From a virus (taxonomy: Duplodnaviria > Caudoviricetes), in the IMG/VR virus record IMGVR_UViG_3300033757_000347: 64,000 nt of DNA. One strand, given 5' to 3'. Shown here one piece after another: positions 1-64,000 of the stretch. The notes beneath the pieces were generated by a model. The model had not been told where the DNA came from. It did no database searches and saw only the letters and a list, made by a program, of their open reading frames with translations. Within the stretch, counting starts at the first letter, position 1, and every line of letters begins with the position of its first letter. The position numbers were made by a program, and so were the translations under genes.

Positions 1-222
1 AACCGAGTGGTTGAATCGTTGGAAGAGATGGTGGCAACGATGGATGCTCCGACCAAGACACCAACGAAGACTCCGACCAAGACTCCGACCAAACCCATGA
101 CTCCTAGCAAGCCGAGCCCAATTCCGACCAAGCGTCCATTCAAGACGCCAGAACCGGCAAAAGCTTCGGAAGAAGACGTTCTAAAAAGATTGAGAAGTAT
201 ACTAGATGGAACCAGTATTTAA
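1..222 (+). CDS. Hypothetical protein, 3' part (runs in from the window edge), with PTKT repeats
   Basis: Frame open from base 1; APTKTPTKTPTKTPTKP low-complexity linker. Confidence 0.6.
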   Translation, partial: NRVVESLEEMVATMDAPTKTPTKTPTKTPTKPMTPSKPSPIPTKRPFKTPEPAKASEEDVLKRLRSILDGTSI

Positions 223-1630
223 GAATTTCGTTCAGTTCGTAAACGAAGCGGACATTAAGGACAACCCAGCGATAAGCCCGGAGTACTTTGCTTCGCTGAA
301 CAAGCGAGCAGAAGCAGCAGTCCGTAGGATCGAGCAGAGACACGGACCTGAGATGGCAAGAATGATGCAGTTCGTCATGGAAGTTCAATCCATGCAGAGA
401 GGAAAGGAACGTGCTCTGGAAGCTCTAGCGGAGGATGTCATACTCGATGAGTTCGGTTCCATTCTGGGAGATACAAAGCTTGACATCAAGTTCTCAGATC
501 CGATAGAACTGAGTGCAATGATGAAGAATCCTAACCAGGAAGAGGAAGAAGAAGTGCAGATGCAGAGAATAGAGGACGAAGACACTCGAACTGCTATTCA
601 CAAGCGTAAGATTCTAAATATGATAACTCAAGGAGAAGCATTAAACGCCAAGAAACTTTTCACCGGTGAAGTAGCGGTCGATGGTCTCAACAAGATATTC
701 GGAGAGCAAGCTGCAAGAAAGTTCATCGATCTTCTGGTGAAGATCACTGACATTGCTACTGCAATGGACTGGAGAATACCTGAAGACGTTGCTGCAGAGA
801 TGTGGGAACAAGGGTCAGGATTCAGCGGAGTTTCAAAGGTAGAGTGGAAACCTTCTAAGAAAGACATCGAAGGCGGAATGGGAGACGATGATGAATCGGA
901 AGAAGGAGAGGAAGGGTCTGAAGAAGCAACCATCGTTGCTAGAGGCCTTGACTTTTCCATGCTCGTTCACGAAGCGATAAAGGGAATCTACAGCTTGATA
1001 AACCAAGGAGGGTTAGCTCACCTTGACGACGAGACGATAAAGAAAGTCATGATGAATGCTGATACGATGCAGGACGAGATTCAGGATCTTAAGCGTGGGA
1101 AGCTTACTGCTGCTGATCTTAGGGATTTTCTAAACACTTTCCCTGAAGTCGGAAACATTCCGAACGGAAGGCAGTACGTTTGGGGAAAGATGATAGACGC
1201 TAACGTCGTTCCGGATAAGGATTTTCTGGAACTAATGAAGCTGATATTTACCAGCGCTCCAATCTACAAATCTAGAGAAGAAGCTGGAATAGAGTACACC
1301 GAGCAGGATAGAGCTGGAGCAGAGGAATCTTTTTCAAAAGCAAAGGCAAAGATTCAGGCTCTGATAGATATGATAAAGCAGGAACTTTCAGATTGGGAAG
1401 AATCGCAGCGACCTCGGTCAGTTTACGACGATGACGATGACGAGGAAACTGTCCTCCCAGGAGAAGAAACCGAAACTCCTTGGTTGAACGAGCCAGCAGA
1501 AGAAAAGCCTATGAGCAAGAGAGAAATTCAGGATCTCATAGACAGAGCTCTAGACCGCAGAGATTTTGCCGAAGTCGCTAGGTTGTCACAACTTCAAGTG
1601 AACGAAGCAGCAAAAAATGACGAACCGTAA
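206..1630 (+). CDS. Acidic hypothetical protein, possibly an internal virion protein
   Basis: 474-aa ORF; N-terminus FKNFVQFVNE; C-terminal UVR-like LIDRALDRRDFAEVARL. Confidence 0.7.
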   Translation: MEPVFKNFVQFVNEADIKDNPAISPEYFASLNKRAEAAVRRIEQRHGPEMARMMQFVMEVQSMQRGKERALEALAEDVILDEFGSILGDTKLDIKFSDPIELSAMMKNPNQEEEEEVQMQRIEDEDTRTAIHKRKILNMITQGEALNAKKLFTGEVAVDGLNKIFGEQAARKFIDLLVKITDIATAMDWRIPEDVAAEMWEQGSGFSGVSKVEWKPSKKDIEGGMGDDDESEEGEEGSEEATIVARGLDFSMLVHEAIKGIYSLINQGGLAHLDDETIKKVMMNADTMQDEIQDLKRGKLTAADLRDFLNTFPEVGNIPNGRQYVWGKMIDANVVPDKDFLELMKLIFTSAPIYKSREEAGIEYTEQDRAGAEESFSKAKAKIQALIDMIKQELSDWEESQRPRSVYDDDDDEETVLPGEETETPWLNEPAEEKPMSKREIQDLIDRALDRRDFAEVARLSQLQVNEAAKNDEP

Positions 1631-1631
1631 C

Positions 1632-2317
1632 ATGCGCAAGATTTTTAATTTCGATCAATTTGTCAACGAAGAGTTAAGCCAAGAAGAAAAAGACCGAATT
1701 CGTCGGGAGGCTGAAGATTTCGGAGAACTTTACAGGGCTGGAGTCATAGAACCCAAGCAGTACGATAAGTTTAGGAGAAAACTTTACCGAAGCATGGGCG
1801 GTGGGATGGACCCAATAACCGACCCAACGTTAGGCGAAGTCATTGCTCCGGAACTTTTTCAAGCTATGCAGACTCCAGAATTTCAAGCTTTGGCTGAAGA
1901 TGGTTGGACAGTATCGTCAACTCCCTTGCAAATTTTAACGGAACGGTTGCTATCACCACTAACTCAGCGAACAGAAACGGTCCAAACGGCTGGCCTACTT
2001 CCATAGCTATTACCAAAAACGGTTACGTTAGAAGAATATGGTCCGGAAGAGGGTACGTCGGTCAAGCAAGATCTCGTGAAGAACAAGGCGGGCAACCACA
2101 AGTGATGATATCCGGTCTTCCTGGAACAGGAACAGAACGTTACCAGAACGCGTTTCGTTGGATACGCGGAAACATCGATCCAACTAGTCCAAACTTAAAC
2201 TCTCTGCCGAAGATCAAGAGGAACGATGGCGGAACCGGAATTAAAAGGTACGGCGTAACGTACGCGGAACAAGAACGGCTAAGAAGAGAGCAGGAAAGGC
2301 AGAGAAGAGGTCACTAA
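1632..2317 (+). CDS. Hypothetical protein interrupted by an apparent frameshift near 1933-1936
   Basis: ORFs 1617-2006 and 1904-2317 join as ...TPLQI/FNGTVAIT across a T-run; start MRKIFNFDQFVNE. Confidence 0.5.
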
Positions 2318-2397
2318 TTCCAATCACTTTCATTTTTTGGTAAGTTAGCATCCTACGACTAGGAAATGAAATGTTATTCACTTAAATTCAAACAGAA

Positions 2398-2562
2398 ATG
2401 AAACTTAAAAGTATCATTCCGATCGCTTTGATCGGAGCAGTCTTGGTTTTTGCATTCATGCTCGTGACGGGGTTCATAAGCTTCAGCAACCAATTCGTTC
2501 CTGACGAGAACAACCCGCTCAAGACTAAGGAGGATTACTTTGACAGTTACCGTCCTTGGTAA
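2398..2562 (+). CDS. Small membrane protein
   Basis: 54-aa ORF MKLKSIIPIALIGAVLVFAFML..., below the ORF-track cutoff. Confidence 0.45.
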   Translation: MKLKSIIPIALIGAVLVFAFMLVTGFISFSNQFVPDENNPLKTKEDYFDSYRPW

Positions 2563-2618
2563 GAATGCAAAACCATTATTCTGATTGTGATACAATATAA
2601 TTACACACAATTCTTGCT

Positions 2619-2876
2619 ATGAAAAAATTAAGATTTGAACACCTGTTTTTCGCCGTTCTCCTTTTTGGTTTGATAGGCTTTGTGATAACTTCTTGCACAA
2701 ATATGGTCAACCAAAACGGCCAGGAGTTCGAAGTTTCTATACAACTCGATCCAAACCACGTGATAGAAGTAGAAGGCTGCGAGTATTTCGTAGTCGATTC
2801 GTATGGGGCTCTAACGTACGTTCACAAAGGAAACTGTAAGAACCCTATACACTGCTACAACCAAGTTGAAAAATAA
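2619..2876 (+). CDS. Lipoprotein (paralog of 6593-6865)
   Basis: Signal peptide with TSC lipobox; shared EGCEY...HKGNCK motif. Confidence 0.65.
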   Translation: MKKLRFEHLFFAVLLFGLIGFVITSCTNMVNQNGQEFEVSIQLDPNHVIEVEGCEYFVVDSYGALTYVHKGNCKNPIHCYNQVEK

Positions 2877-2884
2877 GTTCGTAA

Positions 2885-4720
2885 ATGACGAAACAGAACA
2901 AAGAAATTAGCGAAAAGTACCAGCTATTGGACGAGATAGAGCACGTGCTCAAACGTCCGGGAATGTACATCGGCTCGACCAAACCGCACACTGCCCAGGA
3001 ATGGATCCTTAAGGACGGAATGTACGAGAAGGAAGAACTGACTTACAACCCAGGTTTCCTAAAACTTTTTGATGAGATCATTTCCAACTCAGTAGACGAG
3101 TACAAGAGGACAGGAAAGGTAACCACAATCAAAGTCATGGTGGTTAGCGACACTATCTCCGTCTTCGACAACGGTGGAATACCCGTCATTCAGCACACCG
3201 ATCACAAGCAGTGGATCCCTGAGATGATATTCTCGAACCTTCGTGCTGGCTCTAACTTCGACGATGACGAGAGCAGAATCGTTGCAGGAACTAACGGTAT
3301 CGGAGCAACTGCTGTAAACATCTTCTCAACTAAGTTCATGGTGAACACGGCGGACGGAAAGAACCAGTTCGTTCAGGTTTACACCGACAACATGTCAAAG
3401 AAGACCCAACCGAAAGTGTCAGGTTCTTCTCGCAGTTTCACAGAGATCACTTACACTCCGGATCTTAAGAGGTTCGGCATGGACAGCATAGACGATGCTC
3501 ACATCAAGATGATGAGAAAGCGAGTCATTGACATCGCTGCTTGCAATCCCGGTTTGCGCTTGGAGTTCAACACCGAAAAATTCAGGTTCAAAACCTTCAA
3601 GGAATACGTTGACACTTACGTGAAGGACTGCGTGTGGGAAAAATCAAAGGACTGGGAAATAGCGATAGGAGTTTCCAAGGACGGGTTTCAATCCGTTTCC
3701 TTCGTGAATTCCATAGCAACCAAGGAGGGGGGAACTCACGAGAACTTCATCCTTTACCAAGCGGTCGAAGCCATCAGAGCAATGATCAAGAAGAAGCACA
3801 AAGTTGAAGTTAAACCTGCAGAGATCAGAGCACACATGTTTCTGTTCATGAACTGCACCATCGTCAACCCAGCTTTCGATTCTCAGACCAAGACCAGGTT
3901 GATTACTGAACCTAAGGATTTTGGAACTACTCACAAAGTTTCGGATAAGTTCAACAAAGCCCTGTTCGAGTCAGAGGTTGTCCAATCGCTTCTTGATTGG
4001 ATCGAACAGAAGAAAGCAGCGGAGGAAAGAACCGAACTCAGAAAGCTCAACAAGACTCTTGGAACGGCAAAGATACTCAAGCTCATAGATGCTAAGGGAC
4101 GTGACCGTAACAAGTGCGTTCTCGGAATATTCGAAGGAAACTCTGCAGTTTCAGCCGTTCGAAAGTTCAGAGACCCTCAAATTTTTGGTGGGTTTCCTCT
4201 TAAGGGAAAGTTCATAAACGTGAGCGAGATGACTAACGCTGAGGTCATCAAGAACGACGAAGCTGTTCAGCTAATGGGAGCGTTAGGAATAAAGTTCGGA
4301 GAGTACCCAAGCAGCTTGAGGTACGGGAAGATCTACTTGTACACCGATGCAGATCCGGACGGCGATCACATTGCTGCTTCGCTGTTGAATTTTTTCGACA
4401 AGTATTGGCCGGATCTCATCAATCACGGAAGAATATTTCGAGTCATGACTCCGCTCGTTGTTGCAAAGAAGGGAAAGGAAACTCTGCTGTTCTACACTGA
4501 TGCTGAATTTTCCGCTTGGGAAAAGAAGCACGCTAAGGGTTGGGACATTGAGTACAAGAAAGGTTTAGCAGCTTTGGAGGACGAGGAATACAAGGAAATC
4601 ATTCACAAACCCGTTCTTCTGAAGCTCAGCAACGATGACAATTACAAGCAGAGCTTGCAGGACTGGTTCGGACCCGACCCATCTGTGAGAAAGGAAAAAT
4701 TGCTGGCAAAGTCAGTATAA
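2885..4720 (+). CDS. Type IIA DNA topoisomerase, ATPase/TOPRIM subunit (T4 gp39+60-like)
   Basis: EHVLKRPGMYIGS, EIISNSVDE, GTNGIG, EGNSA, PLKGK, TDADPDGDHI, YKKGLA. Confidence 0.95.
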   Translation: MTKQNKEISEKYQLLDEIEHVLKRPGMYIGSTKPHTAQEWILKDGMYEKEELTYNPGFLKLFDEIISNSVDEYKRTGKVTTIKVMVVSDTISVFDNGGIPVIQHTDHKQWIPEMIFSNLRAGSNFDDDESRIVAGTNGIGATAVNIFSTKFMVNTADGKNQFVQVYTDNMSKKTQPKVSGSSRSFTEITYTPDLKRFGMDSIDDAHIKMMRKRVIDIAACNPGLRLEFNTEKFRFKTFKEYVDTYVKDCVWEKSKDWEIAIGVSKDGFQSVSFVNSIATKEGGTHENFILYQAVEAIRAMIKKKHKVEVKPAEIRAHMFLFMNCTIVNPAFDSQTKTRLITEPKDFGTTHKVSDKFNKALFESEVVQSLLDWIEQKKAAEERTELRKLNKTLGTAKILKLIDAKGRDRNKCVLGIFEGNSAVSAVRKFRDPQIFGGFPLKGKFINVSEMTNAEVIKNDEAVQLMGALGIKFGEYPSSLRYGKIYLYTDADPDGDHIAASLLNFFDKYWPDLINHGRIFRVMTPLVVAKKGKETLLFYTDAEFSAWEKKHAKGWDIEYKKGLAALEDEEYKEIIHKPVLLKLSNDDNYKQSLQDWFGPDPSVRKEKLLAKSV

Positions 4721-4744
4721 TATCAGAAACTTAACAAAAATAGG

Positions 4745-5494
4745 ATGTCTACTAATATCTTATCACTAACTGAAAAATTAGAGTTTTTGGACTTAGCAAT
4801 AACTTTTCGAAACTCTTTGCAATTCAAGTATTCAGCAGATGAAAAACACGACTATGCTCTACTGGATTGGTTTGCTGAATTCGGTCATTTTCGAGTGTAT
4901 CGTCGGTACGATGTTAAATGCTACGAACTCTATCTGTCAACAGAAAACGGCTTGACCATTCGGTTGGGCACAATATCGGACCCCCCAATGACTGAGTACT
5001 GCGAACAAACTACTGCTGAAATTAACGATGTGGGCAGAGTTAATGGGTTGAAACGAAAATTCGAATACATGAAATACGCTTGGACAAAGGTCAAAGACAG
5101 AAATATTCGGTACTGTACAAGCAACTTATTGCGAACTCCTGACGAAGTGCAAATTTTGTTCCAAGGAAACGCGAATTATCGATTTTCGAATTCACCGGAA
5201 ACGGAGAAATCAGTAATCAAACACACAAAGGAAGTTTTGAATTTACTTTTTTCTCTCGAACAAATGGAAATTAAAAAACTAAAGCCCAAAAAAGAGATAA
5301 ACGTAGGCGATTCGTTCAGGACCAACGGCCTGAGCCTTCAGCCGGGAGGGTCAATAGTTAGAGTAGTTTACTCTGACGGGCCTGACAGAATTTACGATAA
5401 GGTGAAGAGTGTTGAACGGTACACGGCTAGCTTGAAGAAAAGGGCTAACGTTGCCGAGATCCACGTGAACGGCTCATTGTACTGGAAGAAATGA
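4745..5494 (+). CDS. Hypothetical protein
   Basis: 249-aa ORF. Confidence 0.6.
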   Translation: MSTNILSLTEKLEFLDLAITFRNSLQFKYSADEKHDYALLDWFAEFGHFRVYRRYDVKCYELYLSTENGLTIRLGTISDPPMTEYCEQTTAEINDVGRVNGLKRKFEYMKYAWTKVKDRNIRYCTSNLLRTPDEVQILFQGNANYRFSNSPETEKSVIKHTKEVLNLLFSLEQMEIKKLKPKKEINVGDSFRTNGLSLQPGGSIVRVVYSDGPDRIYDKVKSVERYTASLKKRANVAEIHVNGSLYWKK

Positions 5495-5655
5495 AATGGA
5501 AACAAATAGACGACTTCCTAGGAAAGGTCGCTAAGTGGATCGTTTGGCTGATAGTAGCGGCGGCGATTGGGTACTTTATTTACAACTACGTCCTTCCTTA
5601 CTGGGAAGGCAAGTATAAGTTCTTCATAGAGTACAACGAAAAGACAAAGAAATGA
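5491..5655 (+). CDS. Small membrane protein
   Basis: ATGA-coupled at both ends; hydrophobic stretch WIVWLIVAAAIGYFIY. Confidence 0.55.
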   Translation: MKWKQIDDFLGKVAKWIVWLIVAAAIGYFIYNYVLPYWEGKYKFFIEYNEKTKK

Positions 5656-5984
5656 AAACTCTAAAATCTGTTCCGTGGTTAACTATCCTACTGTTCGTGG
5701 GATTGGTCATCCTCACTTCTAGCTGCGCTAACACGTGCGGTCAGATGGACTACTACACAAACACCTTCATAGAACCGAAGACGTACGGTTTCTTCGGCGG
5801 GTTCTTTCACGGAATATTCATGCCGTTCAGCTTCGTTGGCAGCTTGATCAGCCCATGCATTGAGATGTACGCGTCTAACCACGTTAAGGGTTGGTACGAT
5901 TTTGGTTACCTTTGCGGAGTGATCCTTTCCATCGGAGGAGGTATAAGACTATCAGCAGTAGCAAAAAAAGAACTCTATGGCTAG
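5652..5984 (+). CDS. Membrane lipoprotein
   Basis: TSSC lipobox; GFFGGFFHG...WYDFGY motif. Confidence 0.65.
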   Translation: MKTLKSVPWLTILLFVGLVILTSSCANTCGQMDYYTNTFIEPKTYGFFGGFFHGIFMPFSFVGSLISPCIEMYASNHVKGWYDFGYLCGVILSIGGGIRLSAVAKKELYG

Positions 5985-6306
5985 CATAAGCATCAACGGT
6001 AAAGTGTACGTTGGAAACAGCATACACATCTCTAATAACAGAGTGGTGATCGACGGTATCGATCAAACTCCTGATTCTAAAAACATTAACATCGTTGTTG
6101 AAGGAAACGTTGCAACTCTGGAAGCAGACGTTTGCGACACGGTAACGGTAAACGAGCACGTCGGCTCAATCTCAACACAGACCGGAGATGTTGAAGTTTC
6201 AGGTAACGTTTCTGGCGACATAAAAACTCAGACCGGAGACGTGAAGTGTGAAGCTGTCGGCGGAAACGTGAAAACCCAAACGGGCGACATAAAATATCGA
6301 AAGTAA
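5977..6306 (+). CDS. Beta-repeat protein (DUF4097/adhesin-like repeats)
   Basis: Repeated (S/K)TQTGD(V/I) units. Confidence 0.6.
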   Translation: MASISINGKVYVGNSIHISNNRVVIDGIDQTPDSKNINIVVEGNVATLEADVCDTVTVNEHVGSISTQTGDVEVSGNVSGDIKTQTGDVKCEAVGGNVKTQTGDIKYRK

Positions 6307-6588
6307 ATGGCTAATTACACCAAACCTCACGATGACAATCACGAAGATTCTCCGCAGGATTGGTTAAACTCTGCTCTAACTTTTGCTAGAGCACTTGGCC
6401 TGATATTAAAAGAAACGGAGGGCGTGATAGTGGACGTCTCTGGAGACATGCAGTTCGAAGGAAACCCTCAAAAATTGATAGTCTTCAAGAAAGACAACAT
6501 GATCCGAATAATTGCAGCAGACGAACAAGCCGACAATGTTCCGGAAGGAACTCTCATTTGGATGCACGAATCATTTTCAAAAAATTAA
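6307..6588 (+). CDS. Hypothetical protein
   Basis: 93-aa ORF abutting the previous gene. Confidence 0.6.
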   Translation: MANYTKPHDDNHEDSPQDWLNSALTFARALGLILKETEGVIVDVSGDMQFEGNPQKLIVFKKDNMIRIIAADEQADNVPEGTLIWMHESFSKN

Positions 6589-6592
6589 AAGC

Positions 6593-6865
6593 ATGAAAAA
6601 AATCGCATTCTTTATCCTAGCTATTTTTACGATAGTATCTGTTAGCTGTTGCGCTCCTCCAAAAACGGTTGACCCAGAAAAAACCGTCTCCGATAAAACA
6701 ACGGTTCGCGAGTACAAAGTCGGAAACTTCGGTATGTACGAAGTCGTTGAAATAGAAGGTTGTGAGTACGTTGTGTACGACGGCTTTGAAGCTGGCGGCA
6801 TAACTCACAAAGGAAACTGCAAGTACTGCGAGCAGAAACGAAAAGAGCAGCTGAGGTACCAGTAA
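6593..6865 (+). CDS. Lipoprotein (paralog of 2619-2876)
   Basis: MKKIAFFILAIFTIVSVSC; EGCEY...HKGNCK. Confidence 0.65.
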   Translation: MKKIAFFILAIFTIVSVSCCAPPKTVDPEKTVSDKTTVREYKVGNFGMYEVVEIEGCEYVVYDGFEAGGITHKGNCKYCEQKRKEQLRYQ

Positions 6866-6880
6866 AATAATCAAACCAAA

Positions 6881-7114
6881 ATGGTAGATTTTGTAATTCA
6901 ATTCCTTGCAACAACCCTGCTATTAGTGGGATTGTGGATAATGGGAAACAAAAAATTGATCGGTGTGCTGATGGTAGTCGTTGCAGAGGTATTTACGACA
7001 ATGGTAGGTATCATGTACGGAACTTGGAGCATCATCGTGATCGGAGTTTGCTTAACTGTCGTTCAAGGAAGAAACTTCATCAAGTGGAGAAAAGAAAAAA
7101 CGCCCTGGTGGTAA
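6881..7114 (+). CDS. Small membrane protein (PnuC-like/TM)
   Basis: Three hydrophobic segments. Confidence 0.5.
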   Translation: MVDFVIQFLATTLLLVGLWIMGNKKLIGVLMVVVAEVFTTMVGIMYGTWSIIVIGVCLTVVQGRNFIKWRKEKTPWW

Positions 7115-7123
7115 GATAATAAT

Positions 7124-8521
7124 ATGCAGCAACAGATAATTAACAAGACCGTTTCTCAATACTTAGACGAGGATTACGCTCTGTACGGAATGTACACTCT
7201 GGAGAACAGAGCTATTCCGTCGGTCATAGACGGTTTCAAGCCAACTCAGCGCAAGATCATATACGTCGCCGACCGAGTTTGGAGGTCCGGTAACGAGAAG
7301 CCGCTCAAGATATTCCAGCTAGGAGGAAAGATTGCATCGGAAGCTCACTATCACCACGGTGACGGTAGCTTGAACGTTGCTATCGTTGGAATGGCCCAAT
7401 CGTTCAAGAACTCGTTACCTCTTCTCGAAGAGATCGGTCAGTTCGGTTCGCTGAGGTCTCCTGAAGCCGGTGCGCCAAGGTACATCTCAACCAAAACTAC
7501 TAAGAACTTCCGGCTTCTTTACAAGGATTTCGAGCTCCTCGAAAATCAGATCGACGAGGGAGACGAGATAGAACCAAAGTACTTCCTTCCGATCATACCG
7601 ACAGTCCTTCTCAACGGTAGTTCTGGGATCGCTGTCGGGTTTGCCACCAACATACTGAATAGGAATCCAATCGACCTTATCGATGCGTGCCTGAGAGTGT
7701 TGGATGGGAAACCTGTTGGAAAGCTTTTACCGTGGTGGAGAGATTACAGCGGAAGAGTTGAACAAGTCGACAGCACCAACCAGTACATCATGCACGGTTC
7801 GTACAGAGTGCTGAACACAACGACTGTGGAAGTAACTGAGCTGCCTCCGTCGATAACGTTTGCTAAGTACGAAGCTCACCTGAACTCTCTTCTCGAGCGA
7901 GGCATCATCTACAATTACGAGGACAATTCTTCGAGCGGGATAAATTACGTCATAAAATTCTCTAGAGCTACTCTAGCTAAGCTAATGTCGAAAGGTCGGT
8001 TGGAAAGCACGCTGAAGATGCTGGAAACCGAGACCGAAAATTTGACCTGCTTGAACGAGCACGGAAAACTCATAGAGTTCAGCACAGTGCCGGAAGTCGT
8101 AGAGTACTTCACAAAGTTTCGTCTCTCGTTCTACGACAAGAGGAAAGCTTACTTGATCGATAAGTACAACCGAGAACTAAAAGTTCTTAGCAACCGTGCA
8201 AGGTTCGTAAAGAGCATAATAGAAAAGAAACTGACCATTAACAACGTTCCAAAAGCTCAGATCGTTCTTTACTTGGAAACGGCTAACTTTGATGAGATCG
8301 ACGGATCCTATTCCTACTTGCTGAACATGCCGATCCACTCTCTTACTAAGGAAACCTACGAACAGTTGCTAAAGGAAGTTGAGGACAAAAAAGTTGAGAT
8401 AGCTGAGATCTCCAAACGTCAGCCTATCGACATGTACAGGGAAGACCTTCTGAAGCTGAAGCAGACGCTAAGGTCGGAAGAAAATTCAACTGACCATACC
8501 CGAAAAAGAAAGGTAAAATAG
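7124..8521 (+). CDS. Type IIA DNA topoisomerase, breakage-reunion subunit (T4 gp52-like)
   Basis: RAIPSVIDGFKPTQRK, YHHGD, GAPRYI (catalytic Tyr), LLNGSSGIAVG. Confidence 0.95.
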   Translation: MQQQIINKTVSQYLDEDYALYGMYTLENRAIPSVIDGFKPTQRKIIYVADRVWRSGNEKPLKIFQLGGKIASEAHYHHGDGSLNVAIVGMAQSFKNSLPLLEEIGQFGSLRSPEAGAPRYISTKTTKNFRLLYKDFELLENQIDEGDEIEPKYFLPIIPTVLLNGSSGIAVGFATNILNRNPIDLIDACLRVLDGKPVGKLLPWWRDYSGRVEQVDSTNQYIMHGSYRVLNTTTVEVTELPPSITFAKYEAHLNSLLERGIIYNYEDNSSSGINYVIKFSRATLAKLMSKGRLESTLKMLETETENLTCLNEHGKLIEFSTVPEVVEYFTKFRLSFYDKRKAYLIDKYNRELKVLSNRARFVKSIIEKKLTINNVPKAQIVLYLETANFDEIDGSYSYLLNMPIHSLTKETYEQLLKEVEDKKVEIAEISKRQPIDMYREDLLKLKQTLRSEENSTDHTRKRKVK

Positions 8522-8525
8522 CAAC

Positions 8526-8714
8526 ATGCACACACTAGGTTACGCTTGCATCAACACAGCTCTATCAGCTAACGGACTGTCAGTCAACCGCGGAATGATT
8601 CGCCGGACTTTCGACAGCAAGGGTTTACCTTGGTGCGGTGAGCTAGCCGAAAAAAATTTGATCGACCTTCTTTCTGTCCTTACTTGGAACTACAACAATG
8701 GCATCCGATCCTGA
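8526..8714 (+). pseudogene. Truncated UV-damage endonuclease (UvsE/UVDE N-terminus only)
   Basis: LGYACIN...NLIDLLSVLTWNYNNGIR, then stop at 62 aa; the family is about 300 aa. Confidence 0.7.
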
Positions 8715-8809
8715 ACCAGCTTACTTGGAAATAAGCAACACTTACACTTTCTGGGTGGTAGCAACGGACATGAACAAAAAAGTGTTAGTTCCAAAATAAT
8801 CAGACAAAT

Positions 8810-9745
8810 ATGTACAAGATTTTTTCGGTAGACGGATCCTCACTAGCTGAGGGAATATGCGAGGAGCTTGGGTGCGAGCTCGGAAAGTTTAAGATCGACA
8901 AATTTTCCGACGGAGAGTTGAGCCCGCAATTTTTAGAGTCCGTCCGAGAAAAGAAAGTTTTCCTGGTTTCCAGCACAGTCACAGCAGAAAAGATAGTAGC
9001 AATGCTGCTCAGCATTGATGCTGCAAAAAGAGCTTCAGCTTCGGAAATAATCATGGTCATACCGTATTTCGGGTATTCACGGCAGGACAGAAAAGAGGGC
9101 GCTAGGGGTGCCATCGGAGCAAAGCTTATGGCTGATTTATTTCAAGCAGCGGGTGCAAACCGACTCATCTGCATCGATCTTCACTCTGAGCAGATACAAG
9201 GTTTCTTCAACATTCCAGTGAACCTTATACCTGGAAGCTTTGCGTTCAGCAAGTTCAGCAAAAAATTACCAGACGACGAGTACTGCGTCTGTTCACCCGA
9301 TGCAGGTGGGGTAAAGAGAGCTATGCGGTTTTACCAGAGGTTTCTTCGTCGCTTTCCTAGCGCAACGTTTGCAATGATGTCGAAGATCAGAACTCGTCCC
9401 AACGAGATCGAAAGAATGGACCTGATAGGAGAAGTAGAAGGAAAGCACGTTCTGCTGTTAGACGATATGGTGGACACGGGAGGGACTCTGATAAAAGCAG
9501 CCGAGCTCCTCAAGGCTGGAGGAGCTCGCAAAGTAACTGCTCTAATTTCTCACGGAGTTCTGTCAGGTAATGGTCACGAAAAGATAGCAAAGTCAGAGCA
9601 TTTGGACCAGCTCGTCATAACCGATTCAGTTCAACAGCCGGCAAATCCAAAGATAGAAGTGGTTAGCTGCGTTCACTCGTTGGCAGCAGCAATAGAAGCT
9701 GTGATCAACAAGATTTCCATGGACGAGCGGTTAGACCGCCTTTAG
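8810..9745 (+). CDS. prs: Ribose-phosphate pyrophosphokinase
   Basis: FSDGE, PYFGYSRQDRK, DLHSEQIQGFF, SPDAGG, LLDDMVDTGGT. Confidence 0.95.
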   Translation: MYKIFSVDGSSLAEGICEELGCELGKFKIDKFSDGELSPQFLESVREKKVFLVSSTVTAEKIVAMLLSIDAAKRASASEIIMVIPYFGYSRQDRKEGARGAIGAKLMADLFQAAGANRLICIDLHSEQIQGFFNIPVNLIPGSFAFSKFSKKLPDDEYCVCSPDAGGVKRAMRFYQRFLRRFPSATFAMMSKIRTRPNEIERMDLIGEVEGKHVLLLDDMVDTGGTLIKAAELLKAGGARKVTALISHGVLSGNGHEKIAKSEHLDQLVITDSVQQPANPKIEVVSCVHSLAAAIEAVINKISMDERLDRL

Positions 9746-10396
9746 CATAGCGATCAATTTTGGCTGAGGAGATAGGTCGTTCTTGTCCTTGCGAACAGAC
9801 GTGTGCGCGTAAAATCCAGGTTCTCCTCTGAGAGCTCGAACGTTAACGTCCCAGATGTCGTCAGAGTACTTGTAATCCCTTCCGTAACGCTGTTCCCAGA
9901 ATTTCATTAGTTCGTACAAACTTTCGATCTGAGCATCTGTGTAAGCGTGGTAGTACTTGTACCCACGGTAAGGAACGTCAAGTTCGCATACTTCGTCAAA
10001 CGGAACAACTCGGTTGACGTAATTCCTAAACTTTCCGTCCGTCCCCTTCGTCAGTTGACCCCAGTTACAAATTTCGACAGCGATACTGTTCTTGTCCAAG
10101 GATTTGTACGGCAGCCCGTAAAAATCGAAGATCTCTTCCTTTAAACCAAGGTGGTAAGCCCAGTACTTTGACGAGAAACCCTGAACGATCTCCCCGTCCT
10201 TCCAATTTCCGGTACTTCCAGGTTTTCCTCCTATTGCTATGCAAGTAGCTATTCTTTCAGGCGTGCTTGCCCACCACTCAAACGTCGCGAACGGATTTGG
10301 GTTTCCAGCGGTGTGGTGAAGGTACAGCTGAGTCTTGGTCGTTTCCTGTTTAATGTACTGATTGTCGGGAAACGGGTATTGCGTGATCGGTTTCAT
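9731..10396 (-). CDS. N-acetylmuramoyl-L-alanine amidase (Amidase_2 type; endolysin candidate)
   Basis: LHHTAG, AYHLG, SIAVEICN, YTDAQIESL, HTSVRKDKND..P. Confidence 0.85.
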   Translation of the reverse strand: MKPITQYPFPDNQYIKQETTKTQLYLHHTAGNPNPFATFEWWASTPERIATCIAIGGKPGSTGNWKDGEIVQGFSSKYWAYHLGLKEEIFDFYGLPYKSLDKNSIAVEICNWGQLTKGTDGKFRNYVNRVVPFDEVCELDVPYRGYKYYHAYTDAQIESLYELMKFWEQRYGRDYKYSDDIWDVNVRALRGEPGFYAHTSVRKDKNDLSPQPKLIAMLKAV

Positions 10397-10706
10397 ATTT
10401 TTCTCATTTTTTGTTATTTATTTCAAACCAAATGTAGTCTTGGCAGTATAAATAACCTTGAAATCTACTCAAAATTCTTTCAGATGATCATACTAATTAA
10501 ATCAACCGATCGAGCACACTTACCTAAGCTCGGGTTAGATCATCTGATAATCACAGAAATACGTTGCCTCACTTAATTCAGAAAGCGGGAGACCAAAGTC
10601 AAAATTCACCTCTGAAACACGGTCAAACACTTAGCTGAGAGCAACAGCTATCTAAACTGAGACGGATTTCGAAACTGATTGATACTTAAAAAAATAATTC
10701 AAAAAT

Positions 10707-11423
10707 ATGGAATTGTCAAACCAGATACTCAGCGACATCACAGTATACATGAAGTACGCCAGGTATTCGAACGAGCACAAGAGGAGAGAAACTTGGGAAG
10801 AGCTCGTAACCAGAAACATGGAAATGCACATACGGAAGTACCCAGACCTAGAAGAAGAAATTCGAAAAAATTACCAGCTTGTGTACGATCGAAAGGTTCT
10901 GCCTTCGATGAGGTCGTTGCAGTTCGGTGGAAAACCGATCGAAATATCTCCAAACAGAATTTACAACTGCGCGTACTTGCCGATAGACGATTGGCGAGCG
11001 TTTAGCGAAATAATGTTTCTCCTGTTGGGAGGATGCTTTTCTGAAGATACCGAAATAATAACAGCAGCTGGAAAAAAGCAAATCAAAGATGTAACCGTCA
11101 ACGATAAGGTGTTAACTTTTGATACTGATACTAAAACGTACCAGTACGTAACTCCATTTTGTGTACTTCAAACTCCTTCAGAAAACAAGGATAAATTTGA
11201 ATTAACATTTAGTGATGGCTCAATTGTTAAATGCACAGAAGATCATAAATTCTTAACGAAAAATAGAGGATGGGTAGAAGCTAAGAATTTAGACGAAGAC
11301 GACGAAATTGAAGAGTTTATCGGCCAAGAGGCTAATTTTTTAGAATTTTCTGCAGCTGAAATAGAGAGTGAATACAAACATGTTTTTCAAGCATTATCTA
11401 ATTTGCATCAGCTACTTGGATAA
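10707..11423 (+). CDS. nrdJ: Class II (B12-dependent) ribonucleotide reductase, fragment 1, plus N-half of split intein 1
   Basis: KYAR..RRETWEE, VLPSMRSLQFGG, YNCAY; after LLLGG an intein block A CFSEDT (11034) and block B CTEDHKF. Confidence 0.9.
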   Translation: MELSNQILSDITVYMKYARYSNEHKRRETWEELVTRNMEMHIRKYPDLEEEIRKNYQLVYDRKVLPSMRSLQFGGKPIEISPNRIYNCAYLPIDDWRAFSEIMFLLLGGCFSEDTEIITAAGKKQIKDVTVNDKVLTFDTDTKTYQYVTPFCVLQTPSENKDKFELTFSDGSIVKCTEDHKFLTKNRGWVEAKNLDEDDEIEEFIGQEANFLEFSAAEIESEYKHVFQALSNLHQLLG

Positions 11424-11447
11424 ATAAAAATAAATAATCCAAGAAGA

Positions 11448-12599
11448 ATGAATCGAAACCCAAGATCAAATCAATATTATTTAGATCGCGGTTATGTATT
11501 TAGCGAAGCGGTTAAATTAGCCGAAACGTTTGATGGAACTAATAAAGTAGATGACCACATTCAGAGAATAGTAGGATATGATCGTTGGAAACAAGTTAGA
11601 TACACAAATTGCTCACTAAAAAAGGAAAATCAAATTAAAAAATATGGTCTTTCTGAGTATGAAAAAAGGAAAGCCTCTTTTGCTAAGGCATTAGACCATA
11701 CTAGAGAAAACAGTATCAATACTTGGGTAAATCGTGGATATTCTATACACGAAGCCAAAGCAATTGTTTCTAAAATACAAAGAACTCGGTCTAAGCGATG
11801 TGTTGAATATTGGACAATAAAAGGGTATACCATTAATGAAGCAGTTTTGATGGTAAGCGAAAGTCAATCCATAACTAGTAAAAAGAGCTTCTTGACTCGA
11901 TACGGTGATGAGGTAGGCTCCATTAAATACGTCAATTACATTAAAAAACTTAAAGAAGTTTCACAATTTGGAATCAGCTATTGGCTAAATAAACATGACG
12001 GCAACTCGGATAAAGCAATCGAATCTTTATTTCAATATCAAAGCAAAAATGGATTCAGTCAACGGGGTTCCAAAAAATATTGGCTGAGTTTAGGATATGA
12101 TGATGAATCTGCTGAACAAGCAAGTTTACATTTTTCAAGGAAACGGTCATCCTGGTGTTATGAGTATTGGTTAGATAAGGGCTTTTTGTACAACGAAGCA
12201 ATTGACATAGTCAAGAATATTCAATCAAAAAATGCTAGACTTCGAAAATTTCTTAATTTTTCTAAACTGGAAAAAGAAGTAATATCCGAATTACGAGAAA
12301 TGCATCCAACTTTAACATTTTTAGAAAATGAAATTGTAATTGATAACGGGGCTAGAATATTTCCAGATATTGTAATTAAAGAGTTAAATACCGTTATTGA
12401 AGTGTATGGAGATTTTTGGCATGCAAATCCAAGACAATACAAAACTGACCAATACATGCACTCGGGAATGCTAGCAAAAGAGATATGGGAAAAAGATAAA
12501 GTTCGACTTGACCTCTTAAAAAAATCGTACGATAATATCATCGTACTTTGGGAAAGTGACATTAAAAAAAATGGAATAGCTAGTGTTAAAATTAATTAA
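11448..12599 (+). mobile_element. Free-standing endonuclease (Vsr/DUF559-like PD-(D/E)xK) between the split-intein halves
   Basis: FPDIVI, IEVYGDFWH, VLWESD; AT-rich; repeated YW..KGY units; ATAAATA upstream. Confidence 0.75.
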
Positions 12600-13611
12600 A
12601 AAAGTAAGAATTGAAGAAAAAGTAAGATATTGGGATATGTCTATTCCCAAAACTCATAATTATGTTTTGGGTAATGGTGCAGTTGTTCATAATACGGGAG
12701 TAGGATTTAGCGTTCAAAAGCACCACGTTGAAAACTTGCCAGAAATCACAAAGCCTAATCACAACCGGCGTAGAAGGTTTCTGATAGGCGATAGCATCGA
12801 GGGTTGGGCAGATTCTATAAAAGTTCTGATGAAGTCTTACTTCTTCGGTGGGTCGGCTATCGATTTTGATTTCAGAGACATTCGGCCTAAGGGCGCTAGG
12901 CTGGTAACTTCCGGTGGAAAAGCTCCAGGACCTCAACCTCTAAAAGAGTGCTTGGTAAAGATCGAAGGTTTACTATCTCAGAAAGAGAATGGCGACAAGC
13001 TGAAACCTATCGAAGTTCACGATATCGTCTGCTACATAGCTGACGCTGTTCTAGCCGGAGGAATTCGCAGAGCTGCTCTTATCAGCTTGTTCAGCGCGGA
13101 CGACGACGAGATGATTTCTGCCAAGACCGGCTCGTGGTGGGAACTTAACCCACAGAGAGGTAGAGCTAACAATTCTGCGGTTCTTCTTCGCAACATAATA
13201 ACCAGAGAATTTTTCATGGACATGTGGGCAAAGATAGAAGCGTCGGGTTCGGGAGAACCTGGAATATATTTTAGCAACGACAAAGATTGGGGGACTAACC
13301 CATGCTGCTTGAGCGGAGATACTCTCATTCAAACCAAGAACGGAGAGATACCGATCAGAGAATTAGTAAATCTTCATAAAAAAACCGGATCCTGCCCAAA
13401 GGTCTGGACGTATGATGAAAAAACCGCAACTCGAGAGCTCATGTCTATAGAAGCTGCTGATTTAACCAGACAAAACGCCGAACTCATAAAGCTCGAGTTG
13501 GAAAATGGATCGATCATAAAATTGACTCCAGATCACCAAGTGTACACCAAAAACAGAGGTTACGTTGAGGCTGCTAAACTTACGGAGGACGATGAACTAT
13601 TAATGTGGTAG
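12583..13611 (+). CDS. nrdJ: nrdJ fragment 2: C-half of intein 1, RNR core, N-half of intein 2
   Basis: ...HNYVLGNGAVVHN|TGVGFS (12694); GGIRRAALI; WGTNPC|CLSGDT (13306)...TPDHQVYT. Confidence 0.92.
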   Translation: MLKLIKKVRIEEKVRYWDMSIPKTHNYVLGNGAVVHNTGVGFSVQKHHVENLPEITKPNHNRRRRFLIGDSIEGWADSIKVLMKSYFFGGSAIDFDFRDIRPKGARLVTSGGKAPGPQPLKECLVKIEGLLSQKENGDKLKPIEVHDIVCYIADAVLAGGIRRAALISLFSADDDEMISAKTGSWWELNPQRGRANNSAVLLRNIITREFFMDMWAKIEASGSGEPGIYFSNDKDWGTNPCCLSGDTLIQTKNGEIPIRELVNLHKKTGSCPKVWTYDEKTATRELMSIEAADLTRQNAELIKLELENGSIIKLTPDHQVYTKNRGYVEAAKLTEDDELLMW

Positions 13612-13646
13612 ACCCGTATAAATAAAATAAACACACGGGTTCAATC

Positions 13647-14480
13647 ATGAAAATGTCCAACGTAACGGAGATTTTGTCTCTTTCAAAAAAGGAATTGCGA
13701 TCAAAGATAGAAAGAGATGGGTTTATGAATGAATATTTAGACTTCAGAAAAACTCAAGTATCTAAGTTTTCTGTAGTTTATAAAGAGTTCATGATAAAAA
13801 AATACGTTACTGTTGAACAGATACAGTGGCTAACTAAAAAGTACAATGATGGTCATGGTCTTAAATCAATCGCCAGCGAATTACAATCGTCATATACTTT
13901 AATTAGACAACTTTTTAAGTATCTGAACATCCCAATCAGACACGGATATAACGTCGTGACTGGCGAGTTACGCACTAAAAGAGCTAACAAGTGTCAGATG
14001 GAAATGAATACTAAAACTGGATGGTTTTCAGACACAGTGAGACAAAATATAGCAATAAAAAATAAAACCAATCGCGGGGTTCAGGGATGGTATTTCAATC
14101 GGTCTATGGATAAGTGGGTATGGTTGCGAAGTACGTATGAGTACATATACGCCAAATGGTTGGACCGAACTCATCAAGTATGGGATACAGAAGTAAAAAA
14201 ATACACGTTATCAAATGGAAAAGAGTATAGACCTGACTTCTTTATTTACGAAAACGGTGAAATATCGAAGATACTTGAAGTAAAAGGATTCTTTGATCCT
14301 CTCGCGTATAAAGCAGAATTATTGAATTCTGATATAAACGTATCTGTGATTTTGCTGAACTTTACAAATTCATCAATATCAACGTACTGCGAATCTGGAT
14401 CGAATTACATATCCGAATTGAAAGAATGGAAAAAAATACGAAAGATAAATGAAAATAAAAAGAATAACTGTGGAAGTTAA
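13647..14480 (+). mobile_element. Free-standing endonuclease (TnsA-N-like PD-(D/E)xK) between the split-intein halves
   Basis: LRSTYE, YRPDF, LEVKG; AT-rich; TATAAATA upstream. Confidence 0.75.
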
Positions 14481-15531
14481 CGAGGATGTTTATGATATTC
14501 AAGTTGAAAAAAATCATAACTTCTTTGCTAACAATATATTAGTGCATAATTGCGAAATTTCCCTAAGACCTTTTCAGTTCTGCAACCTTTGCGAGGTCAA
14601 TGCTTCTGACGTTGAATCGCAGGAAGACTTGAACTCTCGCGTAAAAGCAGCGGCCTTCATCGGAACTCTTCAAGCTGGGTACACCGAGTTTCATTACCTT
14701 AGAACAAACTGGCAGAGAACCACGGAAAAGGAAGCTCTCATCGGAGTTGGTATGACCGGCATCGGGTCGGGCGCTGCTCAAAAATTTGATCTAGCTGAAG
14801 CTGCTAACGAGGTAAAGGCAGAAAACGAGAGAGTAGCTAAGATGATTGGTATAAATTCCGCGGCAAGGTGCACTACCATAAAACCCAGCGGAACTTCGAG
14901 CCTCGTTCTTGGAACTTCGTCCGGCATACACGCTTGGCACAACCCTTACTACATTCGCAGGATAAGAGTTGGCAAGAATGAATCGATCTACACTCACCTG
15001 TCAATCTATCACCCAGAACTCCTCGAAGATGATTTCTTTAGGCCTCACGATACGGCTATCATATCCGTTCCGCAGAAAGCGCCGGAAGGTTCGGTCTTTA
15101 GAACCGAAACAGCTATAGAGTTGCTGGAAAGAATCAAGCGGTTCTACAGCGATTGGATAAAACCTGGACACAGGTCTGGGCAGAACACTCACAACATATC
15201 TGCAACCGTTTCGATCGACAAGAATCGTCGCTACGTTTACAAGTGGAAGCACAAGCTCGAACTGACGGACGATCCAAACGGAGTGGACGAGTGGCAAGCA
15301 GTTGGAAACTGGATGTGGGAAAACCGCAAGTTTTACAACGGAATAGCAGTCCTGCCTTACGATGGAGGGACTTACGTCCAGCCTCCTTTCGAGGATTGCA
15401 CTGAGGAAAAGTATCACGAAATGATGGATCACCTGTCTAAAGTTGACCTCACAAAAGTGGTAGAAATGGAAGACTTGACCGACCTCAAAGGCGAACTCGC
15501 CTGTGTAGGTAATTCTTGTACAGTAGTTTAG
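14449..15531 (+). CDS. nrdJ: nrdJ fragment 3: C-half of intein 2 plus RNR C-terminus
   Basis: VYDIQVEKNHNFFANNILVHN|CEISLRPFQFCNL; TTIKPSGT; C-terminal ACVGNSC. Confidence 0.92.
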   Translation: MKIKRITVEVNEDVYDIQVEKNHNFFANNILVHNCEISLRPFQFCNLCEVNASDVESQEDLNSRVKAAAFIGTLQAGYTEFHYLRTNWQRTTEKEALIGVGMTGIGSGAAQKFDLAEAANEVKAENERVAKMIGINSAARCTTIKPSGTSSLVLGTSSGIHAWHNPYYIRRIRVGKNESIYTHLSIYHPELLEDDFFRPHDTAIISVPQKAPEGSVFRTETAIELLERIKRFYSDWIKPGHRSGQNTHNISATVSIDKNRRYVYKWKHKLELTDDPNGVDEWQAVGNWMWENRKFYNGIAVLPYDGGTYVQPPFEDCTEEKYHEMMDHLSKVDLTKVVEMEDLTDLKGELACVGNSCTVV

Positions 15532-15584
15532 TTATTACTTATTTTCGCAAGCGTTGCCGTGATAAATACAATAAAATCACGGCA

Positions 15585-16334
15585 ATGTTTGTTTATAGAG
15601 TTACGAATTTGATAAATGGTAAAATTTATGTAGGCAAAAGTAAAAATAACGATCCAAAGTATTTTGGGTCAGGCCCATTAATTAAAAACGCGATTCTAAA
15701 ATACGGACTAGAAAATTTTCGCAAAGATATTCTTTGTGAGTGCAATACTCTATCTGACTTAAATGAACGAGAAGTTTTTTGGATAGAAAAATTAAATACA
15801 ACAAATAGAGCAGTTGGTTACAATTTGACTAAGGGAGGAGACGGTGGAGATACTTTTTCCAGTAGATCGATTATTTCTCAAAATATCACAAGAGAAAAAT
15901 TAAAAGAAAAAAACACTAACCTGACTGAATTAACTAAAGAAAAACACCGTCAAAATACAAAAAAATTATGGAAAAATTCTGATTTTAGAGAAAAAGTTCT
16001 TTCCAAGAAAAAAGAAGTAGAGAGTACGACCGAATATAAAGAAAAATTTTCTAAGAGAATGAAAGAAGTTTTTTCAACTGAAGAAAATCGACGCAAGCGA
16101 AGCGTAAATTCAAAAGGACCTAATAATTCGAGATGGCTTGGATACGCAGATTTATATGATAGGGATTCAAACTTAATTAAAAGATTTGAAAGTTTGAAAC
16201 ATCTTTTTTCAGAATACAAAATATCCTATCAAACCCGTATGAATTTAAAGAGTCACAATTCTGCTATTATTGAAAATTCACAAAAACGAAAATATCCATA
16301 CGCTGGTTATACTATTAAAATCACTAAATTCTAA
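15585..16334 (+). mobile_element. GIY-YIG homing endonuclease
   Basis: VYRVTNLINGKIYVG, YFGSG, GYNLTKGGDGG. Confidence 0.85.
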
Positions 16335-16381
16335 AACCAGAATGCTTTTCTGTGTATAAATTACCAAAATAACAAAGACAA

Positions 16382-16558
16382 ATGAAGAAGATTCTTTACC
16401 TGTTTGGCATCGTTTTAGTTCTTACTTTGGCAAGCTGCTCGTTCTTCGGATCGAAGGAAGCTCCAGAGAGTGCTGACACTACTGCAGTTCAGGTTGACAG
16501 CGTTGCTGTTGATAGCGCTGCTAATGCCGACACAACGAAGATCATGGTAACTCCGTAA
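16382..16558 (+). CDS. Small Bacteroidetes-type lipoprotein
   Basis: MKKILYLFGIVLVLTLASC followed by DTTAVQVDSVAVDS. Confidence 0.7.
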   Translation: MKKILYLFGIVLVLTLASCSFFGSKEAPESADTTAVQVDSVAVDSAANADTTKIMVTP

Positions 16559-16579
16559 GGTTTTACGTGAACAATGATG

Positions 16580-16615
16580 AAAAAAGGGGACCAAATGGCC
16601 CCTTTTTTCGTTTTT
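16580..16615 (+). terminator. Intrinsic terminator
   Basis: AAAAAAGGGG..CCCCTTTTTT hairpin plus T-tract. Confidence 0.7.
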
Positions 16616-16670
16616 ACCATAAACTTCTAGAGCTCTCGTAGTAATAGAAACTCAAATAAAAATTGCCTAT

Positions 16671-17411
16671 ATGATCGAAAAGGATTTTGAGTGGGGCCAA
16701 GCGAACGCTTGGTTCAAAGACACGATCGGCCAAGAGATATTCCAGAACCGAATTTACGAAAAACTGTACCCAGTGGAAGACGGAGACATAGTCGTTGACG
16801 TCGGTGCTAGCATAGGTCCATTCATGTACTCGTTGATGGGTAAAAAAGTAAAGCACATGTACTGCATTGAGCCAAGTCCCCAGGAATTCGAGACGCTTCA
16901 GATCAATGCTAAGAACATGAACTTTCCAGTAACCTGCTTGAACAAGGGAATCGGAGCAACTACCGGAACCGCCGAGATGGAGCTTTGGGGAACGTACAAG
17001 GACCAAGGACCTCAGCAGTTCGAGGTCGGAGAAGCTCCGTCAATATCGTTCAAAGATTTTTTGAAGAAGAACAAGATCGATCACATCGATTTTCTCAAAA
17101 CTGACTGCGAAGGAGGAGAGTACGACATCTTCAACATCGAAAACTTTTCCTGGATTCATGCTAACGTTAGAAAGATCGTTGGCGAGTGGCACCTTCAGAC
17201 TCCAAAGATGGTCCAGCAGTTCGTCAAGTTCAAGGACCTGTACTTGAGAACTTTTGATAAGTTTGAGGTCCATTCGGTCGATGGGTTCAACGTGACTCAG
17301 CACCTTCACGGAGATTGGTTCATCAGCTATTTCAAACAGGTCATAATTCACATAGACAATTCAGACAAAGTAACATTTGCACATGGCACCACAGGCACAA
17401 CATCAAATTAG
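16671..17411 (+). CDS. FkbM-family methyltransferase
   Basis: VVDVGASIG, IEPSP, IDFLKTDCEGGE. Confidence 0.85.
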   Translation: MIEKDFEWGQANAWFKDTIGQEIFQNRIYEKLYPVEDGDIVVDVGASIGPFMYSLMGKKVKHMYCIEPSPQEFETLQINAKNMNFPVTCLNKGIGATTGTAEMELWGTYKDQGPQQFEVGEAPSISFKDFLKKNKIDHIDFLKTDCEGGEYDIFNIENFSWIHANVRKIVGEWHLQTPKMVQQFVKFKDLYLRTFDKFEVHSVDGFNVTQHLHGDWFISYFKQVIIHIDNSDKVTFAHGTTGTTSN

Positions 17412-17649
17412 GATAGGCTTGGAAAATTCCACAGCTATCGTTTGCGACTCTTGCAAAAACGACACATTCGTCGAAGTTAATTACTTGCGTCGCGTTTCAA
17501 AATTACTAACCGGAGCTCCGCAGGACATGGTGATGAACGTTCCGGCTTTCGCTTGCTCAAAGTGCGGTCACGTCAACGAGCAGTTCAGGATGCCAGAAGA
17601 AAAGAAACAGGAAGAAAAACCTGCTAGCCCGATAATAAGTCTACCTTGA
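17383..17649 (+). CDS. Zn-ribbon hypothetical protein
   Basis: CDSC...CSKC. Confidence 0.65.
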   Translation: MAPQAQHQIRIGLENSTAIVCDSCKNDTFVEVNYLRRVSKLLTGAPQDMVMNVPAFACSKCGHVNEQFRMPEEKKQEEKPASPIISLP

Positions 17650-17690
17650 TAAGATTCACGGTTATCTCTGATAAATAAAAATAAACGGAG

Positions 17691-18371
17691 ATGATTATTT
17701 ACAAAACAACAAATCTTATTAATGGAAAATTTTACGTAGGTTTAGACACTAAAAATGATCCAAGTTATTTAGGGTCAGGTCTTCTTTTGAAAAAAGCAAT
17801 ACGGAGATATGGGCAAGAACAGTTTAGAAAGGAAATTTTAGAAGAATGCAAGACGGTAGAAGAATTAAGAGACCGCGAAATTTTTTGGATAAACAAGTTA
17901 TCTGCTCAAAACCCAAATGTTGGATATAATGTAGCAGATGGAGGGTTGGGCGGAGATACTTTTACAAATAACCCAAATAAAAGTCAAATTCGTAAAAAAC
18001 TAAGGAAAAATCACAGTGCTGAAACTAAAGAAAAAATTTCAAAAAACAATTGGAATTCAAAAACTAAAGGAGAAGGGCACTTTAAAACAGGAACAAAATG
18101 GACACCTGAACAAAGAGAAAAAATGATTAGGTTTTTTGAAGAGACAGGCGGCCCATTTAAAGGAAAAACTCATTCACTTGAATCAAAAGAAATCAATCGA
18201 AAAGCTCACTTAGGAACAGTAATGTCTAACGAAAGCAAACAAAAAATAGGATTTGCAAATAGAGGAACGATTCATAAAATCATAGAATGTCCATACTGCG
18301 GTAAAGCCGGCGGAAAACCGGCTATGGAACGTTGGCACTTTAAAAATTGTAAAAAATACAAAGATGAGTAA
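17691..18371 (+). mobile_element. GIY-YIG homing endonuclease with NUMOD3 repeats
   Basis: IYKTTNLINGKFYVG, YLGSG, HSAETKEKIS. Confidence 0.85.
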
Positions 18372-19068
18372 AATTCGCATAACTGTGATTAGCGATACTC
18401 ACACGAAGCACAAAGTTCTGAACACCATCCTCCCAGGTGGTGATCTGCTTATTCATGCAGGAGATCTTAGTTCAAGAGGGTACTCGCACGAAGTGCAAAA
18501 CTTTTGCAAGTGGTTCGATTCGATCAACAACTACGATCACAAGATCTTCATTGCTGGTAATCACGACTTTCTTTTTGAAAACCACCCAGACGAGGCAGCT
18601 CAAATAGTTAACTCTTACAAGTGGATCACCTACCTTCAGGATTCGTTCGTGTCAATCGGAGAAGATCCTGACGCTCTTGTCAAAGTGTACGGAAGTCCGT
18701 GGCAACCTGAATTTTACAATTGGGCTTTTAACCTTCCTAGAAAAGGAGAAGAACTAGCTAAGGTTTGGAACGACGTGCCAGACGATGTTGACATACTGAT
18801 CACTCACGGACCGTCGCACGGAACCTTAGACCAAGTAAAGGGCTGGTCAGATCAACTGGGTTGCGAACTCTTAGCAGCTAGGTTAGCTGTCATAAAACCA
18901 AAGATCCACGTGTGCGGTCACATTCACAGTGGGTACGGTTACGTGTTCGACGGATCGACTCATTACTTTAATGCATCGGTCCTAAACGAAAGGTACGAGT
19001 ACGAGTACGCACCAAAGACTTTCGATTGGGATCCGAAAACGAACGCTATAACTTTTGTAGAAAAATAA
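18364..19068 (+). CDS. Metallophosphoesterase (calcineurin-like)
   Basis: SDTH, HAGD, GNHD, THGP, GHIH. Confidence 0.9.
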   Translation: MSKIRITVISDTHTKHKVLNTILPGGDLLIHAGDLSSRGYSHEVQNFCKWFDSINNYDHKIFIAGNHDFLFENHPDEAAQIVNSYKWITYLQDSFVSIGEDPDALVKVYGSPWQPEFYNWAFNLPRKGEELAKVWNDVPDDVDILITHGPSHGTLDQVKGWSDQLGCELLAARLAVIKPKIHVCGHIHSGYGYVFDGSTHYFNASVLNERYEYEYAPKTFDWDPKTNAITFVEK

Positions 19069-19077
19069 ACAATCGCA

Positions 19078-19920
19078 ATGCTAAACGTAAAGTACGATAG
19101 GCTTAAAAACGAAACGATCGTTGAGCTGCAAAGGTTTACGATGTTTAAACCGGAAGAACTTCCGTTAATCGCAGAATTCAGAAAATCGATAGACGGAGTT
19201 CTATCTTGGATGTCGCCTGTTCCTGAAGGAACTTGGGCATCGTGGAAGGGCGGAGAAACCCTGTACGATGTATTCATCAACACTGCTCAGGGAAAAAGAG
19301 TCATGCACTGGAAGTTCGACGTTAGAGAACACGGAGACCAGCTGGAAAAAACTTTCTACCATTTCATCAAGAACCTTCCTTACCGATCTAAAGGCTTGGT
19401 ACTAGGTTCACACGATGGAACCTTCGGCCACTGGGTATTTCCGGTGTTCAACGACGAAGCAGACGTAGTCATAGTGGACGGAAGCGAGAAACAGTTCGAA
19501 GCGGTAAAGAAAAATTACGCCCACCTGTCAAACGCGAAATTCGTCAACGAGATTGTCACGACGGACGGAGCTGACGTTGATTGGCTGCAGGGCGGCGAGG
19601 GTTTCACAGACACAGTAAGAAAGGACGTTATCGCTCACTTCATTGAGGATGACAAGATAAAGCACACGCAGAGATCCTCAATCGCTATCAACGATCTCAT
19701 CGAGCAGAACGGCGGGTACTTTGATTGGATTCACTTTGACGTGGAAGGGTTGGATGCAGACCTCATACTTTCCCTGAAGTACGAACCTCTCCTGATGATC
19801 TTTGAAACTATGCACATTCCGTCCACTCAGTACTCTGAACTATTGGATTGGATGCAGGAACACAATTACAAATTATTCAACGATGGCTCTAACGCGATCG
19901 CGATAAAAAAAATAAACTGA
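19078..19920 (+). CDS. FkbM-like methyltransferase
   Basis: LGSHDG, IHFDVEGLD. Confidence 0.6.
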   Translation: MLNVKYDRLKNETIVELQRFTMFKPEELPLIAEFRKSIDGVLSWMSPVPEGTWASWKGGETLYDVFINTAQGKRVMHWKFDVREHGDQLEKTFYHFIKNLPYRSKGLVLGSHDGTFGHWVFPVFNDEADVVIVDGSEKQFEAVKKNYAHLSNAKFVNEIVTTDGADVDWLQGGEGFTDTVRKDVIAHFIEDDKIKHTQRSSIAINDLIEQNGGYFDWIHFDVEGLDADLILSLKYEPLLMIFETMHIPSTQYSELLDWMQEHNYKLFNDGSNAIAIKKIN

Positions 19921-19922
19921 CA

Positions 19923-20579
19923 ATGGCAGTTGGAGTTTACAAAGTAACCGAAGAATTTGAAAAAGCGTTAGCTGATTACACAGGCGCACCGTACGCGGTG
20001 ACGGTTGACAATATGTCCAACGCTCTGTTCTTAGCTCTCTATTACGAAAAAGTAAAGGGAATGGAAATAACTATTCCTGCCAGAACTTACCCATCGGTTC
20101 CGTGCGAGATCATTCACGCTGGAGCTATGGTGAAGTTCGAACCTGTCGAAGGTACCAAACTGAAGGGAATGTACCAGCTGAAACCTACTAACGTTTGGGA
20201 TTCAGCGCTTCGATTTACAGCAGACATGTACGTTCCAGGACAGCACATCTGCATCTCGTTCACTGGACCGTACAAACACTTTAAACTGTCAAAAGGTGGA
20301 GCCATCCTAACCGATAGTTTAGAAGCGTATCACTGGTTCAAGCGAGCTAGGTTTTCCGGTAGAAGAGAAACATCGTACCACGATGATTACTTTGACATGC
20401 TTGGCTGGAACTTTTACATGATGCCGGAATTAGCAGCCAGAGGTCTTCTTCTCATACAGCAATTCTACAACATGGACGGGTCGAAGAAGAGTAATCCTGA
20501 CTTGGAGCTTCCGTACCCCGATCTTTCTAAGTTCGAAGTGTACACCAATGCTAACAGAGATCAGCATGAAAGAACCTAA
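19923..20579 (+). CDS. DegT/DnrJ/EryC1/StrS-family sugar aminotransferase (short form)
   Basis: FEKALADYTGAPYAV, DSA, SFTGPYKH, GGAILT, GWNFYM. Confidence 0.8.
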   Translation: MAVGVYKVTEEFEKALADYTGAPYAVTVDNMSNALFLALYYEKVKGMEITIPARTYPSVPCEIIHAGAMVKFEPVEGTKLKGMYQLKPTNVWDSALRFTADMYVPGQHICISFTGPYKHFKLSKGGAILTDSLEAYHWFKRARFSGRRETSYHDDYFDMLGWNFYMMPELAARGLLLIQQFYNMDGSKKSNPDLELPYPDLSKFEVYTNANRDQHERT

Positions 20580-21183
20580 AAAAATAGCTTTATTCGGGTA
20601 TGGTGGTCATGCCAGAGAAGTTGCTGCCCAGATAGGACAGCCTGTAACTTTTTTTGTCGACCAAAAGTACGCTAGAGGTAATATACTGTCGATCGATGAT
20701 TTCGATCCATCCGAGTACGTGATGATGATATGCGTGGCTGAACCGATCGATAGAGAATCTATCGAAGCTAGGCTACCTAAGGAAACCACCTACTTTACTT
20801 TCGTGCACCGTACCGCTCTGATCATGGACCCTGACCTGGTTAGCATAGGTCCCGGCTCGTTTGTTGGAGCTTACTCGATAATAACTACGAACGTTCAGAT
20901 AGGAAAGCACGCTATCTTAAATCGAGCAGTGCACATCGGTCACGATACGAGAATAGGGGACTTTTTCAGCGCAATGCCTGGATCTATAGTGTCTGGCACG
21001 TGCAACCTCGGAGATCGGGTGTACTTGGGAACAAATTCGTCAGTACGGGAAAAGTCCAAAATCGACAGTGACGTTACTCTCGGAATGAATTCGTGCTTGG
21101 TCGAAAAAGAATACGTTACTCCAGGAATATACGTTGGGGTTCCTGCAAAAATATTAAAGTTGAAGAATGATAGAACTGCCTAA
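20566..21183 (+). CDS. PglD/NeuD-family sugar acetyltransferase
   Basis: GYGGHAREV, hexapeptide repeats, IGHD, GVPAK. Confidence 0.85.
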   Translation: MKEPKKIALFGYGGHAREVAAQIGQPVTFFVDQKYARGNILSIDDFDPSEYVMMICVAEPIDRESIEARLPKETTYFTFVHRTALIMDPDLVSIGPGSFVGAYSIITTNVQIGKHAILNRAVHIGHDTRIGDFFSAMPGSIVSGTCNLGDRVYLGTNSSVREKSKIDSDVTLGMNSCLVEKEYVTPGIYVGVPAKILKLKNDRTA

Positions 21184-22126
21184 CGATCCAGGTAAGATAA
21201 ACTTTATAGTAGCCGTTCACGTTAACTTTGCAAACGTTCTAACCGGCGGAGTCGTTGCTATGCACCGGCTAGCTTACATGCTCGCAGAAAGAGGTCACAA
21301 CGTTTTCATGTTCACTCACCCAGAGTACCCCCATCCTAACATAAAGGTCATAAATTCGTGGAAGACTTCTACTCACGGGTTCGTTGAATTTTACGCTTGG
21401 GACCAGTTCAGCTTTCTTTACAAGAACACTGTCGTGATCTACCCGCAGATCGCTAGGGGAAACCCAGTTGGGGCTGCTCATGTTGTTAGGTGGCTCCTTT
21501 ACGACACTGAGAAGCTTCTCGAAGATGCGTACGGCGAAAACGATGTTTACGCAAACTTCGGAAACTTCAAGTCATACAGAAATGTTGAACACCTTCCTCT
21601 TACCACGTTCAACTATTACATGGACAAGCTTTACATCACCAACACAGGAAAGAGAAAGGGTTTTTGTCACATGTACCACAAGCACACCCCGCCAGGAGGA
21701 GAAAACTTGATAAACCAACTGTCGTCGATGGACCTTACCGGTTGGAAGACTCTTGGAAATTACGATTACTTGAGAGAGCACTTCAACCAATACGAATACA
21801 TGCTCACGTACGATCAGAAAAGTTTTTACACAGTTGCTGCTGGCCTGTGCGGGTGTAAGTCGATCATACTGAACCCTGGCCAATCTTACGAATTTGCTCC
21901 AAACGCTAACTCTGACTCCGAAGACTACAAGAAAATTCTCACCCCGGAAGAATACAGAGAAAGGAACCCAATCCAAAGGTACGGCGTTGCTTATGGGTTT
22001 GATGACATACATTGGGCAAACACAACGATAGGTCAGGTAACCGATCACATAAAGGAACTCGAAAGAAGGGACACCGAAACGGTTGATAACTTTGTGAAGT
22101 ATTGGGAAAATAAAATATTCGCATAA
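21167..22126 (+). CDS. Putative glycosyltransferase
   Basis: GGVVAMHRLA, VIYPQ, VRWLL, AGLCGC; located in the sugar cluster. Confidence 0.6.
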   Translation: MIELPNDPGKINFIVAVHVNFANVLTGGVVAMHRLAYMLAERGHNVFMFTHPEYPHPNIKVINSWKTSTHGFVEFYAWDQFSFLYKNTVVIYPQIARGNPVGAAHVVRWLLYDTEKLLEDAYGENDVYANFGNFKSYRNVEHLPLTTFNYYMDKLYITNTGKRKGFCHMYHKHTPPGGENLINQLSSMDLTGWKTLGNYDYLREHFNQYEYMLTYDQKSFYTVAAGLCGCKSIILNPGQSYEFAPNANSDSEDYKKILTPEEYRERNPIQRYGVAYGFDDIHWANTTIGQVTDHIKELERRDTETVDNFVKYWENKIFA

Positions 22127-22962
22127 TGGAGAACTTACACTTACTGCAGACCGGCCGAGGAACGTACTTCGACCGCAACATCAACATACTATCTTGGACA
22201 GACGATTCAAAGGTCATAGTCGGTCGATACTGTTCAATCGCTAGAGATTGCACTTTCCTGCTAAACGCAAATCACCGGCCTGACTGGGTTACCACTTCAA
22301 CTACTCTGTTAGGACCAGTGAGTCCGGAATTAGATGAGTATCTCAATCACACCCTAGGCCACAATTCTTCAAGAGGCGACATCATCATAGGGAACGACGT
22401 TTGGATAGGAACCAAATCTATCATCATGTCTGGAGTTAAGATAGGAGACGGCGCTGTGATAGCTGCAGGATCCGTTGTTTCAAAAGACGTAAAACCGTAC
22501 ACAGTGGTCGGCGGAAATCCAGCTCAGCTACTGTACACTAGATTCTCTTCAGAAGTGGTTGAAAAACTGATGCAGATAAAATGGTGGGACTGGTCAGACC
22601 GCCGAATAAAGGAACTGTCAAAGTTCATGTGGAGCGATGACATAATGGCTTTTATTGCTAGGGCAATGTACGACATGCAAGAAGTAAAGAAAGTCGAGAT
22701 ACTTTCTGTCGAAGACAACCGGAGAGTTTACTTTCAGAACGTGACTTCGAAACCGCTTAACTGCGAGGTTCGTTTTCAAAATCACGACAGCTCGCTAATT
22801 TACGCAGAACCCATGGTTCTTATTCCTGACATCGTTTATTTTTCGGAACAGTTTGATTCGTCAGAAGACCGCCGGTTTATGGTTTTAGACTTAGAAACCA
22901 GCGAAATTTTGAACGAAACCGAGGTTCAAAAGAAAGTAAAAGACGAAACACCTCTGTCCTAG
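22126..22962 (+). CDS. CatB/Vat-like hexapeptide O-acetyltransferase
   Basis: IGNDVWIG, GAVIAAGSVVSKDV, GGNPA, KWWDW. Confidence 0.85.
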   Translation: MENLHLLQTGRGTYFDRNINILSWTDDSKVIVGRYCSIARDCTFLLNANHRPDWVTTSTTLLGPVSPELDEYLNHTLGHNSSRGDIIIGNDVWIGTKSIIMSGVKIGDGAVIAAGSVVSKDVKPYTVVGGNPAQLLYTRFSSEVVEKLMQIKWWDWSDRRIKELSKFMWSDDIMAFIARAMYDMQEVKKVEILSVEDNRRVYFQNVTSKPLNCEVRFQNHDSSLIYAEPMVLIPDIVYFSEQFDSSEDRRFMVLDLETSEILNETEVQKKVKDETPLS

Positions 22963-22965
22963 AAG

Positions 22966-23151
22966 ATGGCAAAGTTGAAAATCAACAAGAAAGCACTCTA
23001 CAAGAAAACTCTTGAGCAAGCACTGGCTGACGAGAATTACGAGAGTGCAGCTGCTATAAGGGATCTACTACCAACTATTCCAGACGACGAGATAATAGAG
23101 GTAGACGACGAAGAAACACCTGAAAAAACAGACGAAGAAGAATGTGTCTAA
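22966..23151 (+). CDS. Small UVR-domain-like protein
   Basis: LEQALADENYESAAAIRD. Confidence 0.55.
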   Translation: MAKLKINKKALYKKTLEQALADENYESAAAIRDLLPTIPDDEIIEVDDEETPEKTDEEECV

Positions 23152-23858
23152 TTAAGAACCAAACACCGTACATTGGAAAGATCTTTCTGACCTTTGAAAA
23201 GTACCCGGAGCACAGCGGAAGAACTGTGCTGAACAAAATTCACATTAACCTTGGCTTCACTAAGTTAGTGAGTCGAATGAAGCCTAACATGACACCGAAC
23301 GGTAGAGGTTGGGACGTTGATCCTAAAAAGATCTTCGCGATCAATTCTCGAACCGGTTTGACAGTAAGAGATTACAGAGTTGATGACAAATTGCCAGAGT
23401 CAGAAGGCACTATCTACAATGCGTGCTTGAACCCGGATGGGATCCTAGTTGGGGACATCGAAGACGGATGGGACTATTTCAAAAACGGCTTGGTCTCTGT
23501 GCCTGGAACTCACCCAAGAGTAGCATGGTGCGAAGATACGTTCTCTTGGATCGGTTTTTCTCACAGAGCTGCTCAGAGTTTCACGATAGGAGACAAGCTA
23601 TTTGAGCCGGACTGGACCCCAACCGACGATGAGTTGAACGAGTACCAGAAGTACTACGTGAAGTACTTGAACGAGTTCGAAGAAGAGTACTCAGAATGGG
23701 AGAATAGCGATTCTCCGCACAAAGTACCTGAATCGGAAATGACGCTGAACGCATGGGCAGCTCAGTTCATCCCGTTTACTCTTCACGGAAGAGTTACAAT
23801 CGAAACGAAGGAACAGGCTCTAGAAGCAGCAACAAACTTTGCAACGTACGTAAGCTAA
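23142..23858 (+). CDS. Hypothetical protein
   Basis: 238-aa ORF. Confidence 0.65.
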   Translation: MCLIKNQTPYIGKIFLTFEKYPEHSGRTVLNKIHINLGFTKLVSRMKPNMTPNGRGWDVDPKKIFAINSRTGLTVRDYRVDDKLPESEGTIYNACLNPDGILVGDIEDGWDYFKNGLVSVPGTHPRVAWCEDTFSWIGFSHRAAQSFTIGDKLFEPDWTPTDDELNEYQKYYVKYLNEFEEEYSEWENSDSPHKVPESEMTLNAWAAQFIPFTLHGRVTIETKEQALEAATNFATYVS

Positions 23859-24115
23859 TGGGAGAAAAGAAAGGATCGGAACTAAAAGCTCTTCACGAAA
23901 AGCAAGAGTTTATCAGGACAGCTGAGGAATTCGCTGAGAAATTATTAATTGATCCTTACCAACCTGGAATAGTTCACCCTAACATAGGCGGAGATGACAT
24001 TCAGGAGATAGTAGACGACGTTCTATTCATAAGAGGATTTTCAGAAGTAACAGTAAAAATAATCAAGGGCACGGACGGATTGACAGTTTCAGCCGAAGTC
24101 CTTAACCGTAAGTAA
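23858..24115 (+). CDS. Hypothetical protein
   Basis: TAATG-coupled start MGEKK. Confidence 0.55.
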   Translation: MGEKKGSELKALHEKQEFIRTAEEFAEKLLIDPYQPGIVHPNIGGDDIQEIVDDVLFIRGFSEVTVKIIKGTDGLTVSAEVLNRK

Positions 24116-24116
24116 C

Positions 24117-24362
24117 ATGAAAAACATTTACAAGAGTGAAATATTCGGAGAGATGATGAGTCTGTCCGACGAAGACTTGGCTAGCATCGATTGCAAGTCT
24201 ATGGTCATAATGCAGGAAGTAAAAAGAGGCAGAGCTATCCAGGAACCGCGTCTGATTATGACCAGCACGGACGGAAAGCAAACGATAGTAGACGGTGTGA
24301 TCGTCAGACGGACCACGCTAGCTCAGATACGATCAAAAGTCGAAGAACAGCTGGTAAAATAA
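24117..24362 (+). CDS. Hypothetical protein
   Basis: 81-aa ORF. Confidence 0.5.
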   Translation: MKNIYKSEIFGEMMSLSDEDLASIDCKSMVIMQEVKRGRAIQEPRLIMTSTDGKQTIVDGVIVRRTTLAQIRSKVEEQLVK

Positions 24363-24372
24363 CGAAAAGAAA

Positions 24373-25227
24373 ATGAGAAAATTGTCCAAACAATTCAGGA
24401 TTAGGTTAAAAAAGTTCTGGTGGGACATGGTAAACTTCCCCGTATCCGTCGCATTTAGGGTACGGGGAATTTTCGGTTTTCCATCTTGGGAAAGAGGAGA
24501 AAGGATAGGTAGCGAATGGACTATCGTCGACGATGAAAATTTTGACGATACTGATAATTGGCGCATCCTAAACCAAAATGATTGGGGAAGCGCACGTCCT
24601 GACAACCTGTGCGTGTACGTTCCGACCAACGTTATCTGCGAAAACAGCATCGTCAGTCTGCAAACTATAAAGGAAACAGCAACCGGCAAAGGTTGGGAAG
24701 GAGAGGAAATCACAAGGGACTACACGTCTGGTTGGATAGAAACCAAGTATCGTTTACCTATGGAAGGAGTGTCAATGTTCAGGTCAAAATTTCGGTGTCA
24801 AAGAGACCTAGGTTCTTGGAAAGCTTACTGGTTGTTTAAGAACTACGGCAAACGGTACCAAGAAATAGACGGGTTTGAGATCTTTGCTCATTCCGAAAAG
24901 AACCTTAGCCAGTGGTCTTCTACTGTTCACTGGGGCCCATCCGGTGACAATAGAACGATGTACGGCCACCACGTAAAGCTAAATACTTCCGACTGGATAA
25001 TCATGGACATCATCGTTGACCAGAACAGAAAGAGAGTGAAGGTAAAGATCAACGGCGTGCTCGCGTACGTTACTGGAATTGGAGTTCCTGAAGCTTGCGA
25101 TGAAATGATCGCGATCTTTTCCGACAGCGCTTCCTTGCACGGAGGAAAGGTAACGATCGAACAGGTGGAAGCAAATCTGCCATACTTGATGCAGATCGAT
25201 TATTTTAGGTCGTACATAAAGGCTTGA
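24373..25227 (+). CDS. Glycoside hydrolase family 16-like protein
   Basis: YTSGWIET, WKAYWL, catalytic EIDGFE, MQIDYFRSY. Confidence 0.75.
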   Translation: MRKLSKQFRIRLKKFWWDMVNFPVSVAFRVRGIFGFPSWERGERIGSEWTIVDDENFDDTDNWRILNQNDWGSARPDNLCVYVPTNVICENSIVSLQTIKETATGKGWEGEEITRDYTSGWIETKYRLPMEGVSMFRSKFRCQRDLGSWKAYWLFKNYGKRYQEIDGFEIFAHSEKNLSQWSSTVHWGPSGDNRTMYGHHVKLNTSDWIIMDIIVDQNRKRVKVKINGVLAYVTGIGVPEACDEMIAIFSDSASLHGGKVTIEQVEANLPYLMQIDYFRSYIKA

Positions 25228-25259
25228 TAATTGGTACAATAATCCAAACACTTAATACC

Positions 25260-25547
25260 ATGGCAAAATTCAGAAAAGCTAAAGAAGCCGTCGAAAGCAG
25301 GTCGGACAAGATTAAGAAAGCCTTGACCGGCTTTTTAATGGAAGATTGTGGCATCGACGGTGATGTTATGACCAATCCATGCGGAGAGGTGGTCGTCAGA
25401 ACCGATGATTACATCAGCCCAACAGATTTGCAAAATATGCAGGAAAAAGCTAAGGAGCTTAACTGCTTCCTAGCAATTCGACCGTCAGTCGACGAAGATT
25501 ACGATTCGGTCGGAAAGGTCGACTTCATCTTCGATCCGCAGTACTAA
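25260..25547 (+). CDS. Hypothetical protein
   Basis: ORF MAKFRK... Confidence 0.55.
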   Translation: MAKFRKAKEAVESRSDKIKKALTGFLMEDCGIDGDVMTNPCGEVVVRTDDYISPTDLQNMQEKAKELNCFLAIRPSVDEDYDSVGKVDFIFDPQY

Positions 25548-25548
25548 A

Positions 25549-25761
25549 ATGGCAAAACAGAAAAAAGTAAAGGTCAGGCTTCTGGTTCCAGTCGATCTGG
25601 AAATAGAGCCTGACTATTGCTTGGAAGCATACGGTCAAACTGTAGAACAAGTAATACATGGAGTTCGAAGAGACTTAGCCGGTAAAACGTTTAGCACTAT
25701 GTCCGGTGGGTACTACCATGCCAAGAAAAAGTGCCGAATCAAAGATATTATCGTACAATAA
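25549..25761 (+). CDS. Hypothetical protein
   Basis: 70-aa ORF. Confidence 0.5.
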   Translation: MAKQKKVKVRLLVPVDLEIEPDYCLEAYGQTVEQVIHGVRRDLAGKTFSTMSGGYYHAKKKCRIKDIIVQ

Positions 25762-25783
25762 GCAATAATCAAAGTTGACAAAC

Positions 25784-27200
25784 ATGAACAACAATGCAAA
25801 GTTGAAATCTCTGACCCACAAGCTGGTTGAGCTGAAAAACAGCACCGATCACATGAAGGGTTTTCTGTTCCGGGACAACGGCGGTGACTACTTCATCAAA
25901 CCGATCGAAGTGTACAAAGGAACCGCTAAGGAAGCCGGAAAATTCTACCTACGCGAGGAACACGTGGAGTTTACGAACTTCTGCGAGAGTCCCAAGCTCA
26001 TGAAAGTGAGCATGAAGTCGTGGCACTACCGACTCATGAAGTACGTTCTTCGCAGCAATGTGCCTACCCCGCAGACGATGCAGAACGGTTGCCCGTATTT
26101 CTGGCTGCTTGTCTTCTCCATCCTGGTGGTTCCGTTCCTCTTCATCCTGCGTGGTTTTGGAACGTTCCTTCTGGGCTTCCCGTACCTTTTCTGGAAAGTT
26201 CTCGAGATGTTCGCTAACATAACGCTGCGAATCATGCCGGAAGAAAAAGCATACGACATCGACTATTACGGCAATCACTGGAACGGAAATTACAACGTTC
26301 CTGTCCTGGCAAAAGCACACTTTAAGCACACGCAGAACCGATTTTTACCGACCTTCATCAAGATAAGGTACGGAATCGATGAAGCTAAGGATCCTGAAGC
26401 TTACGCTAAGAAAGTAGAAGAGCTAAAGCGTATCAAGGAAGAGTGGGAAGAAAAAAGAAGGATCGAAAGCGCTGAGAAATCAGAGCAGAAGCGAATCGAA
26501 CGCGAACGTCAGGATCGCTTGTACTGGGAACGTGAGAGCAAGCGCAGAGCTCGTCAGGAACGCAATCGTTTGTTCTGGAAACCGTTCAACGATACCATGA
26601 ACAAGATCGGCACTAGCATCTCGAGCGCTATGACCTTTTGACTACAAAAAGAGTCCAATCATCAAACGCACCAAGCAGTTCATTGACTTGCTGGTTTCCA
26701 TGATCGTCCTGGCTCTAACAGTCTTCCTGGTAATGGGAGTTACTTACGTCATCATTGCAGCAGCGGACGGCGTAGCATACCTCTTCACCAACTTTGGAAT
26801 GTACATCTTGGGAGCGGTTCTAGCGCTTGCAGCTCTAGCAATCTTAGTAGCTATCGGGTACGTTATTTTCAACTGGATCCAGCACGTCATTGGCAAGTAC
26901 CAGATGGGAAAGAAAGTTTGGTACGTTCAGGGCTTCCTGTACGTTATCGGTTACCCGGTTAAGTACCTCATCCTTGGAATATTCTACCTGCTGTACTACA
27001 TACTGTTCGTTCCGCTTAAGTTCATCTTCTACACGTTCCTCTGGAAAATTATCTTGGTCAACCTTGGGATATTCCTTTGGGGCCTGTGCAGAGCAATTGG
27101 CGGCATCTTCGTAGGTAGTCTCGGAATCTTCGGAGAGTACTTCGGAGCAAGCAAGAAGGACTACTGCCCAGGTATCGAATGGACAGATACTGAAGACTAG
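25784..27200 (+). CDS. Membrane protein split by a +1 frameshift at 26636-26641
   Basis: ...AMTF then DYKKSPIIKRTKQFIDLLVSM in the +1 frame; both halves share a CP motif (NGCPYFW, DYCPGIEW). Confidence 0.6.
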
Positions 27201-27210
27201 AAAAAAATAA

Positions 27211-27243
27211 AAGTGCCCGGTTTCAAAAATCGGGCACTTTTTG
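27211..27243 (+). terminator. Intrinsic terminator
   Basis: AAGTGCCCG..CGGGCACTTTTT. Confidence 0.75.
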
Positions 27244-27283
27244 CGTGAAAAGGGTATATTAGCCGTAACAAACTTAAAACATT

Positions 27284-28000
27284 ATGTGGACAATAGCAAT
27301 TGCACTCTTTATCGGCCTTATCGTTGGAGGCTGCTTGTACGGAAAAAATTTCTGGGAAAAGCGAATCAACGTTCTTGGCATCTCAGCTGCACTCATGCTG
27401 GCGAGCTTATTAACTACTTCCTTTGTCTTCCGGCCTTCCTTGAAATTCACCGATAAGGTTATGGAGAGGAATTACGTAAAACCAATGTGGATAAGCGAGA
27501 AAGCCAAGGATTCAACTGGCTTCGTCATGGCTAAAGATTCTTCTTGGAGAATATCTGATCTCGAAGCTGAACAGTTAACAGCCAGAGGGATAATCACTGA
27601 CAGTGTCAAGACGGACACTGGCATCTTCATCAAAAAATCCTACAAGAAAGAAATTCTCATTCACTACATTCTCTTCTGGAACTCGGCTTACGACACCGCG
27701 ATCGGTTACGTTCAAGTGAAGGACAACAAGCTGGACGTGGACTATTGGACAGTTTCGTCAAACCTTAAGATCGTGCCCATTCCGGAAGGAGATACCGTTA
27801 GCAAGCCTCGGTTCGAGTCAATCGGCATAAAGTACGCTGACAATTTTAAGTGGGTGATAAGCGAATCCATTCCAGCTTGGGGAGACTACATGTGCCTCTA
27901 CCTTCCGCAAAAAGAATACGATGCTCTACCTGAAAACGTCAAAAGAACCTGCGCTTTCAAGGGAAGAGAAAGTTACCTTAAACAATTAGCAAGCAAGTAA
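27284..28000 (+). CDS. Membrane-anchored hypothetical protein
   Basis: Two N-terminal TM segments. Confidence 0.6.
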   Translation: MWTIAIALFIGLIVGGCLYGKNFWEKRINVLGISAALMLASLLTTSFVFRPSLKFTDKVMERNYVKPMWISEKAKDSTGFVMAKDSSWRISDLEAEQLTARGIITDSVKTDTGIFIKKSYKKEILIHYILFWNSAYDTAIGYVQVKDNKLDVDYWTVSSNLKIVPIPEGDTVSKPRFESIGIKYADNFKWVISESIPAWGDYMCLYLPQKEYDALPENVKRTCAFKGRESYLKQLASK

Positions 28001-28012
28001 GGAGGGCCAATC

Positions 28013-28345
28013 ATGAAAACGACAGTCATCAAAATTTTTCTACTGGCGATCATAGCTGTTCTCGCTTCGTCCATCGTGTCTACCAGCTGCTGTAGCGCAC
28101 CTTCAAAAACTCCAGAATTTAAGTACACCATCGAAGTAAAGTACCTCGACAACACAGTTGAAACGCTAGAAGTAGTATCTGAATTCGAACCTAGGTTGAC
28201 TAGCGGAGATGACGGGTCAGCGCCTTACGTTTACGTATCAAATAGCACTCAACCGTACAGATACATCACCGTTGCTACTTACGTGAAAACGGTAAAAGTC
28301 CTTAAGAAAACGGAAATTTCACAAACTTCAGTAAACTATAACTAA
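28013..28345 (+). CDS. Lipoprotein
   Basis: Signal peptide with STSC. Confidence 0.6.
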   Translation: MKTTVIKIFLLAIIAVLASSIVSTSCCSAPSKTPEFKYTIEVKYLDNTVETLEVVSEFEPRLTSGDDGSAPYVYVSNSTQPYRYITVATYVKTVKVLKKTEISQTSVNYN

Positions 28346-28346
28346 C

Positions 28347-28682
28347 ATGACTTACGTTGAAGTACTCTGGAAAAAGGAAGGCATCCACTGGAAACGGATG
28401 AAGACTATGATGACGAAGGAATTCAAAGGATCTACCAAGATCGCCGGTTTCTTCGTAGCTCTGATCCTCACGGTAGTTCACTACGCTTACGCTGGGATGC
28501 ACACGCTCTACGAAACAGCGTTATTCATCTTCAATCGGAAAGCCTTCAGAGCGAACCTCATGAAGCTTGAAATAAGCGTGACTCCTACTCGCGAGTTTAA
28601 AGTTGATGGAAAGAACGTTGACGAAGAAGTTCAAAAAGACCGCGAAAAATACCCAATTCTTAATCGAACTCTCGTTCAATAA
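28347..28682 (+). CDS. Membrane hypothetical protein
   Basis: 111-aa ORF. Confidence 0.55.
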   Translation: MTYVEVLWKKEGIHWKRMKTMMTKEFKGSTKIAGFFVALILTVVHYAYAGMHTLYETALFIFNRKAFRANLMKLEISVTPTREFKVDGKNVDEEVQKDREKYPILNRTLVQ

Positions 28683-28715
28683 GAAATAAAATAGAAACGC
28701 GCTCGCCCGCGGGAG

Positions 28716-28746
28716 ATGGACCGATAACCTCGGTCCATTTTTGTTT
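28716..28746 (+). terminator. Intrinsic terminator
   Basis: ATGGACCGA-TAACC-TCGGTCCAT plus T-tract. Confidence 0.7.
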
Positions 28747-28951
28747 GCCCAGATTTTTTCCTTTCGAGAAAAAGTTGTAATTTAGCTTCATCAATTATTT
28801 CAATAGAAATCAATCACTTGGAAAAAAGTTTGCAAAAAAGTTCCAAAAAAGTTGGCCAAACGTTGAAAAAAGTTGTAGAATAGTTTCACATCGACGAAAA
28901 CTTTTAAGAAGGTCGTGATAAATAAAACCGAACACTAACACAAAACAACAA

Positions 28952-29080
28952 ATGAAAAACCTACAGTTACATAAGGCGTATCGCAGTTCCCAACCAATAT
29001 CCCTCGAAGGCTTTATTGGAACATGGAATCCATCATGCGATGACGTAAGAATGGGCTCGGGTTTGCATAGGTTGAAGTGA
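28952..29080 (+). CDS. Putative attenuator leader peptide (42 aa, contains all 20 amino acids)
   Basis: MKNLQLHKAYRSSQPISLEGFIGTWNPSCDDVRMGSGLHRLK*; A-rich start context; GATAAATA at 28917. Confidence 0.8.
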   Translation: MKNLQLHKAYRSSQPISLEGFIGTWNPSCDDVRMGSGLHRLK

Positions 29081-29147
29081 AGGTAATTATCACAAAGAAA
29101 CTTGGAAAACCCGGGCCTTCAAAAAGAAAGTCCGGGTTTTTTGTTTT
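29053..29147 (+). promoter_or_regulatory. Antiterminator/terminator switch upstream of the tRNA array
   Basis: 29053-29064 GGGCTCGGGTTT pairs with 29107-29118 AAACCCGGGCCT. The alternative is the 29106-29120/29126-29140 hairpin followed by a T-tract. Confidence 0.8.
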
Positions 29148-29167
29148 AACAGTTCTTTAACATAAAC

Positions 29168-29283
29168 GCGCTCGTGACTGAGCGGATAAGCACCAGCCGA
29201 AATTGGTACACTGAACGGGCTTACAACCTTAACGTTCAGAAATTAAGCTGGAATCTACGGAGGTTCGAATCCTTCCGAGCGCA
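29168..29283 (+). ncRNA. tRNA-like RNA with an about 50-nt insertion in the anticodon loop
   Basis: Acceptor GCGCTCG/CGAGCGC, stem CCAGC/GCTGG, T arm GGAGG-TTCGAAT-CCTTC. Confidence 0.6.
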
Positions 29284-29385
29284 CAGTAAAGGTTCTTTGA
29301 CATCTTGGAAAATATTGGCACAAAGCTAGGCGGTCTACCGCCCGCCTAGCACAAGCACGGGGCCGTGACGGTGACCCGTGCAAAT

Positions 29386-29458
29386 GCGGAAGTAGCTCAA
29401 TTGGTAGAGCATTAGCCTTCCAAGCTAAGGGTTGCGGGTTCAAGCCCCGTTTTCCGCT
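29386..29458 (+). tRNA. tRNA-Gly(TCC)
   Basis: Cloverleaf; loop CT-TCC-AA. Confidence 0.9.
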
Positions 29459-29471
29459 CTCGAATTAAATT

Positions 29472-29555
29472 GTTCCAGTGGCCTGAGCGGCGAAAGGTCC
29501 GGGCTGTTAACCCGACGAGGCAACTCCACCGTAGGTTCGAGTCCTACCTGGAACG
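29472..29555 (+). tRNA. tRNA-Asn(GTT) with long variable arm
   Basis: Loop CT-GTT-AA; G73. Confidence 0.8.
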
Positions 29556-29610
29556 CACAGCTTCTCGCTTTTTCATTTGAGCTAAGATAAATAAAGATAA
29601 AAAGCATAAA

Positions 29611-30246
29611 ATGTTAAAGTGTAAAGTATGCGGAAAAGAATTTCAAACCACCCAATCTCTCGGCGGCCACGTAAGTTCGCATTTTCGTACGAAGACAGAA
29701 AAAATAACGTCAATAAAACAATGTAAATATTGCAATGGAATATTTGAAAATGGTTGGAAACTTGGAGCGCATATCATTAATTGTAAAGCTAATCCAAACA
29801 TAAAGCAAATCATCAAAAAACGAAGTCTTACTATGAAGGGGATAAAACCTTCAATTGAGACCAAGATAAAAATTAGCAATTCTTTGAAGTTAGCACATAA
29901 AGAAAATAGAGCATGGAATATAGGAAAGAGCCGTTGGAATAATGATCCTAGTTATCCAGAAACATTTTTCATGAAAGTTATTAAAAATGAATTCTTAGAC
30001 AAATCGTATGTTAGAGAATACTCGATTGGAAAATACTCTATTGATTTCGCATGGCCTCATAAGAAAATAGCCATCGAAATAGACGGACAACAACATCAGC
30101 GATTCAAAGAATACGTAGAACGCGATGCTAAAAAAGATGAATACTTAAAAAATCATGGATGGTTAGTATTACGACTAAATTGGGTAGACGTTTACAATGA
30201 TCCAAAACGATACATAAATGAAGCTAACTCTTTTGTTGGCTCATAA
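29611..30246 (+). mobile_element. DUF559/Vsr-like endonuclease with C2H2 finger
   Basis: IDFAW, IEIDGQQH, DAKKDEYL..HGWLVLR. Confidence 0.8.
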
Positions 30247-30254
30247 AAAATAAC

Positions 30255-30378
30255 GGGGGAAAACAAACAGACTGCTCTGTCGATTTTCTTCAGAAATGAT
30301 AGCAATGATTAGAGTTGCATCGGTAAACTTCAAACTTGAAACTTTGAAATGTTGGTTCGAATCCAGCTTCCCCCACCA
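30255..30378 (+). ncRNA. Y-like/tRNA chimera A (shared module replaces the D arm; acceptor stem and CCA intact)
   Basis: GGGGGAA/TTCCCCC-A-CCA; GCTCTGTCGATTTTCT..TAGCAATGATTAGAGTTGCATCG. Confidence 0.7.
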
Positions 30379-30412
30379 ATAACGTTCGTACCACGGTAAA
30401 AGGTACACACTC

Positions 30413-30532
30413 GGGGAAGAAATTCAAAACGCTCTGTCGAATTTCTTCTGAAAGGATAGCAAAGATTAGAGTTGCATCGGAAACAATCAAACTGTCAATT
30501 TGATCACGTGAGTTCGAATCTCACCTTCCCCG
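30413..30532 (+). ncRNA. Y-like/tRNA chimera B (Asp GTC anticodon arm; module replaces the D arm)
   Basis: GGGGAAG/CTTCCCC-G; ATCAAA-CTGTCAA-TTTGAT; T arm. Confidence 0.7.
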
Positions 30533-30573
30533 CATCTTCCGCACCCTCCAGGAAATCAAAAATAGAGGGAAAT

Positions 30574-30655
30574 GGGATGTTATTCCGTAGATGGTAGCGG
30601 GGCAGACTGTAAATCTGTTGTGAAAGCTCGGGTGGTTCGACTCCATCACATCCCA
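30574..30655 (+). tRNA. tRNA-Tyr(GTA)
   Basis: Loop CT-GTA-AA; long variable arm. Confidence 0.85.
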
Positions 30656-30708
30656 CGTAGTTTACAGAGGTTTTGGTAAACAGACCGCATATAAATAAAA
30701 ATAAAGCA

Positions 30709-31176
30709 ATGCGGCTAAACCAAGAAATCGTAGACAAAATCAATGAAAATGCCAAGAACGTTAGCTCTGTTTTGGAACTTTCAGAAGTAACTGGAATCAG
30801 TAGAGTAACCCTAACCAAATATTGCAATTTGTTAGGAATACAAATTGAAGTCAAGTTACGAAAAATGAAAAGAACCGGAGGAGTAGCATTCAAATTGCTA
30901 GACATTCTCGAAGGAAAACATCCAGAATATCCGACATCGAAATTAAAAAGACGATTGATACTGGAAGGTTACAAAGAGGATCGATGCGAAGAATGTGGAA
31001 CTCCAGCAGAATGGAACGGTCGACCTTTATCATTACAAGTCGATCACATTGACGGAAATAACCGAAATCACAGACTTCAAAATCTGAGAATTTTGTGTCC
31101 AAACTGTCATTCACAAACGCATACGTTCGGAGCAAAAAACATTGTAAATAAGAAATCAAGCATAGTAAGGTCATAG
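30709..31176 (+). mobile_element. HNH homing endonuclease
   Basis: CEECG, LQVDHIDGNNRNHRLQNLRILCPNCH. Confidence 0.9.
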
Positions 31177-31292
31177 AGTTACTTCGATCACGAGTTCGAA
31201 TCTCGTACTGCGAAAGCGGTTAGGCAAGCGGTTAAGCCGTCAATCTGTAAAATTGACAACAACAAATACCTCTATCCAATGTTCTTGTTTGA
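31156..31292 (+). ncRNA. Y-like RNA C enclosing a circularly permuted tRNA-Tyr-like domain
   Basis: Module 5' strand, T arm, acceptor closed by GAAA, D arm, GTCAAT-CTGTAAA-ATTGAC, module 3' strand. Confidence 0.75.
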
Positions 31293-31299
31293 AACTTAT

Positions 31300-31368
31300 G
31301 GGCCGAATGCGACGGTTGGTGCGCGCCCCGTCCCACTGGTTATTGAGGGTTCGAATCCCTCTCGGTCC
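31300..31368 (+). pseudogene. Degenerate tRNA-like element
   Basis: GGGCCGA/TCGGTCC and a T arm are present; anticodon arm poorly paired. Confidence 0.45.
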
Positions 31369-31537
31369 TCGGATTTCCAGAAAAATACTCTTCGTATTCC
31401 CACATTTCGTAATCGCGACAAGACTTACAACGACGTAGTGGGAGATCGTTGAACACCAACGGTCTGGTATCTAATCTGACGAAATTGCCTTTCTCGTCAA
31501 TGATGCAGTCGCAGTGGTCGCAGTGGTACAAGTTCAT
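31340..31537 (-). CDS. Small Zn-finger protein antisense to the tRNA array
   Basis: CDHC..CKSC; GATAAATA just upstream on the minus strand. Confidence 0.5.
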   Translation of the reverse strand: MNLYHCDHCDCIIDEKGNFVRLDTRPLVFNDLPLRRCKSCRDYEMWEYEEYFSGNPRTERDSNPQ

Positions 31538-31624
31538 AGCAGTATTTATCGAAAATACTTCACTTCAATTATTTAACATCACCACTTTAGAGTGCAATGC
31601 TCAGATAAATAAAAATAAAGTGAA

Positions 31625-32017
31625 ATGAGAATAGTTGAAGATTTTGTAAGAGAAACGCCAAGGGATATTCGTAAGCAAATGTTAAAGCTTGATGAACCTT
31701 GCCACGAAAGAGGATTAAAGTATTCGACTCAGTTAATCGCACTAGTTGCTTATCATTACGATACGACGATGCCAGTAAATGGAAACACTCTAGTCGTTTG
31801 CCACGGTTGTCATAATTCAAAGTGCAGTAATCCAAATCACATGTATTGGGGTACAAAAGCTGACAATCAACTCGATGAATACGAAAACGGAGCAATATCA
31901 ATTTACGAACGAATGCTTAATAAGTACGGCAAAGAAAAAACGTCAAGCATGATGAAAAAGAATTCATCTAAAGGCGGTAAATCGCCAAGAAAAAATAAAG
32001 TGTTAATGGCCTCGTAG
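31625..32017 (+). mobile_element. HNH (His-Me finger) endonuclease
   Basis: VCHGCHNSKCSNPNHMYWGTKADN. Confidence 0.8.
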
Positions 32018-32092
32018 CTCAGTCAGGTTGCGCAAGCTTAGAGCTTCCGCCTTTTAAGCGGAAAGTCGTTGGTTCGAATCCAACCGGGGTCA
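32008..32092 (+). tRNA. tRNA-Lys(TTT) with enlarged D loop
   Basis: Loop CT-TTT-AA; extra hairpin in the D loop. Confidence 0.8.
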
Positions 32093-32137
32093 CAGATTGG
32101 AAAGGTTCGAGTCCCTCCGGGCCTACCAAAGAAATTT

Positions 32138-32214
32138 GGTCTCGTAGTAGAGTTGGTCACAATGTCTGCCTGTCACGCAGAAGGTCGCGGGTTCGAATCC
32201 CGTCGAGACCGCCA
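32138..32214 (+). tRNA. tRNA-Asp(GTC)
   Basis: Cloverleaf; GCCA end. Confidence 0.9.
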
Positions 32215-32220
32215 AAAAAT

Positions 32221-32299
32221 GGTATCGTAGTTCAGCCTGGTCTAGAATGCCTGCCTGTCACGCAGAGGGTCGAGGGTTCAAATCCCTTCGGTACCGCCA
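32221..32299 (+). tRNA. tRNA-Asp(GTC)
   Basis: Cloverleaf; GCCA end. Confidence 0.9.
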
Positions 32300-32304
32300 G
32301 TATT

Positions 32305-32413
32305 GATTTGTAGTGAGAAACAGAGTTTCATCGTTGGTTATCACAGGTTCGAATCCTGTACCAAGCTTCCATAATGCTTAGTATCAAGTCACTCTTTTCG
32401 GCTTTCTCAAATC
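32305..32413 (+). ncRNA. Y-like RNA D
   Basis: GATTTG-TAGTGA-GAAA(C)AGAGT..ACTCT-TTTC-GGCTTTCT-CAAATC enclosing a T arm and a hairpin. Confidence 0.7.
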
Positions 32414-32473
32414 TTTAATCAAAACAAAAGGGTGTAAGTTCGAATATAAATAAAATAAACAATAAACGAACTT

Positions 32474-33193
32474 ATGAAAATCTGTGAAAACTGTCAATGT
32501 GAACATAATGGAAGTTACGGTTCCGGACGATTTTGTTCAGAAAAATGTTCTAGATCCTTCGTTACTAAAGCAAAGCGTAAGGAAATAAACGAAAAAATTA
32601 GTAAAAAATTAAGTAATCTAGGACACGCACCAATAATTAAATTATGCAGCGTTTGTAACAATCAATTTACGGTAAACTGGGCAAAGAGAACTCAACAATA
32701 TTGTTCAAAAAAATGTTCAGGTAAAATAAATGGTATACTTGGAGGTAATGCTATTAAATCAAATACTTCAGCAATGGGAGGATTTAGACCAAATGGAGGA
32801 AGGCCTAAAACTTTTACATACGTTAATTGGTTAAATGAAAAAATGTCTTTAAACAAAGATGAAATTCTAGTTGCTAAAGTATTAGATCATTTAAAAATCA
32901 AGTGGAATAGAAATTTAGTTGGGTTCGATTATGTAGACATTGATGGTAAAATTAGAAAATACTATCCAGATTTTTATATTTCGGATTTTAATACTTACGT
33001 TGAGTATAAGGGTTGGTTAAATGAAAAAATATTACATAAGATGAATGATGCGATAAACAAAAATTCATTGAAACTAGTCATTATTTACTCAAATGATAAG
33101 AGATATAATAAATTGGGGTTAAGCTTACGAGAATTAGAAATCAACCCAGAATTATTAATACAAAAATGCGTCTATGGTGAAATGGTATCATAA
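32474..33193 (+). mobile_element. PD-(D/E)xK homing endonuclease with Zn fingers
   Basis: FCSEKC, YYPDF, YVEYKG; AT-rich. Confidence 0.8.
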
Positions 33194-33241
33194 TGGTCTC
33201 CAAAACCACAGTTCTCTGTTCGAATCGGAGTAGGCGTGCCA
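33168..33241 (+). tRNA. tRNA-Trp(CCA)
   Basis: Loop CT-CCA-AA; GCCA end. Confidence 0.85.
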
Positions 33242-33251
33242 CATTATTAAT

Positions 33252-33324
33252 GCCTCTTTAGCTCAGACGGTAGAGCGACTGTTTCGTACTCAGTAGGTCG
33301 TCGGTTCGATTCCGGCATGAGGCT
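33252..33324 (+). tRNA. tRNA-Thr(CGT)
   Basis: Loop TT-CGT-AC. Confidence 0.85.
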
Positions 33325-33330
33325 CTCAAC

Positions 33331-33406
33331 GCCTTTGTAGCTCAGCTGATAGAGCCACTGATTTGTACTCAGAAGGTCGGGGGTTTGAATCCCTCCAAAG
33401 GCTCCA
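33331..33406 (+). tRNA. tRNA-Thr(TGT)
   Basis: Loop TT-TGT-AC; CCA end. Confidence 0.85.
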
Positions 33407-33412
33407 CAAAAT

Positions 33413-33619
33413 CACCTCTTAGCTCAGCGGTTAGAGCGTCCGGTTGAGGGCCGGAACTTGAGGACTTCGGTAAGGTACTCGTTTACTTTTGCGCAGAGGT
33501 AACCGATGAAGTAGCCGGGAGAGTCAAGGTAGACGAACCTGAAAATCAAGATGAGGGTACCCGAATCAAGACCATACGGTGTAGTCGAGAAGTCAGAGGT
33601 TCAAATCCTCTAGGGGTGT
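33413..33619 (+). ncRNA. tRNA-like RNA (GAG anticodon) with an about 135-nt insertion in the variable region
   Basis: CACCTCT/AGGGGTG, D arm, TCCGG-TTGAGGG-CCGGA, T arm AGAGG-TTCAAAT-CCTCT. Confidence 0.65.
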
Positions 33620-33744
33620 CGATGAGCCGGCAGGCCACCGGATCGTAGTTCCTCGCTTTCCCTGATCGTAAGGTCAAACGACGAGCCGCACCGTAAGGCG
33701 GACGGGTTGGCAACTCCCGCTGACATTGAACAAAGTTGCATAAC

Positions 33745-33821
33745 GGGCATATAGCTCAGTTGGTTAGAGCATCTGACTGATATTCAGAAGGCCGTAGGTT
33801 CGACTCCTACTTTGCCCACCA
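33745..33821 (+). tRNA. tRNA-Ile(GAT)
   Basis: Cloverleaf; ACCA end. Confidence 0.9.
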
Positions 33822-33828
33822 ATAAATT

Positions 33829-33904
33829 CGAGTAGTAGCGCAGCTGGTAGCGTACAACGTTCGGGACGTTGGGGTCGGAGGTTCGAACCCTCTCTACTCG
33901 ACCA
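33829..33904 (+). tRNA. tRNA-Pro(CGG)
   Basis: Loop TT-CGG-GA. Confidence 0.9.
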
Positions 33905-33916
33905 ATATTAAACTAA

Positions 33917-33990
33917 CGAGTAGTGGCGCAGCTGGCTAGCGTTCTTGATTTGGGATCAAGGGGTCGGAGGTTCGAATCCTCTCTACTCGA
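33917..33990 (+). tRNA. tRNA-Pro(TGG)
   Basis: Loop TT-TGG-GA. Confidence 0.9.
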
Positions 33991-33992
33991 CT

Positions 33993-34103
33993 AAGTAGTA
34001 GTAATGGATAGAGTTACTTCGTCGCCTAACGGTAAGGCAATTGTCTCTTAAACAATCGATGCGGTTCAAATCCGCCTGTTTACTCTCCCGACTTTCTCTA
34101 CTT
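33993..34103 (+). ncRNA. Y-like RNA E (module replaces the acceptor stem; Lys CTT anticodon)
   Basis: D arm, ATTGT-CTCTTAA-ACAAT, T arm, enclosed by AGAGTTACTTCG..ACTCT-CCCGACTTTCT. Confidence 0.75.
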
Positions 34104-34148
34104 TATTTTAACCGCAGTCTTAGATAAATAGAACTAAACTACGGTCAA

Positions 34149-34739
34149 ATGTATCATATCATCTATAAGATTACGAACCTAAAGAATAATAAGATTTATG
34201 TTGGGTATCATGGAACAGAAAATCTTTCAGATTCCTACATGGGTTCAGGGAAAGCAATAAAACTTGCAATACGAAAAACCGGAATAGAAAATTTTGCTAA
34301 AGAAATTTTATACGTTTATCCAACTAAGGAAGAAGCCATTGCTAAAGAGATTGAAATAGTAAATGAAGCTTTTATCGCTAGGAAAGATACCTATAATATC
34401 AAGTTGGGCGGTACTGGAGGTTGGGAACATACGTGGAACGATCCAAAAAGAATCGAAGGAATTAAGAAATCGTTTGAAACAGGTAGAAATAAAGGTTGGC
34501 CGCTATCAGCAGAGGCCAGACAAAAACTCGGAAAATCTTCATTCAAAGGAAAACATCATTCGTTTGAAACTAAAAAGAAAATAAGTGATTCTAAAAAAAT
34601 GAATGAAGTTGACTCATTAAAAAGATTGAAAGAATACCAAAGTATTGATAAATCTTGGGGTTGGATAACTAAATTAGCAAAAAGTTGGGGGATAACGAAT
34701 ACCCAAGTTAAAAGATACATTAAATCAATGGGGATTTAG
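34149..34739 (+). mobile_element. GIY-YIG (Seg-like) homing endonuclease
   Basis: IYKITNLKNNKIYVG, YMGSG, YNIKLGG. Confidence 0.85.
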
Positions 34740-34806
34740 CTCAGATGGCCAGAGCGCCTGCCCTGCAAGCAGGATGTCACGAGTTCGACTCTCGTAATCT
34801 CCACCA
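34730..34806 (+). tRNA. tRNA-Ala(TGC)
   Basis: G3:U70; ACCA end. Confidence 0.85.
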
Positions 34807-34814
34807 CACTAAAT

Positions 34815-34884
34815 GGGCGCGATCCCGAAGGCAGGGCGCTTCACTTGCAATGAAGATGATTGGGTTCAATTCCCACGTGGTCCA
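34815..34884 (+). tRNA. tRNA-Ala(TGC), atypical
   Basis: CTTCA-CTTGCAA-TGAAG; imperfect acceptor stem and D arm. Confidence 0.55.
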
Positions 34885-34888
34885 CTAC

Positions 34889-34974
34889 AAGAAGTAGCAA
34901 GGAACAGAGATACTTCGAAATCAAACGGTGAATTTGAAACTTCCAAAAGATGCTCTTTCCAACATTCTCTTCTT
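34889..34974 (+). ncRNA. Y-like RNA F (module plus one anticodon-like hairpin)
   Basis: GGAA(C)AGAG/CTCTTTCC bulged helix; TCAAA-CGGTGAA-TTTGA. Confidence 0.65.
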
Positions 34975-34980
34975 CGTTTT

Positions 34981-35056
34981 GCTCCCGTAGCTCAGGGGTT
35001 AGAGCAGGAAGCTTATACCTTCAAGGTCGGTGGTTCAATTCCATCCGGGAGTACCA
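34981..35056 (+). tRNA. tRNA-Ile(TAT)
   Basis: Loop CT-TAT-AC; ACCA end. Confidence 0.8.
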
Positions 35057-35059
35057 CAT

Positions 35060-35134
35060 GCTCCGTTCGTCTAGTCGGCCAAGGACGTCAGGTTTTCATC
35101 CTGGAGATCAGGGGTTCGAATCCCCTACGGAGTA
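35060..35134 (+). tRNA. tRNA-Glu(TTC)
   Basis: Loop TT-TTC-AT. Confidence 0.85.
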
Positions 35135-35147
35135 CGCAAAGCCAAAT

Positions 35148-35221
35148 GGTCCTGTAGACGAACAGGTTAAGTCGTTGCCCTTTCAAGGCAAAGGTTGCGG
35201 GTTCGAGCCCCGTCGGGACTA
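35148..35221 (+). tRNA. tRNA-Glu(TTC)
   Basis: Loop CT-TTC-AA. Confidence 0.85.
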
Positions 35222-35230
35222 CTCAAAATT

Positions 35231-35304
35231 GATCGTATAGCTCAGTTGGTTAGAGCGCTTCCGTGACATGGAAGAGGCCGTAGGTTCGAATCCCACTATG
35301 ATCA
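35231..35304 (+). tRNA. tRNA-Val(GAC)
   Basis: Cloverleaf. Confidence 0.85.
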
Positions 35305-35309
35305 CACAA

Positions 35310-35387
35310 GCTCTCTTAACTCAGTTGGTTCAGAGTGTCACTCTTACAAAGTGAAAGTCGTAAGTTCGAATCTTACAGAGAGCACCA
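35310..35387 (+). tRNA. tRNA-Val(TAC)
   Basis: Cloverleaf; ACCA end. Confidence 0.9.
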
Positions 35388-35393
35388 ATAATT

Positions 35394-35469
35394 GGAAGCG
35401 TAGCTCAGTCGGTAGAGCGCAAGCCTGAAGAGCTTGGCGTCGGCGGTTCGATTCCGTCCGTTTCCACCA
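35394..35469 (+). tRNA. tRNA-Phe(GAA)
   Basis: Cloverleaf; ACCA end. Confidence 0.9.
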
Positions 35470-35472
35470 CAT

Positions 35473-35544
35473 TGCGGGGTAGAGCAGAGGTAGCTCGTGA
35501 GACTCATAATCTCAAGGTCGTGGGTTCGACCCCCACTCCCGCTA
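35473..35544 (+). tRNA. tRNA-Met(CAT), initiator-like
   Basis: Unpaired 1:72; fMet-type D arm. Confidence 0.8.
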
Positions 35545-35607
35545 CTAAACGCAGTCGGATGGTAACTCCAAAGAACGGTTCGCCGTGTTGCCGGAGGGCT
35601 GCTCCAT

Positions 35608-35679
35608 GCCGAGGTAGTTCAGAGGCAGAACAGTTGAATCATAATCAACAAGTCGGGATTTCAAAATTCCCCCTCGGTA
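35608..35679 (+). tRNA. tRNA-Met/Ile2(CAT)
   Basis: GTTGA-ATCATAA-TCAAC. Confidence 0.75.
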
Positions 35680-35688
35680 CTAAGATTT

Positions 35689-35779
35689 GGAGAGGTGTCC
35701 GAGCGGCCGAAGGAGCATATCTGGAAAGTATGTGATCGCCAAAAGCGGTTCATGGGTTCGAATCCCATTCTCTCCGCCA
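35689..35779 (+). tRNA. tRNA-Ser(GGA)
   Basis: Long variable arm; GCCA end. Confidence 0.9.
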
Positions 35780-35785
35780 AAACAT

Positions 35786-35868
35786 GCTCTCATGGCGGAA
35801 TAGGTAGACGCGAGGGTCTTAAAAACCCTTGTCCGTAGGGCGTGTCGGTTCGATTCCGACTGGGAGTA
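35786..35868 (+). tRNA. tRNA-Leu(TAA)
   Basis: Leu-type D arm; long variable arm. Confidence 0.9.
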
Positions 35869-35876
35869 CTAAATTT

Positions 35877-35958
35877 GCCCGTATGGCGGAACTGGTAGAC
35901 GCGCTGCACTCAAAACGCAGTTTCGAAAGGAGTGTCGGTTCGACTCCGACTATGGGTA
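35877..35958 (+). tRNA. tRNA-Leu(CAA)
   Basis: Leu-type D arm; long variable arm. Confidence 0.9.
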
Positions 35959-36023
35959 CAAAACAGTAGAGTGGTAACTTTTATTATCGCTATTCATATA
36001 AATAAAAGAAAACACTCTACCTA

Positions 36024-36626
36024 ATGTTACCAAAGGATAAAGAATGTCCATTTTGTCATAAATTTTATTCTACTGCAGGAATAGGTACACATATTTGGAG
36101 AAACCACGGAGAAGGCAAACAACACGATCCAAATATTAATTACAAAAATGGACGTATTGTGTGGAATAAAAACTTAACCAAAGAAACTAACGAAAGTGTT
36201 AAAAGCATGGCTGAAAAACAAAAAGCTTTGGTTAGACCTAAAAAATCTGAAGAAACTCGTAAAAAAATATCGATTGCTGCAAAAGCTAGAGGATTTGGAG
36301 GGTATCGGCCTCACCCAAATAGAGGCGAACGATACAAAGGAATTTGGTTTGATTCCAAATGGGAAGTTAAAGTTGCTAAATCTTTAGACGAAAATCAAAT
36401 AAGATGGGAAAGACCGAAAATCGGATTTGTTTGGTCTGACGCCGGAAATAAGTACTATCCTGATTTTTATCTTATAGATTACGACGTATATTTGGATCCT
36501 AAAAATTCGTATTTGATGATTAAGGACGCTGAAAAAATACACGAATCTCAAAAACGAAACAATATTAAAGTTCTAGTATTAACTGAACACTTCCTTAATT
36601 GGGAAAAAATAAAATTGCTCTTGTAG
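36024..36626 (+). mobile_element. PD-(D/E)xK homing endonuclease
   Basis: FDSKWE, YYPDF, YLDPKN; NUMOD-like SEETRKKIS. Confidence 0.8.
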
Positions 36627-36687
36627 TTAAATGGCATAACGCATCCTTGGTAAGGATGAATTTCGAGTTCGATTCTCGATTTGAGCT
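36617..36687 (+). tRNA. tRNA-Thr(GGT)
   Basis: CATCC-TTGGTAA-GGATG. Confidence 0.8.
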
Positions 36688-36690
36688 CAC

Positions 36691-36886
36691 AGTTAATCGA
36701 AAGTACTTAACGCGGGAAACTGAGGAAATTGGTGCCACCTTTGCTGGTTGTCGGAGCTTAACAGCGTTCGTACGACATTGGTGCAAGTCAAACAGGCTTA
36801 GAGGGTCAGCAACTCTACGATAGCCGGGTTGATGCTAAGATAAATGTTAGGTGAGAAACAGAAGTCCAATTACGAAACGATTAACT
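36691..36886 (+). ncRNA. rnpB: Minimal RNase P RNA-like ribozyme (about 196 nt)
   Basis: P1 AGTTAATCG/CGATTAACT; P2 ACTTAAC/GTTAGGT; GAGGAAATTGG and AAACAGAAGTCCAATTA (P4); GGTGCAAG; AGATAAATG. Confidence 0.75.
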
Positions 36887-36890
36887 TTTT

Positions 36891-36962
36891 GCAGGAATAG
36901 CTCAGAGGTAGAGCATCTCGTTGCCAACGAGAGGGTCGTGAGTCCGATTCTCATTTCCTGCT
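36891..36962 (+). tRNA. tRNA-Gly(GCC)
   Basis: Loop TT-GCC-AA; U73. Confidence 0.85.
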
Positions 36963-37016
36963 CAGATCAAGGTTAAGTGCAAAGGTTCACATATAAATAA
37001 AATAAAGTGATTTTGC

Positions 37017-37622
37017 ATGAAAACCAAAAGAGAATTGATAAACGAAAAAATAAGTAAATCATTAAAAGGTAGAGGAAATCCTAAATCTATAAAGATTTGC
37101 GAACACTGTCAAACTAAATTTGAAGTAGAATGGCGAAAACGAAACCAAAGATTCTGCAGTCGATCGTGTAGAGCAAAATCCATAAAGTTTTCAACCGAAT
37201 CAATTCAGAAAATGTCTATTAGTAAGAGCGGAGAAAACAATCCAATGTTTGGGGTTTCACCGAAAAATACTAAGAAAATTGAAGTTTATTCAGAAAAACA
37301 TTTAGGTAATAAGCAGTTCTTAGTAAGATCCACTTATGAAAAAGAATACGTTGATACTCTTACTTCTAATCCTAAAGTCGTATCTTTTGAATATGAACCT
37401 CGTAAATTCAAGTGCAAGTATTTCATAAATGGAAAATACCGAACGTATCAACCAGATTTCTTGGTAAATGAAATAGACCGGGAATACGTTATTGAAATAA
37501 AAGCAAGTTGGCAAATAGAAAGTGAAGAAACACAGCTTAAAGCTAACGCATTTAGATCAACTCATCTAATCAATTATGAAATAATTACTGACACATGCAG
37601 AAAGAGTGTATACGGAAACTGA
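37017..37622 (+). mobile_element. TnsA-N-like homing endonuclease
   Basis: VRSTYE, FEYEP, YQPDF, IEIKA. Confidence 0.8.
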
Positions 37623-37689
37623 TCAACCGTGTGGCATACCGACCTTGCCAGGTCGGGGAGCGAGGCTAACGATCTCGCAATCTGCTCCA
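37597..37689 (+). ncRNA. Degenerate tRNA-Gly-like RNA ending TCCA
   Basis: GCAGA/TCTGC-TCCA; CCGACC-TTGCCA-GGTCGG; non-canonical D and T arms. Confidence 0.45.
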
Positions 37690-37750
37690 ACTAAAGAGGA
37701 ACAACTTGTGCAGGTGCCTCAGGGGACTGCAGCCCCACTGCACTCTACAC

Positions 37751-37824
37751 TGTCCTATGGCGTAACTGGCTATCGCGCATGACTCTGGATCATGAGATTC
37801 TAGGTTCGAACCCTAGTAGGACAA
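37751..37824 (+). tRNA. tRNA-Gln(CTG)
   Basis: Loop CT-CTG-GA. Confidence 0.85.
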
Positions 37825-37845
37825 CATACAAATTTGCTAGTACAC

Positions 37846-37920
37846 TGCCCTCTAGCGTAATGGTATCGTGTCTGACTTTGGATCAGGAGATTGGGAGTTC
37901 GAGTCTCCCGGGGGCAACCA
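37846..37920 (+). tRNA. tRNA-Gln(TTG)
   Basis: Loop CT-TTG-GA; ACCA end. Confidence 0.85.
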
Positions 37921-38121
37921 AACTTAACAATTAAAACAGCAAACACACTAGAAAAAAGAACTTACGTTGATGAGATCAACGAAGTTACGATAGAATTTTA
38001 CAGTGATGCCAAACAGTCTACTATAAATTCGCTATCTTTTAACGGCGAGTGGTACACAGTACGAAAAATATTGGTAGATTGGGGTTATCAAGTAGTAGAA
38101 AAACCTACTGTCAACTGATTC

Positions 38122-38208
38122 GGAAGAGTACTCAAGCGGTTTACGAGACCTGTCTTGAAAACAGGCGATCATGAAAGTGGTCCGGGGGTTCGAATCCCTC
38201 CTCTTCCG
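38122..38208 (+). tRNA. tRNA-Ser(TGA)
   Basis: Long variable arm; G73. Confidence 0.9.
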
Positions 38209-38215
38209 CGTAAAT

Positions 38216-38302
38216 GGAAAGGTGCTAGAGAGGTCGATTAGGCTTGTCTCGAAAACAAGTGATCGGGTGACCGGTCCCAGGGTTCGAATCCCTGCCTTTC
38301 CG
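38216..38302 (+). tRNA. tRNA-Ser(CGA)
   Basis: Long variable arm; G73. Confidence 0.9.
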
Positions 38303-38591
38303 CACTAAAGATAAAGTTAGCAGGACCGCAGATCCTGTTAAAATCCTGGATCCGAGCCGCGTTCGACAACCGCTGCGGGTTATCGATCGAACAACGGTGA
38401 AAGGGGTTTCGAGTTGCATGGGACGCTGCCCTTTAATGTTCAATGGGATTTAGAATGAAACCAAGTACTGAAGTCTAACGACGGAGGGACGGTGCGCTGA
38501 TTCAAAAATCTCTCGAGACATTTTAACCGTTTGGAATAACGGAGCCCAGATGGGAGAGAGTACGAGGCTCTCCTCGAAACCGAATCAAAAT

Positions 38592-38675
38592 GCCCAAGTG
38601 GCGGAACTGGTAGACGCGCTAGGTTGAGGGCCTAGTGTCCGGTAGGACGTAGGGGTTCGAGTCCCCTCTTAGGTA
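38592..38675 (+). tRNA. tRNA-Leu(GAG)
   Basis: Loop TT-GAG-GG. Confidence 0.9.
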
Positions 38676-38676
38676 C

Positions 38677-38831
38677 AAAAGTAATAGCGATTGGAAACAG
38701 TTACTTCGCTTTAGGAGCCGGTACACTGGAGGTTCGAGTCCTTCCCTGGAGACCAAACAACAGATCCTCTTCAGGTGGCGGAATTGGTAGACGCGCCGTA
38801 AACGTTACTGTCCAAAACATTCTTTACTTTT
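38677..38831 (+). ncRNA. Y-like RNA G enclosing a permuted tRNA-Leu (3' half, linker, 5' half)
   Basis: TTTAGGA..T arm..CCTGGAGA-CCA linker TCTTCAGG-TGGCGGAATTGGTAGACGC inside the module. Confidence 0.75.
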
Positions 38832-38835
38832 ACTT

Positions 38836-38919
38836 GCTCGTATGGCGGAATTGGTAGACGCGCTGCGTTCAGGGCGCAGTGTTCTTAAGAGCGTGTCGGT
38901 TCGAGTCCGACTATGAGTA
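38836..38919 (+). tRNA. tRNA-Leu(CAG)
   Basis: Loop TT-CAG-GG. Confidence 0.9.
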
Positions 38920-38944
38920 CTGAGTATAAGAAAATAAAAAGCCA

Positions 38945-39319
38945 ATGGACGATTTTTACCGACTGACTAAGGATCACGAAAAAATAATGAGAGAGTGTAA
39001 AGATCTCGCTCTGGACGTGTTCATCGAAAGAAAGGATGAACACTACCGCAGAGTTCCGGATCCAACTTCTTTCGACGATCTGTTGAAAATCTTCGCCGAG
39101 TCAACGATGCACTGGGTTTTTATCAAACGAAAACAGAATCCAGTCGGACCTTACGTGAAGCAAGAAAATGGCGAATACAAAAAGTACGAGACATACTACG
39201 AAGTTGGCGGATGTACAATGTTGCATAAGGATGGATTCGATTACTTCCTATTCATTTACATGACCGAAGAAATTGGAGACGAATTCGTAAAAAAGTACAA
39301 GTTGAAACTTTTGAAATAA
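38945..39319 (+). CDS. Hypothetical protein inside the tRNA array
   Basis: 124-aa ORF with genome-typical codon usage. Confidence 0.65.
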   Translation: MDDFYRLTKDHEKIMRECKDLALDVFIERKDEHYRRVPDPTSFDDLLKIFAESTMHWVFIKRKQNPVGPYVKQENGEYKKYETYYEVGGCTMLHKDGFDYFLFIYMTEEIGDEFVKKYKLKLLK

Positions 39320-39325
39320 AAACAT

Positions 39326-39407
39326 GCCCAGGTGGCGAAATAGGTAGACGCCCCAGATTTAGGATCTGGTGTCGCAAGGCGTGCAGGTTCGATTCCTGTC
39401 CTGGGTA
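39326..39407 (+). tRNA. tRNA-Leu(TAG)
   Basis: Loop TT-TAG-GA. Confidence 0.9.
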
Positions 39408-39412
39408 CATAT

Positions 39413-39480
39413 AGACGTAGCAAACAGAAAGGGTTACTTCGTATCGGAAAATGAAAACACTCTATGCGATTTTCTCGTCT
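39413..39480 (+). ncRNA. Y-like RNA H (module only)
   Basis: AGACG-TAGCAA..AGGGTTACTTCG..ACTCT-ATGCGATTTTCT-CGTCT. Confidence 0.7.
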
Positions 39481-39488
39481 TTTTACAT

Positions 39489-39562
39489 GGTGTTTATAGT
39501 GTTAATGGTCAGCACGAAAGTTTGTGGCACTTTTAGTACCAGTTCGAATCTGGTTAGACACC
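39489..39562 (+). tRNA. tRNA-His(GTG)
   Basis: G-1/C73; loop TT-GTG-GC. Confidence 0.85.
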
Positions 39563-39687
39563 CATTTTTAAAAACGAGTCATGCCGCAATAGCTCAACGG
39601 TTAGAGCGCTTACTGAAAAATGCGGTTTGAAACATTCTTTGTTTTTTACTTTTTGATTATGGGGACAGTATAAATAAATAAAAAACT

Positions 39688-40338
39688 ATGCTGTGTTCAT
39701 ATTGCCAAATCAATGAAGCTAATTTCACATTAAAAAACGGAAAGGCTTGCTGTTCGCCAACTTATCAATCATGCCCAGGTATTAAGGCAAAAATTGGTAT
39801 CAAAATAAGTGCTAAGCTTACCGAACAATATAAAAATGGAATTAGAGAAAGTCATTTTAAAAAATTAAATGATGGATCGGTATGGCGCGGTAGATCACAT
39901 AAACAAGAAACCAAGGATTTATTATCTAACCTCAGTATTGGTCGTAAAATGCCCAAATCTTTTAGCGATAATAGAAGCACGGAAATGAAAAGTCGTTACT
40001 TGAATGGTTGGGAATCCAAGGCCGGAAGAACTAAAAAAATTGATTACGTTAGTTCAATCGCTGGATCTGTTAAATTAGATGGTTCCTGGGAATTAGCAGT
40101 AGCAAAATTTTTTGATCTAACTAATACTAATTGGGTTAGAAACAAAAAACGATTTGATTACACTGATTCATTAGGAAAAACAAGAACGTATTGTCCCGAT
40201 TTTTATTTACCAGATTCGTGTACGTACATTGAAGTTAAAGGTTACACTACTGAGTTGGATAGAATTAAATGGAATCAATTTAATGAAAATTTAGAAGTAT
40301 GGGATAAACCAGTTTTGAAGAACAAAGGAATATTATAA
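39688..40338 (+). mobile_element. PD-(D/E)xK homing endonuclease
   Basis: DGSWE, YCPDF, YIEVKG. Confidence 0.8.
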
Positions 40339-40427
40339 GGTAGAGTGACCGAGAGGTTTAAGGTAGCAGTTTGCTAAACTGTCGGTCGGTGAAAACTGGC
40401 CCGGAGGTTCGAATCCTCTCTCTGCCG
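40339..40427 (+). tRNA. tRNA-Ser(GCT)
   Basis: Long variable arm; G73. Confidence 0.9.
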
Positions 40428-40502
40428 CTCAGATTAAAGCTGATAGTTATTGTGGCCCTTCGATTTGAATCGCACAGGCATCACGCTATCACACGACAGA
40501 AC

Positions 40503-40577
40503 GGCCCTGTAGGTCAACGGATAGACCGGAAGTTTCCTAAACTTTAAATCTGGGTTCGATTCCCGGTGGGGCTACCA
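40503..40577 (+). tRNA. tRNA-Arg(CCT)
   Basis: Loop TT-CCT-AA; A20. Confidence 0.85.
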
Positions 40578-40613
40578 ATTGGTAAGTTAAAACACAGCAA
40601 ATCAATGAACAAT

Positions 40614-40689
40614 GGCTCCGTAGCTCAATGGATAGAGCATTAGCCTTCTAAGCTAACGGTTGAGCGTTCGAGCCGCTCCGGAGTCACCA
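40614..40689 (+). tRNA. tRNA-Arg(TCT)
   Basis: Loop CT-TCT-AA. Confidence 0.9.
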
Positions 40690-40701
40690 AGAATAACAAT
40701 T

Positions 40702-40774
40702 GCATCCATAGCTCAGCAGGTAGAGTAGCTGACTCTTAATCAGTGGGTCGTGGGTTCGAATCCCTCTGGATGCA
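40702..40774 (+). tRNA. tRNA-Lys(CTT)
   Basis: Loop CT-CTT-AA. Confidence 0.85.
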
Positions 40775-40804
40775 CAGATCAATATTTTCCAAGCTGTCAA
40801 AAAC

Positions 40805-40876
40805 GGCCTGTTAGCTCAACGGATAGAGTACCGGTTTCCGGAACCGAGGATATGCGTTCGATTCGCGTACAGGTCA
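40805..40876 (+). tRNA. tRNA-Arg(CCG)
   Basis: Loop TT-CCG-GA. Confidence 0.85.
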
Positions 40877-40888
40877 CTAAAAATACAT

Positions 40889-40962
40889 GCCCGCGTAGCT
40901 TAATTGGATAGAGCTTTTGACTACGGATCAAAGGGTTGGGGGTTCGAGTCCCTCCGCGGGTA
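40889..40962 (+). tRNA. tRNA-Arg(ACG)
   Basis: Loop CT-ACG-GA. Confidence 0.9.
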
Positions 40963-40975
40963 CTGAGTAAAGCAC

Positions 40976-41050
40976 GGCAAGGTGCTCGAGTGGTCAAAGG
41001 GGACTGTCTGCAAAACAGTAAAGTCATGGGTTCGAATCCCATCCTTGCCT
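40976..41050 (+). tRNA. tRNA-Cys(GCA)
   Basis: Loop CT-GCA-AA; U73. Confidence 0.85.
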
Positions 41051-41131
41051 CAAGTTGGAATATTTTCGCGCGAAGAGACCAATGAGTAGTAAAAAGAGTA
41101 AAGTAAAACAACTAAAAAAACCGATACTGAA

Positions 41132-42760
41132 ATGACAAAGTTCAGAAACGCAAATCTTCGTACTAAGCTTGCCAAGACGGCGCCTAAGGCGAAGTTAGTA
41201 GCTGCTAACGCAGTTCCTACGCCTAACACTGTCAATCGTTCGGGCCACGCGGCTTATGCGATCGACAAGTGGTTGAGACTGATCACAATGCTCAACACCT
41301 TGAAGCTGGAAAACCAGTTCTACAGGTCAGAAAATGAAACCATGAGGGAACTCAAGGGCATCGTTACTGCCTGTGCAAAGGAAGATCCTTACCTAACCGC
41401 ACAGTGCATCGTGTACTCACGTTGCGTTGGTGAAGGTATGAGGTCGATCAACCACCTCGCAGCAAGCTACCTCGCTCCTTACTGCGCTGGTCTCGAATGG
41501 GCGAAGAGGTTCTACTCACTGTGGAACAAGAAGACTCAGTCTGGTGGAACCATTTTCCGTCCAGATGACATGGCCGAAATTCTCGCCTGTTTCTCGGCTA
41601 TGAACAAGACGAAGGCAACGAACTCAATGAAGAAGGGTTTCGCAGACGCAATCGAAAGGCTCGACGCATACTCGATCCTTAAGTACAAGTCCGCTTTGAT
41701 CGACGTTATCAACCTCGTTCACCCTGACCCAAAGCAGTCGAAGGCATTCGTTGAATTCAAGGGCGAAAGGGTGACCGCTATCGACGCTGTCATCAAGGGC
41801 TTGGCCGTATCTGCCGACACCTGGGAAGTTGCTAACTCTGACGCAGGTCAGGAAGTTGCAAAGGCCGTAAAGGCTGGCAAGATCACCAAGGCCGAAGGTG
41901 CAGAAATCCTCAAGGAAGCTAAGGCTGAAAACTGGGGAGCTCTGTTGACCGAAGGTAAGCTAGGTACTCTAGCAGCTCTGCGTAACATCAGGAGCATTCT
42001 GAACACGGTCTCCGATCGTGCGACGATTGACAAGCTGTGCGCGGTTCTGTCGGATCCAAACCTTATCAGGCAGGCAAAGATCATGCCTTACCAGATCGAC
42101 ATGGCCGGCGAAATTCTGCTCGCAGAATTCGGCTCGAAGATGGACGGAAGGAAGATCGCTCAGGCTCTGTTGATCGGTTACGAAGCATCCGTTCCAAACC
42201 TTGCGGAAGCATTGCCAGGAAGGAACCTCGTTATCATCGACAGGTCCGGCTCCATGACCACGAAGATGGTCGACCCTAACAGGAAGACTCAGTACTCAAC
42301 GTCATGTGCTGACAAGGCATCCTTGATCGGAGCAACAATCGCGAAGGCAACAAACGCTGACGTTATTCAGTTCGGATCGAGCGCTCACTACACTCCATGG
42401 AACGCAAACCAGGACGTATTCTCGATCGCAAGGTCGTTCAATGCTAACCTTGGTGGAACCAACCTAAGCACCGCTTGGGATCTGGCAGCACGTTCCGGAA
42501 AGGCGTACGACAGGGTGTTCATCCTCTCTGACAACGAATGCAACCGTGGAAACACGTACTCTTCGTACACGAACTACCTGAGGACTGTTGGAAACCCATA
42601 CGTCTACTCTGTAGACATGGCGTCCTACGGCACGACTCAGCTGATCGGAGACAAGGTCCGTTTCTACTACGGTTACGGCTTCTCGATGTTCGACGACATC
42701 GCCAACGTCGAATTCAATCCTACATACCACCTGGACAAGGTACGTAAGATCGTAATCTAA
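41132..42760 (+). CDS. Ro60/Rsr-like TROVE-domain RNA-binding protein with C-terminal vWA domain
   Basis: VNRSGHAAY, QFYRSE, ALRNIRSI, MIDAS DRSGSM, GGTN, ILSDNE; 542 aa. Confidence 0.85.
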   Translation: MTKFRNANLRTKLAKTAPKAKLVAANAVPTPNTVNRSGHAAYAIDKWLRLITMLNTLKLENQFYRSENETMRELKGIVTACAKEDPYLTAQCIVYSRCVGEGMRSINHLAASYLAPYCAGLEWAKRFYSLWNKKTQSGGTIFRPDDMAEILACFSAMNKTKATNSMKKGFADAIERLDAYSILKYKSALIDVINLVHPDPKQSKAFVEFKGERVTAIDAVIKGLAVSADTWEVANSDAGQEVAKAVKAGKITKAEGAEILKEAKAENWGALLTEGKLGTLAALRNIRSILNTVSDRATIDKLCAVLSDPNLIRQAKIMPYQIDMAGEILLAEFGSKMDGRKIAQALLIGYEASVPNLAEALPGRNLVIIDRSGSMTTKMVDPNRKTQYSTSCADKASLIGATIAKATNADVIQFGSSAHYTPWNANQDVFSIARSFNANLGGTNLSTAWDLAARSGKAYDRVFILSDNECNRGNTYSSYTNYLRTVGNPYVYSVDMASYGTTQLIGDKVRFYYGYGFSMFDDIANVEFNPTYHLDKVRKIVI

Positions 42761-42771
42761 CACTCACTAAC

Positions 42772-42803
42772 CGAGGCCGGTTCCAGGCCGGCCTCGTTTT
42801 TTT
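42772..42803 (+). terminator. Intrinsic terminator after the Ro60 gene
   Basis: CGAGGCCGG..CCGGCCTCG plus T-tract. Confidence 0.8.
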
Positions 42804-42808
42804 CACAT

Positions 42809-42917
42809 GGAGTAAAAGGGCCGAAACGGTCCCGAAGGACCTGCTAAAAGCCTAGGTAAGTTAGTAAGGCTTCGGAAAAGCTGAATCGGATTGCTAGTTC
42901 AATTCTGGCTACTCCTC
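42809..42917 (+). ncRNA. Atypical tRNA-like RNA downstream of Ro60
   Basis: GGAGTA/TACTCC; T arm GCTAG-TTCAATT-CTGGC; several small hairpins instead of D and anticodon arms. Confidence 0.5.
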
Positions 42918-43139
42918 TAAAAATAAATAATTCTTTGAAACCGCTGACGAGGTGGGTGTAAGATAAACAACAGGGACTGCTGTTGGCCCGAAAAGGTGAG
43001 ACGGTAGGTAGCTTAGGCGCAGAAATGCGTTACCGAATCAATCGGAGGTTTATACTAGGGGGACACAGGGAAATTAGATGAAGTACCTCCCTCGAAAAGT
43101 AGTCGACGGTTTCTTTGTTCTTTGAAGACATTAAAAATA

Positions 43140-43269
43140 TTTGGGTAGCAACGCGTAGGGATACTTCGTAGCTTAGTTGGTTTAAGCAATTGTTCGCAAC
43201 ACAATGGATCGCCGGTTCAAGTCCGGCCGAACGCCGAGAGGCGTAAAGCCCTTGCCCCATTCTCCCAAA
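43140..43269 (+). ncRNA. Y-like RNA I (module replaces the acceptor stem; GCA anticodon)
   Basis: TAGCAA..AGGGATACTTCG, D arm, ATTGT-TCGCAAC-ACAAT, T arm, CCCTTGC..TTCT. Confidence 0.75.
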
Positions 43270-43284
43270 AACTTATTAAAAACC

Positions 43285-43332
43285 ATGAAGAGAATCAACA
43301 GTTCGTAGGGTCAGATCGTTCTGACAATATGA
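43285..43332 (+). promoter_or_regulatory. Amber-terminated leader MKRINSS(TAG); readthrough would end in ATGA at the next start
   Basis: TAG 43306-08; hairpin GTCAGA/TCTGAC; TGA 43330-32 overlaps ATG 43329. Confidence 0.55.
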
Positions 43333-43529
43333 AAACACAAACTGAAAAACCGAAACAGCCTCTCAAGTATTGGCTGGTAGACATCACCCTTACGAGTGGT
43401 GAAGTTCTACACTTTTACGTGAAAGCCCTGAACATTCACGAAGCTTATCAAAAAGCTGATGGGTATGCAGAATGGACGAGTAACGAGCAGTTGTTGAATC
43501 ACCTGCGAACTTTCAAACTCATGGTTTGA
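43329..43529 (+). CDS. Hypothetical protein
   Basis: 66-aa ORF. Confidence 0.6.
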   Translation: MKTQTEKPKQPLKYWLVDITLTSGEVLHFYVKALNIHEAYQKADGYAEWTSNEQLLNHLRTFKLMV

Positions 43530-43542
43530 AATTGAATTTAAG

Positions 43543-43679
43543 AAATCCGGTAGTAAAGGAGCAGAGTTACTTCGCGAAAATCGCCCAGCTGATAGGGCAA
43601 TTGTTTTGGGGACAATAGGTCAGCGGTTTGAATCCGCCTTTTTGCAACACAGACAACTCTTCTCGACTTTCTCCGATTT
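43543..43679 (+). ncRNA. Y-like RNA J (module replaces the acceptor stem; Pro TGG anticodon)
   Basis: TAGTAA..AGAGTTACTTCG, D arm, ATTGT-TTTGGGG-ACAAT, T arm, AACTCT..CGACTTTCT. Confidence 0.75.
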
Positions 43680-43705
43680 TTTTATGCACTAAAAAACGGA
43701 ACAAC

Positions 43706-44119
43706 ATGATAAAAGCAACTAGAAATCAAATCTACAACGTTCACAACCATTACCAGGGAAAGACCAAGAAGGTCCTGTGCGCGTGTTCCGCTGGCCTGTT
43801 AAGGTCAGCCACTCTTCAGAATTTTCTTATCAGAGAGTACGGTTACAACGTCAGAAACTGCGGAACCGACGAGTCGTACGCTCTCATCCCAATATCCGAA
43901 GCTTTGGTTGAATGGGCAGACGAAATAGTTTTCGTCAATGCGCAGAACTACAACATGGTAAAGGAAGAGATCGCAAGCCTTGGAGCAACCGAAAAGTGCC
44001 ATGTTCTGAACATTCCGGACGTTTACGCATTTAACGATCCTGCTCTGGTCGAAATTTGCAAGGAACAGTACGAGAGAGTAGTCCTAAAGAAAGCTGCTGG
44101 TACTGCTGACGATAAATAA
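43706..44119 (+). CDS. Low-molecular-weight PTP-fold phosphatase
   Basis: CSAGLLRS (CX5R), LVEWADEI, LNIPD. Confidence 0.8.
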   Translation: MIKATRNQIYNVHNHYQGKTKKVLCACSAGLLRSATLQNFLIREYGYNVRNCGTDESYALIPISEALVEWADEIVFVNAQNYNMVKEEIASLGATEKCHVLNIPDVYAFNDPALVEICKEQYERVVLKKAAGTADDK

Positions 44120-44123
44120 CGGT

Positions 44124-44405
44124 ATGAAACAATTCGTACCTAATTTTTCGGAATTTTCAAGAGTTTACGAGCAAGTAGCCAACGAGGAAGAAATTCTCAA
44201 AGGCGGAACTGCCGATAACCGAACTCTTCAGGACATAGCTGACCACCACGGCGTTCCTCTGTGGAAGGTCCAAGCCGAGTACAAGAAAGGTATAATAATA
44301 GAAAAGGAACACACCAGCAACGATGCTGAAGCTGAAGAGATCGTAAAGGATCACCTTTGGGAGTTCGCAGATTACTACACACGTTTAGACAAAGCAGAGA
44401 AATGA
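44124..44405 (+). CDS. DUF5661-like protein
   Basis: GIIIEKEHT...IVKDHLWEFADYYTRL. Confidence 0.65.
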   Translation: MKQFVPNFSEFSRVYEQVANEEEILKGGTADNRTLQDIADHHGVPLWKVQAEYKKGIIIEKEHTSNDAEAEEIVKDHLWEFADYYTRLDKAEK

Positions 44406-44839
44406 AAAAAGCAGCAATGAACATCATAATCAACGAAAAAGGAGAAACTCTCTTCCTTCTTCGTGCAAAGAAACCATTCGGTTGGGGTCTCGTAGGCGGA
44501 AAGCTTGATGGAGACGAGAACGCGGTTGCCGCGTGCCTTCGCGAAACTATAGAAGAGACCGGTTTGGAGCTGGAAGCATCCCAGATGAGGTTGGTTGGAG
44601 ACGATGTATCTGCCAATGGAACTCCGCTAGTCGTGTTCGAAACGATCCTCGATCACACCCCAGAAGTAAAGATAAGCAAAGACGAACACCTCAATGCCAA
44701 GTGGATAAAGACTCACCGCAGCAAGTACGCCCAGGATTACACGGACGAAGTTCGTAGCAAGTTCTTCGCCGGACGTACTCTCGCCATTCTCGACAGAGAA
44801 AAAGAAATTTTCGTTCCAGATTTCCCTTCTCGTTACTAA
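44402..44839 (+). CDS. NUDIX hydrolase
   Basis: GGKLDGDENAVAACLRETIEETGL Nudix box. Confidence 0.9.
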   Translation: MKKAAMNIIINEKGETLFLLRAKKPFGWGLVGGKLDGDENAVAACLRETIEETGLELEASQMRLVGDDVSANGTPLVVFETILDHTPEVKISKDEHLNAKWIKTHRSKYAQDYTDEVRSKFFAGRTLAILDREKEIFVPDFPSRY

Positions 44840-44871
44840 GTTGGTAAGTTATCACTCGAAACTTACACATA

Positions 44872-46041
44872 ATGAAAGAAAACAACAAGATTTGGTCCCA
44901 GCAAGACAACACTTATTGGCTTCGTAGCTTGGGCATCAGCCACAAGCTCTTACCCAATGCAGTTTACACGTTAGAACTCGATCCTCTTGGAAACCCATTT
45001 CTGAAGGAAGTACAAAAGGAATTCTCATTCGATTACAAAATATACGGCTTAGAGACCCATCTTGTCGACCGGGTTAAGAAAACATTCTCATCAGTTGAGG
45101 GAAACCTCGGGATCCTTCTGAACGGACAAAGAGGAACAGGAAAGACGGTCACTGCGAAGCTCATGTGCAATGCTCTTAAGATGCCAGTCATCGTAATGGA
45201 CAGGTTCATTGAAGATGGACACAGGTTTCTGAACAGCATACCGCAGGACATCATCATCTTCATCGATGAGTACGAGAAGATCTTCGAAGAAAATTTTCAG
45301 CTTCTTTCCATCATGGACGGAGCTATGAACTCCGAACACAAGAGAGTGTTCATACTTACCACTAACGAACTTTACGTTAATGACAATCTGATCCAGCGCC
45401 CAGGGAGAATTCGTTACCTTAAAACGTTCAAGGATCTATCCAGAGAAGCGATCACTGAAATCGTAAACGATTGCCTCACTAACACAAAATACAGAGACGA
45501 CGTTCTAAAGTTCGTTTCCACTCTGGAAATGATAACTGTTGACGTCGTAAAGACCATCTGCCAGGAAGTAAACCTTCACAACCAACCGCCTGAAAAGTTC
45601 GCAGAATTCTTCAACGTGAAGAAAGTAAGCGGGAAGTTCGACGTTTACTTGGTGGACGATCGCGGTGCCAGGACTACCACTCTGCCTTTCGTTGCTAACG
45701 CTAAGGTCTCTCCGAACCAGGATTTCGAAGAGGACGATCACATCTACATCAACAATGACTACATCGGTAGGATCATTGACGTCCTTGACGAAAACATCAT
45801 TAAGGTTCGCATAAGCTGCGAGGAAGACGGTTTGAACCGTACTCAGAAAAAGTTCCTTGGAATCCAACAGGAAGAAGAAGCAATTCACTCATCGAACGAG
45901 ATGGAAATCGTAGCAAAGCCGTCCAGACGTAAACGCCAATCCAAAAAAGTTGAGGAAGAAGGTCGGATCCTGGAAGCAGAGTTCAACGTTGAAATCTCAA
46001 CGTCTGAAGCATACAACCGCATGTACCGTTACGTACTTTAA
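44872..46041 (+). CDS. AAA+ ATPase
   Basis: GQRGTGKT, IFIDEYEK, LTTN, RPGRIRY. Confidence 0.9.
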   Translation: MKENNKIWSQQDNTYWLRSLGISHKLLPNAVYTLELDPLGNPFLKEVQKEFSFDYKIYGLETHLVDRVKKTFSSVEGNLGILLNGQRGTGKTVTAKLMCNALKMPVIVMDRFIEDGHRFLNSIPQDIIIFIDEYEKIFEENFQLLSIMDGAMNSEHKRVFILTTNELYVNDNLIQRPGRIRYLKTFKDLSREAITEIVNDCLTNTKYRDDVLKFVSTLEMITVDVVKTICQEVNLHNQPPEKFAEFFNVKKVSGKFDVYLVDDRGARTTTLPFVANAKVSPNQDFEEDDHIYINNDYIGRIIDVLDENIIKVRISCEEDGLNRTQKKFLGIQQEEEAIHSSNEMEIVAKPSRRKRQSKKVEEEGRILEAEFNVEISTSEAYNRMYRYVL

Positions 46042-46070
46042 TCGAACGAACCACTTAAACACATAAGACA

Positions 46071-46592
46071 ATGAACTGGTATTCAATTTTTTACTGGCTG
46101 ACAGTAGCCAACAATGCGAAGGGATTTTTCTGGTTCTTCGGAGTCGTAATATCCATCATCGCTATCGTCTCGTTCATAGCGTGGATAGTTAACATGAATG
46201 AGACAGACAAGGACGCGCCCATCGCGGTCAAAGCCTCAAGAAAGTGGTTCTTCTGGTCTCTTCCTATCGCAATGCTCATGTGGGCAGGCATCATCTTTAC
46301 TCCGAGCAAGAAGGACGCAGTCCTTATCGTTGCTGGAGGAACGGCCGCTAACTTTTTAACCAGCGATTCTACCGCTAAAGCTTTGCCGCACGACATAATG
46401 GTCTTTCTTCAGACTGAGATACGTTCTCTAGCTGAGGACGCAAAGGTCGAAATATCAGAAGCCAAGACTGAATTGAAAGTCAAGAGTGCAAAGGAAAAGA
46501 TCATTGAGGAAGCAAAGAACATGACAGGGGATCAGATCCTGGAAAAGATGAAGGTCGATACAATCTTTCGAAACATCATCCTAAATAATTAA
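46071..46592 (+). CDS. Membrane protein
   Basis: TM segments. Confidence 0.65.
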   Translation: MNWYSIFYWLTVANNAKGFFWFFGVVISIIAIVSFIAWIVNMNETDKDAPIAVKASRKWFFWSLPIAMLMWAGIIFTPSKKDAVLIVAGGTAANFLTSDSTAKALPHDIMVFLQTEIRSLAEDAKVEISEAKTELKVKSAKEKIIEEAKNMTGDQILEKMKVDTIFRNIILNN

Positions 46593-46594
46593 AA

Positions 46595-46786
46595 ATGACC
46601 CTGGTAAAGACGTTAACTGGTCATACTTCGCAGGAAGTAACCGGAGGTGGAACCAAAAGTTTCGTTTCGTTCGATCGGCTGATGTACGCCATCAAAAACG
46701 AGGTGAACTTAAAGCCCAACGAGGAAATAATAGGTTTCACAGTTGACGAAAACGGCTTGCTGGTGAGTATAAAAACAAAAAGCTGA
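46595..46786 (+). CDS. Hypothetical protein
   Basis: 63-aa ORF within the operon. Confidence 0.5.
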   Translation: MTLVKTLTGHTSQEVTGGGTKSFVSFDRLMYAIKNEVNLKPNEEIIGFTVDENGLLVSIKTKS

Positions 46787-47055
46787 TGAAAAATTACAGA
46801 GAAACTGTGGTTGAGGAAATTCAGCACAGTGACCTTGACCTACAGGAACCGTTCTACACAGGCGAGGAAAGAAACGAAGTTGACACAGCCGAGGACATCT
46901 GGTCGGAAACGGTTAGCATGGACATCGACGAGGCTATAAAAACTCTGACTACTTTGAAGGAAAAGGGCTCCAACCGAGTTTACCTCTATGCTCACAGCGA
47001 TCACAACGGTTACATCTTCACCGGAGTAAAACTGGAAGAAGTAGCAGATGAATAA
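46786..47055 (+). CDS. Hypothetical protein
   Basis: Coupled ORF. Confidence 0.55.
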   Translation: MKNYRETVVEEIQHSDLDLQEPFYTGEERNEVDTAEDIWSETVSMDIDEAIKTLTTLKEKGSNRVYLYAHSDHNGYIFTGVKLEEVADE

Positions 47056-47245
47056 GAACTGTCACCCTAAGTGCTTAGCTGGCCAACACCCGTTCGTTAG
47101 GATATACACTATCGGCGCGGAAGAACACCTTAACGTTGTTCGATGGTGCCCAGAATGCGGAGCCATAGTGATCGACGTTGACAAAAACGGAATCACTAAC
47201 CACGGAGAGGTGATGAAACTCAGAATACCTACGATCTCAAAGTAA
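47048..47245 (+). CDS. Small Zn-ribbon protein
   Basis: VVRWCPECG. Confidence 0.55.
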   Translation: MNKNCHPKCLAGQHPFVRIYTIGAEEHLNVVRWCPECGAIVIDVDKNGITNHGEVMKLRIPTISK

Positions 47246-47251
47246 GAAGTC

Positions 47252-47704
47252 ATGTGGTCAAAAGAAAAAATGTACGCAAAGATTCACCGAGCGGTGGTCA
47301 CAGGAGCTAACCTCAATTACGAGGGTAGCATCACCATTGGAAAAACTCTGTTGACTGCATCAACTTTGAAGCCGTTTGACCGAGTTCAGGTCTTAAACAT
47401 AACGACCGGAAAGCGAATAGAAACGTACGTCATCGAAGGCGAGGAGTCAGAAATATGCTTGAACGGAGCAGCCGCACATTTTTTCAAAGAAGGAGATCTG
47501 GTGATCATCATCGGTTACATGAACGTTTTTTACGGTCAGTCCAGCCAGCAGTGGAAAATCGGAGAAAGAGGAGAGTGGAGGCAGAAGAACATAGAGGACG
47601 ATTCTCCGTACCCGGTGATTGTCATAGTCGACGGAACACCAAGTAACGCCATCCTCGAAAAGTACATGATCGACGAGGAAGGCCGCAAAATACCAACTCC
47701 ATGA
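47252..47704 (+). CDS. panD: Aspartate 1-decarboxylase (pyruvoyl type)
   Basis: KIHRAVVT..LNYEG|SITI, GKRIETY, ICLNGAAA. Confidence 0.9.
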   Translation: MWSKEKMYAKIHRAVVTGANLNYEGSITIGKTLLTASTLKPFDRVQVLNITTGKRIETYVIEGEESEICLNGAAAHFFKEGDLVIIIGYMNVFYGQSSQQWKIGERGEWRQKNIEDDSPYPVIVIVDGTPSNAILEKYMIDEEGRKIPTP

Positions 47705-47949
47705 AAAATACTCTGATCTTCTTTATTTTACTGATACTGCTATCTTCCTGCGGGAAGGTTAAGCGCTACGATGTTAAAGTTCAATACTTTAACGAATCGA
47801 TCGATACGATAGTGATCTTTTCCGAAAAAGACCCTATACTTACGTCAGACGGCGGAGTGATGTCGTGCAGCGATGCAGTGTTCAGTCACGATAAGGTTGA
47901 AGTAGCTGGAGTGCGAAAGATTCGCATCGTAAAAGTAAAAGAATTGTGA
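47701..47949 (+). CDS. Lipoprotein
   Basis: LSSC lipobox. Confidence 0.6.
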   Translation: MKNTLIFFILLILLSSCGKVKRYDVKVQYFNESIDTIVIFSEKDPILTSDGGVMSCSDAVFSHDKVEVAGVRKIRIVKVKEL

Positions 47950-48002
47950 TCAAAATGAACCTTTTAACACAAATTTGATATAAGTCTAAAAACAAAAACC
48001 AA

Positions 48003-48386
48003 ATGGACGAACTTGAAAACACCCAAGGAGCTCTAGCATCAGGCCAACCGGCTGAAGTGGTAGGAGCATTTCACGAGTCGCTTGTCCGCACGAATCGTCA
48101 GATCAAAGCTGACCGTGCAGCAGCCATCTCAGAAGACGTTGAGACCGTTTACCGTCGTAAGGTAGAGGATCTCGGTCTGAAGATCAAACGCATGAAGCAA
48201 TCGCAATCCGCTTCTCTCGATTTTTCGCCGGAAACCGCTGGCACGTTAAAACTGCAGTCTATCGACGCTGAGTCCTTCTCAGACGGAGACCTCAAAGCTT
48301 GCCGTGACATTCGCGATCTCGAGATCACTTACGAACTGGCAAAAGCCAGGTACCACTACCTCTTCGGCAAAACCATCAACATCTAA
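48003..48386 (+). CDS. Hypothetical coiled-coil protein
   Basis: 127-aa ORF. Confidence 0.6.
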   Translation: MDELENTQGALASGQPAEVVGAFHESLVRTNRQIKADRAAAISEDVETVYRRKVEDLGLKIKRMKQSQSASLDFSPETAGTLKLQSIDAESFSDGDLKACRDIRDLEITYELAKARYHYLFGKTINI

Positions 48387-48389
48387 GCC

Positions 48390-49286
48390 ATGGGTGGAGG
48401 AGGTTATTCAACTCACAGCAGAACGCTAAGAGCAACGGCTGACGGTTACTACACTAAGTCAGCTAACGAGATCTTCAAGCAGCGCGAGATTCACCTTGAA
48501 ATGAGTCCAAAGGGCATTATGGTGAGAGAATCGCGAGACTCTGAAGAGCACCCGGAATCCATTCCGATCATCGTTGCTCTGGACGTTACCGGGTCAATGG
48601 GACGGATCCCTCACGATTTTGTGAGAGACGGTCTTCCTACACTGGTAAGCACTCTCATCGAAGCGGGAATAAAGCACCCGCAGATCCTATTCCTTGCAAT
48701 CGGAGATCACCTTCGTGACAGAGCTCCGTTGCAGGTCGGCCAGTTCGAAAGCAGCGATGAGCTGCTTGATAAGTGGCTTACTTCAGTCTACATCGAACAG
48801 GGTGGTGGCGGAAACAACGGTGAAAGCTACACGTTAGCTCACTACTTCGCCGGTTACCACACGGTTCACGATCACTTCGAAAAACGCGGAAAGAAAGGTT
48901 TCCTGTTCACCATCGGAGACGAGCACGCACACCGCGAGGTAAGCACGCACACGATCAAAGAGATCATGGGAGGCGGAGAGCCCACGACAGGCAAAGCAAC
49001 CGACTTGATTGCAAAAGCTCAGGAAAAGTACGACGTTTATCACCTTCACGTCATGGAAGGTTCGAACGGACTCGACCCAGCGATCGCAAAGGGTTGGAAG
49101 GAACTCCTCAAGGAAAACTGCCTGGAAGTTGAAGATTATCGTAAGATTCCTCAGCTGATCGCCGAGACCGTCATATCCCGGACCAAAAATCAACCAGCTA
49201 TCTCAGGAACCGCTTCGGAGACTAGCAAGAAAGAAGAACCCAAGAAGGATGACTCCAACTGGGCAGGAGGCGGATCAATTCTCTAA
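48390..49286 (+). CDS. vWA-domain protein
   Basis: DVTGSM MIDAS, GGGNNGESY, TIGDE. Confidence 0.8.
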   Translation: MGGGGYSTHSRTLRATADGYYTKSANEIFKQREIHLEMSPKGIMVRESRDSEEHPESIPIIVALDVTGSMGRIPHDFVRDGLPTLVSTLIEAGIKHPQILFLAIGDHLRDRAPLQVGQFESSDELLDKWLTSVYIEQGGGGNNGESYTLAHYFAGYHTVHDHFEKRGKKGFLFTIGDEHAHREVSTHTIKEIMGGGEPTTGKATDLIAKAQEKYDVYHLHVMEGSNGLDPAIAKGWKELLKENCLEVEDYRKIPQLIAETVISRTKNQPAISGTASETSKKEEPKKDDSNWAGGGSIL

Positions 49287-49416
49287 TCCTTAAAACCAAA
49301 ACAACATGGGATCGATTGAACCTACAGTAACAATTCCTCAGGAACAACCTCAAACTACCCAGGCCCCTGAACAGCCAGCAACCCCGGTCGAAGTAACATC
49401 TGATACCGAGTAAGCG

Positions 49417-50556
49417 ATGAACGCAGTAGTCATAGGCCTCGGCTTCGGAGACGAGGGTAAGGGTCTAACGACCGACTTTCTGGTCAGGCAGCTGCAGAAA
49501 ACAGGTAAAGTGATAGTCGTCAGATTTTCTGGCGGCCAGCAAGCAGGACACACCGTCGTATCTAAGAATGACGGTGTGTCTCATGTTTTTTCGAACTTCG
49601 GTTCTGGAACCTTGGCTGGAGCATCCACTTACTGGTCAAAATTCTGCACAGTCGACCCAGTTGGAGTCGTTAGAGAATCAAACATACTGAGAGAAAAAGG
49701 AGCGCGACCTCTTCTGTACATAGATGAGGATTGCCCAGTGACAACCCCATACGATAAGATAGACAACCAACTCCGGGACAGAGCTAACGGAACCTGCGGA
49801 ACAGGGTTCGGTTCGACTCTGAAAAGAGAAGAGAACTGGTACTCTCTAAAAGCCGGAGACTTAAAGTTTCCGTCCATCCTCGACATGAAGTTGGAACAGA
49901 TTCGAAAGTATTACGATAAGGTAAATCCTGAAATCGGCAAGATCGCAGAAGCTCACATGTTCGATTTTTTGAATGCCTGCGCAAGCTTACGGTTCTCGTC
50001 AAACTTTGTCATTCAGAAGAGTTTTCCGTATCACAAGCACATCGTTTTCGAAGGTTCGCAGGGACTGATGCTCGACATGAACCATGGAATATTTCCGCAC
50101 GTCACTAGGTCAAAAACTGACACTACTAACGTGCCGGAAATTCTTAAGAGCGAAGATTTTGAAATTTACCTAGTGACAAGAGCTTACCAAACCCGTCACG
50201 GAAACGGGCCGATGACTAACGAGAAGATGCCGATTTCCTTAAAAAACACGGACGGCGAAACGAACCAACTGAACGAATTTCAGGGCACCTTCAGAAAGTC
50301 AATATTGGACTTAGACTTGCTGAAATACGTCATCCAGAAGGACCCTAGGCTATGCGAGGGTCACCACAACGTGAACTTAGTTGTGACTTGCTTGGACCAG
50401 CTGGAGAACTACGTTTACACGGAAGGCGGAGCGATGATCACTCTTCACTCTCCTAGTGAATTCGTGAATCACATATCAACCCGGTTGGGAATACAGTTCA
50501 ACAAAGTGTACTACAGCGAATCACCAGATTCCAAAAATATGATGCAACTACCATGA
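49417..50556 (+). CDS. purA: Adenylosuccinate synthetase-like protein (PurA family)
   Basis: GFGDEGKG, RFSGGQQAGHTV, FEGSQGLMLD, TRHGNGP. Confidence 0.8.
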   Translation: MNAVVIGLGFGDEGKGLTTDFLVRQLQKTGKVIVVRFSGGQQAGHTVVSKNDGVSHVFSNFGSGTLAGASTYWSKFCTVDPVGVVRESNILREKGARPLLYIDEDCPVTTPYDKIDNQLRDRANGTCGTGFGSTLKREENWYSLKAGDLKFPSILDMKLEQIRKYYDKVNPEIGKIAEAHMFDFLNACASLRFSSNFVIQKSFPYHKHIVFEGSQGLMLDMNHGIFPHVTRSKTDTTNVPEILKSEDFEIYLVTRAYQTRHGNGPMTNEKMPISLKNTDGETNQLNEFQGTFRKSILDLDLLKYVIQKDPRLCEGHHNVNLVVTCLDQLENYVYTEGGAMITLHSPSEFVNHISTRLGIQFNKVYYSESPDSKNMMQLP

Positions 50557-50764
50557 TCAACCTTCACGACTTCTTCGTTGTGTGCTGCATCTTAGCTGCT
50601 ATAGATTTTATTCTACCAGTTCCGCCGGTTAACGTTGGCTTTCCGTGGTGGCGCTGGTTACCTGGTTCGGAAATTGTCCTGTGGCTGATGTACTGGAAAA
50701 ACAACAAGTGAAACCTTTTTTGGGAGCCTTGTATAAATAATACAGAACGACGCTTAACAACGAT

Positions 50765-50884
50765 ATGAAATAGGTAACGAGACAACCACGCAAAACTAAA
50801 AGACCTCAGCGTTTCGCAGAGGCGACCCAAACGGGCGCTCGCGTGACGTTCTCGACCAAGTTTAGTAATAGCGCCCGTTTTTTA
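50765..50884 (+). promoter_or_regulatory. M-K-amber leader followed by a terminator-like hairpin
   Basis: ATG AAA TAG at 50765; AAACGGGCGCT (50829-39)/AGCGCCCGTTT (50870-80) plus T-tract. Confidence 0.6.
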
Positions 50885-50887
50885 TAT

Positions 50888-50960
50888 CGCGGGGTGGCAG
50901 CAGAGGTAGCTCGCAAGGCTCATAACCTTGAGGTCGGAGGTTCGAATCCTTCTCCCGCAA
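50888..50960 (+). tRNA. tRNA-fMet(CAT)
   Basis: C1:A72 mismatch; loop CT-CAT-AA. Confidence 0.9.
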
Positions 50961-51012
50961 CACTTGTAGGTATCGCATCGGGCAAGTACTGGAATCTACC
51001 TACTATTTTTTT

Positions 51013-51044
51013 ACCTCATCCTGAAAGGGGTGAGGTTTTTTATT
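51013..51044 (+). terminator. Intrinsic terminator between tRNA-fMet and the RNA ligase gene
   Basis: ACCTCATCC-TGAAA-GGGGTGAGGT plus T-tract. Confidence 0.7.
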
Positions 51045-51058
51045 GGTACAATACTCTC

Positions 51059-52096
51059 ATGGAAGCACCAGTACTACATACACGAGATGAATTTCGCGAG
51101 AAGGTTTTCGAACGCGATAATCACAGTTGCGTGATATGTGGAAAGCCAGCAAAAGACGCACATCACATAATAGAACGGAGACTGTTTTCAAACGGCGGGT
51201 ACTATTTGGAAAATGGAGCTTCTCTGTGCGAGGAACACCACATAGCAGCCGAACAGACTACTCTGTCGTGCGACGAAATCAGAGAAAAAGCAGGTATCAC
51301 TAGAATTGTTATACCGGATCAGCTATACGATGATAATGCGTATGATAAGTGGGGAAACATAATCCTTCCGACTGGAAATCGTTTGAAAGGTGAACTGTTC
51401 TACGATGAATCAGTTCAAAAGATACTCAAGCAGGGAGGAGTCTTGGACCTGTTTCAAAAGTACGTAAAGTACCCAAGAACGATGCACCTTCCGTGGAGCA
51501 ACCTGCTAAAGGACGATAGAATACTAGAAAACGACGAACATTTCATCGGTCGTGAAGTAGTATGCACACTGAAGATGGACGGCGAAAACACGACTATGTA
51601 CAACGATAAGATCCATGCTCGTTCGCTGGACTCAGCTTCTCACGAGACCAGAAACTGGGTAAAAGGTCTTTGGGCTAGAATATCGTGGATGATTGACGAT
51701 AACATGCGACTGTGCGGAGAGAACCTTTACGCGGTACATTCCTTAAAATACGACAGCTTACCATCCTATTTTATGCTATTTTCGGTGTGGGTAGACAATG
51801 TCTGCTTAAGCTGGAAGGAAACGGAAGAGTACGCTGGTATTTTGGGATTGCAAACGGTGCCCGTCATATACCAGGGAATTTACGACAGAGAAAAGATCGA
51901 GAAAGCATTTGCTAAGTACGCAGACACTAACGAAGGTTACGTGATTAGATTGGCTGACCAATTTCTCTATTCTGACTTCAGGCGAAGCATAGCAAAATAC
52001 GTTCGCCCGCAGTTCAGGCAAGCTGTCAACAATTCTCACGGACACTGGATCTCAAAAAAGATAGAAACTAACACGCTGAAAGGTGACAATTCATAG
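51059..52096 (+). CDS. HNH domain fused to an ATP-dependent RNA ligase
   Basis: VFERDNHSCVIC..DAHHI..N..LCEEHH; KYPRTMHLPWS, motif I KMDGEN, GEN, EGYVIR, AKYVR. Confidence 0.85.
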   Translation: MEAPVLHTRDEFREKVFERDNHSCVICGKPAKDAHHIIERRLFSNGGYYLENGASLCEEHHIAAEQTTLSCDEIREKAGITRIVIPDQLYDDNAYDKWGNIILPTGNRLKGELFYDESVQKILKQGGVLDLFQKYVKYPRTMHLPWSNLLKDDRILENDEHFIGREVVCTLKMDGENTTMYNDKIHARSLDSASHETRNWVKGLWARISWMIDDNMRLCGENLYAVHSLKYDSLPSYFMLFSVWVDNVCLSWKETEEYAGILGLQTVPVIYQGIYDREKIEKAFAKYADTNEGYVIRLADQFLYSDFRRSIAKYVRPQFRQAVNNSHGHWISKKIETNTLKGDNS

Positions 52097-52160
52097 AAAA
52101 AGTGGTACGTTAAACTCCACTAAGCAATTTTGCACCACAATAACAAAAAAATCAAACAAG

Positions 52161-52247
52161 ATGAAGTAGAGTATCAGAAGTCCCGTCGGCGTTTTTGAAT
52201 CGCAAGCTGTTAATTCACAAAATTCTCAACAAAAAAATTCAAAAACA
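52161..52247 (+). promoter_or_regulatory. M-K-amber leader with a helix masking the next start region
   Basis: ATG AAG TAG at 52161, in frame with ATG 52248; GTTTTTGAAT (52191-200) complements ATTCAAAAAC (52237-46). Confidence 0.6.
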
Positions 52248-52547
52248 ATGACAACAAAAGACTTAAAATCGGAAATCAAAGCCCTTTCGCAGAAGCAGAG
52301 GGAAACCAAGGAACAGAGAAAGACCGAAAAATTTACCGGAACTCGTTCGTTGACACCATGGGAAGCACAAATGCTCGCACTTCGGCAGAAAGAGCAGCTC
52401 AAGCACATGTTCATCGCGTATGCTCTGCTCAGAAACAAACCGATCGAATCAGCGATCTCTGAAAAGACCGAATGGTCGAAAAAGAAGGTCGACGAAATCA
52501 TGGCGAAGTATGCAGAAGTTGTATGTGTTAGTGAGAACGGATCTTAA
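52248..52547 (+). CDS. Basic hypothetical protein
   Basis: 99 aa; HMFIAYALLR. Confidence 0.7.
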   Translation: MTTKDLKSEIKALSQKQRETKEQRKTEKFTGTRSLTPWEAQMLALRQKEQLKHMFIAYALLRNKPIESAISEKTEWSKKKVDEIMAKYAEVVCVSENGS

Positions 52548-52806
52548 GGGATCCAGCCCGGCCGTCCAGGCCGGCCACGCAGTCGCCCAGTGGATGCTTG
52601 ATAATCCAAACCAAACTTGGAACAATCAAACGTTGATCTACTTAAACGTCGGTGACGCAGACTCGCTGCACAGGTGGGAAATCAAGCTCCAGTACCGAGA
52701 AATGGAATTCACCTAGTTCAAGGAACCGGACCTAAACGACGAAACCACCGCGATCGCTTGCCTAACCGATAACCGAAACATCTTTAGCAGCCTTCCGCTC
52801 CTGTGA
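52510..52806 (+). CDS. PTH2-like peptidyl-tRNA hydrolase with an in-frame amber codon at 52714-52716
   Basis: KLYVLVRTDL..AVQAGHAV...EFT(TAG)FKEPDLNDETTAIAC...LPLL*. Confidence 0.75.
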
Positions 52807-52834
52807 GCGGAGGGCTTCCTTTTAACAGAAAACA

Positions 52835-53260
52835 ATGGACACTTACATAGATCACAAGAACGTGGTGAAGAGACTCGTGGACGAGTACAAGTTCCACGGA
52901 GGTTTGGTGGTAGCGTACGATTTCGACAACACTGTGTACGATTATCACAAGAAGGGGGACACCTACGACATGGTAGTAGACCTTCTAAAAACCTTGGAAA
53001 AAGTTCCAGGAATAAGCTTAGTGGTTTGGACCGGAACTGCTAACGAACGTCACGATTTTGTAAGAGTCTACCTTCAAGCAAACGACATTCCGTACCACAC
53101 GATAAACGAGAACCCATCTTTCTTCAAATCTTCGAGTAGAAAGATCTTTTACAGCATTCTTCTCGATGATAGAGCTGGTTTAGCTTCAGCGTACAATGCT
53201 CTGGTTGACTTTTTGAACGAAATTGGGGTACAGTATTCTTACGAAAAACTGGGTTCGTAG
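52835..53260 (+). CDS. HAD-family phosphatase
   Basis: AYDFDNT, VWT, INEN, LLDDRA. Confidence 0.8.
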   Translation: MDTYIDHKNVVKRLVDEYKFHGGLVVAYDFDNTVYDYHKKGDTYDMVVDLLKTLEKVPGISLVVWTGTANERHDFVRVYLQANDIPYHTINENPSFFKSSSRKIFYSILLDDRAGLASAYNALVDFLNEIGVQYSYEKLGS

Positions 53261-53322
53261 TTCAGCGGTAGAACACCGGTCTCTAAAACCGTTAGTCGAG
53301 GGTTCGAATCCCTCCGTTCCCA
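53251..53322 (+). tRNA. Amber suppressor tRNA (anticodon CTA) with a Trp-like scaffold
   Basis: CCGGT-CTCTAAA-ACCGT; T arm GAGGG-TTCGAAT-CCCTC; two U:U mismatches in the acceptor stem. Confidence 0.8.
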
Positions 53323-53376
53323 CCGTGGTCATTTTGTACCTTCGCTAAGATAAATAATCAAAAGTGAAGTTACAAA

Positions 53377-54060
53377 ATGGCAAGAAAACCGTACAAATAT
53401 CATTACATTTACAAAACAACCTGTAGTGTTACCGGTCGTTATTATATAGGAATGCACTCAACTTTTAACTTGGAGGATGGGTACATAGGCAGCGGTAAGA
53501 GATTATGGAGATCTATTAATAAACATGGAAGAAATCAGCACAATACTGTGATTCTTGAATTCTTAGAAAATAGACAAGCTTTAAAAAATAGAGAAAGCCA
53601 ACTCATAACCGAAGATCTGTTAAAGGATTCTATGTGCATGAACTTAAAAGTCGGAGGAGAAGGTGGATTCGCCAATAAAGAACATCAAGTAAAATGTTCC
53701 AGTTTAGGGAATCAACGATTTCAAGAAAAATTACGAAATGATCCAGACTTTTACAAAGAGGTATGTAAAAAACGATCTGACAGCAATAAAAAAGCACATA
53801 AACTAGGTATTCATAAAAATTGGAAAACTAATAACGTATCTTGGGTAGGAAAACACCACACAGCTGAAACTAAGAAAAAAATACAAGAAGCGGTCAAAGG
53901 TAAACAAGTAGGTTCTAATAATTCGCAATTTGGAACAAAGTGGATGGTACATTTAGAAAATGGCGCTATTAAAGTTTCAGCTAATGATGTTTCTTCTTAC
54001 CTTTCCTTAGGATACGTTTTCGGTAGAAAATATAGAACACAGGATATAATGTCACACTAA
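53377..54060 (+). mobile_element. GIY-YIG (Seg-like) homing endonuclease
   Basis: YIYKTTCSVTGRYYIG, YIGSG, NLKVGGEGG. Confidence 0.85.
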
Positions 54061-54214
54061 ATTCTAAGAAATGAAATAATTCTTGGCAATCAAAAATGAT
54101 AGTCATAAAGTGTTGTTTTCTTTTAAATATTTAGCCAACGGTGAATGACATAACTATTGTAAATTTTTTGAACTCTTCAGGCTTTTTTAGTATAAGAGCG
54201 AAAAGTTTCCTTAG

Positions 54215-56083
54215 ATGCCTAAGAACAGGATAGCTCTAATCCAAGTCTGGTTCGGTAAGCTTCCCAGCTATTTTGAGTACCATCACTCAACTTGCTTGAA
54301 CCAGAGAATAGATTTCTACTTTTTCACCGATCAGGAAGTCGACAAAAAATTCGAAGCTGAGAACATCAAATTCATCAAGATCACGACCAAAGACCTTCAG
54401 CAGAAACTGTTCGATAAGACTAAAAAGCAGTTAGTCGTTCCGTCAGCCTACAAGCTAAGCGACATTAAACCAGCTTACGTTGATCTTTTTCAGGATCACG
54501 TGAAGGACTACGAGTTCGTTGGGTGGTACGACATTGATACTTTGCTCGGAGACGTGGTTTCGTGGATGGAACCTTACCTTAGCGAATTTGATGTGATCTC
54601 CTTCGGAGAGGATGGTCCAATTTACAACAGAATTTCAGGCCCTCTGACTATAACCAGAAACACTGAAAAGGTGAGAACAGTTTACCTTAGCGATCCTGTT
54701 TTTTACGAGTGCATGTCAAAACCAGAGTACGATGAATACGACGAGAGAAAGGTCACGGAAACTTACCGAAGATTGGGAATTCCTGTCAAAATTCTGTTTG
54801 ACTGTTCGAACATGGAGCCAATTAGCTACAAGATACGATTCGATGCTATCTGGACAGGTGGAAAGGTTTACGTTGGCGGAAAGGAAAAGTTAATCTATCA
54901 CTTCTTCATGAAGAAACTCACTGCGTTCGATAGAAAGGGTAACACAGTAATCGCCCGAAGGAAAGTTGAGTACTTGGATGATTTTTACTACATCACCTAC
55001 TTCACGGAGAATTACGAGCCAATGGTTAGAACCCTCATCAATTCACTTGAAAAATTTTCAAGAAGAAAGTGCATTCTCTATACGGTAAACTATTCATCGA
55101 AATTAGTGCACGAACTATCAGAACAATTCATAATTCGTCGGATAGATATAACTGGTAGGGATTTTCTAGACAGTAGAGGGCGAAGTTTCAACACAATTAC
55201 TTCTAAGCCAGTCATTCAACTTGATTCACTTAAGTCCTTTCCTGGAAAGAAATTCGTATTTCTTGATACTGACATTTACGTGACAGTTGTCATTGATTCA
55301 ATAGCAAAGTACTTCGATGACTTGGAAAATTATCCATTGACTAACTCTCACGTGCACGATGTGATTTACAGCATAGAAGAAAACGGAGATCACGTTAGTT
55401 CATTACACGCTCTTGGAGATGAGATAAGCGTGCCAATCACAGTATTTCCAAGAAGAAAAACTAACGTCATGCTATACGATGAACGATCGGCTTGGTTCTT
55501 TAAAGAGCAAATGCAAATTTACAATGACCACAAGGATTCTAAAAGAAGAGCGATCTTTAAGTTTCATGATGAAGATACTTTCAACGTCATATTATCTAAA
55601 TACAACTTTCACGGAGCTCTCCCAGTAGTTGACATTGAGGAGGTTTTCGACCTAAACTTAGAGGTGTACAATCACTATACGTACAGCGATTACCCTATAT
55701 CAGAGAGAGCAGTTGTTCCAGTTAACGATAGAGGTGTTTACGTGTTTCATGGTTACAAGAATGTTGAACTTTTTCAAAGGGTGGAAGATACGTACGGCTC
55801 AACCGTTTTGGATAAAACTGACCTCATCGTTGAGTACGATGGAAAGGACGTAGCTTTAATAAAAACGTCGTTCTTTCGTGACAAACGAATCAGACCAAAC
55901 GTGAACGTCACTCTAAAAGACGGAAATGCCGAATTGTTTAAGTGCGGATGGGAAATATTCAATTCCCAGTTTTTCTTCATCTGGGGAATTCACCTGAACA
56001 ATCACACGACTTACTTGGTCGAACTTACCGAACAAGAAACAGATCGACTTATTTTCAGAACTGAGCTGATCACAAACTACTGA
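54215..56083 (+). CDS. Two-domain putative glycosyltransferase
   Basis: WFGKLPSYF, YKLSDIKPAY, WYDIDTLLGD; second domain FLDTD, HDED. Confidence 0.65.
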   Translation: MPKNRIALIQVWFGKLPSYFEYHHSTCLNQRIDFYFFTDQEVDKKFEAENIKFIKITTKDLQQKLFDKTKKQLVVPSAYKLSDIKPAYVDLFQDHVKDYEFVGWYDIDTLLGDVVSWMEPYLSEFDVISFGEDGPIYNRISGPLTITRNTEKVRTVYLSDPVFYECMSKPEYDEYDERKVTETYRRLGIPVKILFDCSNMEPISYKIRFDAIWTGGKVYVGGKEKLIYHFFMKKLTAFDRKGNTVIARRKVEYLDDFYYITYFTENYEPMVRTLINSLEKFSRRKCILYTVNYSSKLVHELSEQFIIRRIDITGRDFLDSRGRSFNTITSKPVIQLDSLKSFPGKKFVFLDTDIYVTVVIDSIAKYFDDLENYPLTNSHVHDVIYSIEENGDHVSSLHALGDEISVPITVFPRRKTNVMLYDERSAWFFKEQMQIYNDHKDSKRRAIFKFHDEDTFNVILSKYNFHGALPVVDIEEVFDLNLEVYNHYTYSDYPISERAVVPVNDRGVYVFHGYKNVELFQRVEDTYGSTVLDKTDLIVEYDGKDVALIKTSFFRDKRIRPNVNVTLKDGNAELFKCGWEIFNSQFFFIWGIHLNNHTTYLVELTEQETDRLIFRTELITNY

Positions 56084-56107
56084 TAAATAAGAATAAAGTA
56101 GCGGATC

Positions 56108-57073
56108 ATGCCAACTTACCAAGCTAGACCTTTTGCCATCGGAGATATCGGAGCAGGTGGATTAGTCTATTACAACATGTCAATAACCGAACCTTAACTA
56201 CGATGAACTTCCTGGTGGGTTGACTTGGTACATGGGACCCAACGAGATACCTGGGTTCATCATAGCCTTGCAGAACGGAACACAGCCAACGTTCTTTAGA
56301 TCCACTGATAAGACTGATGCAAGCTACCTTTCTCTGCTTCAATCTCTCTACAAGAGCAGCACTGGGTTGGAGCCAGGAACTACCATACCGTGGTTCGACT
56401 CTTTTCTTTCAACCAACAGCATGTACACTTCTTACGAGGTCAGCGGCTCGATGAGTTTCACTGGAACAGGAACCTGTTACGGAGAAGTCGCTAGTGCAAC
56501 AGACCTTCTTCCTGGAACGAACGATTTTACGGTCGAATGGTTTCAGAAGCAGAGTTTGGGGTCTGATTTCCCTAGAATATTCAGTTTGGCGCATGGCCAT
56601 CCGGTTTTGGTGCCAGCTCAGAAAGTGGTGCTCTTTATTTCTGGTACAACGGTCAGTACATATTTAGAGGTCTTCCGACCTGGCAGGACGAGTGGGTCCA
56701 CTTGGCTATCTGCCGCTACAAAAACTACGTGAGAATATTTCACAATGGCACTCAGCTTGGAGCGGAGGCTTACATACCGGACAACATAACTGATACTGAA
56801 ACAGTTATGCACCTAGGAATAGATCCAGGATATGCTTCTACCGCTTATTTCACAGGCCTAATAAGCAATTTACATTTTTTGCCTACCATGGCTAAGTACT
56901 GGGAAAATTTTCCAACTCCAACTTCCGGCCTGAATGTGTCCTACAATTCAAACCTTCTCATGCGATCGTCCACCAACGGGTCGCTTTTGACCGACTCCAG
57001 CCCAGTCGGAAAGACCGTAACTAGTGCTGGATCAACACCTATCGCTTGGAGTTCAGATAAACCTTTCGTCTAA
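56108..57073 (+). CDS. LamG/concanavalin-like virion protein with two apparent single-base frameshifts (about 56195 and 56586)
   Basis: DFTVEWF, WVHLAICR...IFHNG, YFTGLISNL; fragments join across T-runs. Confidence 0.6.
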
Positions 57074-57170
57074 ACAGAGTATAAATAACTAGACTGATCA
57101 CCGCATTTTTTAGTAGGTTAGCCCAAACTATCGACTAATGTGCGAAGACGAAACAATTAACAGAACCATA

Positions 57171-57491
57171 ATGAAGCTGTTCCGCCAATTCAAACTGGGG
57201 AACACTCTTCACACTTGCAAGTACAGAATAGATAAGGAACTTGTAAAGCGGGCTAACCTTGGAGAACGCGCTCTCGACGAGCTCGTTCGCACAGAGATCT
57301 CTCACGTTTTAGCTGAGCAGATCGTAAATCAGCACAGATCGGAAATAAGTTCCGTCGAAGACGAGGAATTCGTCGAGTACGGAGTCCGGCTCATGGTCAT
57401 TGGTCTGAAAGACTTTAAGACTGTGGTCGAAGCGGCCATCCAAATGCTGCCGGAAGAACAAATAACAAAGATAAGAAATGGACAATCCTAA
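57171..57491 (+). CDS. Hypothetical protein
   Basis: ORF. Confidence 0.55.
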   Translation: MKLFRQFKLGNTLHTCKYRIDKELVKRANLGERALDELVRTEISHVLAEQIVNQHRSEISSVEDEEFVEYGVRLMVIGLKDFKTVVEAAIQMLPEEQITKIRNGQS

Positions 57492-57810
57492 AGTAATTTT
57501 TCAAAACGCTGAAGAGTGGATCAAGAAACTCTTCAAGGGTCTAGGAAATGCCCTAGTAATAGCAATCGTTCTAGTAGTTGGTTTTTTCATCGGTTACTAC
57601 TACTACGTTTTCACCAACAAACCGGTTCAAGAATCTCCGCTTGGTCACGTAAGAACCATGCAAGAAACGTCGGTCGCAGTTAACGAACGAAGCGAACTCA
57701 TGATCATAGATCGCTCTACTGGAAACTACACTGTGTACTGCGACTCGGTTGGTACAGCAATCTTTACGGTTTACGCCAACCAAAAATACCAGGAAGCGGT
57801 AAAGCCATGA
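57478..57810 (+). CDS. Membrane protein
   Basis: Single TM segment; coupled to the SLT gene. Confidence 0.6.
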   Translation: MDNPKVIFQNAEEWIKKLFKGLGNALVIAIVLVVGFFIGYYYYVFTNKPVQESPLGHVRTMQETSVAVNERSELMIIDRSTGNYTVYCDSVGTAIFTVYANQKYQEAVKP

Positions 57811-58313
57811 TACGCGCGAAATTAATCATATTTCTAGCGTCGCTGATGCTATTGGGCGCAGCCTGGTCTTACGAAACGACTAAAGTAACCCAGAAAAAGA
57901 TACAGACGGTCGGAACTCCTATTAGCAAGGGACCGCTAAGCATCAGAATGTACGACTACTTGGTTGAGTACTCGGAAAAGTACGAGGTACCTCTTCAGAT
58001 AGCACTGGGAATAGCTAAAGCAGAGACTGGGTACGAGGGACCGTTCCACTGGGACTACAATCCAGTTAGAGTTTCCAGCGCCGGAGCTTGCGGAGCCATG
58101 CAGATACTTCCGTCAACCGCGACTTACATATACGGCGAACGAGTAACGAAAGATCAACTGCTAAACGATCTTGAGTTGAACGTTGAAATTTCTATGAAGT
58201 ACATGGCGTACCTTTACAAAATGTTCAAGCGATGGGACATAGCTCTTGGGTACTATAACACCGGAACGCCGGTGGTCAATAACTACGCGATGCGCATCAT
58301 GAAAAACACATAA
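57807..58313 (+). CDS. Lytic transglycosylase (SLT domain)
   Basis: IAKAETG, SSAGACGAMQILPSTA, ALGYYNTG. Confidence 0.9.
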   Translation: MIRAKLIIFLASLMLLGAAWSYETTKVTQKKIQTVGTPISKGPLSIRMYDYLVEYSEKYEVPLQIALGIAKAETGYEGPFHWDYNPVRVSSAGACGAMQILPSTATYIYGERVTKDQLLNDLELNVEISMKYMAYLYKMFKRWDIALGYYNTGTPVVNNYAMRIMKNT

Positions 58314-58314
58314 C

Positions 58315-58575
58315 ATGGAAAAGAAACAAGTAATAGTAACAGTCTCAGGGGAGCCGGCTTCCGGAAAGTCCAGAATTGCTTACATCATTGCTCAACGCTT
58401 AGCTGGGTTAGGTTTAGAAGTAACGGTAGAGCCGACTGCTGACCACCCAACCACCGAAAATTTTGCTAACCAAATGAAACAGAATCTTCCTGAAGTCATC
58501 GAAGCTTTTGCTAAAACTCGATCGATTACTGTTCGTGAGGTGTGCACTCAAAAAGAACCTAAAACCAATGGCTGA
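58315..58575 (+). CDS. Small P-loop-containing protein
   Basis: GEPASGKS. Confidence 0.5.
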   Translation: MEKKQVIVTVSGEPASGKSRIAYIIAQRLAGLGLEVTVEPTADHPTTENFANQMKQNLPEVIEAFAKTRSITVREVCTQKEPKTNG

Positions 58576-58900
58576 TTTTTGTACACCGTGTTCAGCGGCA
58601 ATGTTCGGAGATCGTTTTCAGCCGGACATTAACTTAAGGGAAATCGCTGCAACTTTGGAAAATGGAACGTACGTTCCTGTCCTGTGCGAGGGTTGCGGCA
58701 TGAACGCAGTAGGAAAAGACGAAAATGGACAGGTCATCGTTCACATTCCTGAAAACGTCAGAGATGCCAGTTGCGAAATTTACCTATGGATTCCTCTAGA
58801 AGATTTCGAACGAGATCACTTAACTAAGTACTGGTACCATGCGCCGGAGCACCAAGAATTTTTAAGAGAAAGTGAAACAATTTCACCCCAAGTAGTATAA
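58568..58900 (+). CDS. Zn-binding hypothetical protein
   Basis: MADFCTPC..LCEGCG. Confidence 0.6.
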   Translation: MADFCTPCSAAMFGDRFQPDINLREIAATLENGTYVPVLCEGCGMNAVGKDENGQVIVHIPENVRDASCEIYLWIPLEDFERDHLTKYWYHAPEHQEFLRESETISPQVV

Positions 58901-58920
58901 TATCTAAAAATCACAACAAC

Positions 58921-61080
58921 ATGAATCACACAAAAATCGACCAGGGGTTTCACCTGGTTTCGCAGCAAGTTAGCGACAGGCGAGTTGTTGCAAATGTGAC
59001 AAAACCGACCAACCACGTGTTTGTGGTCGACGTGTCTGGCTCTATGAGCTGGGAATTGCCTCACATTCGCACCCAGCTTAAGAACAAACTCTCGACCTTA
59101 ATGAACCCGGGAGACACTATTTCCATCATCTGGTTCTCAGGAAGCAGCCAAGCCGGCATCCTCAAGGAAGAAGTCGAAGTGAAGTCCCTCAAGACTCTTA
59201 CCGACCTTCACGAGGCTGTTGACCGTTGGTTGAAGCCAGTCGGCCTCACAGCTTTCCTGAAACCTCTCCAGCTGGCAAAAGAAGTGGTCCAGCGCATCAA
59301 AAAGAACCGCCCAAGCAGCGTGTTCTCTCTCATCTTCCTCACTGACGGTTACAACAATGACTGCCCGTGGCCGGAAGTTATCAAATCTCTCAAGGAAATC
59401 GAACCCGATTTCTCTTCCTCCGTGTTCGTGGAATACGGCTACTATGCTGATTCAAAACGCCTTACTGAGATGGCTTCCATCATGGGTGGCGAAAAGATCA
59501 GCTGCGGCGGTTTCGACGAGTTCGAACCGATGTTTGACAAAAAGATCTCAACCGGCCTTACTGGCGGCAAGAAAGTTGTCGTCGACGTTCAGTCAGACCT
59601 TTACGACTTTGCTTTCTCAATCACTCCGTCCGGCGGTGTTGTCCTGTACAACATTGACAACGGAAAGATCATGGTGAGCGAGGACGTTGACCAGGTTTAC
59701 TACTTCTCAACTAAGGCTCTCGGTACTTCAGTCCTTCCGGACAATGCAGCGCTTTACGCAGCTGTCTACGTCCTGTCCGACAAACTTCTCAATGACGATG
59801 CTGAACGCATGTTCAACATGCTGAGCGACCCGTACCACTACCGCCTGCTCGCAAACGCCTTCGGAAAGCAGAAGCTCAATGCCTTCAAAGCTGCCGTTGC
59901 TGAGTGCGTTGCTGACGTTACGAAGAGGTTCCCTGAAGGAGTCTTCCCAATCACCAGGGTTGACGATCACGCTTACTGCGTCATGGACCTCATCAACGAT
60001 CTCGGTGAGATGGACAACAAGTTCTTCCCTGGCCACCCGGAATTCAATTACAACCGCATCGGACGCAAGCGCGTTACCGCGGTCAACGAAGCCGGCGAAC
60101 CTGAGCAGATCGACGCAAAGTTCATCCAGACCGACCCGAACCCTGGCTACGCTCTTACCAGCCTCGTCTGGAACGAAAATCGTGCCAACCTTTCCGTTCT
60201 CTGCAAGATCGAAGGAACGGTCGAGCTGCCGGACAACCAGTACGGCATCAAATCAGTTCCATCCTTCAAGTACAGGGCTTACACCCTCATCAAGGACGGT
60301 ATTCTCAACATCACCAAACTTCCGGTGAATTACACGAAGGAACTGTACGACCTGCTGCTCAGCCGCGGAATCAACGCTGAGATTCAGGAAGACTACATCA
60401 TCCTTGACCTTAGCAGCCTTCCTCTCGTGAACAGAGCGATGGTCCAGAACTGCTCAGCTAACGACCTGGCTCGCCAGGAATGGGAACTGATCAAGCTCCA
60501 GGGCCGCAAGAAAGTTTACGATTACTACAGGAAGAGCCTCTTCCCGAAGGAAAGCAAATCGTACGCTGAAACCTACGGCCAGGAAGCAGCAGAATGGCTG
60601 AAGCAGAACGGCATAACCGACTACAACGGTTTCTCGCCAAAAACAACGGCCGCTGAATCCACCGACTTCTACATGTCAGTCAACCTGTTCACCAAAGTGA
60701 AAGGCCTGTCGTCCCTGCCTAAAGTTGAGGACGTGATTGCCAACATGGCAAAGGGACCGATCACCAAACCGTCCGAATGGGTAATGGCAGTCGCTATCGA
60801 AGAGTACAACCAGCAGATCAATTCTCCGCTCTTCATGAGCATGAAACCGGAAGATCAGCAGAAAGCTCTTCAGAACTACATCATCACAAAGTCTGACGAA
60901 CTTAACAAAGCTCGCCGGGCAGCTCTACGCGAGATCGCGAAGACCAAGTTCTCCCTCATCCTTTCTAAGAAATGGTTCAAGGAGTTCAAGACCTTCGACG
61001 AGAACAAACTCACTCTCTTCCTGGACGGTCACCAGTTAGATTTCACTTTCGAAATGACCGAAAAGGCTGAGCAGATTTAA
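58921..61080 (+). CDS. Large vWA-domain protein
   Basis: VVDVSGSM, FLTDG; strongly biased codon usage. Confidence 0.8.
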   Translation: MNHTKIDQGFHLVSQQVSDRRVVANVTKPTNHVFVVDVSGSMSWELPHIRTQLKNKLSTLMNPGDTISIIWFSGSSQAGILKEEVEVKSLKTLTDLHEAVDRWLKPVGLTAFLKPLQLAKEVVQRIKKNRPSSVFSLIFLTDGYNNDCPWPEVIKSLKEIEPDFSSSVFVEYGYYADSKRLTEMASIMGGEKISCGGFDEFEPMFDKKISTGLTGGKKVVVDVQSDLYDFAFSITPSGGVVLYNIDNGKIMVSEDVDQVYYFSTKALGTSVLPDNAALYAAVYVLSDKLLNDDAERMFNMLSDPYHYRLLANAFGKQKLNAFKAAVAECVADVTKRFPEGVFPITRVDDHAYCVMDLINDLGEMDNKFFPGHPEFNYNRIGRKRVTAVNEAGEPEQIDAKFIQTDPNPGYALTSLVWNENRANLSVLCKIEGTVELPDNQYGIKSVPSFKYRAYTLIKDGILNITKLPVNYTKELYDLLLSRGINAEIQEDYIILDLSSLPLVNRAMVQNCSANDLARQEWELIKLQGRKKVYDYYRKSLFPKESKSYAETYGQEAAEWLKQNGITDYNGFSPKTTAAESTDFYMSVNLFTKVKGLSSLPKVEDVIANMAKGPITKPSEWVMAVAIEEYNQQINSPLFMSMKPEDQQKALQNYIITKSDELNKARRAALREIAKTKFSLILSKKWFKEFKTFDENKLTLFLDGHQLDFTFEMTEKAEQI

Positions 61081-61099
61081 TCATACAGCCTCCTTTCTT

Positions 61100-61137
61100 T
61101 GGACCGGGGCGGCCCTAAACGCCCCGGTCTTTTTTTG
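61100..61137 (+). terminator. Intrinsic terminator
   Basis: GACCGGGGCG..CGCCCCGGTC plus T-tract. Confidence 0.8.
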
Positions 61138-61170
61138 AACCGAGGAACGGCTGAGATCACCTTAAAAAAG

Positions 61171-61407
61171 ATGAATAAAACTATGAGTCAACGATCACAT
61201 GCATACCAGCTCACACGAGATGTGACCCAGGAAGAATGTCCATGGTTGGGTAGAGACTTCAAAAAAGGCGAGACCGTTTTTGAGTACTTGCAGTACACTT
61301 ACGGTTGCATAAGCCCAAGCGGAAAAGCTTTTACCGAGGTTTTCGACGAAACTCCATTCTTCGAACTTCCAATAGATTCTGTCGACCAGGAAGATCAATG
61401 CGGCTAA
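61171..61407 (+). CDS. Hypothetical protein
   Basis: ORF following the terminator. Confidence 0.55.
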   Translation: MNKTMSQRSHAYQLTRDVTQEECPWLGRDFKKGETVFEYLQYTYGCISPSGKAFTEVFDETPFFELPIDSVDQEDQCG

Positions 61408-61459
61408 TCCTTTCGAAACTCAATCGAATTGGTTAGTAAAAATTAGCAAAGAATTCCAA

Positions 61460-63184
61460 ATGACGGATCTGAAAAAAGAGTTCGAACAGTTCGTTCAAGC
61501 AAAGCACCCAGCACTACAGTTCAGACCTCAGCAAAAAGAGGTAATAATCGACATACTCGAAGCTTACTTTGAAGATCCAGAAGGCATCTATTTGTTGGAT
61601 GCTCCGACCGGTTCGGGAAAGTCGATCATTGCTATGCTAGCAGCAGACTTTCTCATTCACAAGGGAAAAAGAGGCTACATACTTGCATCGGATCTCGTTC
61701 TTCACCAGCAGTACGTCAACGATTTCAGGAGAATGCAGTTATGGAACTGGGGTAACGTGAAAGGTGTCGATAATTACACCTGCGCGGTGAACGGTGAAAG
61801 ATTTTCGGTTGGAGACTGCAAGAGCAAAGGAATGTCGTACCAAGCAGTCGAATCCTTACCGTGCTTCAAGCACTGCGGTTACTTGATGGCGAGAAGAAAA
61901 TCTATACGTTCTCCGTTAGCTCTTCTCACTTACCCGTACGCGCTCATTCAAAGAAATTACGTGGAAGAAAAGCAGACAACTCCGCCGTTTCCTAAGAGAG
62001 ATTTTGTGGTCTGCGACGAAGCGCACAAGATACTCGACATCGTTCAGGGTCACTTCAGCCCGTTAGTCTCGCACGACATCTACAAGAAAGTGGAAAGGCT
62101 ATCAGACGGGTTGTTTGAGATAGGCTTGAAACGACCAAAAATCGACATAAATCGACTCGAAAGATTGGTCAAAGACATTTACGCTGAAGAGGATCACGAC
62201 GTTCTTCTTACTCTGCTAAAAGAAGTCGAAAAGATACTCGAAAGTCTTGTTTCTTCGGTTGGAGACATCAGAGAAATTGCTGGTAAAGAGTTCGGCGAAG
62301 AAGATGTGCCACGAGAGTGGATAAAGGTGTTCAACCTTTACGACTGGTGCAAGGACTGTCACTGTAAGATCGAGGATTACTGCGACATCATAGACCAAGT
62401 CGGAGTAAGCAAGATGGTAAAGAACCCTGGCGAGAAAAGCATAGCTTTCAACTGCATAGACGAGTATTACTTGCTAGGAAAGCACTTTTTCAACCAGTTT
62501 GGGTTCAAGCTGCTGATGACAGCAACTGTAGGAAACCCAACCGACTTCATGAAGAACCACGGAATAAAGAACGCAAGGTACTTCAAGATGGATTCTCACT
62601 TCAAGTGGGACAACTCGCCCATCATTTACTATCCTGGAAAGAAAATGTCAGCTCGCCACTTAGACGATAACTTCGAGTGGGGAGTTAGGACGCTATCCGA
62701 AATCCTGGAAACACACCCAGAGGATTCAGGCATCATACACACTGGTTCTTATGAGCTCGGTCAAAGGTTGTGGCAGGCACTTCCAAAAGAGGTCAGGAAG
62801 CGGGTCCTTCTGTACAAAGGATCGGAGGAAAAGGACGTCATGCTCAAGAAGATGAAGAAGAAGAGGGGAACCGTTCTGATGGGACCGTCTCTTCTCGAAG
62901 GTTTGAACCTTATAGACGACCTTTCCAGGTTCCAAGTGTTCATGAAGGTGCCGTACCCTCACCTAGGAGACAAGTACGTTGCAGCAAAGTTAAAATTCTC
63001 GCAAAAATGGTACAACTGGAAGACCGAAATACTAATATTGCAGGGAATAGGCCGAAGTATTAGAAGTGAAACTGATTATGCTGTTACCTATTTTATAGAT
63101 GGATGCTTGGCTGATCTATTAAGAGATCCGAACTTATTCGCTACTTCTAATTTTAGAGATAGAATTAAAGTGGTATATAAGTAA
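61460..63184 (+). CDS. DinG/XPD-like SF2 helicase
   Basis: APTGSGKS, DEAH, MTAT, EGLNL, KVPYP, QGIGRSIRS. Confidence 0.9.
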   Translation: MTDLKKEFEQFVQAKHPALQFRPQQKEVIIDILEAYFEDPEGIYLLDAPTGSGKSIIAMLAADFLIHKGKRGYILASDLVLHQQYVNDFRRMQLWNWGNVKGVDNYTCAVNGERFSVGDCKSKGMSYQAVESLPCFKHCGYLMARRKSIRSPLALLTYPYALIQRNYVEEKQTTPPFPKRDFVVCDEAHKILDIVQGHFSPLVSHDIYKKVERLSDGLFEIGLKRPKIDINRLERLVKDIYAEEDHDVLLTLLKEVEKILESLVSSVGDIREIAGKEFGEEDVPREWIKVFNLYDWCKDCHCKIEDYCDIIDQVGVSKMVKNPGEKSIAFNCIDEYYLLGKHFFNQFGFKLLMTATVGNPTDFMKNHGIKNARYFKMDSHFKWDNSPIIYYPGKKMSARHLDDNFEWGVRTLSEILETHPEDSGIIHTGSYELGQRLWQALPKEVRKRVLLYKGSEEKDVMLKKMKKKRGTVLMGPSLLEGLNLIDDLSRFQVFMKVPYPHLGDKYVAAKLKFSQKWYNWKTEILILQGIGRSIRSETDYAVTYFIDGCLADLLRDPNLFATSNFRDRIKVVYK

Positions 63185-63222
63185 AGCAACGATGTGAGTT
63201 CTATAAATAGAAATAAACTCAC

Positions 63223-63987
63223 ATGCAAATCTATAAAATTACAAATTTAATAAATGGTAAAATTTATATTGGGAAAGATGAACATGATAGGCCTAACTAT
63301 TTTGGTTCTGGCAAAATTATAAAATTGGCAATTAACCAATATGGGTTAACTAACTTTAAAAAAGAAATACTTGAAATATGTAATAGTCGAGAGGAGTTAT
63401 GCGAACGTGAACAATTTTGGATCAAGCATGTAAATACTAAAAGTCCTATTGGATATAATATAGCGAATGGTGGAAATGGCGGAGATACGACAACACATCA
63501 TCCAAATAAAATCCAAATAATAGAAAAAAGAAAAATTTCAAACACTGGTAAAAAACGGTCGCCTAAGTTTTGTCAACTCATGAGTACTATTAGTTTAAAC
63601 ATAAATAAACAAACTAGACTCTTAAGTGGGCAAAAAGCAGCAAAAACTAAAAGTAAAAGATGGAATGATACTGGATATACACATAAAGAATTAGAGGGTA
63701 GAACCGTGTGCACTAAAAAATTAATCGAATATAATAAGAGTGACACTGGACGAAAAACTATATCTGAAAAACTAAAAAATAAATCAAAAAAGCCATTTAC
63801 TGAAGAACATAAACTAAATATTGGAAAAGCAAGTAAGGGAAGGCCTGGACCAAATCAAAAAAGAATCGTAGTGAATGGCGAAAATTTCGAAAGCTTACAT
63901 CATGCAGCTAGGTCATTGAACTTATCAGTTACTACGATAAGATACAGATTACTCAGTAAAAAATTCGAAACATGGCAATATTCCTAA
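63223..63987 (+). mobile_element. GIY-YIG homing endonuclease
   Basis: IYKITNLINGKIYIG, YFGSG, GYNIANGGNGG. Confidence 0.85.
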
Positions 63988-64000
63988 ATACTTCAAAAAC

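What the first reader, a model, noticed from the sequence alone, without database searches (positions are those of the whole stretch)
30255..30532. Two chimeras keep the acceptor stem and 3' end and carry the module in place of the D arm
Seen: in A and B the module strands are in reversed order (RCTCT..TTTCT first) and form an internal arm, while the acceptor, anticodon and T arms remain. B has GTC plus G73 (Asp identity elements). A ends in ACCA. This is a circular permutation of the other family members. Inference: these are potentially aminoacylatable, protein-tethered tRNAs.
Basis: partly seen in the sequence, partly recalled or inferred. Interest (0 to 1): 0.7.

Follow-up and report, generated by a model that had tools for sequence, protein, structure and literature searches.

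The report
tRNA-shaped Y RNAs with Ro60 handle
Two neighbouring small-RNA genes in a large uncultured sludge phage look like tRNAs in which the D arm is replaced by the conserved bulged hairpin that marks this phage group's Ro60-linked Y RNAs; this gives a Y RNA/tRNA hybrid with a normal tRNA acceptor end that I could not find described.

Summary
A (30255-30378) and B (30413-32) each have a 7-bp acceptor stem, an anticodon-like arm, a canonical T arm and a discriminator. A also encodes CCA. Between the acceptor and anticodon stems sits a roughly 50-nt bulged hairpin capped by a GNRA tetraloop.

This hairpin is the same module whose two strands flank eight other tRNA-like bodies in the array and more than 100 in related phages. 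In A and B the strand order is reversed, so they are circular permutations at module level.

The capped form is a conserved class. I found 23 pattern hits in 19 of 63 related viral records and none with the reversed control pattern. Sixteen of 19 distinct hits carry a full tRNA frame, with compensatory changes in every helix.

The module travels with a phage Ro60 (TROVE) gene in both directions of search. Sludge metatranscriptome contigs run through A and B without any splice.

Not shown: Ro60 binding, the RNA ends, or charging. Across the class the discriminator often conflicts with the anticodon, and about half of the loops are not 7 nt. This argues against general aminoacylation.

Verdict: a new variant of tRNA-mimicking Y RNAs. 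Other first-stage notes of this scan cover the same family, and this same stretch, on this genome.

The parts
30255..30378 (+). Element A: whole predicted RNA, from acceptor 5' strand to encoded CCA, 124 nt
   Evidence: consensus fold
30255..30261 (+). A acceptor stem, 5' strand; pairs with 30368-30374 (7 of 7)
30262..30273 (+). A: A-rich single-stranded linker (9-20 nt across the class)
30274..30315 (+). A module hairpin. Helix III 30274-78/30311-15; bulge with CGA 30279-85; helix II 30286-91/30298-305 with a bulged U and a bulged C; cap 30292-97 (A-U pair plus GAAA)
30315..30326 (+). A: conserved tail of the module plus four bases, forming a 3-4-bp mini-hairpin at the D-arm position
   Evidence: the Rfam tRNA model aligns this stretch to the D arm
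30329..30348 (+). A anticodon-like arm: 6-bp stem and an 8-nt loop that holds the tRNA-Phe-like UUGAAA
30351..30367 (+). A T arm (5-bp stem, canonical 7-nt T loop)
30368..30378 (+). A acceptor 3' strand, A73 and encoded CCA
30388..30406 (+). Spacer hairpin between A and B (5-bp stem, 9-nt loop); equivalents with a near-identical loop in G001 and G008
   Evidence: read by eye
30413..30532 (+). Element B: whole predicted RNA up to G73; no encoded CCA
30431..30472 (+). B module hairpin. Helix III 30431-35/30468-72; bulge holding GUCGAA 30436-42; helix II 30443-48/30455-62; cap 30449-54 (U-G pair plus GAAA)
30486..30504 (+). B anticodon arm: 6-bp stem, 7-nt loop, anticodon GTC at 30494-96
30508..30532 (+). 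B T arm (30508-24), acceptor 3' strand (30525-31) and G73 (30532)
41132..42760 (+). Phage Ro60 homolog (TROVE plus vWA), the proposed protein partner of the module
36676..36880 (+). RNase P-like RNA inside the array; a possible 5'-end maturase for A and B

Best explanation
A and B are members of a conserved class of phage Y-like RNAs with tRNA topology.

Proposed steps:
1. They are transcribed within the tRNA array.
2. They are cut out like tRNAs: RNase P cleaves before G1, and the 3' end is trimmed and completed with CCA.
3. They fold into a tRNA-like core: acceptor stem stacked on the T arm, an anticodon-like arm, and a stub of a D arm.
4. From the hinge projects a roughly 20-bp bulged helix capped by a GNRA tetraloop. 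This is the same helix that closes the other Y-like RNAs of this phage group, and it is the docking site for the phage Ro60 ring protein.

The product is a Ro60 particle carrying a tRNA-shaped handle with a free NCCA end. By analogy with YrlA, the handle would link Ro60 (and host PNPase) to tRNA-handling enzymes, or serve as a mimic or decoy of particular tRNAs.

Shown here: the architecture, its conservation and covariation, co-occurrence of the module with Ro60, and the unspliced form in RNA-library contigs.

Inferred: Ro60 binding, end processing and function.
For: - Architecture and strand reversal.
- RNAalifold, run with no structural constraints on the 16-member alignment that I anchored by segments, returns exactly acceptor, helix III, helix II with two bulges, anticodon stem and T stem.
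- Double-sided changes occur in 6 of 7 acceptor pairs, 3 of 5 helix III pairs, 2 of 6 helix II pairs, 5 of 5 anticodon-stem pairs and 4 of 5 T-stem pairs. Paired cells exceed all 500 shuffles.
- 15 of 16 caps have the form closing pair + GNRA, and the closing pair covaries.
- The class occurs in 19 of 63 related records with 0 control hits. 16 of 19 distinct hits have a perfect 7-bp acceptor and a T arm.
- The ORF at 41132-42760 is a Ro60 homolog: TROVE and Ro60-type vWA domains, and a full-length match to Thermus phage phiLo Ro60 (9KOP, E 1.1e-9).
- Module motifs lie in 27 of 30 loci fetched through that protein.
- In the other direction, 21 of 33 records fetched through the module motif alone encode the protein, including 6 of 7 records that are at least 90% complete.
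- In a 635-kb GenBank megaphage whose Ro60 is only 32% identical, two modules sit within 0.5 kb upstream of the gene.
- In several relatives the capped RNAs lie 0.3-2.8 kb from Ro60 on the same strand.
- The base at -1 is U in 13 of 16 and C in 3 of 16 class members, against U 31 and C 9 of 44 array tRNAs. CCA is encoded in 7 of 16 against 16 of 44.
- An RNase P-like RNA lies in the array.
- Metatranscriptome contigs from three studies cross the modules without a joint. One contig type spans 30243-30534.
- Precedents: M. smegmatis YrlA is cut by RNase P and gains CCA while bound to Rsr (PMC4201824). Phage Ro60 binds stem-bulge-stem Y-like RNAs with a CGAA bulge (PMC12135203).
Against: - There is no binding data of any kind.
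- In this genome A and B lie 10.6 kb from the Ro60 gene.
- The Rfam YrlA model does not match A or B at E up to 10.
- The published GNCGAAN0-1G motif is only partly present. B has GUCGAA without the final G, A has GUCGAU, and many family members have no CGA.
- Single-sequence folds are no more stable than shuffles (z -0.82 and -0.37) and do not recover the module pairing.
- 12 of 33 module-bearing records lack a Ro60 match. Most are fragments, but one is 92% complete.
- My class alignment was built with pairing filters, so the 'cells paired' figures are partly by construction. Only the two-sided changes are informative.
- Contigs cannot show RNA ends, and an RNA library may contain DNA.
Confidence: 0.6

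Rival explanations
1. A and B are working, chargeable tRNAs (B for Asp; A for Phe or Ser) that carry an extra protein-binding arm. The amino acid or the ribosome is part of their function.
For: - 7-bp acceptor, N73, CCA (A) and a canonical T loop.
- B has GUC, G73, G2:C71 and a 7-nt loop with U33.
- Members with CAU or GUA loops have A73, as Met and Tyr rules require.
- End signals match those of real tRNAs.
- From established knowledge: D-armless mitochondrial tRNAs and tmRNA show that charging can survive loss of the D arm.
Against: - A and its orthologs have 8-9-nt loops and discriminators A, G and U.
- GUG members lack C73 and G-1, the GCA member lacks U73, and the UGG member lacks A73. 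These rules are from established bacterial identity sets.
- Nearly the same acceptor stem serves many different anticodons, so the loops were swapped on one scaffold without retuning identity.
- The array already has two tRNA-Asp and one tRNA-Phe.
- One ortholog lost a base of the acceptor 3' strand and another lost the T loop.
- The record encodes no aaRS of the Asp/Lys/Asn or Phe type.
Confidence: 0.15
2. The hairpin is a functional module, but its partner is not Ro60. It could be another phage or host protein, or the hairpin could have a purely structural role, such as a GNRA-mediated tertiary contact that replaces the D/T-loop elbow.
For: - The module differs from the canonical Ro60 site and scores nothing with the YrlA model.
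- GNRA caps are classic tertiary-contact elements.
- One 92%-complete module-bearing record has no Ro60 match.
Against: - Two-way co-occurrence with Ro60, down to 32% protein identity, with immediate adjacency.
- The same helix, uncapped, closes simple hairpin RNAs with no tRNA body (39413-39490). There an elbow-replacing role makes no sense.
Confidence: 0.17
3. The module is an intervening sequence or mobile insertion. It is removed from the transcript (the phage encodes an RNA ligase), or A and B are decaying tRNA pseudogenes disrupted by it.
For: - RNA ligase gene at 50843-52096.
- The array is crowded with homing endonuclease genes.
- Copy number differs between near-identical strains: 2 against 3.
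Against: - Removing the insert would leave no D arm.
- RNA-library contigs from three studies keep the module, and no joint lies inside A or B.
- The module and the tRNA frame are both conserved, with compensatory changes, across Ro60 identities of 37-99%.
- Module strands also flank bodies in the open form, which an insertion cannot explain.
Confidence: 0.05

Closest known systems
YrlA (Y RNA-like A, Rfam RF02553; Chen et al. 2014, PMC4201824)
   Same: A small RNA linked to a Ro60 ortholog gene that joins a bulged protein-binding helix to a tRNA-like domain with a canonical T arm. It also occurs in phages.
   Different: In YrlA the RNA ends form the Ro60-binding helix, the acceptor-like stem is a closed hairpin, a D arm is present and there is no anticodon loop. 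In A and B the helix is capped, the ends lie in a 7-bp acceptor stem, the D arm is a stub and an anticodon-like arm is present. The helix sequence also differs, and the Rfam model does not match.
[quoted passage not shown]
   Same: A Ro60-bound Y RNA whose 7-bp acceptor stem has tRNA-type ends with CCA.
   Different: That RNA becomes two paired pieces, because the Ro60 helix is also open. A and B would be single chains. Its ends are made by cutting a loop, not encoded as gene termini.
Thermus phage phiLo Yrl1/Yrl2 with phage Ro60 (PMC12135203)
   Same: A phage-encoded Ro60 homologous over its full length to the ORF here, shown to bind stem-bulge-stem RNAs carrying a CGAA bulge and to assemble with host PNPase.
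   Different: Those RNAs are simple 5'-3' stems with no tRNA frame, as described in the text I read.
tmRNA tRNA-like domain
   Same: Acceptor stem, T arm and CCA with a degenerate D region, plus a large insertion and a dedicated protein partner. It is a chargeable tRNA mimic.
   Different: tmRNA lacks an anticodon arm and has the G3:U70 Ala identity pair. A and B have G3:C70. The Rfam tmRNA models give only noise (12.7 bits).
Open-type module RNAs of the same phage group (31156-31290, 32305-32405, 33993-34105, 38677-38831, 43140-43260, 43543-43679)
   Same: The same helix II, bulges, helix III and conserved tail, and the same tRNA-derived bodies with varied anticodon loops.
   Different: Their strand order is opposite and their RNA ends lie at the base of the module. 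In A and B the module is an internal capped arm and the ends are tRNA ends.

Membership tests
tRNA (RF00005) | Detected as a full cloverleaf by tRNA finders or the covariance model at the curated threshold | tested here: not met
   ARAGORN makes no call. Rfam tRNA gives 19.2 bits (A) and 24.8 bits (B) against 29, covering model positions 9-63 only.
tRNA (RF00005) | 7-bp acceptor stem, discriminator, T arm with a canonical T loop | tested here: met
   Conserved with compensatory changes in 16 class members.
tRNA (RF00005) | D arm with a G18/G19-bearing loop | tested here: not met
   Only a 3-4-bp stub with a 4-nt loop remains. The module occupies the space.
tRNA (RF00005) | 7-nt anticodon loop with U33 | tested here: inconclusive
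   B meets it. A has 8 nt. Across the class, loops are 6-9 nt and about half are 7 nt.
YrlA / bacterial Y RNA (RF02553) | Score at or above the Rfam gathering threshold | tested here: not met
   No YrlA match to A or B at E up to 10. A neighbouring open-type member reaches only 18.1 bits against 69.
YrlA / bacterial Y RNA (RF02553) | Encoded near a Ro60 ortholog on the same strand (within about 4 kb in Chen et al. 2014) | tested here: inconclusive
   Same strand but 10.6 kb away here. In relatives, capped members lie 0.3-2.8 kb from Ro60 on the same strand.
YrlA / bacterial Y RNA (RF02553) | Ro60-binding helix formed by the RNA's 5' and 3' ends, carrying GNCGAAN0-1G | tested here: not met
   The helix is an internal capped hairpin. 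B has GUCGAA without the final G and A has GUCGAU.
YrlA / bacterial Y RNA (RF02553) | tRNA-like domain with T arm, D arm and a closed acceptor-like stem-loop | tested here: not met
   T arm present, D arm reduced to a stub, acceptor open.
YrlA / bacterial Y RNA (RF02553) | Physical binding to Ro60/Rsr | not testable with these tools
   Only co-occurrence is available.
Module-bearing Y-like RNAs of this phage group (uncatalogued) | Helix II (UAGYAA against UUCU, two bulges), internal bulge, 5-bp helix III and a conserved 7-nt tail | tested here: met
   Present in A and B with all pairs standard. The same parts occur in 71 parsed instances with many complementary helix III variants.

The most novel reading that the evidence does not exclude
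The capped class is matured and charged like tRNA while bound to phage Ro60. Phage Ro60 particles would then carry an aminoacylated, or at least CCA-ended and synthetase- or EF-Tu-recognisable, tRNA body. Such a body could bring the Ro60/PNPase machine to ribosomes or to tRNA-targeting host defence nucleases, or it could act as a protected decoy for them. The varied anticodon loops on one scaffold (GUC, GUA, GUG, CAU, GAA-like, GCA, UGG) would then track which host tRNAs are attacked.
Probability: 0.15. Interest if true: 0.85.

Novelty: new variant of a known kind. Interest (0 to 1): 0.62.

Why it matters
Y RNAs are known as Ro60 tethers and gates. Bacterial YrlA showed that they can mimic tRNA, but what the mimicry is for remains open.

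This class is the most tRNA-like form I found. It has real tRNA ends, an anticodon-like arm that changes between relatives, and the protein handle moved to the D-arm position. It sits in a phage that also carries 44 tRNAs, an RNase P-like RNA and an RNA ligase.

It gives a compact, single-chain substrate of about 120 nt for three direct tests:
- whether Ro60 particles are built on RNAs that tRNA enzymes process or charge;
- whether the handle works equally well in either connectivity;
- whether phages use such RNAs in the fight over host and phage tRNAs.

It also shows that tRNA finders miss a recurrent gene class in phage tRNA arrays.

Tried and rejected
- Single-sequence MFE folds: z-scores were not significant and the module was mis-paired, so they are not usable as evidence either way.
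- An exact 17-mer of the module tail in IMG/VR gave one hit inside a coding region (L032). This was chance.
- BLAST of A/B against GenBank phages matched only a T-arm fragment.
- Alternative local hairpin within the 5' strand (GYAA with UURC): no family-wide covariation. C pairs with G in 6 of 33 C cases and meets A in 26. Rejected.
- An early idea that the cap is a UUUC/GAAA stem was rejected, because orthologs have GCAA or GCGA there. The cap is one closing pair plus GNRA.
- MAFFT alignments (A2-A4) misplace the 5' acceptor strand because the linker length varies. I therefore built no covariance model and did the structural parse and pair counts in scripts.
- Relaxed capped patterns in the own genome hit only coding-region look-alikes.
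- No CCA-adding enzyme, class II Asp/Lys/Asn-type or Phe-type synthetase, or RtcB was found in the 67%-complete record.
- G049's pattern hit (L150) has no tRNA frame and is taken as a false positive.
- Metatranscriptome contigs cannot show starts, ends or levels. Parts without cover, and the higher word depth of the tRNA-Gly-A-B contig (101 and 303 against 16-54 for neighbouring contigs), are not used as evidence of expression level.
- No cultured relative was found: the best GenBank Ro60 match is 32% identical, in an uncultured megaphage.

Full report
**Setting.** The window is the reverse strand of a 174-kb IMG/VR virus record (G000, 44% G+C, estimated 67% complete). From 29.3 to 43.7 kb it holds a dense array of 42 of the 44 ARAGORN-called tRNA genes, with homing-endonuclease ORFs in between. 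The ORF at 41132-42760 has TROVE and Ro60-type vWA matches. It aligns over nearly its whole length to the solved Ro60 of Thermus phage phiLo (9KOP/9L5Y, E 1.1e-9). Its GenBank phage homologs are annotated as Ro-like RNA-binding proteins; the closest is 32% identical, so no cultured relative exists. An RNA ligase gene lies at 50843-52096.

**The observation.** A and B are read directly from the sequence.
- A has a 7-bp acceptor stem (30255-61 with 30368-74), A73 and an encoded CCA. It has a canonical T arm (30351-67) and a 6-bp anticodon-like stem with an 8-nt loop.
- B has a 7-bp acceptor stem (30413-19 with 30525-31) and G73. It has a T arm (30508-24) and a 6-bp stem with a 7-nt loop carrying GTC.
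- Neither is called by ARAGORN. The Rfam tRNA model matches only positions 9-63, below threshold.
- Between acceptor and anticodon stems lie an A-rich linker and a hairpin of about 42 nt.

**The module.** A 12-nt motif in that hairpin recurs at eight other places in the array. It belongs to a bipartite module:
- One strand reads UAGYAA, then 4-7 nt, a 5-nt helix III strand and a conserved 7-nt tail.
- The other strand carries the complementary helix III strand, a 5-9-nt bulge that often holds CGA, then UUCU and two more bases.
- Helix II pairs UUCU-NN with NN-U-AG-Y-AA, leaving the U and the Y bulged.

In 71 parsed instances from the window and relatives, helix III takes at least 16 different complementary 5-mer pairs. 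The two outer helix II pairs take six complementary forms. In the open members the UAGYAA strand is 5' of a tRNA-derived body and the UUCU strand is 3' of it. In A and B the order is reversed, and the two strands are joined by one closing pair plus a GNRA tetraloop.

**Conservation of the capped form.**
- The pattern that requires UUCU within about 10 nt upstream of UAGYAA hits only A and B in the record, with 0 hits in 20 shuffles.
- It hits 13 places in 10 of 30 records fetched through the Ro60 protein.
- It hits 10 places in 9 of 33 records fetched through the open-module motif.
- The reversed-pattern control scored 0 in every record.
- A strain with 99% identical Ro60 (G001) has three tandem copies where this window has two, at about 85% identity.
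- An automatic parse finds a perfect 7-bp acceptor plus T arm around 16 of 19 distinct hits. The exceptions lack one acceptor base, have a bulged T stem, or have lost the T loop.
- Eight different acceptor sequences occur, all of them 7 bp.
- RNAalifold, run with no structural constraints on the 16-member alignment that I anchored by segments, returns exactly the five expected helices.
- Two-sided changes occur in 6/7 acceptor, 3/5 helix III, 2/6 helix II, 5/5 anticodon-stem and 4/5 T-stem pairs.
- Caveat: the parse required pairing, so the percentage of paired cells is partly built in. The diversity of complementary pairs is the real evidence.

**A refinement.** The last base of helix III, the first three tail bases and four bases after the tail form a 3-4-bp mini-hairpin, often with a UUCG-type loop. 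It is perfect in 10 of 16 capped members, A included; B has 3 of 4 pairs. Only 12 of 149 open-type tails can do this. The Rfam tRNA model aligns this stretch to the D arm. So the D arm is reduced to a stub and the module sits just 5' of it.

**Link to Ro60.**
- Module motifs occur in 27 of the 30 Ro60-anchored loci; the three without are fragments of 4-5 kb.
- Searching IMG/VR with the module motif alone gave 90 stretches.
- Of 33 longer records among them, 21 encode a homolog of the Ro60 ORF, including 6 of 7 that are at least 90% complete.
- In a 635-kb GenBank megaphage two open modules lie within 0.5 kb upstream of a 32%-identical Ro60 gene.
- Ro60 is rare among phages (PMC7824862), so this two-way association is unlikely to be chance.
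- Published Ro60 sites are bulged helices with a CGAA-type motif (PMC4201824, PMC12135203). B has GUCGAA in its bulge, but the motif is not general in the family. The YrlA model does not match A or B. Binding remains an inference.

**Ends and splicing.**
- The base before G1 is U in 13 and C in 3 of 16 class members, against U 31 and C 9 of 44 for the array's tRNAs.
- CCA is encoded in 7 of 16 class members against 16 of 44 tRNAs.
- These figures fit maturation by the same machinery as the tRNAs. The precedent is M. smegmatis YrlA, which RNase P cuts and which gains CCA while bound to Rsr.
- Contigs from sludge and wastewater metatranscriptome libraries of three studies cross the modules without any joint. 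One contig type, in two runs of one study, covers 30243-30534 unbroken.
- That contig joins tRNA-Gly to A through 82 other letters in place of 29460-30242.
- Contigs cannot show ends, strand or level, and DNA carry-over cannot be excluded.

**Aminoacylation.**
- B fits bacterial Asp rules in GUC, G73 and G2:C71, but it lacks G10.
- A and its orthologs have 8-9-nt loops containing the tRNA-Phe-like UUGAAA, and their discriminators are A, G and U.
- Across the class the anticodon-like triplets include GUC, GUA, GUG, CAU, GCA, UGG and GAA-like, set on nearly the same acceptor stem.
- GUG members lack C73 and G-1, the GCA member lacks U73, and the UGG member lacks A73. These identity rules come from established knowledge of E. 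coli sets.
- The record encodes no Asp/Lys/Asn-type or Phe-type synthetase and no CCA-adding enzyme.
- Charging is therefore possible for single members such as B, but it is not what selection appears to maintain across the class.

**Verdict.** A and B belong to a conserved class of tRNA-topology Y-like RNAs carrying the phage group's Ro60-associated helix as an internal capped arm, and I found no published description of it. The class is a new variant of the YrlA kind and is not a member of the Rfam family. Function, partner binding and RNA ends still need the experiments listed under next steps.

Noticed in passing
window 29460-30242: In two sludge metatranscriptome runs of one study, a contig joins tRNA-Gly (to 29459) to A (from 30243) through 82 other letters. 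That strain therefore lacks tRNA-Asn and the zinc-finger/DUF559 endonuclease ORF at 29611-30246. This is a presence/absence polymorphism typical of a mobile homing-endonuclease cassette.
   Followed up: partly
window 30388-30406; L044 and L043 equivalents: The spacer between the A-type and B-type genes forms a 5-bp hairpin with a 9-nt loop. The loop is nearly identical in G001 and G008, while the stem bases differ. It may be a processing or termination signal.
   Followed up: no
window 42805-42915: Directly after the Ro60 ORF lies another uncalled tRNA-like element: a 6-bp acceptor-like stem and a T arm at 42893. It encloses a hairpin whose sequence resembles the vertebrate Ro60-binding GGUCCGA stretch.
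   Followed up: no
window 32008-32135: The tRNA-Leu call is followed within 10 nt by a second T-arm-like motif and an ACCA end (32103-32133), so two T arms share one region. It could be a nested or duplicated tRNA-like gene.
   Followed up: no
window 33419-33640 and 39590-39608: Canonical D-arm sequences occur without a called tRNA. One is followed about 170 nt later by a T arm at 33595, which could mean an interrupted or intron-bearing tRNA. The other lies just before an endonuclease-like ORF.
   Followed up: no
window 29168-29285: An uncalled tRNA-like element has a 7-bp acceptor stem, a D arm, a long internal insertion and a T arm at 29259. It lies just upstream of the first called tRNA.
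   Followed up: no
L044 (G001) 1446-1865, minus strand: A strain whose Ro60 is 99% identical carries three tandem capped RNAs instead of two. Its B ortholog has lost one C from the acceptor 3' strand. This could be real decay or a homopolymer assembly error.
   Followed up: partly
L153 (LR745206.1) 19460-19700: A 635-kb GenBank megaphage has two simple open-module hairpin RNAs within 0.5 kb upstream of its Ro60 homolog. The record carries no annotation at all.
   Followed up: partly

Follow-up and report, generated by a model that had tools for sequence, protein, structure and literature searches.

The window analyzed here, a stretch of 64,000 nucleotides from an IMG/VR virus record (IMGVR_UViG_3300033757_000347), contains at positions 36692-36885 of the plus strand a real, conserved and structured RNA gene of 194 nt which is a miniature RNase P RNA. 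That this RNA is a homologue of RNase P RNA appears close to certain. We give a probability of roughly 70% to the reading that it is a phage-borne RNase P RNA of class A descent, consisting of the catalytic domain only, which together with bacterial RnpA would form the enzyme maturing the 5′ ends of the tRNA array in which it lies. The first-pass annotation of this DNA, made from the letters alone, had already proposed a phage RNase P RNA without specificity domain at 36691-36886. Its limits agree with the ends of helix P1 within one base. The covariance-model search it had named as a check returned a match to RF00373, the helices and conserved regions of the catalytic domain are complete, and covariation across six lineages supports the fold.

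The locus and its covariance-model matches

The record holding the window comprises 174,479 bases and is estimated to be 67% complete. It carries 44 tRNA genes (ARAGORN) and also encodes T4-type topoisomerase II subunits and a ribonucleotide reductase. Among deposited sequences, those nearest to it by topoisomerase (52% identity) come from uncultured huge phages of 634-642 kb. Near-identical DNA was found in anaerobic-digester runs and partial matches in wastewater and sludge runs. Spacers within the tRNA array are mostly 5-15 nt long, homing-endonuclease ORFs are dispersed across it, and the 3′ CCA is encoded by 14 of 43 tRNA genes only. The candidate RNA occupies a 202-nt gap between tRNA-Thr(GGU) (36617-36688; Rfam tRNA 54.3 bits), which ends 3 nt ahead of P1, and tRNA-Gly(GCC) (36891-36963; 65.6 bits) directly downstream, both on the plus strand and both predicted by ARAGORN. 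Scans around the RNA locus for sigma-70 promoters and terminators, and of the whole window for a Bacteroidota-type promoter consensus, gave nothing above shuffled sequence.

Two ORFs of about 200 amino acids flank the unit of tRNA, RNase P RNA and tRNA. The upstream one (36024-36626) has no Pfam match and the downstream one (37017-37622) carries NUMOD3 and TnsA-like endonuclease domains; endonuclease ORFs resembling the latter are scattered in the array, which fits the mosaic pattern seen among relatives. Within the array, a 542-aa protein with TROVE/Ro60 and vWA domains (41132-42760) served us as synteny anchor. Further downstream, a 379-aa ORF (49417-50556) matches phrog_1211 (PurZ-type adenylosuccinate synthetase, E 1e-49) and may be a sign of 2-aminoadenine DNA, and a tRNA with a CTA anticodon (53251-53324; amber suppressor, Pyl by ARAGORN) lies remote from the main array.

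RF00373, the archaeal RNase P family, matched 36676-36880 over model positions 1-288 with 37.7 bits in E-value mode (E = 2e-9 on 401 bases, 2e-10 on the whole 174-kb record). The alignment runs end to end with the specificity domain alone deleted. The score lies under the gathering threshold of 84, as the scores do for every Rfam gathering threshold, and a search of the locus region at gathering thresholds reported tRNAs only. Neither RF00010 (bacterial class A) nor RF02357 (type T) matched the record at E ≤ 10. Since RF00373 also matched nine bacterial genomes used as controls, the name of the best hit is uninformative on archaeal origin. A second RNase P-like element or a separate specificity domain was not detected in the record, where the other RF00373 matches score 7.8 and 5.7 bits. 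The same model scored 50.5 bits on the relative L088 (group 2, see below; E 1e-11), 40 on L220, 32.4 on L162, 26.3 on L135 and 25.3 on L145, and the model R1 also matches in relatives. Matches of 67 nt to R1 in L027, L030, L031 and L032 sit in a conserved coding region and were discarded as chance.

Aligned to the RF00373 consensus and to E. coli rnpB, the conserved regions CR-I, CR-IV and CR-V come in the right order. The minimum free energy of the single sequence was no better than that of shuffles (z -0.2), nor was that of the opposite strand; as the fold contains two pseudoknots, this is to be expected and tells nothing about it. Two helix assignments were dropped. The P3 drawn by cmscan itself (CAGUU/AACUG), with P1 and P2 extending into tRNA-Thr, is not kept in L014. 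A local 5′ hairpin (36693-36697 with 36706-36710) showed apparent covariation in L014 and was rejected because the L014 changes are compensated in the 3′ strand of P2 and because P1 and P2 hold in all lineages.

Anatomy of the miniature RNA

The window RNA can form helices P1-P6 and P15-P17, both pseudoknots included (all features on the plus strand). P1 joins GUUAAUCG (36692-36699) to CGAUUAAC (36878-36885) over 8 bp and is followed by UUUUU. Its sequence is wholly different in other lineages and still pairs, with 7 of 7 scored pairs (36693-36699 with 36878-36884) changed on both sides. P2 is formed by CUUAAC (36706-36711) and GUUAGG (36846-36851), shows compensatory changes in L008 and L014 and has five of its six pairs changed on both sides. 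The first-pass annotation had described P1 and P2 both as terminal helices; this is right for P1, whereas the 3′ strand of P2 has the final G of CR-IV as its first base, an arrangement shared with E. coli M1 RNA. P3 is reduced to a 3-bp mini-hairpin, CGG-GAAA-CUG (36713-36722), whose G-U pair becomes A-U or U-A in relatives; the helix is larger in L104, L145 and L162. CR-I (J3/4, GAGGAAA, 36722-36728) corresponds to the RF00373 consensus and to nt 61-67 of E. coli rnpB. It runs into the 5′ strand of P4, AAUUGG[U]GC (36727-36735, bulged U at 36733), which pairs with GUCCAAUU (36864-36871). All eight P4 pairs are formed in 100% of the sequences and seven are changed on both sides, and the helix was also upheld on a structure-blind alignment.

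P5 pairs CACC (36736-36739) with GGUG (36780-36783), replaced by CAUC/GAUG and AACC/GGUU in other lineages. The P6 pseudoknot links UUGCUG (36741-36746) to CAGCAA in the loop of P17 (36807-36812). Its counterparts elsewhere are CUGCUU/GAGCAG, CCACUC/GAGUGG and, in L162, CUUCUU/GAGAAG, and four of six pairs change on both sides. J5/15 (CAA, 36784-36786) is the counterpart of GCAAG at nt 246-250 of the E. coli RNA. The following arm (36787-36833) is built from P15 (36787-36790 with 36830-36833), P16 (36795-36798 with 36822-36825) and P17 (36799-36803 with 36813-36817), all three of which covary; on the 3′ side of L15, GGGU (36826-36829) includes a GGU kept in all lineages. CR-IV (AGAUAAAUG, 36838-36846) agrees with the RF00373 consensus; the corresponding E. 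coli sequence ahead of the P2 3′ strand is AGAUGAAUG. CR-V (J2/4, ACAGAA, 36858-36863) agrees with both the RF00373 consensus and E. coli rnpB. P18 is absent. Within the lineage of the window CR-I, CR-IV, CR-V, J5/15 and the GGU of L15 are invariant.

The motifs named in the first-pass annotation were all found where it had placed them (GAGGAAATTGG at 36722-36732, GGTGCAAG at 36780-36787, AGATAAATG at 36838-36846 and AAACAGAAGTCCAATTA at 36856-36872), and the P4 it had drawn between the CR-I-like and CR-V-like elements (AAUUGG 36727-36732 with CCAAUU 36866-36871) is supported by covariation. It had missed the P6 pseudoknot as well as the displaced bulge in P4, and had misplaced P2.

Between the strands of P5 there are 40 nt only, made up of the 5′ strand of P6 and a stub of 29 nt (36749-36777) which stands in place of the specificity domain; P7-P14, CR-II and CR-III are missing. 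The stub consists of a 5-bp outer stem, a 3-bp inner hairpin and an asymmetric internal loop. The sequence of this loop (RA on the 5′ side, GUUNNUA on the 3′ side) is kept in six lineages while both flanking stems covary. A variant of the inner stem in an RNA-library contig combines 36758 U>C with 36763 A>G and is compensatory.

The universal bulged U at the fourth position of the P4 5′ strand is not at that place in the window. Here the bulge follows pair 6, three base pairs from the usual place, and the canonical register would give 6 of 8 pairs only, with mismatches. The change of U36865 to C in L021 turns a G-U into a G-C pair and supports the pairing beyond the bulge. The canonical form, AAN[U]NNNNN, is found in groups 2-6 and at 27 further loci, whereas the displaced form with its first six pairs continuous is found in group 1 and in L164. 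In Thermotoga maritima the universal uridine contacts a catalytic metal ion, and its substitution or deletion lowers activity about 13-fold; it is described as strictly conserved and as not irreplaceable (PMC3488217).

In order and topology the RNA shares P1-P6 and P15-P17 with E. coli M1 RNA (rnpB, NC_000913.3; RF00010), and the elements follow each other as in rnpB: CR-I, P4 5′ strand, P5, P6 5′ strand, J5/15, P15, L15 GGU, CR-IV, P2 3′ strand, CR-V, P4 3′ strand and P1 3′ strand. Traits shared with class A are the GAGGAAA of CR-I, a CR-IV of the form AGAURAAUG passing at once into the P2 3′ strand, ACAGAA of CR-V followed by an 8-nt P4 3′ strand, a P6 between J5/7 and the P17 loop, the GGU of L15 and, in one carrier phage, a bacterial-type RnpA. 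In contrast, the phage RNA has 194 nt where the E. coli RNA has 377, carries the 29-nt stub instead of P7-P14 with CR-II and CR-III, lacks P18, has a P3 of only 3 bp and, in the lineage of the window, a displaced P4 bulge; it has no RF00010 match and is viral, lying inside a tRNA array.

Type T RNAs of Thermoproteaceae (Pyrobaculum; RF02357) are likewise about 200 nt long and consist of a catalytic domain without recognizable specificity domain. They are archaeal and cellular and work with Pop5, Rpp30 and L7Ae (PMC3579882, PMC13462272), whereas the phage RNAs are viral and keep a bacterial-style P15 with L15 GGU as well as P6, and one carrier encodes RnpA. Given these bacterial features and the lack of an RF02357 match, the reduction in phages looks like an event independent of type T. 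Engineered C-domain RNAs (Eco CP RPR and the Pfu C-domain; PMC5839562) also pair a catalytic domain with the loss of the S-domain. They are laboratory truncations of reduced efficiency, whereas the phage RNAs are a natural conserved gene family. In that setting a class A C-domain cleaves substrates with and without protein, P18 is dispensable and activity relies on an interaction of P6 type (PMC5839562). The phage RNA conforms to this minimal active design, with a true, covarying P6.

Relatives, covariation and selection

We gathered relatives by pattern scans of viral contigs and metagenomes, by a search anchored on Ro60 and by blastn against deposited phages. Six diverged lineages emerged, with members in two published huge-phage genomes as well as in viral contigs and metagenomes: group 1 (the window, L008, L006, L014, L082 and L021), group 2 (L088, L052, L061 and L068; 177 nt), group 3 (L104 and L145), L135 (249 nt, on a 373-kb contig), L160 (the 595-kb phage LR756511.1) and L162 (the 642-kb phage LR756502.1; 205 nt, L162:362-566). 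Roughly 45 members of the family were collected in all, and members span 177-250 nt. A broader pattern returned 33 more viral loci, 28 of which have at least 7 of 8 P4 pairs; a perfect P2 5′ strand stands 16-33 nt upstream of CR-I in 27 of these, L193 having only 4 of 6. As a chance control, the same pattern was run on about 185,000 cellular genomes and gave 32 matches. Two passed the P4 test, both of them short contigs of metagenome bins, a result suggesting an essentially viral family. Where a pattern match lacked P4 complementarity, we treated it as a chance find (14 of 18, 5 of 33, 30 of 32 and most of another scan).

Blastn of the window region against cultured and deposited phages returned tRNA matches only. 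Queries from groups 2, 4 and 5 found two uncultured huge phages only and no cultured carrier. Loci anchored by Ro60 at ≤74% protein identity showed no such RNA within 10 kb.

Covariation was scored on 11 hand-annotated helices in 14 sequences of five lineages, each strand being found by string search in the expected order; L162, the sixth lineage, was checked separately. All 11 helices covary. Among their 52 pairs, with 98.8% canonical cells, 42 change on both sides and 10 never vary. Complementarity was 0.98 when strands were paired with their own partners and 0.64 across lineages, the respective values for P1 being 0.98 and 0.37. Because hand annotation can flatter a model, we added an independent count on a structure-blind MAFFT alignment, in which 21 pairs (P4 core, P5, P6, P15 and P17) have their strands in the same columns. 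Here 99.6% were paired compared to 81.7% in shuffles (0 of 500), and 15 pairs changed on both sides compared to 7.2 expected. Sliding the partners by 1-3 columns left 26-45% paired. Mean column identity among the relatives is 56%, and they are not recent copies of one sequence.

In two comparisons RNA identity is 97% and 93%, against 78% and 73% for the nearby Ro60 genes; judged by these identities, the RNA is under purifying selection. The L014 pair is reversed (RNA 88%, Ro60 97%), which points to mosaic exchange within arrays. RNA-library contigs from related phages part from the window sequence exactly at 36691 and 36886, the two limits of P1. Group 2 lies in an array different from that of group 1, which sits between tRNA-Thr and tRNA-Gly, and takes up precisely the space separating tRNA-Arg(ACG) from tRNA-Cys(GCA). 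Among the 28 further members, a tRNA is located within 2 kb in 19 cases and directly adjoining in 11; no tRNA lies near L104, L135 and L160. The element also occurs in assembled metatranscriptome contigs (four libraries, at least three studies), in which DNA carry-over is possible; they document the module with its limits. The RNA-library contigs, mostly of related phages, do not cover the flanking ORFs and are uninformative on transcription.

Three loci had features of their own. In L021 (2069-2206; the same as L150) an insert of 138 nt with a 33-codon remnant of a GIY-YIG homing endonuclease follows the P15 3′ strand and precedes CR-IV, at the place that P18 occupies in bacteria; the RNA is otherwise intact, with P1 and P4 compensated. 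L220 (2065-2257, minus strand) is a 193-nt member among 10 tRNAs on a 13-kb contig binned as Saccharofermentanales, a label that could be a hint to the host or reflect a mis-binned phage contig. L218 (496-682, minus strand), on a metagenome-bin contig labelled 'uncultured archaeon', is a 187-nt RNA whose 111 bits to RF00373 exceed the gathering threshold although the model is about 100 nt longer; it is a candidate for an archaeal-type RNase P RNA of very small size.

Protein partner, function and alternative readings

The first-pass annotation had considered that the RNA might mature the array, perhaps with relaxed specificity, or might need a partner in trans. The idea of a partner gains some support from one related huge phage which encodes RnpA along with such an RNA. 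In LR756502.1, a record without annotation, a predicted RnpA homologue of 122 aa (L196:1435-1803, equal to LR756502.1 525123-525491; PF00825, 52.4 bits, with the RNR motif) would tie the RNA family to the bacterial type of holoenzyme. In the record of the window, 67% complete, neither PF00825 nor the RnpA of LR756502.1 as query found a match, and RnpA was absent from G001, G002, G003 and LR756511.1, four of the five other carriers examined. The partner is therefore taken to be host-derived, and these data suggest that most carriers borrow the RnpA of their host. Bacterial RnpA contacts P2-P4 and CR-IV/V of its RNA. P2-P4 and CR-IV/V are the best-conserved parts of the phage RNA.

In the reading we favor, the RNA would be transcribed within the polycistronic tRNA array and released by the cuts made at its neighbours: tRNA-Thr would be trimmed at its 3′ end, and cleavage by RNase P at the 5′ end of tRNA-Gly would set the 3′ end of the RNase P RNA. 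It would bind bacterial RnpA, host-encoded as far as the 67%-complete record shows, and the holoenzyme would act on the 44 tightly spaced tRNA precursors, cutting their 5′ leaders and the spacers of 5-15 nt. The GGU of L15 would pair with the 3′ CCA where the gene encodes it (14 of 43), and measurement of the tRNA elbow by the S-domain would be dispensed with. The benefit might be extra tRNA 5′-maturation capacity under phage control during infection.

We consider it unlikely that the ribozyme is independent of bacterial RnpA, acting alone or with an unrecognized phage protein and using the stub as a small substitute for an elbow reader. The absence of RnpA from the record of the window and from four related carriers would fit such an enzyme, and so would the conserved internal loop of the stub between covarying stems; yet one carrier does encode RnpA, and the regions that RnpA contacts are those best conserved. 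C-domains alone are active in vitro (PMC5839562), but activity of RNA alone requires unphysiological salt and amounts to 0.05 relative to the holoenzyme (PMC3488217, table), and the function ascribed to the stub is purely conjectural. A non-catalytic decoy or regulator, which titrates host RnpA or binds pre-tRNAs and so redirects host tRNA processing, seems quite improbable. It is kept alive mainly by the displaced P4 bulge in the lineage of the window and in L164, which could mean a weakened active site given the loss of activity upon changes to the universal uridine. This uridine is nevertheless not irreplaceable (PMC3488217), other lineages keep the canonical bulge, and a decoy would not need all of CR-I, CR-IV, CR-V, J5/15 and L15 GGU, which are invariant within the lineage.

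A functionless, decaying fragment of a captured cellular rnpB is hard to reconcile with compensatory changes that maintain all helices across six lineages, with an RNA evolving several times slower than the neighbouring protein gene, with precise tRNA boundaries in two unrelated array contexts and with relatives as diverged as 56% mean column identity. Scores under the Rfam gathering thresholds and the endonuclease remnant inside the gene in L021 would agree with decay, which we nonetheless regard as very improbable.

A wider proposal, which we put forward tentatively and hold to be rather doubtful as a whole, is that large phages own an RNase P of their own: a stripped-down ribozyme, in some cases with a phage RnpA, that would mature the arrays independently of host rnpB and without a substrate rule based on measuring the elbow. 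Such an enzyme could also process tRNA-like modules of the Y-RNA type near Ro60, and the lineage of the window would then possess a re-arranged, working active site.

Our literature searches found no description of a phage-encoded RNase P RNA, the nearest item being diverged RNase P RNAs in CPR bacteria (PMC8172020). The unannotated members in LR756502.1 and LR756511.1 show that annotation pipelines miss such RNAs. RNase P RNA is regarded as a cellular and organellar ribozyme. The position of the P4 bulge bears on how fixed the metal-binding uridine is. The family would offer a compact scaffold for the catalytic core and for substrate recognition without S-domain, with covariation data ready-made, and a second, independent natural experiment on minimal RNase P RNA after type T of Pyrobaculum. 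A conserved viral version would add a ribozyme to the translation-related gene set of big phages.

What the first reader, a model, noticed from the sequence alone, without database searches (positions are those of the whole stretch)
50711..52096. M-K-amber leader whose readthrough frame crosses two terminators and tRNA-fMet into the RNA ligase
Seen: promoter-like motif (50711), ATG AAA TAG (50765), terminator-like hairpin (50829-84), tRNA-fMet, second terminator (51013-44), then the ligase ATG (51059). Apart from that TAG, the frame is open for about 95 codons and is in frame with the ligase. Inference: amber suppression or RF1 failure lets ribosomes melt the terminators and switches on initiator tRNA and RNA repair. 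This is an attenuator of opposite logic to the one at 28952. The in-frame continuity could be chance, and the ligase may have its own promoter.
Basis: partly seen in the sequence, partly recalled or inferred. Interest (0 to 1): 0.78.

Follow-up and report, generated by a model that had tools for sequence, protein, structure and literature searches.

The report
Amber-gated leader before initiator tRNA
A large phage that carries its own amber-suppressor tRNA has a conserved Met-Lys-amber start just after a late promoter, and its read-through frame stays open across the hairpins and the initiator tRNA gene ahead of an RNA ligase; it may be a natural switch that needs the suppressor, but this rests on sequence comparison alone.

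Summary
The window is part of a 174-kb phage record with 44 tRNAs, no Shine-Dalgarno use and the standard code.

I first read the 95-codon open frame as chance. Shuffles give 0.8%, but four equally long accidental open frames cross the phage's own tRNA array.

Three results moved me:
- The ATG at 50765 is the first ATG after a TATAAATA late-promoter motif. That is where this phage's genes normally start.
- A second Met-Lys-amber start at 52161 has a clear coding signature after its TAG: 7 synonymous against 1 non-synonymous change across three lineages. A CUA-anticodon tRNA is conserved nearby, so amber read-through is real here.
- A third lineage (L282, 87% identical) keeps ATG AAA TAG inside an invariant 22-nt block. 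Its frame stays open through the last terminator despite a 44-nt deletion, which a 2-nt insertion offsets.

Against the attenuator reading:
- There is no peptide constraint after codon 7.
- The continuity into the ligase is not conserved.
- The first hairpin has an atypical 30-nt loop.
- No transcript data could be obtained.

I put a suppression-gated leader whose translation overrides the terminators at about 0.4. Earlier notes of this scan had flagged both M-K-amber leaders on this same genome.

The parts
50732..50739 (+). TATAAATA late-promoter-like motif
   Evidence: The window has 10 copies, all on the + strand, against 1.8 expected. The genome has 16 on this strand and 1 on the other. 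At 13 of the 16 sites the first ATG downstream opens an ORF of 92 codons or more. The motif is invariant in L002, L279, L280 and L282.
50765..50773 (+). Met-Lys-amber start (ATG AAA TAG)
   Evidence: It is the first ATG after the promoter motif, 25 nt downstream. It lies in a 22-nt block that is invariant in all five aligned sequences, while both flanks vary.
50774..51058 (+). 95-codon read-through frame with no stop
   Evidence: All 10 substitutions against L002 are non-synonymous (my reading of the differences listed). The coding score is 0.02 against a genic mean of 0.41. So any constraint is on openness, not on the peptide.
50804..50822 (+). small hairpin A in the leader
   Evidence: Present in the minimum-energy and centroid folds. 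In L282 both sides of the innermost pair change and the loop widens, while the outer stem is kept.
50829..50884 (+). hairpin B: 11-bp stem, 30-nt loop, U6 run, 3 nt before the tRNA
   Evidence: -21.3 kcal/mol, z -3.5. The stem and U-run are invariant in three lineages, and most substitutions fall in the loop. The loop size is atypical for terminators of this phage.
50888..50961 (+). initiator-type tRNA (CAU)
   Evidence: ARAGORN and Rfam score it at 47.6 bits. It has a C1xA72 mismatch. Exact copies of a 31-base stretch that takes in its anticodon arm occur in many bacterial genomes. L282 has compensatory changes in the acceptor stem.
50966..51012 (+). hairpin C with T7 run
   Evidence: Fold. 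It is deleted in L282 (44 nt, window 50962-51005), so it is dispensable.
51013..51041 (+). terminator D, a canonical intrinsic terminator 17 nt before the ligase ATG
   Evidence: The stem is invariant. The loop changes by G to A in L002 and by +2 nt in L282.
51059..52096 (+). HNH-RNA ligase gene
   Evidence: Pfam RNA_ligase 4.6e-30. phrog_24030 over the full length, with an N-terminal HNH domain. In 24 relatives the protein starts at the same place, with an in-frame stop 1-22 codons upstream.
52161..52202 (+). second Met-Lys-amber leader ORF (core of 14 codons)
   Evidence: There are 7 synonymous and 1 non-synonymous changes among window, L002 and L282. Codons 8 and 14 each use three different synonymous codons. 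It ends after codon 14 in L282 and is frameshifted against the downstream ATG in L279. L005 has a homologue.
52191..52246 (+). 10-bp helix (52191-52200 with 52237-52246) that hides the leader and AUG of the gene at 52248
   Evidence: Present in the minimum-energy and centroid folds of window and L282. Its 5' arm lies inside the second leader ORF.
52510..52806 (+). Pth2-like hydrolase gene with in-frame TAG at 52714-52716
   Evidence: phrog_3668. The TAG is present in L279, L286, L287 and L288. L002 and L282 have a sense codon there. The 30 residues after it are conserved.
53251..53324 (+). amber-suppressor tRNA (anticodon CUA)
   Evidence: Rfam 64.9 bits. Present in L002, L279, L282 and L005, with an invariant anticodon loop and compensatory stem changes.

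Best explanation
The stretch 50732-51058 is a leader whose translation is gated by amber suppression.

Proposed mechanism:
1. A late-type promoter (TATAAATA) gives a transcript whose first AUG starts a Met-Lys-amber ORF.
2. Without the phage's CUA tRNA, ribosomes release after two codons. The leader then folds and RNA polymerase meets hairpin B with its U6 run, and later terminator D.
3. When the suppressor tRNA is active, ribosomes pass the amber codon and find no other stop.
4. They follow the polymerase through hairpin B, the tRNA sequence and terminator D. This weakens termination, so transcription reaches the initiator tRNA and the downstream ligase operon.

Shown here:
- the anatomy;
- conservation of the start, the amber codon and the open frame in three lineages;
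- that amber read-through happens in this phage group.

Inferred:
- that the hairpins terminate;
- that ribosome transit relieves them;
- what the switch is for, most simply as a timer tied to suppressor expression.
For: - The ATG at 50765 is the first ATG after a strand-specific, enriched promoter motif. At 13 of 16 such sites the first ATG is a gene start.
- From base composition, I estimate the chance that such an ATG is followed by AAR TAG at about 1 in 1000.
- The same start recurs at 52161. There the codons after TAG show 7 synonymous and 1 non-synonymous change, and that leader ORF covers the 5' arm of a helix hiding the next gene's AUG.
- The CUA tRNA is conserved, with compensatory changes, in every lineage.
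- An in-frame TAG in the Pth2-like gene is kept in four independent assemblies.
- The frame after the TAG is open for 95 codons. Shuffles give 0.8%.
- In L282, 19 substitutions, a 44-nt deletion and a 2-nt insertion net to -42 nt. The frame stays open until 14 nt past terminator D. With the window's loop sequence, the deletion alone would put a TGA in frame.
- ATG AAA TAG lies in an invariant 22-nt block.
- A ribosome translating up to or through an intrinsic terminator represses it in E. coli (PMC4824070).
- An engineered leader with an inserted TAG works as such a switch (PMC6412442, section 6).
Against: - There are no transcript data.
- There are only three lineages. Under neutrality the open frame would survive with a probability of about 0.2, my estimate from the 0.50 and 0.67.
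- Long accidental open frames cross tRNA genes elsewhere in this window.
- Hairpin B has a 30-nt loop, unlike this phage's usual terminators.
- No conserved antiterminator pairing was found.
- tRNA processing would cut the translated RNA.
- The start context of the ATG is only at the 18th percentile of this phage's gene starts.
- Continuity into the ligase is lost in L282.
Confidence: 0.4

Rival explanations
1. The Met-Lys-amber start is real, but it acts only locally. It could be a short suppression-sensitive leader or a two-codon minigene that loads and releases ribosomes. On this reading the long open frame behind it is an accident of stop-poor, structured RNA. The unit simply makes initiator tRNA and ends at terminator D, and the ligase is reached by ordinary read-through.
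For: - The sister leader at 52161 needs only 9-14 codons in L005 and L282.
- Accidental open frames of 100-123 codons cross the tRNA array four times.
- There is no peptide constraint after codon 7: all 10 changes against L002 are non-synonymous (my reading), and only 4 of the 19 differing sites against L282 lie in codons that keep their amino acid.
- The neutral retention probability is about 0.2, my estimate.
Against: - A specific frame staying open for 80-95 codons in all three lineages has a chance of about 1-3% times 0.2.
- The two indels in L282 offset each other and avoid an in-frame TGA.
- A purely local function gives no reason for the lack of any stop before the terminators.
Confidence: 0.3
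2. Everything is coincidence. This is a plain late-promoter-driven initiator tRNA unit with a structured 5' leader that RNase P removes and tandem terminators. The ATG AAA TAG and the open frame have no function.
For: - ATGAARTAG is about as common on the non-coding strand (4) as on the coding strand (5), and three of the five are clearly accidental.
- The start context is weak.
- The coding score is 0.02.
- The whole cassette is 96% identical to L002, so conservation of any 9-mer there says little.
Against: - The motif is the first ATG after a promoter that otherwise precedes gene starts.
- It is kept in an invariant block in the 87%-identical L282, while both flanks changed.
- The identical device 1.4 kb away is translated past its TAG.
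- My estimate of the joint chance is below 1 in 1000.
Confidence: 0.15
3. The read-through makes a suppression-dependent, N-terminally extended ligase of about 440 residues. The ligase's own AUG is in a poor context just after a stable hairpin.
For: - The frame is in phase with the ligase in the window type and in L002.
- The ligase AUG context is at the 18th percentile.
Against: - L282 has a stop and a 94-codon ORF between the leader frame and the ligase.
- The extension shows no protein-level constraint.
- All 24 other relatives start at the normal N-terminus.
Confidence: 0.05
4. The roughly 140-nt leader (about 50745-50887) is a stable small RNA or a processing or stability element of the tRNA precursor. 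That would explain its 96% conservation without any translation.
For: - The cassette is far more conserved than the flanking genes, 96% against about 75%.
- The fold energy is significant, z -2.8.
- Its anatomy of promoter, about 140 nt, hairpin and U-run is that of a small-RNA gene.
Against: - There is no Rfam match and no second copy in the genome.
- One substitution in L002 breaks the predicted long-range helix.
- It does not explain the amber start or the open frame beyond the hairpin.
- It can coexist with the best explanation.
Confidence: 0.1

Closest known systems
Leader-peptide transcription attenuators (trp, his, pheA; pyrBI coupling type). Named from my own knowledge.
   Same: A short ORF starts right after the operon promoter, a hairpin with a U-run lies before the controlled genes, and ribosome progress is proposed to decide termination.
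   Different: - The sensing codon is a stop codon read by a phage suppressor tRNA, not a run of sense codons.
- No antiterminator alternative helix was found.
- The ORF does not end before the terminator but runs through it, through a tRNA gene and through a second terminator.
Engineered unnatural-amino-acid transcriptional switch: a TAG placed in a leader peptide (review PMC6412442, section 6)
   Same: Transcription of downstream genes requires translation of a leader past an inserted UAG by a CUA tRNA.
   Different: That switch is man-made and relieves Rho-dependent termination at an unmasked rut site. Here the device is natural and the obstacles are hairpins with U-runs.
Stop-codon recoding with suppressor tRNAs in phages, proposed as a timer of late and lysis genes (bioRxiv 10.1101/2021.08.26.457843; PMC9523058)
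   Same: A phage-encoded CUA tRNA is present, and in-frame TAGs block expression until the suppressor is made.
   Different: - This phage is not recoded. TAG ends 24 of 131 long ORFs.
- In the part of the genome I examined, the ambers sit at codon 3 of two leaders and in one small gene, all within 2.6 kb of the tRNA. I did not check the rest of the genome for other amber-interrupted genes.
Translational attenuation by leader ORFs (ermC and cat type; my own knowledge). This is the model for the sister element at 52161.
   Same: The leader ORF overlaps one arm of a helix that hides the start of the next gene.
   Different: The trigger would be amber suppression rather than drug-induced stalling.
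Two-codon minigenes such as lambda bar (minigene mechanism in PMC2490762; the bar sequences are from my own knowledge)
   Same: It is an AUG-sense-stop ORF that should release a dipeptidyl-tRNA. A peptidyl-tRNA-hydrolase-like gene lies in the same operon.
   Different: No toxicity or tRNA sequestration is known here. The stop is always amber, and a cognate suppressor is encoded nearby.

Membership tests
Leader-peptide transcription attenuator | A short ORF that starts close behind the operon promoter | tested here: met
   The ATG lies 25 nt after TATAAATA and is the first ATG. At 13 of 16 such sites the first ATG is a gene start. It is conserved in three lineages.
Leader-peptide transcription attenuator | An intrinsic terminator between the leader start and the controlled genes | tested here: inconclusive
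   Terminator D (51013-51041) is canonical. Hairpin B has a strong stem and U6 but a 30-nt loop. No 3'-end data were available.
Leader-peptide transcription attenuator | Mutually exclusive antiterminator and terminator helices set by ribosome position | tested here: not met
   The folds show no competing helix. The upstream-to-loop pairing proposed in note e1-5824630 is not kept in L282. If the device works, it works by direct ribosome transit.
Leader-peptide transcription attenuator | Regulatory codons whose decoding rate is sensed | not testable with these tools
   There is one conserved amber codon and a conserved cognate CUA tRNA. Whether decoding controls expression needs an experiment.
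Stop-codon-recoded (code 15-like) phage | Many genes with in-frame TAG, and TAG not used as a stop | tested here: not met
   TAG ends 24 of 131 long ORFs. Extensions after TAG are no longer than those after TAA.
Stop-codon-recoded (code 15-like) phage | A phage-encoded suppressor tRNA | tested here: met
   tRNA-CUA at 53251-53324 scores 64.9 bits. It is conserved with compensatory changes.
Bacterial initiator tRNA | CAU anticodon and an unpaired 1:72 position | tested here: met
   The window has C1xA72. L282 has the weak pair U1-A72.
Bacterial initiator tRNA | Three G:C pairs at the base of the anticodon stem | tested here: not met
   Only two are present, because 29:41 is A:U. Exact copies of a 31-base stretch that takes in this arm occur in many bacterial genomes, mostly MAGs and single-cell assemblies of several phyla. 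I did not check that those copies are initiator tRNA genes.
bar-like two-codon minigene | An AUG, one sense codon and a stop | tested here: met
   Sequence at 50765-50773.
bar-like two-codon minigene | Sequesters tRNA as peptidyl-tRNA and is toxic when Pth is limiting | not testable with these tools
   This needs expression in a Pth-limited host.

The most novel reading that the evidence does not exclude
This phage group has evolved natural suppressor-tRNA-sensing riboregulators. Two leaders in one operon begin Met-Lys-amber. One would relieve transcription terminators around an initiator tRNA gene. The other would unmask the start of the next gene. Together they would tie an RNA-repair and translation-rescue operon (ligase, Pth2-like hydrolase) to the activity of the phage's own CUA tRNA.
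Probability: 0.35. Interest if true: 0.8.

Novelty: new variant of a known kind. Interest (0 to 1): 0.6.

Why it matters
Phage suppressor tRNAs have been proposed as timers that act through stop codons scattered inside late genes. Here the amber codon sits at codon 3 of untranslated-looking leaders in a phage that otherwise keeps the standard code.

If this holds, it would be:
- a compact natural form of the TAG-in-leader switches that synthetic biologists built by design;
- an intermediate stage between acquiring a suppressor and recoding a genome;
- an explanation of why standard-code phages carry suppressor tRNAs.

It is directly testable with simple reporters. There is also a practical point. 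Public gene calls extend the ligase by 55 residues across the tRNA gene (the 400-residue cluster P0001), which is an annotation artefact.

Tried and rejected
- Global TAG reassignment. Rejected.
- Hairpin B as a copy of the Y-RNA-like module noted elsewhere in the window. It shares short words, but these are not kept in L002 and substitutions cluster in the loop. Rejected.
- Alternative pairing of the leader's 5' end with the hairpin B loop. Not conserved in L282.
- A long-range helix pairing the AUG with the U-run. One L002 change breaks it. Unsupported.
- Known RNA families. Rfam finds only tRNAs.
- Second copies of the leader in the genome. None.
- Further copies of the cassette in IMG/VR and JGI metagenomes, using four DNA patterns. 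Only the L002 contig turned up, plus a chance match inside a coding region, L148.
- A wider pattern for the second leader. It gave only chance matches in G+C-rich genes besides L005.
- Bacteroidota-type early promoter before the ligase. None.
- Shine-Dalgarno and start-context scoring. The phage avoids Shine-Dalgarno motifs. The score of the ATG at 50765 is uninformative: 18th percentile of gene starts and 70th of all ATGs.
- Host identification from the tRNA. A 31-base stretch that takes in the anticodon arm occurs in many phyla, so it is not diagnostic.
- Sequencing runs for transcript ends.
- Ligase relatives at 76-79% identity (L283-L285) and 24 IMG/VR relatives. They lack the cassette, so they cannot test it.

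Full report
**Setting**

The window is the minus strand of 102941-166940 of a 174-kb IMG/VR virus record estimated 67% complete.
- It carries 44 tRNA genes on one strand.
- Its genes avoid Shine-Dalgarno motifs: 7 of 116 starts have one, against 18% of random sites. Their leaders are A-rich.
- TAG is an ordinary stop. It ends 24 of 131 long ORFs, and extensions after TAG are not unusual.
- The octamer TATAAATA occurs 10 times in the window, all on the coding strand, against 1.8 expected. The genome has 16 on this strand and 1 on the other.
- At 13 of those 16 sites the first ATG downstream opens an ORF of at least 92 codons, usually 11-29 nt after the motif.
- From my own knowledge, the motif equals the T4 late-promoter consensus. 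I did not test whether this phage has a gp55-type factor.

**The observation**

- TATAAATA: 50732-50739.
- ATG AAA TAG: 50765-50773.
- Small hairpin: 50804-50822.
- Hairpin B: 50829-50880 with a U6 run. It has an 11-bp stem and a 30-nt loop (-21.3 kcal/mol, z -3.5).
- Initiator-type tRNA: 50888-50961, with C1xA72.
- Third hairpin with a T7 run: 50966-51012.
- Canonical terminator D: 51013-51041.
- Ligase ATG: 51059.
- After the TAG there is no stop for 95 codons, and the frame is that of the ligase.

The ligase is a full-length member of phrog_24030, with an N-terminal HNH domain.

**First pass: is the open frame chance?**

- Shuffles leave this frame open in 0.8% of trials.
- Four accidental stop-free stretches of 100-123 codons cross the tRNA array of the same window. 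Nine of the 43 other tRNAs lie in such frames.
- The frame has no coding character. Its score is 0.02, against 0.41 +/- 0.17 for genes and -0.04 to -0.11 for the accidental frames.
- In 24 ligase relatives without the tRNA, an in-frame stop lies 1-22 codons before the same N-terminus.
- Against the one relative then known (L002), the cassette 50683-51058 is 96% identical while the flanking genes are about 75% identical.
- All ten substitutions in the frame are non-synonymous (my reading of the differences listed).

At that point I held the frame to be chance.

**What changed my reading**

Earlier notes of this scan pointed to a second ATG AAG TAG at 52161. It is in phase with ATG 52248. I checked it as follows.
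- It is conserved in L002.
- All six substitutions in the 26 codons after the TAG are third-position and synonymous.
- With a third lineage (L282), the first 14 codons show 7 synonymous changes and 1 non-synonymous change. Codons 8 and 14 each use three different synonymous codons.
- The ORF ends after codon 14 in L282. It is out of phase with the downstream ATG in L279. L005 has a shorter homologue next to that phage's Pth2-like gene and CUA tRNA.

It is therefore a translated leader peptide with an amber codon at position 3, not an N-terminal extension. Its codons cover the 5' arm of a 10-bp helix that hides the leader and AUG of the next gene.

Two further facts show that amber read-through is real in this group:
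- The cognate CUA tRNA (53251-53324) is present in every lineage, with an invariant anticodon loop and compensatory stem changes.
- The Pth2-like gene carries an in-frame TAG in four independent assemblies. L002 and L282 have Ile or Thr at that position, and the C-terminus after it is conserved.

**New relatives of the cassette**

DNA-pattern scans of IMG/VR and JGI metagenomes found only the L002 contig. The protein collection gave more.
- Near-identical copies: L279, L280, L281, L287, L288.
- A third lineage: L282, 87% identical.

L282 keeps the following:
- the promoter motif;
- ATG AAA TAG inside a 22-nt block that is invariant in all five sequences, while the spacer before it and the 17 nt after it have changed;
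- the stem and U-run of hairpin B;
- the tRNA;
- terminator D.

L282 lacks the third hairpin (a 44-nt deletion) and has 2 extra nt in the loop of terminator D, a net change of -42 nt. Its frame after the TAG stays open for 80 codons and stops 14 nt beyond the terminator's U-run. With the window's loop sequence, the deletion alone would place a TGA in frame. A 94-codon ORF then precedes the ligase.

Indels outside the frame are not multiples of three: 2 nt before the ATG in L282 and 1 nt before the promoter in L280.

Random substitutions in the observed numbers would leave the frame open with probability 0.50 (L282, up to the tRNA end) and 0.67 (L002). With the indel segment, joint retention under neutrality is about 0.2 (my estimate).

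**Weighing**

- The chance that the first ATG behind a late promoter is followed by AAR TAG is about 1 in 1000 (my estimate from base composition).
- The motif was defined independently by the translated sister leader.
- It is conserved in a locally invariant block.

I therefore take the Met-Lys-amber start at 50765 as real, at about 0.8.

Given a real amber-gated start, an accidental 80-95-codon open frame kept in three lineages has a probability of a few in a thousand. A design in which ribosomes must cross the hairpins predicts it. Set against a low prior for such a design, this gives about 0.4 for the read-through antitermination model.

The physical principle is established. In E. coli a ribosome translating up to an intrinsic terminator almost abolishes termination (PMC4824070). 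An engineered leader with a TAG behaves as such a switch (PMC6412442).

**What remains against it**

- No transcript evidence could be obtained.
- Hairpin B is not a typical terminator of this phage.
- No antiterminator helix exists.
- The start context is weak.
- tRNA processing would compete with translation.
- The phase with the ligase is not conserved.

**Comparison with known systems**

- It works like a leader-peptide attenuator, but it fails that family's test for alternative helices.
- It shares the suppressor-as-timer logic proposed for recoded phages (bioRxiv 10.1101/2021.08.26.457843). However, this phage is not recoded.
- In the absence of suppression, the two-codon ORF resembles minigenes that shed dipeptidyl-tRNA (PMC2490762). 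That may connect to the Pth2-like gene in the same operon. This last link is speculation.

**Verdict**

The most likely mechanism is a suppression-gated leader, which would be a new variant of known kinds. Evidence for the sister element at 52161 is stronger than for the element I was asked about.

Noticed in passing
window 52161-52262: A second Met-Lys-amber leader peptide with a strong coding signature after its TAG. It overlaps a 10-bp helix that hides the AUG at 52248. It looks like a suppression-dependent translational unmasking switch and deserves its own follow-up.
   Followed up: yes
window 52510-52806: The Pth2-like hydrolase gene has an in-frame TAG (52714) in the window and in L279, L286, L287 and L288. 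L002 and L282 have a sense codon there. The C-terminus after the TAG is conserved.
   Followed up: yes
window 53377-54060: A homing-endonuclease-like ORF (phrog_314, NUMOD3) lies right after the CUA tRNA. It is absent from L002 and L149, and L288 has a different gene there. L005 has an unscanned 267-residue ORF (3195-3998) that overlaps its own CUA tRNA. This looks like a variable insertion spot.
   Followed up: partly
window 50683: The left edge of the conserved cassette is a recombination junction inside the last 9 codons of a small ORF. Upstream lie unrelated ORFs in L002, a TROVE (Ro60-like) gene plus tRNA-Pro in L279 and L280, and an adenylosuccinate-synthetase-like gene in the window, L282, L287 and L288.
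   Followed up: partly
window 50894-52096: Public gene calls extend the ligase to 397-400 residues by starting at a GTG inside the tRNA gene (cluster P0001, P0122, P0123). This is an annotation artefact of the open frame.
   Followed up: yes
window 35473-35545: The tRNA array has another initiator-like CAU tRNA with a U1xU72 mismatch, so the tRNA at 50888 is a second initiator copy that is closer to the bacterial consensus.
   Followed up: partly
window 31999-32310, 34813-35237, 35364-35732: Stop-free frames of 100-123 codons run across groups of tRNA genes. They are a useful internal control for chance ORFs in tRNA arrays.
   Followed up: yes
window 52097-52160: The 64 nt before the second leader have one substitution against L002 but are replaced by a different A-rich sequence in L282 and L286. 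Homology resumes 5 nt before the ATG.
   Followed up: no
L282:2707-2991: A 94-codon ORF of unknown function lies between terminator D and the ligase in this lineage only. It is in the same phase as the leader and the ligase.
   Followed up: no

What the first reader, a model, noticed from the sequence alone, without database searches (positions are those of the whole stretch)
52510..53322. Peptidyl-tRNA hydrolase interrupted by TAG, about 530 nt from an amber-suppressor tRNA: a local amber regulon
Seen: the PTH2-like ORF breaks at TAG (52714), yet the conserved-looking C-terminus FKEPDLNDETTAIA...LPLL continues in frame to TGA 52806. A CTA-anticodon tRNA with a Trp-like anticodon arm follows in the same transcription direction. 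Ordinary genes still end in TAG (8521, 13611, 15531, 22962, 27200, 52096), so the genome is not recoded. With the three amber leaders (43285, 50765, 52161), this suggests selective amber readthrough as a switch for translation-rescue genes. Positive feedback is possible because the suppressor lies downstream of the gated elements. Caveats: the suppressor has two U:U acceptor mismatches, and the TAG could be a sequencing error or a recent nonsense mutation.
Basis: partly seen in the sequence, partly recalled or inferred. Interest (0 to 1): 0.87.

Follow-up and report, generated by a model that had tools for sequence, protein, structure and literature searches.

The report
Amber-gated phage Pth2 gene, suppressor tRNA
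A 174-kb sludge phage that otherwise uses the normal genetic code keeps a UAG stop inside a small tRNA-hydrolase-like gene (and at codon 3 of the gene before it) and carries its own UAG-reading tRNA just downstream, so these proteins are probably made in full only while that tRNA overrides the stop.

Summary
A PTH2-fold gene (52510-52806) has one in-frame TAG at codon 69 (52714-52716), and a tRNA with anticodon CUA lies 537 nt downstream on the same strand (53251-53324). The TAG is no error: contigs from four independent studies carry it. The 29 codons after it are under purifying selection (pN/pS 0.15) and encode two core strands and invariant residues.

This is one copy of a widespread phage module. 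A CUA tRNA lies beside the PTH2-like gene in 40 of 42 viral loci and 17 of 19 MAG loci. About 27 of these 61 related genes carry one in-frame stop. It is always TAG, at 8 or more different sites, with at least 7 gains or losses on the tree.

The genome is not recoded. This is the only strong internal in-frame stop in 174 kb, and 24 of 152 long ORFs end in TAG.

New here: the upstream gene ORF-U starts ATG-AAG-TAG, and its post-TAG leader evolves as coding sequence (6 synonymous, 0 non-synonymous changes).

Charging, decoding and the enzyme's role remain untested. This scan has reported the same module before on many other genomes; my paper searches found no description of it. Serratia phage BF is a cultured example.

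The parts
52097..52160 (+). Conserved non-coding stretch upstream of ORF-U, a possible promoter or leader
   Evidence: About 97% identical to L003, while the flanking coding DNA is 75-80% identical. It is partly diverged in L046, although ATG-AAG-TAG is kept there. No promoter was shown.
52161..52547 (+). ORF-U, long form: ATG-AAG-TAG (TAG at 52167-52169), then 26 codons in frame into the 99-aa ORF that starts at ATG 52248. A helical protein of unknown family; its last 38 nt overlap the PTH2-like gene.
   Evidence: Against L003 the 26 post-TAG codons show 6 synonymous and 0 non-synonymous changes (pS 0.36, pN 0; chance about 1e-4). L046 keeps ATG-AAG-TAG. Homologs lie directly upstream of PTH2-like genes in 8 other loci. 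AF2 pLDDT is 88, all-helical, with no PDB or Pfam match. One RNA-library variant (X14) lacks the ATG-AAG-TAG and has a TAA in the leader.
52510..52806 (+). PTH2-fold, hydrolase-like gene of 98 codons, with an in-frame TAG at codon 69
   Evidence: Pfam PF01981 E 0.0017, 19 bits, below the 23-bit cut-off. Profile against PDB Pth2 chains E 1.5e-4. AF2 pLDDT 95. Top Foldseek hits are archaeal Pth2 and human Bit1, TM 0.73-0.80. 87 homologs found.
52714..52716 (+). In-frame amber codon (context ACC TAG TTC), inside strand 67-72 of the model
   Evidence: Unchanged in contigs from 4 studies. Homologs have a variable residue here (T/E/V/I/S). Four protein clusters at 100, 91, 82 and 65% identity end at this same site. 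Downstream pN/pS is 0.15.
52789..52816 (+). Terminator-like hairpin (12-bp stem, 8 G-C pairs, tail TCCTTTT) spanning the TGA stop of the PTH2-like gene
   Evidence: Consensus scan. L003 keeps it with a G-to-A change that turns a G-U pair into A-U. Function not shown; RNA-library contigs run across it.
52835..53260 (+). HAD-like ORF (141 aa, DxDxT motif) inserted between the PTH2-like gene and the tRNA in this clade. Its TAG stop lies inside the tRNA gene.
   Evidence: phrog_1238 E 3e-23. 92% identical in L003. Absent from most other loci, where the tRNA follows within 0-30 nt. Strains differ by an indel at 53242-53246.
53251..53324 (+). tRNA with anticodon CUA (amber suppressor type), discriminator A73, no encoded CCA, tandem U-U mismatches at 4:69 and 5:68
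   Evidence: ARAGORN. RF00005 64.9 bits. L003 and L005 keep the U-U pairs while 6:67 and 11:24 change compensatorily.

Best explanation
The stretch 52161-53324 is one same-strand gene block: ORF-U, a PTH2-fold hydrolase-like gene, an inserted HAD-like gene, and a tRNA with anticodon CUA. The phage otherwise reads the standard code. The full-length PTH2-like protein needs UAG at codon 69 to be read as an amino acid, and the long form of ORF-U needs the same at codon 3. Without suppression, the ribosome releases a 68-residue fragment that lacks two core strands and the invariant E-P-D and T-A motifs. Production of the enzyme is therefore tied to the activity of the tRNA encoded beside it.

Shown by computation: the TAG is real and old. 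The sequence after it is under selection. The tRNA is well formed and conserved. The gene-tRNA pairing and the TAG-only interruptions recur across dozens of diverged phages. There is no genome-wide recoding.

Inferred: the tRNA is charged and decodes UAG. The coupling matters because the enzyme either handles products of suppression (peptidyl-tRNA from read-through or drop-off) or tunes the suppressor itself. Premature stopping at the TAGs may also lower transcription into the downstream tRNA, through polarity or the 52789-52816 hairpin, which would give positive feedback.
For: The TAG is present in contigs from 4 independent studies.

Post-TAG region: pN/pS is 0.15 against L003 and 0.14 against L005. 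It contains family-invariant E72 and T80 and near-invariant P73, D74 and A81, and strands 67-72 and 78-86 of a pLDDT-95 PTH2 fold.

Protein clusters at 91, 82 and 65% identity stop at the same site.

CUA tRNA: 64.9 bits, with compensatory changes in relatives.

Module: a CUA tRNA or tRNA-like gene lies beside the PTH2-like gene in 40 of 42 IMG/VR loci, about 24 of them 0-30 nt downstream and often as the only tRNA in 20 kb. The same holds in 17 of 19 MAG loci.

In-frame stops in the PTH2-like gene: 14 of 42 loci and 13 of 19 loci, all TAG and never TAA or TGA. Sites are codons 2-5, 33-35, 46, 49, 57, 66 and 69. The tree needs at least 7 changes, and the 100/99-supported clade of window, L005 and L003 shows TAG69, TAG34 and none.

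Not recoded: coding density is 0.87 by code 11 and 0.88 with TAG as sense, no more than the TGA and TAA controls. TAG69 is the top-scoring and only credible internal stop with coding-like flanks in the 174 kb. Among loci, no other conserved gene carries an internal stop.

ORF-U leader: 6 synonymous and 0 non-synonymous changes.

The base after an in-frame TAG is a purine in 15 of 17 cases, against 10 of 24 for terminal TAGs (Fisher 0.0035).

Cultured example: Serratia phage BF has GAGGAA-N6-ATG ACG CAC TAG in front of an unannotated PTH2-like ORF, and a CUA tRNA 3.3 kb downstream.
Against: Nothing here is experimental. Whether the tRNA is made, charged, and with which amino acid is unknown. 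The window's tRNA has three non-standard pairs (U4:U69, U5:U68, C27:U43) and no encoded CCA.

The TAG is followed by T. From my own knowledge of E. coli work, that is a good termination context and a poor suppression context.

24 of 152 long ORFs of this phage end in TAG, with no close back-up stops (median extension 14 codons). Strong suppression should therefore be costly.

Part of the low pN/pS was accumulated on TAG-free lineages.

The window protein scores below the Pfam PTH2 cut-off. The Lys-rich GKGK stretch of archaeal Pth2 aligns with Ser-rich residues here, so hydrolase activity is not assured.

The X14 strain variant lacks the ORF-U amber start.
Confidence: 0.75

Rival explanations
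1. Tolerated, not selected. The phage tRNA does read the TAG, but the codon has no switch function. It drifts in and out because this small gene tolerates whatever residue and whatever reduced yield result, or because low dosage of a possibly toxic hydrolase is harmless or useful.
For: The TAG sites fall at variable residues or in the N-terminal tail. Gains and losses are fast even among close relatives. About half of the PTH2-like genes have no TAG. In the window the +4 base is T.
Against: Drift under a diffusible suppressor should scatter TAGs over all genes in proportion to their length. Here they are confined to the two genes next to the tRNA, which make up about 0.3% of the genome. TAG69 is kept in clusters down to 65% identity. 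The +4 base is purine-rich.
Confidence: 0.15
2. Broken gene or assembly error. The TAG is a recent nonsense mutation or a sequencing artefact, and the tRNA nearby is a coincidence.
For: There is a single stop in a small gene. The tRNA has an imperfect acceptor stem.
Against: Contigs from 4 studies have the identical sequence. The same stop site appears in clusters at 91, 82 and 65% identity. pN/pS after the stop is 0.15 and all invariant residues are kept. There are no frameshifts. The same gene is interrupted by TAG, and only TAG, in 27 of 61 related loci, nearly all beside a CUA tRNA.
Confidence: 0.02
3. Genome-wide recoding. The phage reads TAG as an amino acid in many (late) genes, as code-15 phages do, and the PTH2-like gene is just one of them.
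For: The phage encodes a suppressor tRNA. Lak megaphages, reported as TAG-recoded, carry a 41%-identical homolog with a UUA-anticodon tRNA 700 nt away.
Against: ORFs of 120 aa or more cover 82% of the genome under code 11. Reading TAG as sense adds nothing beyond the TGA and TAA controls. No other credible internal TAG exists in 174 kb. 24 of 152 long ORFs end in TAG, and where checked the next gene starts right after.
Confidence: 0.02
4. Read-through without the phage tRNA. Host near-cognate decoding or a host suppressor gives the full-length protein, or the 68-residue fragment is itself the functional product, and the CUA tRNA serves another purpose.
For: The tRNA has not been shown to be charged. 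Its acceptor stem is odd. A HAD-like gene separates it from the PTH2-like gene in this clade.
Against: The near-obligate adjacency of CUA tRNAs to this gene family, together with the exclusive use of TAG (the one stop that a CUA anticodon reads), is hard to explain otherwise. The fragment lacks two core strands and the invariant motifs.
Confidence: 0.04

Closest known systems
Stop-codon-recoded phages with phage-encoded suppressor tRNAs (TAG read as Gln, 'code 15': crAss-like and Lak phages; PMC9523058, PMC11210395, PMC10879173)
   Same: A phage-encoded tRNA that reads UAG allows translation of phage genes with in-frame TAG in a host that uses the standard code. This is proposed as a way of timing gene expression. 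Lak-C1 even carries a homolog of this PTH2-like gene next to a suppressor-type tRNA.
   Different: Here the code is standard in the rest of the genome. In-frame TAGs are confined to the one or two genes beside the tRNA, not spread over structural and lysis genes. The gated gene is itself a tRNA-metabolism enzyme.
prfB (RF2) autoregulation through an in-frame UGA (own knowledge)
   Same: An in-frame stop codon inside a translation-factor gene makes the yield depend on how that stop codon is currently being decoded.
   Different: In prfB the gene product itself reads the stop, and the escape is a +1 frameshift, giving negative feedback. Here a separate tRNA reads the stop in frame, and the direction of any feedback is unknown.
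Peptidyl-tRNA hydrolase 2 (PF01981; PDB 2zv3, 3erj, 1xty, 1q7s), already noted in jumbo phages (PMC7824862)
   Same: The fold is the same (TM 0.73-0.80, probability 1.00). The motifs are shared: VQAGHA aligns with the AQGGHA of 2zv3, and an acidic residue followed by T-A-(I/V)-A is kept near the C-terminus.
   Different: It is shorter (97 against 115-120 aa) and below the Pfam cut-off in the window copy. The GKGK segment is replaced. Activity is untested. The published note mentions neither suppressor tRNAs nor in-frame stops.
Jumbo-phage suppressor tRNAs without known targets (Xanthomonas phage XacN1, PMC5852040)
   Same: A standard-code phage with CUA suppressor tRNAs and a peptidyl-tRNA hydrolase gene.
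   Different: The authors read through the annotated amber stops, found no target, and did not link the tRNAs to the hydrolase. Here the target is the hydrolase-like gene itself.
Lambda bar minigenes and Pth (own knowledge)
   Same: Very short ORFs of the start-codon-stop type, like ATG-AAG-TAG, are known sources of peptidyl-tRNA drop-off that Pth must clear.
   Different: No evidence here that the short ORFs act in that way. At 52161 the substitution pattern points to read-through into ORF-U instead.

Membership tests
PTH2 peptidyl-tRNA hydrolase (PF01981) | Score above Pfam's gathering threshold | tested here: not met
   19 bits against a cut-off of 23, E 0.0017. Several homologs carry a precomputed PF01981 hit.
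PTH2 peptidyl-tRNA hydrolase (PF01981) | PTH2 alpha/beta fold | tested here: met
   AF2 model pLDDT 95. The top 13 Foldseek PDB hits are nearly all Pth2 structures (11 Pth2/Bit1/PH1539 chains, plus 2gax and 1rlk of unknown function), TM 0.69-0.80, probability 1.00. Family profile against PDB Pth2 sequences E 1.5e-4.
PTH2 peptidyl-tRNA hydrolase (PF01981) | Catalytic residues (Lys and Asp of the archaeal enzyme, recalled from my own knowledge of the S. solfataricus work, not verified here) | tested here: inconclusive
   The HMM alignment places invariant H23 on the conserved His, and E72 on the Asp of the D-A-G motif. The GKGK segment aligns with Ser-rich residues. No residue-level structural superposition was available.
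PTH2 peptidyl-tRNA hydrolase (PF01981) | Hydrolysis of peptidyl-tRNA or N-acyl-aminoacyl-tRNA | not testable with these tools
   Needs an enzyme assay.
Amber suppressor tRNA | Canonical tRNA cloverleaf | tested here: met
   RF00005 64.9 bits against 29. ARAGORN also calls it. There are three non-standard pairs.
Amber suppressor tRNA | Anticodon CUA in a 7-nt loop with U33 and a purine at 37 | tested here: met
   Loop CUCUAAA.
Amber suppressor tRNA | Aminoacylated and decodes UAG on the ribosome | not testable with these tools
   Indirect evidence only: in-frame TAGs in the adjacent conserved genes.
Code-15 (TAG-recoded) phage | Many genes with in-frame TAG; coding density rises when TAG is read as sense | tested here: not met
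   Density 0.87 against 0.88, no TAG-specific gain. One internal TAG in 174 kb. TAG ends 24 of 152 long ORFs.
PTH2-like + tRNA(CUA) cassette (defined by this scan, unpublished as far as searched) | PTH2-like gene and CUA tRNA on the same strand, close together | tested here: met
   442 nt from the gene's stop codon to the tRNA, with one inserted ORF. L003 has the same layout. 40 of 42 and 17 of 19 related loci have the pairing.
PTH2-like + tRNA(CUA) cassette (defined by this scan, unpublished as far as searched) | Any in-frame stop in the cassette genes is TAG, in an otherwise intact frame | tested here: met
   TAG69 in the PTH2-like gene and TAG3 in ORF-U. Relatives: 27 interrupted genes, all by TAG.
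prfB-type autoregulation | The product of the gated gene is itself the factor that decodes the in-frame stop | tested here: not met
   The decoder is a separate tRNA gene. This is an analogy of logic only.

The most novel reading that the evidence does not exclude
The cassette is a self-contained translational switch or homeostat. Read-through of the TAGs in ORF-U and the PTH2-like gene lets ribosomes reach and melt the hairpin at 52789-52816 and relieves polarity, which raises transcription of the downstream CUA tRNA (positive feedback). The PTH2-like enzyme acts on the suppressor's own acyl- or peptidyl-tRNA, or on the peptidyl-tRNAs that suppression creates, and so sets the level of stop-codon override. 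On this reading such cassettes are the seed from which full TAG recoding (code 15) evolved in phages such as Lak.
Probability: 0.15. Interest if true: 0.85.

Novelty: new variant of a known kind. Interest (0 to 1): 0.7.

Why it matters
Many standard-code phages carry "suppressor" tRNAs for which no target has been found (for example XacN1, PMC5852040). This module supplies a target: the hydrolase-like gene next door. If it holds, it is a natural, compact, tRNA-operated gene switch, and a plausible intermediate between the standard code and the TAG-recoded phage codes.

It also has a practical consequence for annotation. Gene callers truncate or miss these genes; the ORF is unannotated in Serratia phage BF.

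A cultured phage with the same layout makes the idea directly testable.

Tried and rejected
The DNA of the truncated relatives P0010, P0012 and P0035 could not be read, so their stop codon and downstream frame are unverified.
- A degenerate DNA pattern for the TAG69 site found nothing in IMG/VR.
- The metagenome scan for the ORF-U start gave only L003's contig and one short new contig, L046, which ends before codon 69.
- Complex prediction on ORF-U plus the PTH2-like protein (the L003 pair) returned no answer, score 0.00. This is no evidence either way.
- ORF-U has no Pfam family and no significant PDB fold match.
- Leader at 50765 (ATG-AAA-TAG): rejected as a read-through start. The changes after it against L003 are non-synonymous, and it lies between a TATAAATA box and tRNA-Met.
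- Leader at 43286: rejected, because the frame closes 7 codons after the TAG.
- ATGAARTAG occurs 5 times in the window against 1.24 expected. However, 33506 lies in a structured-RNA region and 37468 inside an ORF in another frame, so no general leader family is claimed.
- The broad scan for ATG-(1-6 codons)-stop followed by a long ORF showed no TAG excess over TAA or TGA.
- TAG-terminated long ORFs with long in-frame extensions turned out to be next genes in the same frame.
- cmscan of five loci found no tRNA at E 0.01, because the E-value is scaled by all families. The single-family search did find the L001 tRNA.
- L026 (TAG66) has no tRNA on its 27.5-kb fragment, so it is uninformative.
- Depths of RNA-library contigs were not used to rank expression, as the tool advises.
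Full report
**1. What is in the sequence**

On the + strand, an ORF starts at ATG 52510 and reads MQKLYVLVRTDL... It meets TAG at 52714-52716 (codon 69), continues in the same frame as FKEPDLNDETTAIA...LPLL, and ends at TGA 52804-52806.

ARAGORN finds 44 tRNA genes in the window, which are all the tRNAs of the 174,479-bp contig. The last one, at 53251-53324, has anticodon CTA. Infernal scores it 64.9 bits against RF00005, whose gathering score is 29. It has three non-standard pairs: U4:U69, U5:U68 and C27:U43.

**2. The TAG is real**

The stretch 52090-53340 is held by 20 public runs from 11 studies of sludge, wastewater and anaerobic digesters. I laid contigs of four runs from four different studies, two DNA and two RNA libraries. 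They cover 52251-53242 and show no difference from the window between 52227 and 52945. A sequencing or assembly error is excluded.

The same table shows strain variation just before the tRNA (53242-53246). Some strains have an L003-like insertion there, and one has 1,067 extra bases.

**3. The gene is a PTH2-fold protein, and the part after the TAG is needed**

- Pfam PTH2 matches below threshold: 19 against 23 bits.
- A profile of 80 homologs finds the archaeal Pth2 structures by sequence, E 1.5e-4.
- The AlphaFold model has pLDDT 95.
- Its best structural matches are archaeal Pth2 (2zv3, 3erj, 1xty, 1wn2) and human Bit1 (1q7s), with TM 0.73-0.80.

Codon 69 lies in strand 67-72. The 29 residues after it form the rest of that strand and strand 78-86. 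They carry family-invariant E72 and T80 and near-invariant P73, D74, A81 and A83. A 68-residue product would lack them.

Against L003, the closest relative with a sense codon (ATT) at this site, the post-TAG codons have pS 0.51 and pN 0.07, so pN/pS is 0.15. That is as constrained as the N-terminal third of the gene (0.14). Against L005 the ratio is 0.14.

In full-length homologs the residue at column 69 varies (T, E, V, I, S and others). Any inserted amino acid should therefore be tolerated.

Four protein clusters end at exactly this site: the window's own, and three at 91, 82 and 65% identity.

**4. The phage is not recoded**

- ORFs of 120 aa or more cover 82% of the genome under the standard code. 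They end in TAA 104 times, TGA 24 times and TAG 24 times.
- Reading TAG as sense raises the estimated coding density from 0.87 to 0.88, no more than reading TGA or TAA as sense.
- I scanned every stop with 28 open codons on both sides and scored both flanks with a codon model. TAG 52714 was the clear top hit. The other candidates look like off-frame noise.

**5. The gene and the tRNA form a conserved module**

I fetched 42 distinct IMG/VR loci that encode homologs at 30-72% identity. ARAGORN finds a CTA-anticodon tRNA on the same strand in 38 of them. In about 24 loci it lies 0-30 nt after the stop codon of the PTH2-like gene, and it is often the only tRNA in 20 kb. Infernal adds one that ARAGORN missed (L001, 23 nt downstream) and a weak D-arm-poor one in L030's contig. 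That makes 40 of 42.

An independent set of 19 loci from GTDB MAG contigs gives 17 of 19.

The tRNAs have very different acceptor stems, nearly all with 7 perfect pairs, and discriminators A, G or U. They are maintained as working tRNAs, but probably not for one fixed amino acid.

**6. The interruptions are always TAG, and they recur**

In the IMG/VR set, 9 genes have one internal stop, at codons 33, 34, 34, 34, 35, 46, 49 and 66, plus the window's 69. Five more have a stop at codons 3-5, directly after the ATG. All are TAG.

In the MAG set, 13 of 19 genes are interrupted, 11 of them at codons 2-5. Again all are TAG.

No TAA or TGA occurs inside any of these genes. An all-against-all tblastn among the loci found no other conserved gene with an internal stop supported by several loci.

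A maximum-likelihood tree needs at least 7 gains or losses of the TAG state. Within the 100/99-supported clade of window, L005 and L003, the states are TAG69, TAG34 and none.

The base after the in-frame TAG is a purine in 15 of 17 cases, against 10 of 24 for terminal TAGs of this phage (Fisher 0.0035). Against the purine share of first codon positions the excess is marginal (0.03). The window's own TAG is followed by T.

**7. A second gated gene in the window**

It is in frame with the 99-codon ORF that starts at 52248 and overlaps the start of the PTH2-like gene.

Between the window and L003, the 26 codons from the TAG to that ATG differ at six positions. All six are third codon positions and all are synonymous (pS 0.36, pN 0). 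The pS is like that of the neighbouring coding DNA. The chance that six random changes all fall on synonymous sites is about 1e-4.

A third sequence, L046, has a diverged upstream region but keeps ATG-AAG-TAG, with one Ser-to-Asn change at codon 4.

This argues that translation starts at 52161 and passes the TAG, giving a long form of the protein I call ORF-U.

Two cautions apply. One strain variant in an RNA library lacks the ATG-AAG-TAG and has a TAA in this leader. Other ORF-U homologs start at the internal Met.

ORF-U itself is a conserved third part of the module. Homologs lie directly upstream of the PTH2-like gene in L003, L005, L014, L022, L024, L029, L030 and L035, and downstream of it in L040. 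L035 also begins ATG-AAA-ATG-AAG-TAG with 25 further codons before the Met.

ORF-U is predicted to be helical (pLDDT 88). It has no Pfam family and no structural match.

**8. The other two leaders are not supported**

The mini-ORF at 50765 (ATG-AAA-TAG) follows a TATAAATA box and precedes tRNA-Met and a terminator-like hairpin. The whole stretch is about 96% identical to L003, but the few changes after the TAG are non-synonymous in that frame.

The ORF at 43286 closes again 7 codons after its TAG.

ATGAARTAG is somewhat over-represented in the window, 5 against 1.24 expected. But two of the five copies lie in a structured-RNA region or inside another ORF.

**9. How it most likely works**

The shown facts point to one conclusion. 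The full-length PTH2-like protein, and the long ORF-U, are made only when UAG is decoded, and the decoder is the CUA tRNA encoded beside them.

I could not test why a phage would want this. Three readings fit.

- **Feed-forward.** The enzyme is needed only when suppression is active. It might clear peptidyl-tRNAs produced when ribosomes run past TAG stops, or when they drop off at very short ORFs. Making the enzyme through a UAG matches its supply to suppressor activity in the current host.
- **Negative feedback.** The enzyme acts on the suppressor's own acyl- or peptidyl-tRNA and caps suppression. That would explain how a phage with 16% TAG stops tolerates a suppressor.
- **Positive feedback on the tRNA.** A 12-bp terminator-like hairpin (52789-52816) spans the gene's stop codon and is kept in L003 with a pair-preserving change. 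Ribosomes that stop at codon 69 would leave it free to form, and would expose the mRNA to polarity upstream of the tRNA.

These are inferences. RNA-library contigs do run across the hairpin.

A simpler rival is that the TAG merely lowers the dose of a possibly harmful hydrolase, or is tolerated without any function. The confinement of TAGs to the genes next to the tRNA argues against pure drift.

**10. Relation to what is known**

- Code-15 phages use suppressor tRNAs to read TAG in many late genes (PMC9523058, PMC11210395, PMC10879173). This phage fails that membership test.
- PTH2 has been noted in jumbo phages as a possible ribosome-rescue factor, with no mention of suppressors or stops (PMC7824862).
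- The XacN1 paper reports CUA suppressor tRNAs with no identifiable target, and separately a hydrolase (PMC5852040).
- My paper searches found no description of the pairing or of the in-frame TAGs.
- The Lak-C1 megaphage has a 41%-identical homolog with a UUA-anticodon tRNA 700 nt upstream. The module may therefore be linked to the origin of recoding.
- The cultured Serratia phage BF has a Shine-Dalgarno-like GAGGAA six bases before ATG ACG CAC TAG, followed by the PTH2-like frame. GenBank leaves this stretch unannotated. BF has a CUA tRNA 3.3 kb downstream.

**11. Earlier notes of this scan**

The scan's own index shows that the same module has been reported before on many other genomes, usually with the TAG at codon 3. 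My results agree with those notes.

This window adds the following:
- an internal TAG69 conserved within a sub-clade;
- read support from four independent studies;
- substitution evidence for a second gated gene;
- ORF-U as a recurrent third component;
- the hairpin over the stop codon;
- an independent replication set.

**12. Verdict**

I rate it a new variant of a known kind, namely suppressor-tRNA-dependent decoding restricted to the tRNA's own cassette. Everything about charging, decoding and enzyme function still needs experiments.

Noticed in passing
window 50700-51040: A T4-late-type TATAAATA box, a roughly 110-nt leader, tRNA-Met(CAT) at 50888-50961 and a strong terminator-like hairpin (51013-51036 plus a T run) form a block about 96% identical to L003. 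That is far more conserved than the flanking genes. It looks like a separately transcribed late tRNA-Met unit, and the long 'ORF' 50843-52096 runs through it.
   Followed up: partly
window 12571-12585: ATG-GAA-TAG lies in frame 4 codons before the GTG start of the split-intein/RNR piece (12583-13611) and overlaps the end of the upstream homing-endonuclease ORF. It could be chance or another amber start. No relatives were compared.
   Followed up: no
window 53242-53260 and 53251-53324: The TAG stop of the HAD-like ORF lies inside the tRNA gene. Other strains and L003 carry an insertion here (about 55 nt in L003, 1,067 nt in run X6). The window's junction is therefore a deletion variant that brings the ORF up against the tRNA.
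   Followed up: partly
window 53251-53324; L003 3862-3933; L005 10307-10380: Tandem U-U mismatches at acceptor positions 4:69 and 5:68 are conserved in three diverged phages, while pairs 6:67 and 11:24 change compensatorily. This is a selected oddity of the clade's suppressor. Other clades have perfect acceptor stems.
   Followed up: partly
window 53377-54060; L046 1-900: A GIY-YIG/NUMOD-type homing endonuclease gene lies directly after the suppressor tRNA (phrog_314, E 4e-34). The near-identical cassette in L046 has a different upstream neighbourhood, an endonuclease-like ORF plus a tRNA-like stretch. The cassette seems to move between contexts.
   Followed up: no
L047 (Serratia phage BF, KY630187.1 286083-286406): The PTH2-like ORF of this cultured jumbo phage is not annotated in GenBank, evidently because of the TAG at codon 4. 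The same 'none' annotation appears for the Yersinia fHe-Yen9 and Erwinia pEa_SNUABM relatives.
   Followed up: partly
L127 (Prevotella phage Lak-C1, MK250029.1) 3237-4294: A tRNA with anticodon UUA, which reads UAA and UAG, lies 700 nt upstream of the Lak homolog of the PTH2-like gene. No ATG is visible in the 15 codons before the conserved KKLYVLV start.
   Followed up: no
   Followed up: no
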